From: Wallemia ichthyophaga EXF-994
Lineage: Eukaryota; Fungi; Basidiomycota
DNA: 32,000 bases
Assembly: GCF_000400465.1 (NCBI RefSeq)
Contig: NW_008806281.1
Span: forward strand, 300,001-332,000
Reading direction: 5' to 3'
Shown: in pieces, positions 1 through 32,000 of the stretch
Numbering within the stretch: the stretch's first letter is position 1
Layout: the number at the start of each line of letters is the position of its first letter
Made by a program: the position numbers and the translations under genes
The notes under the pieces: model-generated
The model's input: only the letters and a program-made list of their open reading frames with translations
Told to the model about the DNA's origin: nothing
Databases searched by the model: none

Positions 1-2
1 CA

Positions 3-548
3 AATTCATCTACACCCTCACGAATACCACGTTCTTCTCGCTCCTCTTCCCTTCTTTCGGCTGACATTGGTCGTGGTAGAAATCTCCTCACTCCTGAGCC
101 CACTCTTAGAGCAAATGCGCGTCCTTTTTGGGGCGCTTCTAATAGCCCCATTCCACGATCCAGGAGGGTTGTTAGTGGTAGATCTTCCATCCTTAGTAGC
201 AGCACATCCAGCAAAAATGAAGATAGCGGTAATTACCTCCCCAACTCCATAGACCCACTAGATGTTCAAGTAGGTATAATTTACAACGATCATGGCCTCG
301 GCATCGGAATTCAGAGGATCGATCCCCCTCTCTCTCGTAGGCCTCGGCCTGAAACTGTCTCAAACATGCAGGCTCAGTACGCCTTCGAAACTCCGCACAA
401 CAGGAAAGTAGTTAACTGTAAGCTACTAGAAGTAAAAGCTACAAGGCGTGCTCAGTTAAACGGAGAAGGCGACAGGAAGAAAGTTATGGTTAGAGTCGGC
501 GGTGGTTGGAAAGATCTATCTCATTATCTCATCGAAAGGCAGCAGTAG
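3..548 (+). CDS. 3' end of a GAS2/GAR-domain (microtubule-binding) protein, truncated by the window edge
   Basis: The frame is open from base 3 to TAG at 546-548. An S/R/P-rich linker is followed by YLPNSIDPLDVQV and the GAR-domain signature KVMVRVGGGWKDLSHYL. Confidence 0.8.
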   Translation, partial: NSSTPSRIPRSSRSSSLLSADIGRGRNLLTPEPTLRANARPFWGASNSPIPRSRRVVSGRSSILSSSTSSKNEDSGNYLPNSIDPLDVQVGIIYNDHGLGIGIQRIDPPLSRRPRPETVSNMQAQYAFETPHNRKVVNCKLLEVKATRRAQLNGEGDRKKVMVRVGGGWKDLSHYLIERQQ

Positions 549-837
549 TTTGCTTTGTTTATCTTCCTGGTGCAGTTATACCCCACTTGTATTTTAACGT
601 TGATTATTTATTCCAATGTAGACAGCTCATGAGGTAATGGCCACCAAATGACGACATTGTTGAAAAGTCGGATAGTCAGATAGGAATATAATGATTGTTA
701 TGTTACTATAATTTAAATGACAAGTCCAGGCTCATCCCTTGGGATCATTTGAACTTTTGGCATCTGTGCTCCGCGTTACATCACACAATCCTCACGTCAT
801 GGTTAATTTGAAAGTTTTCAATCATGGAGTGGCGCTG

Positions 838-874
838 AGGGGATATAAAGAAGACAGCATCTTCTTTATATAAA
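838..874 (+). promoter_or_regulatory. Core promoter of hydrophilin copy 1: STRE-like AGGGG, two TATA elements and a 12-bp inverted repeat
   Basis: AGGGG at 838-842, TATAAAG at 844-850, TATATAAA at 867-874, and ATATAAAGAAGA-cagca-TCTTCTTTATAT at 843-871. Identical in copy 2 (7376-7412). An ACGTCA half-CRE at 794-799 is present in copy 1 only. Confidence 0.55.
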
Positions 875-900
875 CCACCATCTACATTTGAAACACTATA

Positions 901-1234
901 ATGCCAGAACACTTCAAGAAAGCCGAACAAGTCGTGAGTTGTGAACAGTTGCACTAGACATTTCCTCTAACAACATCAGGTCGATCCAGCTGGCCACGGT
1001 ATGCCAACCAAGGATAACCTCAACGACAAGTTGATGAGCGAACGTCCAGCAGGCATCGCCGGTACCACCACCTCTACCACGGACGCTCCAGGCCCAGTCG
1101 ATGACAGAACTCAAGAGGAGAAGTACGCAGACTCACAAGCTACTGCCCAAGTAAACAAGGGTGGTGACAATGTCGTCCCTACCCCAGAGCAACAAACTGA
1201 CCTCAACAACATGAACGAGCGTCTCTCCAAGTAA
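901..1234 (+). CDS. Small hydrophilic (hydrophilin/LEA-like) protein, 95 aa, copy 1; exons 901-933 and 980-1234
   Basis: ATG at 901, then a 46-nt GTGAGT..CTAAC..CAG intron (934-979) joining in frame to ORF 1001-1234: MPEHFKKAEQVVDPAGHGMPTKDNLNDKLMSERPAGIAG...NMNERLSK. 7/95 residues are Gly, there is no Cys or Trp, and it is rich in T/D/Q/N/E/K. The frame is kept in both copies. The product name rests on composition only. Confidence 0.75.
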
Positions 1235-1634
1235 AACTGCTCAATAGAAATCAATCTTAATATTGCTACGCATTTTGTCAATAGACTCACCTTACGCTGT
1301 ATGACTAAATAAATGAATCTAATGCATCGACTTTGTGCTAGCTTGTCGTTAGTTTTCAGAATGGTTTGGTTAGTTTGATTGGTGCGGCCCATCCTCCTTT
1401 CTCAGCTAGTTTGAGATGGCTCAATTTGAAGACATTAATCATTCATTGGTATCAAAAGACGTCATGTATGGTATATAACTGCGTTGTTTGATATTCTCAT
1501 CTGGTTTCATCTTTGACTTTCATAGAGTCATTGTACGTTATCGAGAAAGCTATTCGTTAATGTCCAGATCAGTCTCTCTAGATCGAAATAGCGATAGAGA
1601 TTACTTGCGCGGTGGTCATCATTGATGACGTTTC

Positions 1635-2411
1635 TCATCCTGGACCGTGCATCCAGAAGTGTTGATATCTATGAAACGCACCATCTGACAGCTTGTATAT
1701 GTGCAAGTAGTGATGAGTCTCTTTTATCTTCATTTCGTTTGATGTACCAAAGTCATTCAGAATGACGATTTTCTTCAGTGAAGTCTTTTGGATATCTGGT
1801 AGGGCTCTATTCATACTTTCTATGAGATTGTCCTGTGCCAAGCCAGGCGCATCGGCAGGACGGTGGATTGTGAGTACTTCAAGGGAGGGGTATAGTTTTA
1901 AAATGCACTGCGCAAATACGTTGGCAACGTCATCAAAGATATCGTTTATCTCAATCGTTAACTCTTTCGCGCATTTCGATGAACCGACCAGCTTGGCCAA
2001 GTTTTCCTCTTGGTTCACCTTCTCAAGCGTTATCTTGACGCTCTTTAACGCGGGTAACGTTTTAATGAGCTCGGAAATTTCACCGCACTCCTCGAATCTT
2101 ACATTTCCCGTGAAGTGATTGAGGTTCAAGAAAAGCGACTCGATTGAGTCGCCAAAGATGGTATTTGGCACCACTTGTACAAATCTGAGGTATGACTGAA
2201 CAGCTGACAGAGTGTTGGACCTATCGCGCGGAGCTTTAGGACTGTATAGTCTGTGTGTCAGGAGAGAGTCGATGGCGATGCTGCGCAGGCGCCTGTTAAC
2301 TAGTCCCAGCTCTAAGCAGCGATACTCGTCGACAAGCTTCATTATGAGCTCTTTTGGAAGAGTCGCCAGTGTTGTTTTGCTATGTTTGTTGTTGTGTTTC
2401 TGGGCGATCAT
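1635..2411 (-). CDS. F-box-like protein, 258 aa
   Basis: N-terminal LATLPKELIMKLVDEY..LGLVNRRLRSIA fits the F-box pattern. It is followed by LRR-like segments (LPALKSVKITL, YPSLEVLTI). Confidence 0.65.
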   Translation of the reverse strand: MIAQKHNNKHSKTTLATLPKELIMKLVDEYRCLELGLVNRRLRSIAIDSLLTHRLYSPKAPRDRSNTLSAVQSYLRFVQVVPNTIFGDSIESLFLNLNHFTGNVRFEECGEISELIKTLPALKSVKITLEKVNQEENLAKLVGSSKCAKELTIEINDIFDDVANVFAQCILKLYPSLEVLTIHRPADAPGLAQDNLIESMNRALPDIQKTSLKKIVILNDFGTSNEMKIKETHHYLHIYKLSDGAFHRYQHFWMHGPG

Positions 2412-3032
2412 TGATGGTGAGAGAGAGGATATGTTTGTTGAACGCGAATTAGAGGAAAGAAAAATTTAGATTTCAAAATAAAATCGCTGTGAAAGTCACG
2501 CTTGTTGCGCATATCGCGTCTGCCTTCCCCCAATCTAATCATAACCCCTCATCGGAAGCAGCCTCACGCATATTAGCAAATCAAATATGACCTCTTTATC
2601 TCTACATTTCAATTCTTCCTTACTCCCTAATGTAAGCTCGTACTAATGCTGCAAACTCCTGCAGTCAATCCATGAAAAGTGCCGATATGCGGAGATGTTG
2701 TGTTGCACGGAAATTAAACACGTGGTTATCAAGGTGTTCCAAAAAATTTATCTATGAATAAACGTCCATTGAGCTCAATTTAGACGCAACTTGTGGATAA
2801 GGGTGTGATTTGTATACCTGTAATGCGAATCAATACTCGGACATCCCATGTCGCAATTTAATACCTTCTGCGATGCTAGCGCGACCTTTATCATTGCTCT
2901 TCCTCAAGGATTTGAAATTTTGAAATGCACACTATTCAGAACCCGAACCCCCAATTTTGAAGTTAGGCTGACCGCCTTCTTCTTTGCATAAATCGTTTCT
3001 GTTAGGTCTTTGATGAATGAAAGTGTCCTCAA

Positions 3033-3230
3033 TTTTTTCCTGTAGCCAGGTGTGAGTGTTTTGGACGCCACGCGTCGGAAACCGCCTTACGTGTTTGCAG
3101 CGCCGAATACTTGATGATCTTGAGCACTTGCACTCTCTGTGAGCTGAGTGACTTGGTTATCATCGGGTGAGCCAATGAAATCCTCCGTATATGCTCTCGT
3201 TCGTGCTCCAGAACGATGCCGGATTTAAAC
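3033..3230 (+). repeat. Diverged repeat X, copy 1
   Basis: Hand alignment to 6758-6950 gives 30/41 then 33/58 ungapped identities, then continues with one 2-nt indel. Shared anchors are CGCCACGC, TACTTGA, TTGAGCACTTGC, CCTCC.TATAT and CGTGCT..AGA.CGAT. Confidence 0.7.
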
Positions 3231-4241
3231 GGCCGAGCACTTTGCAGGTCAAGGTGAGATAACGAGCGAAGTGAAAATCCAAGATGGTGGATATTGTGCG
3301 GATGGGTAAAACAGAGATAAAATTAACATTTTGAAGTTTAAGAAAACACGCTGATCTATAAATTTCATTCATATTCTCATTACATTCTTCCGATGAGTAC
3401 GATAGATTCCTTCTTGGTGACTTGAATATTGATTTGAGTAATACCATGAATTCAGCCTAACTGTCCTTTCTGAAGTCTCTCAAGCTACATAAGCAGCACA
3501 ATAGATCATTCGCTTCTGTACTAATCTGCCTTGAGGTCATGAGAGGGAAGACCAGGTTCTAAACTGAGTGATTTAGGTAGATCAGGCAGACAATTGAGTA
3601 ATGAAGCTTCTTTGATTCATGAGTGTACCTGTGATCTTCTGTAATTGCTCTGTTCAATCTACTCGGTTATTAAGCGGAGACAGGAGGACCAGCTGAGTAC
3701 CCGAATGATCGATGAAATTACAGCATAAACGGTTTATCCGGGAACTGATTATGTTAGAATAGTTATCATCGTGATCATCCTAGCAGCACTACCTACATGA
3801 AGAACCAGCTGAGTGACTGCTTACCCGTGCTTGCAACAAGTATACATAGAGTATATCTAAGACTTCAATCTGCGCCGAAACCAAGCTAGCGGTGCAAGAT
3901 TTGCACTGAAAGGGCGAGAAATAAACTTTAAGTCACATATTTGCGTTGGCATTCCATCTGGCATAATTCATTAAAAAAATATGTAAGTGTTTATATTAGT
4001 GTTTGACAAAAAGGTACCTCAATATTGAGCTTAACAGTAGCTAAAAAGTAACTCGATTCGTTTGCTAATTCCTATAACGCAATTCTGATAATATTGAAAC
4101 AACACAACACATTCGTGTCTTGCATTCACCTTGACAGAATCGTTGTACTATCGACTTTCAAATATGTGTTCCTTGATTTGCATCTGTTTATTCTAAATGA
4201 ACTCACTTGATATTCATGCCCTTAAGGGTGGTTGGCATGTG

Positions 4242-4326
4242 ATGACGTAACGAAGTTGAGAGCTTTGAATGTTCATGAACATCGGGCCTATACAGAGGCA
4301 TGAAATCAATCTAAAAAGCTATATAA
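4242..4326 (+). promoter_or_regulatory. CRE/ATF-type site and TATA box upstream of the STL1-like gene
   Basis: ATGACGTAA at 4242-4250 and TATATAA at 4320-4326; the ATG is at 4474. Confidence 0.4.
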
Positions 4327-4473
4327 TGTGAATGTTTACTCTTTTCAGTCAATATCATCTGCTACTCGGACTTATCGTGCCGGCAGCAACACCGAACCTG
4401 AGATCACATTATCCCACCCAATTTAAGCATACGACTGCAGACAGAGCTTTGACACTTGACAATAAAGATAACA

Positions 4474-6275
4474 ATGGGATTTCTAAGCGCACTGGATAAA
4501 ATATTGGGTGGATATAACGGATACGCGAGTAGACTCACAGGCAAGAAGTTGGAATATAGTGTAGTAATGTGTGCTGGTGTAGCATTTCTGCTATTCGGGT
4601 ATGGTGAGAGACGTGTTTCTATGGCGTTTTTTATCTCTGATTCGCATCTCGTCCAACAGATCAGGGTGTGATGTCTGGTATCATCACAGAACCATACTTT
4701 ATCAAAACCTTCCCGGAATTTGGAGATGATCCTGACATTAACCCAAAGCAAGCAATCAGCTCACTCTGTGTCGCCATTTACGAAATATACGTAGACAAAT
4801 CTCGAGTAAATCTCCAAACTAAAACAACCACACAGGATGTATGTTCGGATCGGCTGCTGTGATAATTTGGGGAGATCAACTAGGAAGAAGAAGATGCGTC
4901 ATAATTGGTACTTCCATCATGATCGTCGGAGCTGTCACGCAGACAGCTTCTTATGAGTACCGAGAGTTGGTAGCCGGCAGAATTGTTACCGGCATTGGTA
5001 ACGGTATGAATACGAGCACGATTCCGGTCTTGCAGTCAGAAATGGCGCATAAGGATAGAAGAGGCTTCCTTGTGCTTTTCGAAGGCGCGCTAATTAGTGG
5101 CGGCATAGCTATCTCATACCTCGTCAACCTGGGAATGTGGTATATGAATAAAACAGATGCAGAGGTTCCTCATGCATCTGCACAGTGGAGATTTCCCTTT
5201 GGCCTGCAGCTAGCCTTTGCTATTGTAATGCTGTTTGGTATCGCTGTTTTGCCAGAGTCGCCGAGGTGGCTTGCTAAGCACCACAAAGATGACGAGTCTA
5301 TGCACATTTTGTGTAGGCTAAGAGATGGAAATAAAGAAGATACCCACGTTATTCAAGAATACAGTGAGATAAAGGAGGTAGTGTATGCACAAGAGGCTGG
5401 TGGAGAATTTTCCTTCTGGCAGATATTTAGAAATGACGAAAACATGACGCTCTGGAGGACTTCAGTAGCATTTTGTAGTCAAATGTTCCAGCAAATCGGT
5501 AGGTAGTAAGATTTTCACATAGATGTGGCGTTGACGTGAGGTTTAAGGTGGTATCAACCTGGTTACTTACTACAGTACAACGCTATTCCTCAGTATCGGA
5601 CTTGATGAGACAAAGGCACGCATCGTCACAGCGGGAAATGGTGTTGAGTACTTCTTATCAGCTGTAGCGGCATTGTGGCTTATTGACAAAGCCGGAAGAG
5701 TTCCGCTAATGATGGTAGGAAGTTGTATCATGATTATGGCGCTGGTGATGTTGGTCGGATTTCAGTCGACAGGCAGATCAGATCTGGCAGTAGGCAGTGC
5801 AGTCATGCTCTTTGTTTACAATACGGGCTTCGCCATCGGCTGGCTAGGCGTGACATGGCTGTATCCAGCGGAGATCTCCACACTTCGCTCTCGCCATGCG
5901 GTAAATGGTCTTTCGAGCTGTTCGAACTGGCTTTTCAATTACCTCATTGTCCAAATTGCTCCTATATGTCTCGATACTATCGAATGGAAGACATATATTA
6001 TCTTCATCGCGACCAACACGTTTTTCTTGCCAGTGCTTTGGCTCTTCTTCCCAGAAACAAAAGGACACAGCTTGGAGGAGATGGACAAGATATTTGTTAT
6101 GGCACACAAGCAGCGTCGTAATCCTGTATTTGTTGAGAAAGAATATACGAGAGAGTTTGGTAAGCACGCGCAAGGACTAGGAGACCATGAAAAGACTCAG
6201 GTGGCCCACATTGATCGGTTCGATGATCTGCACGGAAGCTCACGTGACTCAGAAAGCGACAAACCCAAGACTTAA
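4474..6275 (+). CDS. STL1: MFS sugar-porter family transporter, STL1-like (candidate glycerol:H+ symporter), 549 aa; exons 4474-4603, 4660-4786, 4834-5498, 5548-6275
   Basis: Motifs LFGYDQGVMSG, GDQLGRR, GIGNGMNTSTIPVLQSE, QWRFP, LPESPRWL, QQIGGINLVTYYS, WLYPAEIS, SNWLFNY and FPETKGHSLEEMD are sugar-porter signatures, with STL1-subfamily features (NTSTIP, YYST). Introns 1 and 3 are GT-AG; intron 2 needs AT-AC ends. The spliced length is 1650 nt with no internal stop. Substrate is inferred. Confidence 0.85.
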
Positions 6276-6757
6276 TTTTCCAGAAAATTTTCTCAAGGTC
6301 ATTATGACCACAATGCTCATTATGTATCACTCTTTTTTTACTTTGATTTATGAGAACTATATTGAAATTAAGTGCTGATTCGAGGCATCGCGCGAAATTC
6401 ACCTTGGGTTTTCAGGACAATAATTGCATGTTCAATATCGCACCGAAAAGACTACAAGCCAAACAATAATGAAATAGGGTTGTCGTCGCTAATTGTGCAA
6501 GATGTTTAAAATACCTTTATAGTGACTGGTGGATTGTAGCGCACTGTATAGGTCCGCTTAATTTGGAATATAAAAATAAAATCTCCTAAATTTATGACTT
6601 TTGCGATTTCAGTGCATTTTGATCACCTTTTTACCCCCCGATTTTTGAGATTCACTGATCAGAAGTTAGACCCCCAGACTTTAGAGTTTTGATGACCCCC
6701 ACTTTTCTATGCTTTAATATTATCTTCAAAGTATGAAATGAGGCGAAATAGCAATAT

Positions 6758-6967
6758 CTTTTCCCTGGTGCAAGGTTTGATTCTTGTAGGCGCCACGCAA
6801 ATAAAACTTTTTTTCACATGTATAGGGCCATGTACTTGAGATATTTGAGCACTTGCGGTCTTTGCAAGTAAACTAATTCGTATCGTCGATGAAGCGCGTC
6901 ATAACCTCCATATATATCCTGTAGCGTGCTTTAGAGCGATTTCGGACCATTGCTTCCGATCAGTGTT
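6758..6967 (+). repeat. Diverged repeat X, copy 2
   Basis: Aligns to 3033-3230, and its 3' part also aligns to 7284-7334. Confidence 0.7.
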
Positions 6968-7200
6968 CAGGGCGCAACTTGGGAGCTCCAGGTATTAACT
7001 CTGGCATAAACATATCTCTTATCAAGCCATTTTATATGGAGATCAGAAGAAGTTGTAAATCCCATTTGAGAGAAGATTAGTGGCAGGAGTAAAGTTTAGG
7101 TCGGTGGATATTGGGCAAAGAAAGGATTCAAAGATATATTCACAATCATGAGAGACATATAACGCTAAAAGTGGACTAAACTTCTGTAAGTTTTCGATGC

Positions 7201-7334
7201 TTGAGCACCTGAGTCGTTCAGCGTATTCCAGGGCGAATAGAGCAGTTAAGCCATACTGTCTTATCACAAGTACTTATTTCCCTCTTCTGAATGCGCTCTA
7301 GAGCGATAATGGGATACTACTTCCGATCAGCGTT
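7201..7334 (+). repeat. Diverged repeat X, partial copy 3, abutting hydrophilin copy 2
   Basis: TAGAGCGAT-N12-CTTCCGATCAG(c/t)GTT occurs with identical spacing at 7299-7334 and 6932-6967. A TTGAGCAC anchor is at 7201. Confidence 0.5.
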
Positions 7335-7816
7335 TTGAAAGTTTTCACTCCTAATAGAGTCATGGCGTGGCGCTGAGGGGATATAAAGAAGACAGCATCT
7401 TCTTTATATAAACCACCATCTACATTTGAAACACTATAATGCCAGAACACTTCAAGAAAGCCGAACAAGTCGTGAGTTGTGAACAGTTGCACTAGACATT
7501 TCCTCTAACAACATCAGGTCGATCCAGCTGGCCACGGTATGCCAACCCAGGATAACCTCAACGATAAGTTGATGAGCGAACGCCCAGCAGGCATCGCCGG
7601 TAGTACCACCTCTACCACGGACGCTCCAGGCCCAGTCGACGACAGAACTCAAGAGGAGAAGTACGCAGACTCACAAGCTACTGCCCAAGTAAACAAGGGT
7701 GGTGACAACATCGTCCCTACCCCAGAGCAACAAGCCGACCTCAACAACATGAACGAGCGTCTCTCCAAGTAAAACTGCTCAATAGAAATCAATCCTATAT
7801 TGCTACGCATTTTGTC
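7333..7816 (+). repeat. Direct repeat copy 2 of 807-1279
   Basis: Same orientation, intron retained, one indel of about 11 nt near the left end. Confidence 0.97.
7439..7772 (+). CDS. Small hydrophilic (hydrophilin/LEA-like) protein, 95 aa, copy 2; exons 7439-7471 and 7518-7772
   Basis: Same structure as 901-1234. Four amino-acid differences (K/Q, T/S, V/I, T/A). Confidence 0.75.
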
Positions 7817-7934
7817 TAGAACTTTGAAGTCACCTGCACCTGCAAGCTTAAACAAATCAAAATGATTTAAAAAGCCAACATTATAAAACAGAAGTCAAGA
7901 ATGCTGAATGGATGAGACTACTCGTCTTGAAAGT

Positions 7935-9891
7935 CTAAAGCTCGGTTTTGATTTTATCCAATTTGGAGTGAATCTCCAAAACTATGCTATCGATATCTCC
8001 CTGTAGAAATATCTGCGTAATAGGTTGGCTTTGACATTCATTTTCATTCATGCCCCACTCACGTCTGGTTCCAGGCCTTTGATGGGCGTTTTGTTTATTA
8101 CTACGATGGGAACTTTGTGGGGTATGTGTGCTGTGAAGGTTAGGTCACACCATGCACTGAGATTCTCCGCTCACAGATAAACTCTGATATCGGTGCAACC
8201 TTAAGCAAATCAGCTTGAGACATCAAAACAGCGGCTTGCACTCACGGACATGGAAGTACCCAGCACCAGAATGAGATCGGTGGCCTGAGAGTCGTCTAGA
8301 ACTCTTTGTTCATAATCAGAGTGAACATCTTCACCGAAAAATGTCTGTAGTTCGTGAGTACGTTTGGATATCTTCAACTGAATGCTCACAATGGTAGGCT
8401 TCGTTCGTCCAGTTAGTCTGACAAAAGATGAAAAGAAGAACCCACCTTCAAGTAGGGTATATCTTCATTTTTGGTATCGAAGAATGTAATAACAGCATCA
8501 TCAGACACATCCAGTGGTGCGACTGTATTGTTATCAGTTGAATCGCTTTTGCGTTTCTTGCGTCTACGTCTGTATTCTTTAATACATTTTTTCGTACAGA
8601 CGGGCACACCTCCCCCAAGTATCACGTGTGAGAAATCTTGTGTGTGTCAGCTGCACTTTAATATCGTTGGACAACGACATACCATCTGTATTGTACATCT
8701 CGCCACATCGCAGACACTCAAGAAAAGCGAATGTTCCTTAGTCATATTTGTTAAAAACCATCATCCCAATACGGATTCCTACTAACCGTGACATTCGAGC
8801 AGAAGGTCTACCCCAGCTTTACGCTCAAGGCTATCTGTGAAAGCATGTCAAGATTGCTTGGCTAGCTAGGAAAACACACGGGGACATACCTATGCTTCGT
8901 GCTTTGAGCCAATGAATAGACTTAAGAGGAACGACTTACTTTTGGGTGTAATTTCTCAGCAGCTGTAGGGTATTAGTAGGTGTCCCGAGATGAAATGCTA
9001 CTTACTGTATCACTATCCTGTAAAGCCTTTGTAGTCGTCAGTCGTGTTGCTATGTCTCAGGCAGACACACCTTGACAAATTTATGGGCAGGGCCGGGACT
9101 GAAATGAGTCGGCATAATGTTCTTGGCCACTGAGCTGTATATTTATATGAGCTTCACTACATCTGCCTGGATCTCACCCACTAAAAGAGTCTTGGATGTG
9201 CTACAAAGGTAGCCTTTTGCGTTTCTTATAAGCAAAGCCATATCCTTGAATGAATCATACCGCACCAAGTCAAAAATCTGTTCAGGTTCGTCTATTTCTG
9301 GATAATTGCGTCGCTTAATCTGGTCGTAGATACCGTCTGGAGAGCGGAAGTCGGGCTTTGTGGGGTTAGAAGGATATTCTAAAGTGTAGAGAAGCCTCAC
9401 GATTCCACGATTGACAGATATCTGAGCTGGATCAGACTGGAATGTCACGGCAGGAATGCAACTCACACCGGCGCCAGAGACGACTAAGATGTTTGAAGAG
9501 ATGGAAATCAGGTTTATTGCTGCATCATAGGTCTCCGGAATTGAAATTCTACTGCGCTGTTTACCAATTTGAATGGCTTTACGTTTGAGCAGCTGAGTTG
9601 AGTGAGTGGATGAGGAAAACTGGGGAATGAAATCTACCTGCTTCAATTGCACTGAAGACTTCCTCTCTAATCCAGTGCACTCGCTGTCCAGGTCCCTGAT
9701 CACTCGCCGGATATCTGTGCTGTCATCCGTGCTGTCATCATCATAAATACGTTTGATGAACGTTGCAGCGCCTGCAGGCAATAAGGATGAGCCAGCTATA
9801 GAAGCACCAGCCTACCAAGTTCCCTTATCGATCTCAGGCTGTTGTTATCCAAATCCTTATCTGTGCCATCTGTGCCATCATCGTGGTGCAT
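7935..9891 (-). CDS. SIR2: NAD-dependent deacetylase, SIR2/HST1-like sirtuin, 402 aa, 17 exons
   Basis: Manual splicing of 16 GT-AG introns (43-55 nt, 748 nt in total) leaves 1209 nt in frame. The product has GAGISVNRGIPDFRSPDGIY, RNYTQNIDSLE, ECHGTF, Zn ligands CLRC and CTKKC, KPTITFFGE, VLGTSMSV and INKT. Confidence 0.92.
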
Positions 9892-10105
9892 ATCCAAAGA
9901 TGATAACTTTAAAATAAGCGTTGATTTTACAAATACAATTTACAAGATTACGTTATGACGTGATTTACTTTAATTTGATTCTGTTCGTTGTTATTCAGTT
10001 TGGTATAAAATACTAAAATACTCCAATTCCCTGTGTCTTAAAACATTTTCAAATTCCGCATGTTTCTTTTATTTCCTTTCTCCTATTCTTTTTTTTTTTT
10101 TTTGT

Positions 10106-12942
10106 CTAAACAGAAGTCCTGCAAATTTTCTTCTTAAGTCCATGAAGTCGCTTCTCAATTGACGTTTTGTACTGTAAGAACATGTTTCTGTCCTCATCAT
10201 CGTTAGTATGTGCATCTAGAAGTCCCTCAAGAATCCACAAGCTAGTTTCGTACGCCGCCTCGCACTTATAGACATCCTCTCCCATCAGCTCATCCAGTGC
10301 ACTCGCTCTTGCAATTTCCATCCCTCTCTCGAATAGCATTTGACTCACATACTCCACACTATCTATTATCTCATTCCCGCACTTTCCTTTTGCATAATCA
10401 GCTTTATCGAAGCAATCATTGTACTTGTATCTGAACCACTGTACAGCATCGTTGAGACCATTGGAAAAAGACTGAGTCTGCGTGCTACTCCGTCCTGTCA
10501 TATATTTCACTACTAGTTCTCCGCCCTGCGATAGTACTGTAGATGCTCTGATGTAGAGTAGGACGGCTTCTGCTGCCAGCTTCTCACCATTGTCGTATGA
10601 TTTACTGCTCATTACACCGTTAGCAATATCTTGAGATGCACGCTGCTGACAGTAGCTATAGAAACATGGTGGCAACCCACTCATCTCGTCAAGATTTTTT
10701 GAAGACGGAACATTCCCATGTTCGGTCGCTATCGCTTGGTATAATTTTGAGTCAGCGAAATCAAATATAACAAAAGCTTTCTGAGCGAGTTCTTCTAGTT
10801 GTCGGAGTATATCCGTCTCCTTCTGCTCGTTGTATGCATATGAATAAGCTTTGTTGCCTCCCTTGACTAGCGCCAACACTCGTCCAGGCGTTCCACTACC
10901 AAAAAGCCTCAAGCTAGCTAAATTGATAGCCCGCGTTAGCGCACTCTTGGGCTGATGCGACTGAGGCTGATGCGATAGCTGAGGATGCGCACCCTCCTTC
11001 ACTTGCACATCGTGCGCTACTTGATGGTATGCCTGGTTGTACACTGGTGCAGGCGTTGTTGGACTGATCGATGGTCTGCGAGGGAACGAACCGAAACCAG
11101 CGCTCGTTGGAGATGTACCAGGTAGTGGAAACTTAGAAATATAGTTGTTTGGAGGCGTGTTTCCTACTTTTGCTTGAGTTGCTGCAGCTGCAGCTGCGTT
11201 GACATTAGGATCAGAAACACGACGAAGGGTGTCTCCAAAAACACCTGTACCTGGTCCACCGTAATTTCCGCGACTGTTCAATCTTCCGACGACAGGCTGG
11301 CGTCTTGCTGCAGCTGCCATGTCATCAGCGAGGTTGTTAATCTCTACGGCATTTTTCTCAATCACGACATACTCCTTGCCGACAATTGAATCTTCGTTCG
11401 CTGGTAATTGAAACTTTGAAATGCGAGTTTCTGATGTATCATTGATGCGCTCGTTGAAACCTAATTGCAGTCCACTGAACTTTTCCACGCTAGGTGTTTG
11501 TTAGCTTTGTGTAGATAGCAATTAAATCACCCACCTTTCGCCGAGACTAGTGCACCTGGCTAATGATTGTTCTCTAGGACTGCTGCTCTTTGGGGAAGTA
11601 GAGGGAACAGCATTCGTCGTAGCTGCTCTAGATGGCCCAACTATATATTTTGGCGTAAAAGAGGGTCTTCTTGTTGTTGCGACGGCGTTGTTAGATGTAT
11701 CAGGGGAAGTGACATGAGTAGTGAGTGGTGGTCGGCTTGTAGATTGTACAGGTTTTGATATACTTAATGGAGACGTACCAAAAGTCTCTTTGGCAGCTTC
11801 AGCGTAGACATTTTGAGTGCACTTTGAGTCTTTCTCGAAAGAATCGAAACCGGGCCAGCTGAAGAATTCGTCAAACGATATCCTCTCAATGGGATGCCTC
11901 TTGAGCAGAGATCTGATTATGTCTTTGATGTCCCTGGGGATATCTACCTCTGACGAAGAAGGAAACTTAATCTTATCATCAGATTTCTCGATCTTACGGA
12001 GAAGCTCAACATGGTTCTGAGCTCTAAAAGGAGGTCTTCCAGTTGTCATTTCATACATGACAGCACCGACACTCCAAAGGTCGGCTTTAGCGTCGTATTT
12101 CTCATAGCGCAAAATTTCAGGGGCCATATAGAGTGGAGAGCCGCAGAGAGTTTCAGCCATAGTAGCGGCAGGGAGATTTCTAGCAAAGCCAAAGTCAGCG
12201 ACTCGGAGAATAGGGATGCCGATAGGATGACCGTTGGCTATAGCAGTGGTGTCTGGGGGCTGTAAAAGGAGATTCTGAGGTTTGATATCACGGTGCATAA
12301 GGTCCTGAGAGCGGAGGAACAACAAAGCTTGGGCTGTTGAAGGAATTTGTTAGAATGGATTGCTTATCGTGAGATTGAATGATGAGCTCACCGAGCTGAC
12401 CAGAAAATGAGCGTACGACACGCTCGTCTAAGCCACCAAGCTGTGGGTGCTTGTAGAAAGCGGCATGGCCAACGCCTTCAAAGCCAGATGGCCAGTACTC
12501 GAGAGTAGGAACCTCGCCGCGTTTCTTGATGTAGCAACTAAGATCGCCACCGGAGCAGTAACTTGTGACCAAGTGGATATGAGTTGGAGTTTTTATGCAA
12601 TCGAGCAAGCCGACTACGTTTGGATGCTGTATACGCTTGAGGATGCTTATCTCGGCCTCTAGATTATCAAGCAACTTGGCGGTGAGCCTTGATCTGATAA
12701 CGGATTTAATAGCGCAAGAGCTAGCCTTTGGATTCTGATATAAATGAATATATGTCAGTGACTGTGATCATGACTGTGATTACACCATCACTTACGCTAC
12801 TCGAGTGCCAGCCGTGGTAAACGATGGCAAATGAACCTTTTCCAATCTCTCTACCGAAACACCATTCTCCAATTTGCTTGTCTGTGATGCTCATAGATTT
12901 ACTTGATGGTTGTCGAAAATCACGATAGCGATCTTTCGACAT
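10106..12942 (-). CDS. ATG1: Autophagy Ser/Thr kinase ATG1 (kinase domain, low-complexity linker, C-terminal tandem MIT-like region), 3 introns
   Basis: [76 protein letters not shown], and a C-terminal region typical of Atg1 ([15 protein letters not shown]; [14 protein letters not shown]). Confidence 0.95.
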
Positions 12943-13083
12943 TAGGCGGCAAACATAATTTTAAATTAAATGTATATTTCTCTACAAGTACAATCCTTAG
13001 CTTCAGCTTTCGCCATTCTCACTTTCTATGTGATAGATTTTCTCTCCTTGTTTCACCATACGCGGCACGCAACACGCCCCCAC

Positions 13084-14451
13084 TCAGAGCGATCCCTCAA
13101 TATCCTTCACAATGAACCTGTTAAAGTCCTCTGGATTATCCAAATACAGATGATGTCCTGTACGTCGTTATCAATTGAGTTTTCTGCGTCTTATGACCTC
13201 ATTTATCTCACCTGCTTTTGGCGTCTCCTCATATTTTACTTGAAATCCCATCTCCTTCATCTTATTGAACGCCTCTAGCCCTCCACTCACCCAATCCACT
13301 GATCCATGCATGAACGTCACCGGAATCCTCTTATCTAAATGTTCAATTCTATCAATAAGCGGTAATCTCGCGTATGCACCGTAGCTTAGTAAATGCGTGA
13401 TTGAATACTCTGATGACGCCTTTCTGATACTGATAGCGTATATGTAATGATACAGATCTCTCTGCAAGTCCTCTGACAGCGTACTAAACCTCCGCAGGCT
13501 ATAGCTGCTCACAAGCATTGGTCCAAAAAAAAGGCTCTTCCGGAGAATATCAAATGGACTAAAGTTTCTGTCTTCCCACAAGTACCTCACTAGTCCTTTC
13601 ATTGCCTTTCTCGTACGTGTTTCAGGCACATCAGAAAATTCATGCGAGCGTGTTTCAGTTTGAGCCTCTTGAAGGTCCTGATTGAGAGATTCCTGGGTTG
13701 CGATCTCGGGATTATTAGGGAAACCAATAGGCGAGATGAGAATCAGTTTCCTTACGTGTTGCGGGTATCTTAACGCGTAAACTGTGCTAAGATAGCCACC
13801 CAAACTATGACCGACCAGAATCATGCGATTAAGACCTTGAGCCTTTCTCCAGGCTTCTAAAGCATCAGTAAAAAAGTCCTCGGCCGCCGCTACCCGCTTT
13901 TCTACGGGTTGTGATGAAGATATGTTTGGGAATTTAACCCTTTCACTCAATCCCATTCCAAGGACATCCATTCCATAGAATCTGGTTTTAGGAATGGATC
14001 CTAAGGCTTGTAGATTATTCAAGAAGAAGAAAGTTGCTGTGATGATATGTGTTAGAATTATGACGTTTACTGATAAGTACGCACCTGCGGCGTATCCGTG
14101 GCTACAAACAATAGGAACTTCATCTTGATCACTGGGCTTTGGGTACTGACCAATTTCGAGCGTATTAATCTTTACGGGATTTGTGAAGGACGGGTGGCTG
14201 ATATCTACGAGTGAAGTGAACGCCACACGCGTAGGTTCTTCGAGCTTATCGGCGTCATCCTTGCTCACCCTATTAAATGGCAGCTTAGAGAACATTCTGT
14301 GCTGTGATTTCAAGCCATCGTCGTCCGTGTAGTTCCACCACGCTTTGATTGATTGCTTGAGCGTGCGTGGTACTTCAAGTACGCTTTCAACGCCACTATA
14401 CTCATCTACACGACTATCACGGCTATCATTATCGATATTCCCATCTGTCAT
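13084..14451 (-). CDS. Alpha/beta-hydrolase of the ABHD5/CGI-58-ICT1-CLD1 family (lipase/acyltransferase-like), 2 introns
   Basis: HGYAA, DVLGMGLSER, nucleophile elbow GHSLGGY, LILISPIG, HGSVDWV. A final exon after a GTGAGA..CAG intron supplies GHHLYLDNPEDFN, with the stop at 13084-13086. A 48-nt in-frame intron follows HGYAA. Confidence 0.88.
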
Positions 14452-14474
14452 TCTACCTTTGTATTCAAACAGCG

Positions 14475-16378
14475 ATGTCGAAATCGTGAGTCTAATTCAA
14501 TTCGCAGATAAGAGCAATAAAAACTAAAAATCTCAGTAAATATGATTTAATCGTTAGAACTAGATATCAGAATCAGATTCCTGCACCTAAATTTGGTCCT
14601 AAATTGATCAATATCGAACCAAATTTACAAAGACTGGGTGACTACAACTTCACAGCGGATTTGGTCGCGGAGCAGCCACATGCAATGCTCGCCGATGCTG
14701 AATCTGGTATGCCCCTACAGCTACAACACTTTGCTGAGTTATGGGATGATCACGATGAGGATGACGAGCATATTCATCTCAATCCAGAAGCTGACGTCGA
14801 ATTGGATGACGATGACTTGGCCTTATTGGTTGATCCTGCCGATGTTTCTCTGCGTGGTAATACCACTCTTAATTCTGGCACTACCACACCAGATAAACCC
14901 TCTCAAGCTTCAAATAAGGCGTGGTTGTATAAATCCAAATACTCAAACTTAAACGCTTCAGAAGTTAATGAAAAGCGTACCAACTACTCTAAAGCTGCTC
15001 TCTCACGAAAGCAATCTTCTGACGTTAGAGTATACGATGATACTCCCGAAGGCCGAGCACAAGAGATTGAGTCAACTTTCCAGTGGGACACACGTCAACC
15101 ATCGTCACAAGAGTTGTCTGAAATCACACACCCTCAAAAGAAACATCTCAAAGCTGTTGATACCTACGACTTTTTACCTGACTTTGAAACCTTTGCCAAC
15201 GATTATTTCCTTATGCGATTTGCTGATGATCCTTCTGATCGTACAACATCCTCTGATCATCGTTTACACAATGGTATACTAAGACCAAGATACGCAGATA
15301 ATGGTGAAACTTGGTTGCAGTACTATTTGCCTGAAAGTGATGAACAGTATGCACTTCTCAGATCTAAATTTGAAGCAGAAACCTTACCTGAAGATGTCGA
15401 TGAACAGCAAAGAGTTATATTCAATTATATTAGAGAATACAATGTCACGAATGAGCAGAAAGATACCAATGATATACTTCTCATGTTTGATAATGGTGAC
15501 AGTAAACCACCTGGATCTACAGTAATCAATCCCTCACTTGCATCTGCCAGACCGCGTGGAAAGGGTGTTTATTACAAGCATATGCCGACGAGAATGACAT
15601 TGAAGAAGCGTAGACCTAAGGTGAGTGGTTTTTATCTGTGAAAACACTAACTCATTAAACAACTACACAGGATGAAGAAGATGAAGACATGTGGGACAAG
15701 ATTCAACTCGGATTAGAACCTCTCAACGAAGAAGAGGTTAGTGAAAGGATGGCAATTGACGATTACTTTATGCCAGCTGGACCACAAAGAGCCAAAGAGA
15801 AGAAGGAGGAACAGAGGCAGATGGAAGATGCAGCCAAGGAGGAGGAGAAGCTGCGCATAAAATCTGAGAAAATACAGCACAAGCAGGATCTCGAAAAGGA
15901 GCGCAAGGCAGCAATGGAAGAGCAGATAAGGAGGGAGGAGGAAGATAAGATTGGAGTTAATGCTTCCAAGTCTGACGAAAGCGAGGATGAAGAATTTGGT
16001 GATAAAGAAGAGGAAGATGAGGATAAGGATGGTGATGAGAGCAAAGGTAACAATAACAGCAAAGAGAAGGAAGTGCCTCGGTCGTCTCCTCCTGGAAGTG
16101 ACGATGGCGAGCACGATAATGTGACTAGTGAGGCGGCTAGTAAGGAGATAGATGAGGCAATTAGGAGAGAGATAGATCAGAGGCAAACAGGTAATGATAA
16201 CAGAGATGTAAATATGAGGTCCGCTTCACCGCCGACAGATGGAGATAAGCCGGAATCAAAGGGTAGTGGGCAGCCTGAAGACGCTCAAGAGGCTCAAGAA
16301 GCTCAAGAAACATCTGCATCGTCTGCACCCCCAGCCACTAACACCGAGACATCTCCCGGCGGTGAAAAAGCCGAGTGA
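14475..16378 (+). CDS. PAF1: RNA polymerase II-associated factor Paf1; introns 14486-14536 and 15621-15670
   Basis: The spliced N-terminus MSKSKYDLIVRTRYQNQIPAPKFGPKLINI matches the Paf1 start. DAESGMPLQL, AWLYKSKY, IESTF, HPQKKHLKAVDTYDFLPD and YYKHMPTRMTLKKRR are present, followed by an acidic tail. Confidence 0.9.
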
Positions 16379-16800
16379 AAAGAATCTAGACAAATTTTAC
16401 GAGTAATGGAATATTTGAATAAATTATTTTATAATCACAAAGATATCTTTTAGGCTGGGAAACGCCGCGCACGCTTAGATTTAGAACGTCTGCACGAGTC
16501 GGCAAGAGGAACGGCGATGAAAAGCGTGCCGCTGATTTAGCTGAGCTTCGGTCATTAGGGTGAATAAAAGGAATTGAGAATTGTCTGCGTGGGTTTTGAC
16601 ACAAGCCACGATAAACACGATTGTCACACGATTGAAATAAGATTACTACCGAATAAGACATCACGCCACTCACACCACATACACGCCACACAAACTAATC
16701 TAAAAACGGCAACCGGATTAAGATAGTTGATATAATCACCGAACTCACCTCGGTACACTTTAAACCATCACAAAGACAAGTAAAACAGAGAATCACGCCA

Positions 16801-17467
16801 ATGCACTTTCTTAATCTGCCTGTGGAGGTGATAGAGGAGGTTTATAAACATGCCAGTACAAAGTCTTATATTGCATTAACACAAACGAATCATAGCATGT
16901 ATGCGATTGGACATGCGACATATATGCTCAATTGGATACTATCACGGAGGGTTTCTGTGGAATATGGCGATGAGGATGATACATTTCCATGGTCTCTGTT
17001 TAGAGAAGGCCTCAAACAGACGTCGCTGTGTCCTCGCTGTGCACTAAAGCGGACGAGAAGAATAATGGGTGCTAGTGGCCAGAGTCTTTCGGAGGGGTGT
17101 CAGCGGATACACTTTACACAGGCGCATGCACATATGCACATACACACACAAACACAAACAAATACGCAGAATGATGACGCAACTGAGACAGATATACCTT
17201 CACAGTTGAGCTCGAGGAGGGGCAGTGCAGATAGCGCGTTTTCTTCGCTTAGTAGTGGTGCATTCAGCGAGACAGATGAAGGCGGTGATGATAGGTCGGT
17301 GAGCATTTTCGGTAGAATGAGCTATACTAACAATTCTCAGCGCTGCCCTCACATTGAACACACTTAACACACTCAGCATGATAGAGCAAGATCAAACTGA
17401 TAAATTCAACTGTCTAGCTCACTCTGTCTCACCAGCCGCGGCTTCGATGCTCGCGTGGCTCATGTGA
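16801..17467 (+). CDS. F-box-like protein; the 3' end depends on donor choice (stop at 17367 or 17467)
   Basis: N-terminal MHFLNLPVEVIEEVYKH..YIALTQTNHSMY fits the F-box pattern. An intron with CTAAC..CAG ends at 17340. Donor 17295 gives a tail ending AASMLAWLM*; donor 17299 gives RCPHIEHT*. Confidence 0.5.
17122..17165 (+). repeat. Imperfect CA-rich microsatellite inside the CDS, encoding HAHMHIHTQTQTNTQ
   Basis: GCGCATGCACATATGCACATACACACACAAACACAAACAAATAC. Confidence 0.6.
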
Positions 17468-17612
17468 ATAGAAATCACAACATCCACATTAACATCAACA
17501 ATACATTAATATGCACCATCTAATCAAACATTAACACAATCTTACGCACTTGTCAATACTATCATCAATTCATGTAATTCTACCAACAAAGAAAAAAAAA
17601 ATTGTACATTGC

Positions 17613-19321
17613 TCACTGCTGCACTGGGTAATAAGACTGTTGAGCACCAGCACCACCTTGTGCACCACCATACTGATCATTCACAGTCACATGCTGAAAC
17701 TGCTGATCAAGACTGGTAGAGCTGAGTTGAGCGGGGTTGGGAGGTGGTGAGGAGAAAGCTGGAGCTGGAGCACCAGTCACAGCATAAGGTGAGGTTTGAC
17801 TGTAAGTGTACTGAGGAACACCAGCAGCAGCAGCAAACTGATTCTGGTTTGGTGAAACCACACCAACGTTAGGATTGGTATTGGCATTAGTAGCTGCTTG
17901 TGCAGCGTAATATTGCGCCCATTGCTCATCGTATGGACCTGGCTGGAACTGGACTTGTTGTGGGTGTTGAGCGGGTTGAGCGGGTTGAACGGTTTGCGCA
18001 TGTTGCGGGTGTGCTGGGTATGGTGCATACTGTTGTGGCGGTGGCTGGTGGTATGGAGATGTACTTGGCGGCTGCTGATATGGAGATGCGTTTGGTGGCT
18101 GTTGATGCTGATGCTGCTGATAAACACCTACACCCGGACGCTCCATCATACCCGCAAAGAGATCTCTCGCTTGGTTGAACCTTAGATTAATTGCAACGAG
18201 TTCATCTTTCTTGCGTGAGTATTTGTCAATAAGTTTGACAATCTTTGGACGTAATCTGAGTGTCTTGTCGTAGAGATCCTTTAAGAAGTTGGAGAGTTAA
18301 AGGGTTATTTAGGTTAGATGCACATGAAACTCACCTGAATCTCTTCATTATCGTCTATAGTCTCACCTCTACTAGGATCTACACCTTGCAACAAGCGCAA
18401 CAAACGATCAACATCGCCAGCACTATCGAACAACTCAGCTTCGAATTGAGCCTCGGAGGTGATTTGAGAAGGGGTGAGATTTGGGAGAATTTGGACGTAG
18501 TTGACGGGGAAGATACCAATTTCACCACTCAACTCACCTCTCCACCAGTCTTTGTGGATGGATTCAAGGACGGTAATAATATCACCATTGCAGAAGCCGA
18601 GTTCGTTAGGTTCTTGTGGTTCAAAATCGTATAAAGCTTTAACGCGTTGTGTGGGAGCGTTTTGAGTTTGTGGAATGGGTGAAGGAGACAAGTTTGATGG
18701 AGGGGGGATATTGTTTGATTGAGAGGTTGAAGGGAGGTTCGCGGAGATATCCTCCGTGTTGAATCTGCCACCAATGTCAGTTTTGGACATTTCGAGTACC
18801 TTTTGGAGTTGGTCTTCTTCTTCCTTGAGTTTATCGTAATCAGGGGAAGGAGGAGGGTTATTGTGGGTATTTGAAGGGTAAATGTGCTGATTAGCGAGAT
18901 TATCTGCAAGTTCCCTCATTAAACCCAGGGTGGTTGAATCATTTGAGTTATCAAAGACATCAGACCAATTGTAGACCAAATCTGTGGCAGTATCCTTAAC
19001 TCTCTGATCAGAGTTTCTGTCAGTGATAAGTCTTTGCAGCGACTGAGTGAAAGAAAGAGAAGCGACATCAGAGTGGAGTGATTCAGAGTTCTTTAATAAG
19101 AAGTCCACCAATTTAAGTGAAAGTATTTGGGTGTTGTAATGCCTATGTGATAGACGTTTGTGTATTTGAGCGATAATTAGCTTAGAATTGGTGGCGGCGT
19201 CCTGGCCAAGCTTATCAAGCAAATCAAAATATAAATCGTATGGCTCTGATTCGTGAGATTCACTTGTAGCGTTGGTAACTTCAGATTCAAATTTATTATC
19301 CTTTTCTTTGAATAAGTTCAT
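17613..19321 (-). CDS. HSE1: ESCRT-0 subunit Hse1/STAM (VHS, UIM, SH3, GAT-like, P/Q-rich tail); intron 18334-18279
   Basis: VHS start FESEVTNATSE..DLLDK, UIM EEEDQLQKVLEMSK, SH3 VKALYDF..ELGF..GDII..WWRGE..GIFPVNYV, and LRPKIVKLIDKYSRKKDELV after splicing. Confidence 0.93.
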
Positions 19322-19339
19322 CGTTGTATTTATACCTTG

Positions 19340-19850
19340 ATGGCTTCAGTAAAGAGTGAGCTGGCCGTTACGTGTATTTCCGTCTAACACGCATCAGCAC
19401 CTAGAAATTTTAGACTCCTAGAGGAACTCGAGAAGGGTGAAAAGGGTATTGGCGATGGATCCATATCATATGGTCTCGCAGATAGTGATGACATTTCCAT
19501 GACTCATTGGAATGCCACTATAATTGGTCCTGGCCATTCAACGCACGAGAATAGGATCTATACGCTGTCTGTGGAGTGCGGCAATGGCTACCCGGCAACT
19601 CCGCCAATTCTGCGCTTTATCAGCAAAGTCAATTTACCTTTTGTCTCAAACACAGGCAGTATTGATACTTCCAAGTTCACAACGCTAAATAAATGGAATG
19701 ACGCTACAACTATCGAAAAGATTCTCGTGGATTTGAGAAGGTGAGGTGGAAGTTTGGTGGCGTATCAGCCGTTTAACACACTTTTACAGGGAAATGGCTG
19801 CACCTGATAATAGAAAGCTACAGCAACCAAAGGAAGGCGAGTACTTCTAA
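19340..19850 (+). CDS. MMS2: Ubiquitin-conjugating enzyme variant Mms2/Uev1; introns 19356-19397 and 19741-19789
   Basis: [75 protein letters not shown]. Confidence 0.96.
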
Positions 19851-20364
19851 TGCTGGTCTTTTTCTTTTTTTAGCCTCAAATGACGTCACTTTAATTGAAA
19901 TGACAGCTGTACGATATCTTTAGATTTACACTGCCATTTAATCATTTTACATTATAAATCTTATTAAAAATCTTATCACACTTCCCCTTTTGCCCACTTA
20001 AACACACTCTCTCAATTTTTATTGTGTCGGCCAATCCGGGCTAGAGATCAAGGAGAAGTTGCGGCTATACCTTTCTCGTACGTGTATCATGTAATAAACA
20101 TGTTTATACCATTGTTACGCACTTTCTTACGCGCTTTTTTTTTTACGGAATATTCGAATCTATTTGTGTTTCTATTAGTGCGTTTGTTTATGCATCTATT
20201 CATGCGGCTTTTGGGGGAGTAATACCGGCAATGCCAGCAAATTTAAATCGGACACTGCAATATCCAATGATTCACCGATTAAATTACTTTTCACACTCCC
20301 CGTTTGACATCTCCAGGCGTCATCATTGCAGCCGATATTTGGTGATTACAGCGGGTAAAGTGGA

Positions 20365-20393
20365 CTAATTTGGGCTAATTTGGGCTTAATTGG
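20365..20393. repeat. Short tandem repeat upstream of DAO
   Basis: CTAATTTGGG-CTAATTTGGG-CTTAATTGG. Confidence 0.5.
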
Positions 20394-20670
20394 TTGACAA
20401 GTGTATTCGATTGAATATCGCCTTCGATCTATTAACCCAGCCGCTCCACCTAATGCCAATACACGCCATTCCCCGCTTTGCCCAATCAAATCTGCACTGG
20501 CTAGGCACACCCGGGCAAACGTACGTCAACCGTGCGCAACAATACAAGGACAATCTTTGGCCGGTGGCAGACACATTTCTGGGATTTAAATTCCTTCCTT
20601 CTTCACTCTTCATTCCAAACAGAGCAGAAATCACATCGGCAGATTTCATACAACTTATAAAGGAACAATC

Positions 20671-21991
20671 ATGCCTGTACCAAGCTCAATCACATCAAAT
20701 CAGCACATTGTCGTTCTCGGTGGCGGTGGTGCGTATTGGTCTTTGTTCTTGTCACGCTACTCACACCTACGCTAGTCATCGGCGTCACCACCGCCGTCAC
20801 CCTCGCTAGACAAGGCTACAAGGTTACCGTTTGCGCTAGAGATCTCCCCACAGACTCAGAGTCCACTGGATTCGCTTCTCCTTGGGCTGGCGCAAGTGAG
20901 TCGAACGTCTTCTCTCTTGCCAAACTCACAAGTACACCACAGACTGGGCCACCTTTGCCTCCAAATATGATTACAGACTGCAGAGGTGGGAGGAGCACAC
21001 TTTCAAGCAGCTCTGGAACCTCATCCCCACTGGCCACGTAATGGAACTGCCAATCACCGTTTACAAGTCAGAGCAAGGCATTAAAGATCTTTGGCACAAG
21101 CACCTCACTCCAAACTTCCGTAGAGTTCACCCACCTTGTGCTAAACCAGGCGTCTCTGGTGCCGCCTTCACCTCTGTCTCACTCTCAGCCCCAGACTACC
21201 TCCAGCACCTCTACAAGACAGCTGTACAGCTTGGTGTGGGCTTTATTAGGAAGTCATTCAATTCTATCCACGAGCCTTTTCAAGGCGCTCATGGTATCCC
21301 AACTGCTGATCTAGTCGTTAACGCCACTGGCCTTGGTGCGCGCAAGTTGGACGGTTGCAACGACCCTCAAGTCATGCCTATACGCGGTCAAACAGTCGTG
21401 GTCGACGCTCCTAATGTCAAAGAATGCGTCATGGCTCTTGATAGCTCATACAGCTCAGAATCAGCATACATCATTCCAAGACCAAATGGCCAAGCTATCT
21501 TGGGTGGCTGTTTCCAAGTCGGCAACTGGGACACTGAGGTGGATATCGACATGGGTCAACGCATTCTCGAACGCTGCTTCGAATTAAACAAGAATCTTAG
21601 CCCTACTGGTAAATTTGAAGATATTAAAGTCGTGCGTCATAACGTTGGCCTTCGTCCTGCTAGAGAGGGTGGAGCTAGATTGGAATTTGAGTTGCTCGAA
21701 GATCCGCAAGGTTTCGATGAAGGTCACCCAGTCGTACACGCTTACGGTATTGGACCTGCTGGATATCAATGCAGCTGGGGAATGGCTAGGGATGTGTTCA
21801 ATCTGGTAGACGAACACCTTAAGCCAACAAGATCACTGGATATGGTTGCAACTACCGACTCAATCAAGCAAAGTGCGAACACAACACCAAGAAGCTGTCC
21901 AGTTGCACCAACAACTACACGCTCACGTTCATCAAGCCAAAGATGGATACCACAATCACCAATTATCTCACCTCAAACGGTGTTAATCTAA
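20671..21991 (+). CDS. DAO1: D-amino acid oxidase (FAD); introns 20729-20775 and 20896-20942; atypical 50-aa C-terminal tail
   Basis: IVVLGGGVIGVTTA (FAD fingerprint), [49 protein letters not shown] and [15 protein letters not shown]. Confidence 0.93.
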
Positions 21992-22224
21992 TTTATTAAC
22001 AAATTAAAGAAAAAGAAAAGTAGGATGGCTCTGGTAGTTAATCTAACATAAACATTCACTCTCACTCATAATGATACTGGTACTCATCGTATTGCTCGCT
22101 GTCGCAGCTCAAAATTTTCATGATTGAAATGTCTCAATATACCCAAATCAAATGAAAGCATTATATTATTTGCTTGTAATTATAATAAAAGAAGAATTAA
22201 TTGAAGAAATAACGAAGATAGTGA

Positions 22225-22569
22225 TTAAGCCTTTACATAATCTAATATGACATCTTTGACGCATTTAAACTGATTCAACTTTAATTGCGCTTTAGATTGA
22301 CTGTACCCTGTAGCTGAAACAATCTTGTTCACGTCATCATTCGATAATTGCTTCAATTCGGTAGCAGTTAAACCAGACTTTGGTAATTTATCTGGGAAGC
22401 TGCCAGGGGATCCATCTGCACCACCAAACAACGATTCACGAGAAGCAATAAGCTTGTTACGACTGAATGAGCCGCCATCGACGTACTGAGGAGGACTAAG
22501 CGAGTGCAAAAGCCTTATAAGGATTTTAATTACCTCAGATATAACATCACCTCTTGTACTTGGTGGCAT
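22225..22569 (-). CDS. Small protein with C-terminal UBA-like domain, HYPK-like, 98 aa; intron 22533-22486
   Basis: A 48-nt GTAATT..CAG intron is removed. The C-terminus DDVNKIVSATGYSQSKAQLKLNQFKCVKDVI resembles the HYPK/NAC-type UBA helices. Confidence 0.55.
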   Translation of the reverse strand: MPPSTRGDVISEVIKILIRLLHSLSPPQYVDGGSFSRNKLIASRESLFGGADGSPGSFPDKLPKSGLTATELKQLSNDDVNKIVSATGYSQSKAQLKLNQFKCVKDVILDYVKA

Positions 22570-22622
22570 TTTAAAAATATTTGTTATCTGATTAAGAAAA
22601 GTCTTATAGAGCTACGTTGAGG

Positions 22623-24160
22623 ATGGAAGAACGCAAATTATACTCAGTTGCGGCATTGGCTGCTGTTTTAACGACTCTGCTATTCAAATATCTTTTGGGC
22701 TCAGATATCTACACAATTACCGCTCAATACGCGCTTCTTCCTTCAAGCTACGATCCACAGCCAGCAACTCTTCAAGTTAGCAAGAAGACTGGAAAGGTTG
22801 TTGAAGTTTTCGGTGGTATTAGAAAAGATAAAAAAGTTGGTAAACTCATCAACTACGGTCCTTCCCAGATTCTTCTCCCAGGTCTCGTCGATACACACGT
22901 ACATATAAATGATCCAGGCAGGTCCGAGTGGGAAACCTTCGATACAGCTACACAAGCTGCTATTGCAGGTGGTGTCACCACTCTCATTGATATGCCTCTC
23001 AACTCCATTCCACCCACTAATACCGTCAAAGCTTTGGTCGAGAAGAAGGCGGCTGCAACCGGCAACATTCACTCTGATTTGGGTTTCTGGGCTGGCAGTG
23101 TGCCTGGAAACACAAAGCACCTCTCCAGTCTCCTTAAGCAGGAAGGCGTCAAGGGTTTCAAGAGTTTCATGATAAACAGCGGTGTCGATGTGCGTCATAT
23201 TTTTTTGTTTGGATGCTTAATAACACTTCATTCTAGGAATTCAAAGCAGTCTCTCCAAAGGACATTGAAAAGGCTTTCAAGGAACTCAGCAAGAGCGCAA
23301 ACAAAGGTCATAACGTCACTATGCTCTTCCATGCCGAATCCTCAAACAAGAAGACAGAAAAGGCAATTAAAAAAGCAATTGACAGTAGCAACCCCGCTGA
23401 TTACAACACTTACCTTCAAACTCACCCAGTCGAATACGAATTGGACGCCATAAGAACGCTAATAATGAAAATGCGCAAATATCCACTCATTCATGTTCAC
23501 ATAGTTCACCTATCTGCAGCTGAAGCCTTGCCAATGATCAGACAAGCACGTGCAGACGGTCTCAAGCTCACCGTCGAAACCTGCTACCACTATCTCTACT
23601 TCAATAAGGATGATATACCAGATGGCGGTGTTGAGTATAAAAGTGCTCCACCTATCCGTGATGCCGCCAACAATGCACTGCTCTGGAAGGCGCTCAACGA
23701 CGGTGACATTGATCTCATTACCTCTGATCACTCACCTAGTGATCCTCTCACTAAAAATATTGAGTCTGGTGACTTTTTGAATGGCTGGGGTGGTATCTCA
23801 TCGCTTGGTCTCGGTCTTCCAGCTTTGTATACCAAGATGAGCGCTGATGAGTGCGGCTTTGGTTTATCTTTGGGCGAGCTCGTTGAAGCCATGTCCACCA
23901 AACCAGCCATACTTGCTGGTCTTCATGGAAAGAAGGGTCTTATTGAGAAAGGTTACGATGCTGATTTTGTCCTCTTCGAGCCGGAATCCGCATACACTCT
24001 GAGTGAAAATGACCTCTTCTACAAGCATCAAATCTCTCCGTACATCGGTCATACTTTCGCTGGAAGAATCTCGAGAACCTATCTCAGAGGTGTTAGGGTT
24101 TACGATCGTCACATGGGCGGTATCCTCGACAAAGTTGCTCGAAGAGGTGTCTTTGTTTGA
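22623..24160 (+). CDS. DAL1: Allantoinase (amidohydrolase superfamily); intron 23190-23236
   Basis: [97 protein letters not shown] and SPYIG. Confidence 0.95.
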
Positions 24161-24309
24161 TTTTAGAATGCTTTTGTTTGTTATATAAAACGCACGATCA
24201 CGTCAAGTACGAATCTTTATGCATTTCTTGAATATTGATACAACGCTTAATAGGTACACTATAACATACTTTTATTACTCTAAGTGGTGGGGTTTTTCGC
24301 GGATTCAAT

Positions 24310-26549
24310 TTAATTAGGTGATCGATGTGGACGAGGCTTTTGGCGTTGACCAGACGGTGAACGCGCTTGTTCTGGTAATGTTGCTGGCGGAGATGCGGAC
24401 GATAATGCAGATGCAGATGCCGATGGTTCATTAGTTGTACCAGCAGGTGCTGGCGCTGACGCAGAAGGTTCTACAACACCCTCGCCCGACTTTCTAGCGC
24501 GTCTAGCTTCCAGTCGTCTCTGTGACTTCTCAATAGCTTCAGCCACGCGTGCCTCAGCAGTCGCCGGATCCTGTAAAGAAACACGTTGCTCAGCCTCAGC
24601 CCTCCTATTTCTTCTACGTTCATCTGACTCGCGCCTGATCTTTTTTCGACGTTCTTCATCAGCGCGAGCCTTTTCACGCTCTTTCCTTTCAATATAGCTC
24701 GTGCGCTCGAACGCATCAACTATAGCGCTACCCTTCCGTCTGCTCCTATCGTCTAGCTTACTGAGGCGCTCTTTAGTGGCATCACTAAGCGGTGCTGCGC
24801 GGTTCTTTTGATACTTTTGACGCTCTTCTTCCTTTTCGCGCTGCATCTTTTCGATGTATTCTGCCCTCTCTTCATCGTTACCTATTAGCTGAGCCTTTTG
24901 AGAGCTTTCGTCGTCGAGCTGCATCAGAAGCCTTTCTTCAGGAGCCAAGAATTGCGCGGACGGTGGCCGCTGCGTGCTTGTGGATTCAGATGCAACGTTT
25001 TTCTTGCCCTTCTTTTCTTCCTTGGCCCTGCGCAACCCTGGCTTTAATTTCAAGTCTTTAATACTGAATGACTCAGACGGAAGCTCTACACGTGGTGGTG
25101 GTGGTGGTGGTAGGCGAACGGGTGCATAATACTTATCGTATATTTCTCTATTCTGGTTTGTTTCCTGATCAATCTTCTCATCCTCATAGACCTTTTGCGG
25201 TGCTTCACGTTTCCTCTTCCTCGTACCGGGAGAATCGCGGGCGGATGGAGATGTTGGTGATGGTGTCGGTTGTCTCATTTCTGGTTCTATCTCATCCACG
25301 CGGTCAAGATCTGCTCCAAATATGTCACCGTTTTCTTCTATTCCCAATCCTGGAACGAACTGCCAATTGTCAGTTACGCGAGATGTTTTGACAACAATGT
25401 TGTCCGTGTGCCCAGTTTCGAGAGATTGCGGTATCCAGCCTGGTATACCCTCCTCTGTTGTTTTGCCTTCTAATTCAGCTTGACGGAGACCGCGGTAGAT
25501 GTCATCGCCGAACATGCGGATTTTGCAATCTAAATTATCCGTTTCATCTTGAATACGCCATGGCATGCGCACATTGAATGTAAGTCGATGAATTTGGGGT
25601 AAGTCACTTTCATGTCCCCATACATCCATCGCTTCGTATCGCCGTCTGTTTTGATGGTCTGAGGATGTTTGTTGGATGATTTCGTCATATCCATCCCCAA
25701 TACTGGACGGTTGAATGTCATGAGGTGAAATTAATGCGTCTGAATCCACGGAATGAGGCGCTTCTTCCAACGGATTTGGTAGTTTATCGATAGACGATGC
25801 TAATTTTCTCCAAATTCCTTGAGTTTTAGGTTCAAGTGTTAAGGTTTTAAGAGATAAAAGATTGGTGTCGTATAATTGAAGGTTAATAAGCTCTTCAGCG
25901 TTACCGAAAGCGGACAAAAACGCTCTAACGATGTGATGGACGTGTGTTGAAGGGATAGCAGTGGTTATGAGTTTACCTGCTGATAATAAAGGAACAAACA
26001 TCAGTCTCTGAGACGGTGGTGGAAGTTCCTCCCCTGGTTCTGCGTGGATTATCAAAGTGAAAATCGGCGTTTGTTCAACAGAATGGGAAGTTGAGGGTAG
26101 AAATTGCATATAGAGAGTGTAATTATGGGTAACATCCAAGTTGCGTTGAAATATTTCAATAAACTTATCCAAAGACACGAAATTTGATTCCTTTAGCCTA
26201 TAAACACGCCATTCAAACGATAGAGGCTTTTCTTGGTAAAGTTTAAAGTGAGCAATAGTTAATTGTCTATAGCTCAAACCAGCTGGCTGTTAAATCGCGT
26301 CATTACGTTATGCTTATCGGTGAATGGTATACGCACCCAATCTCGATAAATTTCACGGAGAAGAGATGGCTTTGTCGGTGGCTTTGTAGAGAACTTTGAA
26401 TACTTGATTCTAACACTGCTCGAATCACCATAAGGCCTCTCCACCTTGTTATCGTCGATCCAATCCAAAACAGTTTGGCAAAGTGAGCGCGGTGACAGGG
26501 ACTTCAATGAGCTCTCTATACGAGGTGTGTAGCCAAGCTTGTATTCCAT
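24310..26549 (-). CDS. CHL4: Kinetochore protein CENP-N/Chl4/Mis15-like, 729 aa, with a long charged C-terminal extension; intron 26336-26287
   Basis: SLKSLSPRSLCQTVLDW, REIYRDW|PAGLSYRQL..EW.VYRL, VRAFLSAF and C-terminal FGDDIYRGLRQ..IPGWI follow the Chl4/CENP-N pattern as recalled. About 355 further E/R/K-rich residues follow. Confidence 0.65.
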
Positions 26550-26570
26550 TTTTATAAATTTTTATTTTTA

Positions 26571-26587
26571 ACGCGTTCAAATCGCGT
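26571..26587. promoter_or_regulatory. MCB-like elements in the CHL4/RFC3 bidirectional promoter
   Basis: ACGCGT at 26571-26576 and TCGCGT at 26582-26587, next to a T-rich tract, inside a 73-bp gap. Confidence 0.55.
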
Positions 26588-26622
26588 CGATGTTCTATAC
26601 TAAGAAGATAGAAGATAACGAA

Positions 26623-27724
26623 ATGAGCAAAATGGAGGTTGATAATAATTTAAACAACGATTTGCCTTGGTGGGATATATCATTTTGAATTACAAGTGCC
26701 AGGCTTATATATTTCAAGGGTTGAGAAGTACAGGCCGAATCAGTTATCTGACGTTGTCAGCCATACGGATATAATACAAACGATTTCAAATTTCATTGAT
26801 AAAGAGCGCTTGCCGCATCTTTTGTTCTACGGTCCACCGGGTGGGTGATGAGTATTTGGTCGGTATCAATAACTCAGTTTACTAGGAACTGGTAAGACTT
26901 CTACTATCCTCGCAATTGCCAGAAAAATCTACGGCACAAACTATAAAAGAAACGTCTTGGAGTTGAATGCTTCCGATGACAGAGGTATTGATGTCGTACG
27001 CGACCAGATCAAATCGTTTGCTCAGACGCGCACTCTGTTTTCAAATGGCTTCAAGCTTATTATACTCGATGAGGCTGATCTTATGACACAGCAAGCACAG
27101 GGTGCTCTTAGGAGAATAATCGAGCATTATACACCAACAACGCGGTTCTGTATAATCTGCAACTACGTAAACAAGATTACTCCTGCCATTCTATCGAGGT
27201 GCACTAGATTCAGATTTTCACCTCTCCCTAAACAGCATTTACATGCCCGCTTAACTGAGGTTGTTGATAGAGAGGCAGTTGAAATTGACGAAGATGCAAA
27301 AGATGCTTTGCTGAATCTCACTAGAGGTGATATGAGGCGTGCTTTGAACGTCCTTCAAGCGTGTCATACTGCTTGTGCGCCAGAGAAGATTACAGCGGAT
27401 GACGTATTTAATGTTACAGCATCACCGCCACCATCAACTATTGAATATCTTATCAAGAGTATGATGAATGATGATATATCCACCTGTTATCAGCGCGTAC
27501 ACACTCTTAAGAGGCAGAATGGACTTGCCCTGCAAGATATTATAACCGGTGCTTATGAATACATACAGCAAATTGAATTCCCAAGGGCTACACGATTGCA
27601 TTTATTAGAAAATCTTGCTGAAATAGAATACAGGTTGTCTACGGGATCTTCAGAAACAATACAGCTCAGTGCACTTATCGCTTCGTTCAAACTGGGAATT
27701 GATATTGCAGCAAAAGAAACTTAA
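26623..27724 (+). CDS. RFC3: Replication factor C small subunit (yeast Rfc3 / human RFC5 type), 2 introns
   Basis: LPWVEKYRP, PHLLFYGPPGTGKTSTILA, LELNASDDRGIDVVRDQIKSFA, FKLIILDEAD, QGALRRIIEHY, SRCTRFRF and GDMRRALNVLQ. Confidence 0.95.
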
Positions 27725-27791
27725 TTTTATATCAAATATTCATTTTAAATGCATACCACATGACAAGACTTCTCTTTTGGATTGAAAAACG

Positions 27792-29236
27792 ATGGAAATA
27801 CCTCCACAATACAACCAAGATATCTTTAAATACCTAGATGATCTACTTGAATTCGTTAGCGATGATTATGTCAAGTCATTGATTGAGACCCACACCAGTA
27901 CGTTGAATTTTCAGTGTCTTTGGCCAATCAGAAGCTTATAATTTTAGACAGCGCACGTCTAATGCAGCGAAGGTGGGATAATCACGAAGCATTCTCTGAG
28001 TGGATGCACTGGGCTGAGTCCACCAACACCCACACTTCGCAATGGAAAGATGAGCAGATACGAAGAATTGCTGTTGGTGATATTAGTGAGGAATGGCCGA
28101 TCAGTCTACAGCGTCATGTCACTCGCTGCAACGAACTAGCTGCCCCACGCGCATACCGTAACTCAGAAAAACCTCACACCAAACGGATAAACCTGCGACA
28201 TGGAAAAGTGAATAATCTCGGTATGACTCCAAAAAAGATGCATGAGTGTGAACGATTGTCTACACTCATTGGCAATGACTTCTCCCACCACACCCACCTC
28301 ATCGATGTTGGTAGTGGGCAGGGCTATCTCAGTAGAACACTCAGTCGCCAACCATTCGATTTCGCTGTTCTCGCTGTTGATAGTGATAACAACAATGTAC
28401 AGCGCTCACAGATAACCTCCGAAAGACGCGATGTGGGGCTTACAACGGGCCGATTAGACCATGTCTGCGCTTTTCTCGATAGACAGAGTTTGGAGCGGGT
28501 GAACAGGGAGTGGAAAGCGAAGGGTGATTCTCGGAGTACTCTAATTGGGTTACATCCTTGTGGTGATCTCTCAGTCGAAGTTATAGAGGCATTCATCGAC
28601 GGTATACACGATTACGATGGTCTGGTCTTGGTTAGCTGCTGCTACAATAAGCTGTCACCGCAGAACTTCCCTCTCTCTCAAAAAACCCGCACGCAGATCG
28701 CCCGCCTCGAGCCAGGAAGATTCGTTTGGGAATACGACTACTTTGGTTTGGCAGTGCATACTCTCGCTCATTGGACTATGGAGCCTGAAAAGTATTGGGA
28801 GGTAGCGCGCTTCCCGATGTTTAAACTCCTTTGCAGATCACGCCTAGCTGAGTGTCTGCGTCGCATAGGTCGCCCACACTTCAGCGAAAATCGCCTAGGC
28901 AAACTGCGCGATCGCCATTACAAAGATTGGTGGACTTACAGGAAGGGTGCAGCTGAGAAACTTTCTCTACAACCAGAAGAGTTGGCGGATGACATCGATG
29001 ACGCCTTCTGGGAGCTCATCGATTGGCGCATGAAGGTGTTCTGGACAGCCAAAGCACGCTGTGGTGATATGTTTGAGTCTCTGATACACCTCGATCGCTT
29101 TCTCTACGTTAAGGAGCGCACGGCACATGAACCACACACAACGGTACAAGTGCGACCTATTTTCGACATTGACACAGGCAGTGCTCGCAATCTAGCACTC
29201 ACTGTTGATAGACTTGATAGTAACCAAAGGAAATAG
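27792..29236 (+). CDS. SAM-dependent methyltransferase, METTL25/RRNAD1-like; intron 27898-27947
   Basis: MTPKKMHECERL, IDVGSGQGYLSRTL, VLAVDSD, LIGLHPCGDLS and LVSCCYNKL. An upstream ATG at 27792 joins in frame through a GTACGT..TAG intron. Confidence 0.8.
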
Positions 29237-29288
29237 AGTAAGAAAAGTTATGTATTAGTGTTACGATTATTATAATTAATATATCAGT

Positions 29289-31912
29289 CTAGTTGTGCGT
29301 CTGGAGTATCTTCTTGGTTTTCTGTCTGTTACGTCTATCTGTTACCTTCTGCACGCCTTCGATCTCTGCAGCGATGAGGCTCCGCACTGCGAGCAGATCT
29401 GTCTCTTTGTTAGGTTTTTTATTAACTAGCATATGTCGCCACGAAGCAAGTGCAGCGAGTGGACTATCCGAGCGTTCAGTAGGTTTGGGGCGGTTGATAG
29501 CGACGACTCGCTCAGTAAGTTTATGATCTGGTGGAATATGCGCATCGGGGAATACCTCGCGCAATCCCGTCCACCAAAGCCTCGGACGTGGGTCGAGTAA
29601 TGCGGGTGCGTCGAAGGGGTCGTAGTGTGTCAATACACCTGCCTCTAAATCGAACCGCAAGACTTGAAAATGGTAACGATCAGTTCTGTAGAGTGCCAGA
29701 GTAAGTAGTTGTTTAGGTGTGCCAGTGAAACCGAGATCGTTCCAGAAACTGAAAAAGTGTGAATTGAAAGACATGAATCAGAATCACAACTCACCTTCTA
29801 AAAGTCGGCGCGGTGTGGGCATATGGATCCCCCCCAACAGCACTATTTAACACCTCAGTGAATGACGGAGGAAGGAATAGCTTATCGATCTGTACAGGTG
29901 GGTAACGAGCACTAATAGTGCGCACCCAGCGCTTGTAGACTTGTGTGCAAAAAATATCGCATGCTATCATACTGACATAACGCGTCAAGTGCGTCGACTC
30001 CTTTGCTAGTTCGAGCTGATTTGGTGTAGCGTGTGCACTCCACAGATCCGCCCATGCTGCCAGTCTGTCGCTAATGTTCTCCCAAGGGTGGTTAGCGGGG
30101 ATGTGAGTTGGTGTGTGAGGGTGAGTGTGTATGTGTGTAGGTGTGCGAGAGTGTGAATGTACATGCTCATGATCATGATTATGAGCATGTGAATGCTCTA
30201 ATACATGCTCTAATGTGCCGCTATCGAAATGACCATCGACTTGAGGCAAGTGATGTATGTGATGGACTGACTCAGCGACTGAGGAATCAGGTATAGGTAC
30301 TTTATTTGGCGTGACACTCTCATCCATAGCCAAACTACTCTCCTCCTTGTAACTCGAGTAGTCTAAAGCTGGAGTGGTTTGAGGTGCTACGGGCATTGGG
30401 GGAGATGGCTCCAAAACAAATTCCCGTATGGGAGTTTGTGCATGTGAGGGTTTAGGTGTAGGTGCATCTGGTATTTCGTAGTGAGTTGGGTGTTGAATAT
30501 ACTCAAATTGGTTATGTAAGGGGCGTGTTTCAGGTGCGTATTGTGGATTTTCATTGTGATTATCACCAGGTGGGGACGCAGCGGGTAAAGCAGGTTCAGT
30601 TGGTGGTCTCTCAACTGGAGCAGATGGTGGTAAAGCCACTGTAGATGGAGCTTTCTTACTTTTAGTGTGGGAGCTTGGTGACATGATAGGATATGGTTCT
30701 GGATAGGGTGCAGAGTGAGGTTCGTATTCACCTACAGGGAGTATTATTGGATGATTGGAGTGTTGCATAGGATGTGAAGTGAGAATTGGGGGAGTTGAGT
30801 GTGGAATATATTCGCCAGGAAATGATTGGGGGTGTGATTGAGCATGTATAGCTTCCATGGAGAGTGGAGCTGGGTTTGGTGATGGCGATGGTGATTGTGA
30901 CGGTGCTGGTGATGGTACTGGTGCTGGTGCTGTAGCTGCTGCCGCCACGGCTACTGGTGAACCCACTCTAGACGCCTCAGGTGATCGTATATTAAGAGTT
31001 TCAAGCTTATGATGAGTCTGATGAAGTAGCTCATAAATAGACAAAGCCCAGGGAGGAATATTTTCCTCCTCAGCCTTGGCAGCCTCTTGCTGTCTCTGAT
31101 GCTCAATCTGGCTAATGACGTCAATGCGCTCTCTAGCAGCTCTTTTGAGAGCATCACGTACGGTTTTGTCTTGCCTTTGATCAGTAGCTGCAGAGAGGAG
31201 CTGCTTAAGGTCATTGTCGTTGATAGTGAAATTGCGCTGTAATTTGTTAGTGGAGGTTGAAGGGGAAGAAGGGATGAGAGGAATGTCGTCACTATGAGGT
31301 TTTTGGGTGTCTGTGTGATTATCAATGGTTTGATTGTGATGTTGATCATGATGATGGCCAGTATAGTCAACATGGTCATCGTCATCGTCATCGAGATCTT
31401 TTGCACGTTCAAGAGCAGATTCAGGCCTTTCAGTGCCCATAGAAGACGCGTCTGGGGATTCAAGGGGAGGTTCTTGAGGATTATTTTCAGGTGGAATAGG
31501 GTTTGTGTCTTGATGAGTGTCTTGGAATTGGAGAGGGGAGGAATGTTGTGGGAGTGGCTGAGTGTTTTCAGTTGCAGTGGCGGGTGCAGAAGGTAAGAAT
31601 ACGTGTCTTGACTGTGTGTGTTAATATGTTAGTGTAACTGGATTATGTAGAAGATGAATCAACTAACGTGTTGATTGACGGATTCAGATGCGGGGTGGAG
31701 GACGAAGGTGGGGTTGGGGGTTCGAGACTCGGAGGGTGAAGGAGGGATTGGAGGGAGTGGAGCTTCCTGTAGCAATTTGTGAGTGAGATTCGACCAACCA
31801 CGTAAACCCGACAAACCCTCCTATCGAAACCAAAAGAAGCAACATGCCATTGACTGACCTTATCACCAGGTGGTGGTGTAATCGATTTTAATCTAATATC
31901 TTCCAAGTTCAT
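29289..31912 (-). CDS. Large Pro/Ser/His-rich protein with a globular C-terminal domain (Ulp1/CE-clan-like, probably inactive), 3 introns
   Basis: Hand splicing links MNLEDIRLKSITPPPGDK|EGLSGLRGWSNL..VNQH|SRHVFLP.. in frame into ORF 29791-31440, then through a GTGAGT..CAG intron into 29289-29774. The 5' exons are less certain, and the first intron is only 38 nt. Confidence 0.7.
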
Positions 31913-32000
31913 CGGCGTTTCTTGTTAAGCTCAGGCCATGAGCAACAGTAAAAACCCAATTGAATTTGATAAAATAATTAATTCGAATAAAACCAAATTT

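Follow-up and report, generated by a model that had tools for sequence, protein, structure and literature searches.

The STL1-Like Locus and Its Corrected Gene Model

The stretch of DNA analysed here (the window, 32,000 nucleotides in length) derives from Wallemia ichthyophaga, and the protein encoded in the region of interest best matches sugar porters of W. ichthyophaga and W. mellicola, far above all others, at 93% to a differently modelled W. ichthyophaga entry of 530 aa and at 82% to a W. mellicola sugar porter. GenBank entry EOR01226, a member of the same 90% cluster, bears the name 'Sugar transporter STL1' and is one of four Stl1 homologues listed for W. ichthyophaga (Zajc et al., 2013, PMC3849046). 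The host gene described here is EOR01226, encoding an STL1-like sugar/glycerol porter named Stl1 solely on the basis of annotation. The surroundings of the gene in W. ichthyophaga are rearranged and repeat-flanked. Its exons and introns are given below in positions of the window, together with comparisons to L010, a Logan contig from run SRR25399871 that carries the orthologue from a Wallemia relative; slashes, here and throughout, mark splice junctions.

4474 to 4603, + strand: exon 1, with ATG at 4474, placed by translation and tblastn and aligning colinearly with the orthologues of W. mellicola and L010
4604 to 4659, + strand: intron 1, GT-AG, 56 nt (GTGAGA...CTGAT...CAACAG); L010 uses the same position
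4660 to 4786, + strand: exon 2, ending ...GCC ATT TAC GAA AT; codons 1-86 have a dN/dS of 0.096 against L010
4787 to 4833, + strand: predicted AT-AC intron, 47 nt, phase 2, inside Ile86 (AT/A), placed by the colinear register, the W. mellicola gap and the L010 ends
4834 to 5498, + strand: exon 3, starting A GGA TGT ATG and encoding the remainder of transmembrane helix 2 (TM2) and the GD.LGRR motif
5499 to 5547, + strand: intron 3, GT-AG, 49 nt, present in W. ichthyophaga only
5548 to 6275, + strand: exon 4, with the stop codon TAA at 6273-6275

The corrected product is 549 aa long and matches the Pfam Sugar_tr profile (PF00083) from position 2 to 452 of 452 without interruption (356 bits), a full-length match that places it among the sugar porters (MFS) of STL1-like type. 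It is confidently predicted to be a complete, 12-helix sugar porter; its substrate, and with it the glycerol/H+ symport performed by the homologous Stl1 of Saccharomyces cerevisiae, is putative. The deposited models take other forms, namely one of 530 aa in which the intron is read through and TM2 is skipped, one of 461 aa that starts MFGS, and the reference of 435 aa that starts MIVGAV, the last being the N-terminally truncated form in which EOR01226 was published (Zajc et al., 2013, PMC3849046). Against Sugar_tr they score 291-317 bits and begin at profile positions 60-101, and all the deposited models for this homologue are almost certainly wrong. One of four Stl1 homologues of the most halophilic known fungus is mis-modelled in every public genome (as 435, 461 or 530 aa), the deposited proteins being without TM1-TM2 or without TM2, and comparisons of osmolyte uptake or expression work in Wallemia should take the 549-aa model. 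A search of a protein collection for an exact match to the 549-aa product found no entry, a search with a 100-aa peptide spanning the junction returned matches of at most 61% identity and no spliced Wallemia fragment, and neither EOR01226 nor STL1 nor AT-AC is named in the supplementary material that accompanies the genome paper (Zajc et al., 2013, PMC3849046).

Sequence and Register of the 47-nt Intron

[quoted passage not shown] The following elements can be distinguished at or beside the splice junctions.

4787 to 4797, + strand: 5' splice site ATACGT followed by AGACA; all 11 nt are the same in L010
4819 to 4823, + strand: putative branch site CTAAA (CTTAT in L010), with the presumed branch A at 4822, 12 nt from the intron end; the two species share its C, its T and the A at -12
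4824 to 4833, + strand: 3' end ACAACCACAC with terminal AC; all 10 nt are the same in L010
4834 to 4835, + strand: AG directly after the AC, making CAG at 4833-4835; a frameshift results if it is used as acceptor, and it would be exonic in the productive mRNA

Every GT-AG, GC-AG and AT-AC pair within 4700-4960 that leaves the reading frame open was enumerated, which gave 69 solutions. The colinear VAIYEIGCMFGS, which matches the relatives residue for residue, is obtained from removal of 4787-4833 only, and all GT-AG or GC-AG solutions either lose conserved residues (VAIYE, GD.LGRR) or gain residues encoded by the intron. The preliminary description had held that no GT-AG choice is suitable, and this is borne out in the sense that frame-open canonical solutions exist but each of them carries such a cost. 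The bases that it quoted around 4787-4833 are all in place, as are the GT dinucleotides at 4791-4792, 4770-4771 and 4768-4769, the CAG at 4833-4835 and the GTACGT at 27898; use of the GT at 4768 would, as it stated, create TGA, through the joining of T4767 to GA at 4836.

Removal of 4788-4834 (TA...CA) yields the identical mRNA because 4787 and 4834 are both A, and a third 47-nt register, 4785-4831 (ATATAC...CCAC), gives Thr instead of the conserved Ile. The defining termini of a U2-type AT-AC intron, AT at the start and AC at the end, are found at 4787-4833, from which TA...CA at 4788-4834 is indistinguishable on DNA. The bare AT-AC pattern carries little information in itself; in a scan for open reading frames joined across candidate introns, with scores for donor and branch, it turned up roughly as often as control pairs such as CT-AC and GT-AC. 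It is homology and conservation across species, and not the motif, that give the AT-AC intron its significance. Further AT-AC introns were sought across the window, where matches again occurred at the control-pair rate and the scan had no power; the best-looking other candidate, at 17291-17372, overlaps an obvious GT-AG intron. No RNA structure linking both splice sites was found (fold z-scores of -0.5 and +0.4). The CAG 2 nt downstream of the AC looks good and a GT lies 4 nt past the intron start, and with these sites so close, some out-of-frame splicing is possible.

Independent Assemblies and Conservation between Species

The 47-nt sequence is real, being found in five independent W. ichthyophaga assemblies, the window included. 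NCBI assembly GCA_004918315.1 (L009) shows 2 differences in the 1802 nt of the gene region and 0 in the intron, and the Logan assemblies L015 and L016, which come from other sequencing runs, show 11 differences, with a single intronic SNP at 4801. The 530-aa models held at NCBI for many strains contain YVDKSRVNLQTKTTTQD, the read-through translation of exactly these 47 nt.

L010 is closer to W. ichthyophaga than to W. mellicola (dN of 0.063 versus 0.12-0.13), and its dS of 1.09 from W. ichthyophaga, with 55.5% identity at fourfold-degenerate sites, lies far beyond variation within a species. It carries a 47-nt intron at the same site with the same AT...AC ends. Between the two introns the first 11 of 11 nucleotides (ATACGTAGACA) and the last 10 of 10 (ACAACCACAC) are identical, as are 12 of the 26 in the middle (46%), a part that has diverged at the neutral level. 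With the neutral rate taken from the fourfold-degenerate identity, the probability that all 21 terminal positions would be identical is about 4e-6, and conservation at both ends of the AT-AC intron is stricter than at the ends of the GT-AG intron next to it. Removal of the 47 nt leaves an intact protein of 548 aa in L010, and neither species has a stop or frameshift in the sequence so joined; read-through of the L010 intron meets a TAA. Across the 86 codons upstream of the intron dN/dS against L010 is 0.096, as compared with 0.052 downstream and 0.06 for the whole gene. The low dN/dS on both sides implies that both are translated, in frames that only the removal of the 47 nt connects. Codons 87-122, a set of 36 that includes the 35 codons spliced out by the 530-aa model, differ from L010 at 12 codons synonymously and at 3 non-synonymously. 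The intron ends are under selection, and the coding sequence on both sides is under purifying selection.

In W. mellicola, all of the loci compared (8/8) are intronless at this position and read TAT GAA AT/T GGA TGT (GAAAT/TGGATGT), leaving an alignment gap of exactly 47 nt. Alignment of orthologous introns had been proposed in the preliminary description as a check on its reading, and the L010 intron with the same ends and the exact gap in W. mellicola both favour it. By this comparison, the intron is at least as old as the split of W. ichthyophaga from a relative at a dS of about 1.1. A search for other lineages carrying the intron with a 42-aa peptide covering exon 2 and the read-through matched the L010 open reading frame only, and the protein, when used to scan metagenomes, brought up nothing but relatives at 44% identity.

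Donor, Branch Site and Spliceosome

A local intron set was assembled from nine introns heuristically inferred within the window. Their lengths span 45-78 nt, with a single one outside 45-61 nt; they have G at +5 in 9/9 and T at +6 in most, and carry CTRAY at a distance of 11-29 nt, in most cases 11-20 nt, from the 3' site, followed by an A/C-rich ...ACAG end. The donor ATACGT (+2T, +3A, +5G and +6T) agrees with this local consensus save for the A at +1 and is in this respect a U2-type donor. Donors of the GTACGT type are in use nearby, in that GTACGTAAAC serves as donor in the W. mellicola orthologue and the GTACGT at 27898 plausibly opens an intron of 51 nt; the competing GT at 4791 (GTAGAC) has neither G at +5 nor T at +6. 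Within the otherwise diverged intron middle, C, T and the A at -12 have been kept (CTAAA versus CTTAT in L010), and this CTNA motif, placed 12 nt ahead of the AC, could plausibly serve as the branch site.

Motifs of the U12 type (ATATCC donor, TCCTTAAC branch) are absent on direct reading from the 47 nt of both the window and L010. In place of the U12-type donor /ATATCCTT (or /GTATCCTT) the sequence reads ATACGTAG, or ATATACGT in the alternative register; in place of the branch TCCTTAAC expected 10-15 nt from the 3' site it reads CCAAACTAAAAC in the window and GTGCTTATAC in L010, where the CT.A core alone is common. An Rfam scan for snRNAs returned 0 matches in the 32-kb window, which at that size is too small to be informative. 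A pan-eukaryotic survey reports Basidiomycota to be without minor introns and without minor snRNAs, in agreement, for this phylum, with the lack of a minor spliceosome in Dikarya mentioned in the preliminary description. The intron is most likely removed by the major spliceosome, the absence of the minor one being taken from the literature.

Positions 4787-4833 are thus very probably a genuine spliceosomal intron of the U2-type ("type II") AT-AC class in an STL1-like porter gene. We infer cleavage at A4787 and after C4833 and branching at A4822, carried out by the major spliceosome. In the mechanism proposed, TACGT at +2 to +6, where the donor conforms to the consensus, would allow its recognition by U1 and U6, the branch would form at the conserved CTNA 12 nt before the 3' end, and the exons would be ligated at the AC of 4832-4833 and not at the AG two bases beyond. 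Ligation would fall at this AC because the first base of the intron is A and not G, under a first-base/last-base rule that pairs G with G or A with C. Such a rule was described for an engineered /AT-AC/ intron of yeast, in which, according to the account of that work in a later paper, A at position 1 blocks ligation at AG and requires a terminal C, which rescues splicing (Parker and Siliciano, 1993, as cited in PMC5029451), as the preliminary description had stated; the A-C pairing also holds for the natural U2-type AT-AC introns of animals (Sheth et al., 2006, PMC1557818).

Alternative Readings of the Locus

Several other readings of the 47 nt have to be set against a U2-type AT-AC intron. 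There is next to no chance that GG was lost through a sequencing or assembly error and that the true intron is an ordinary GT-AG one; loss of GG from ATAG/GTACGT would formally explain the sequence, with a perfect CAG/G 2 nt downstream, but the intron sequence is shared by the window, L009, L015, L016 and the NCBI model translations from many strains, and the divergent L010 has the same AT...AC ends. The 2-nt sequencing error considered in the preliminary description is ruled out by these independent assemblies and by L010. It is very improbable that the allele is broken, that is, that the intron is no longer productively spliced and the gene is decaying, although the splice ends are non-canonical, no automatic annotation yields the full protein and the gene context in W. 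ichthyophaga is rearranged and repeat-flanked. A decaying gene would not be expected to show a dN/dS of 0.06 over its whole length and 0.10 over the two upstream exons at a dS of about 1.1, to be free, with the 47 nt taken out, of stops and frameshifts in both species, or to have kept the length and both ends of an intron whose middle has drifted; the conserved ends and the purifying selection on both sides dispose of this alternative, which had also been raised at the outset. That one of the deposited models is correct is hardly credible, even though these are the models found in GenBank. If the 47 nt were translated and a GT-AG intron at 4839-4942 removed 35 codons, the frame would be open in W. 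ichthyophaga, but in L010 it meets TAA, and the segment skipped encodes TM2 and GD.LGRR and has the substitution pattern of coding sequence (12 synonymous changes, 3 non-synonymous). A downstream start would discard exons 1 and 2, which are under purifying selection and encode TM1 and TM2, corresponding to Sugar_tr positions 2-60/100.

Two further readings accept an intron but assign it differently. Most AT-AC introns of eukaryotes belong to the U12 type (PMC7072748, PMC1557818), and ATATAC at 4785 agrees with ATATCC at 5/6 positions, so that removal by the minor spliceosome, perhaps in the register 4785-4831 (ATATAC...), would be conceivable on the termini; yet neither the /ATATCCTT donor nor the TCCTTAAC branch is present, the stretch where the branch would be expected has diverged in L010, surveys report neither minor introns nor minor snRNAs in Basidiomycota, and the register would place Thr where every relative has Ile or Val, so that this assignment scarcely merits belief. 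A real U2-type intron with cleavage shifted by a base or two, as TA...CA at 4788-4834 or as AT...AC at 4785-4831 (changing Ile to Thr), is unlikely. Both of these registers are 47 nt long and equally conserved in L010, but TA-CA is not known as a terminal pair that splices productively, ATATAC is without G at +5 or T at +6 and so unlike the local donors, and Ile or Val is conserved at the junction residue. A naturally occurring, U2-spliced AT-AC intron at 4787-4833, which the preliminary description had put forward as one of its options, is the reading favoured by the five assemblies, the L010 ends, the purifying selection and the exact W. mellicola gap, the splicing itself being deduced from these.

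Relation to Known AT-AC Introns

U2-type AT-AC introns are an extremely rare class, with 24 recorded in five model species out of 610,000 introns (~0.003%) and a consensus of /ATAAGT, and xylanase genes of filamentous fungi have been hypothesised to hold introns of this kind (Sheth et al., 2006, PMC1557818). Like the animal examples, which include those of human SCN4A and SCN5A (PMC1557818), the Wallemia intron combines a U2 donor having A at +1 with the lack of U12 motifs, and its borders are conserved between species. Its /ATACGT differs from the animal consensus /ATAAGT (PMC1557818) in a manner that fits the local fungal GTRNGT/GTACGT style. Unlike SCN4A and SCN5A, its host is a basidiomycete with introns of 45-60 nt and a frame-breaking CAG stands just 2 nt beyond its AC; splicing of the SCN4A and SCN5A introns by the major spliceosome has been demonstrated experimentally, whereas for the Wallemia intron it is predicted from DNA. 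The engineered /AT...AC/ intron of S. cerevisiae (Parker and Siliciano, 1993, as cited in PMC5029451) shares the chemistry proposed here and was made in an organism having only the major spliceosome; as cited there, it is a laboratory double mutant, whereas the Wallemia intron is natural, required for the protein and long kept. U12-type AT-AC introns have the same terminal dinucleotides, but the Wallemia intron is without their /ATATCCTT donor and TCCTTAAC branch.

Among fungi, AT-AC junctions have been detected by RNA-seq in Fusarium graminearum (PMC3577648) and Trichoderma longibrachiatum (PMC4324775), yeast RPL30 has a nested AT-AC isoform that forms a side product of 1-2% with a donor unlike the U2 consensus (PMC5029451), and fungal annotations contain a few hundred AT-AC introns (Frey and Pucker, 2020, PMC7072748). 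These Dikarya junctions (PMC5029451, PMC3577648, PMC4324775, PMC7072748) occur, like that of Wallemia, in fungi without a minor spliceosome. The F. graminearum, T. longibrachiatum and Frey and Pucker cases are survey counts without conservation analysis, and the Dikarya cases rest on RNA, whereas the Wallemia intron is read from DNA as obligatory for the protein, with a consensus-like donor and conservation across species. The intron appears to be one of a known rare class, and it is these three properties that make it notable. A natural, obligatory AT-AC intron that has persisted through a synonymous divergence of about 1 in a lineage free of the minor spliceosome would offer a test bed for the first-base/last-base ligation rule and for 3' site choice with an AG 2 nt past the AC. 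It also illustrates that gene finders restricted to GT-AG and GC-AG introns silently yield proteins that are plausible and wrong.

A Possible Origin of the Intron

A one-step origin can be tentatively envisaged, together with a consequence for expression, although the proposal is doubtful. Loss of GG at ...ATAG/GTACGT of a GT-AG intron would leave A at +1, forcing ligation at the AC within an acceptor of the local type, ...ACAG/, and the former acceptor AG would replace the exonic AG that was lost, leaving the mRNA unchanged. The surviving CAG might then compete with the AC, directing part of the transcripts to nonsense-mediated decay (NMD) and so determining how much of a glycerol transporter this extreme halophile makes, much as the preliminary description had suggested. 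The ...ACAG 3' end that such a slide requires is frequent among the local inferred introns. Outgroups provide no intron at the corresponding G/GA position in W. mellicola, Aureobasidium, Cubamyces, Athelia or Calocera: Aureobasidium, like W. mellicola, is intronless here, Cubamyces and Athelia (Agaricomycetes) carry a phase-0 intron at Y/E, which lies 5 nt upstream, and the intron of Calocera, in phase 1, lies 5 nt downstream. The junction codon ATA says little on the origin because ATA makes up about 20% of the Ile codons of the host gene. The ancestral arrangement ...ATAG/GTACGT...ACAG/GA... and the present ...AT/ATACGT...AC/AGGA... yield the same mRNA, and the slide, if true, would be a neutral route from GT-AG to AT-AC open to any AG/GT...ACAG/ intron.

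Intron Turnover Within the STL1-Like Gene

Introns turn over rapidly inside this single STL1-like sugar porter gene. The comparison covered W. ichthyophaga (window), a W. mellicola locus (L003) and the orthologue from a related Wallemia (L010), the source of the latter being the Logan assembly only (a contig of run SRR25399871):

Window 4604-4659: W. ichthyophaga, intron 1
Window 5499-5547: W. ichthyophaga, intron 3
L003 3119-3167 and 3661-3706: W. mellicola introns
L010 4869-4923: intron of the related Wallemia

Intron 1 of W. mellicola lies 12 nt upstream of the position that it occupies in W. ichthyophaga and L010, with phase 1 in both cases. An intron with a GTACGT donor in the Trp204 codon is found in W. 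mellicola and is missing from W. ichthyophaga and L010; intron 3 is confined to W. ichthyophaga. Among basidiomycete homologues (L011 ~887-946, L013 ~896-957 and L012 ~3204-3255, compared with Wallemia), introns occupy three distinct positions, each no more than 10 nt from the TM2 motif VAIYE[IV]G:

Cubamyces and Athelia: intron between Y and E, phase 0
Wallemia: intron between AT and A
Calocera: intron between G and CG, phase 1

This clustering marks a hot spot for introns, or else it results from intron sliding.

Genomic Context and Relatives of the Gene

In a comparison with L010 and the W. mellicola loci (L001-L008), the window shares with L010 only the STL1-like gene and ~250 nt upstream of it (4220-6275). 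In L010 and W. mellicola, the gene is preceded by one encoding 859-895 aa and followed by PEPCK and endonuclease V; its neighbors in W. ichthyophaga are different, so the gene has changed location in this species. Between L010 and W. ichthyophaga, the STL1-like gene shows a dN of 0.063 and a dS of ~1.1, and on this gene the L010 lineage is a Wallemia sister to W. ichthyophaga.

Outside Wallemia, the closest relatives of the whole gene (4474-6275) are from Dothideomycetes (Aureobasidium, Teratosphaeria, and others) at ~50% identity, ahead of basidiomycete relatives at ~43-45% at most, an order that may stem from a horizontal exchange of the gene among halotolerant fungi or from sampling that is uneven.

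In the window, a 458-nt direct repeat, its copies 97% identical, brackets a 6538-bp unit containing a 258-aa ORF and the STL1-like gene:

822-1279: repeat copy 1, with a 77-aa ORF at 1001-1234
1635-2411, minus strand: 258-aa ORF
7360-7816: repeat copy 2, with a 77-aa ORF at 7539-7772

Several W. ichthyophaga assemblies carry the STL1-like gene on contigs of 6560-6736 bp, approximately one unit, which could be due either to assembly breaks at the 458-nt repeat or to a difference in tandem copy number.
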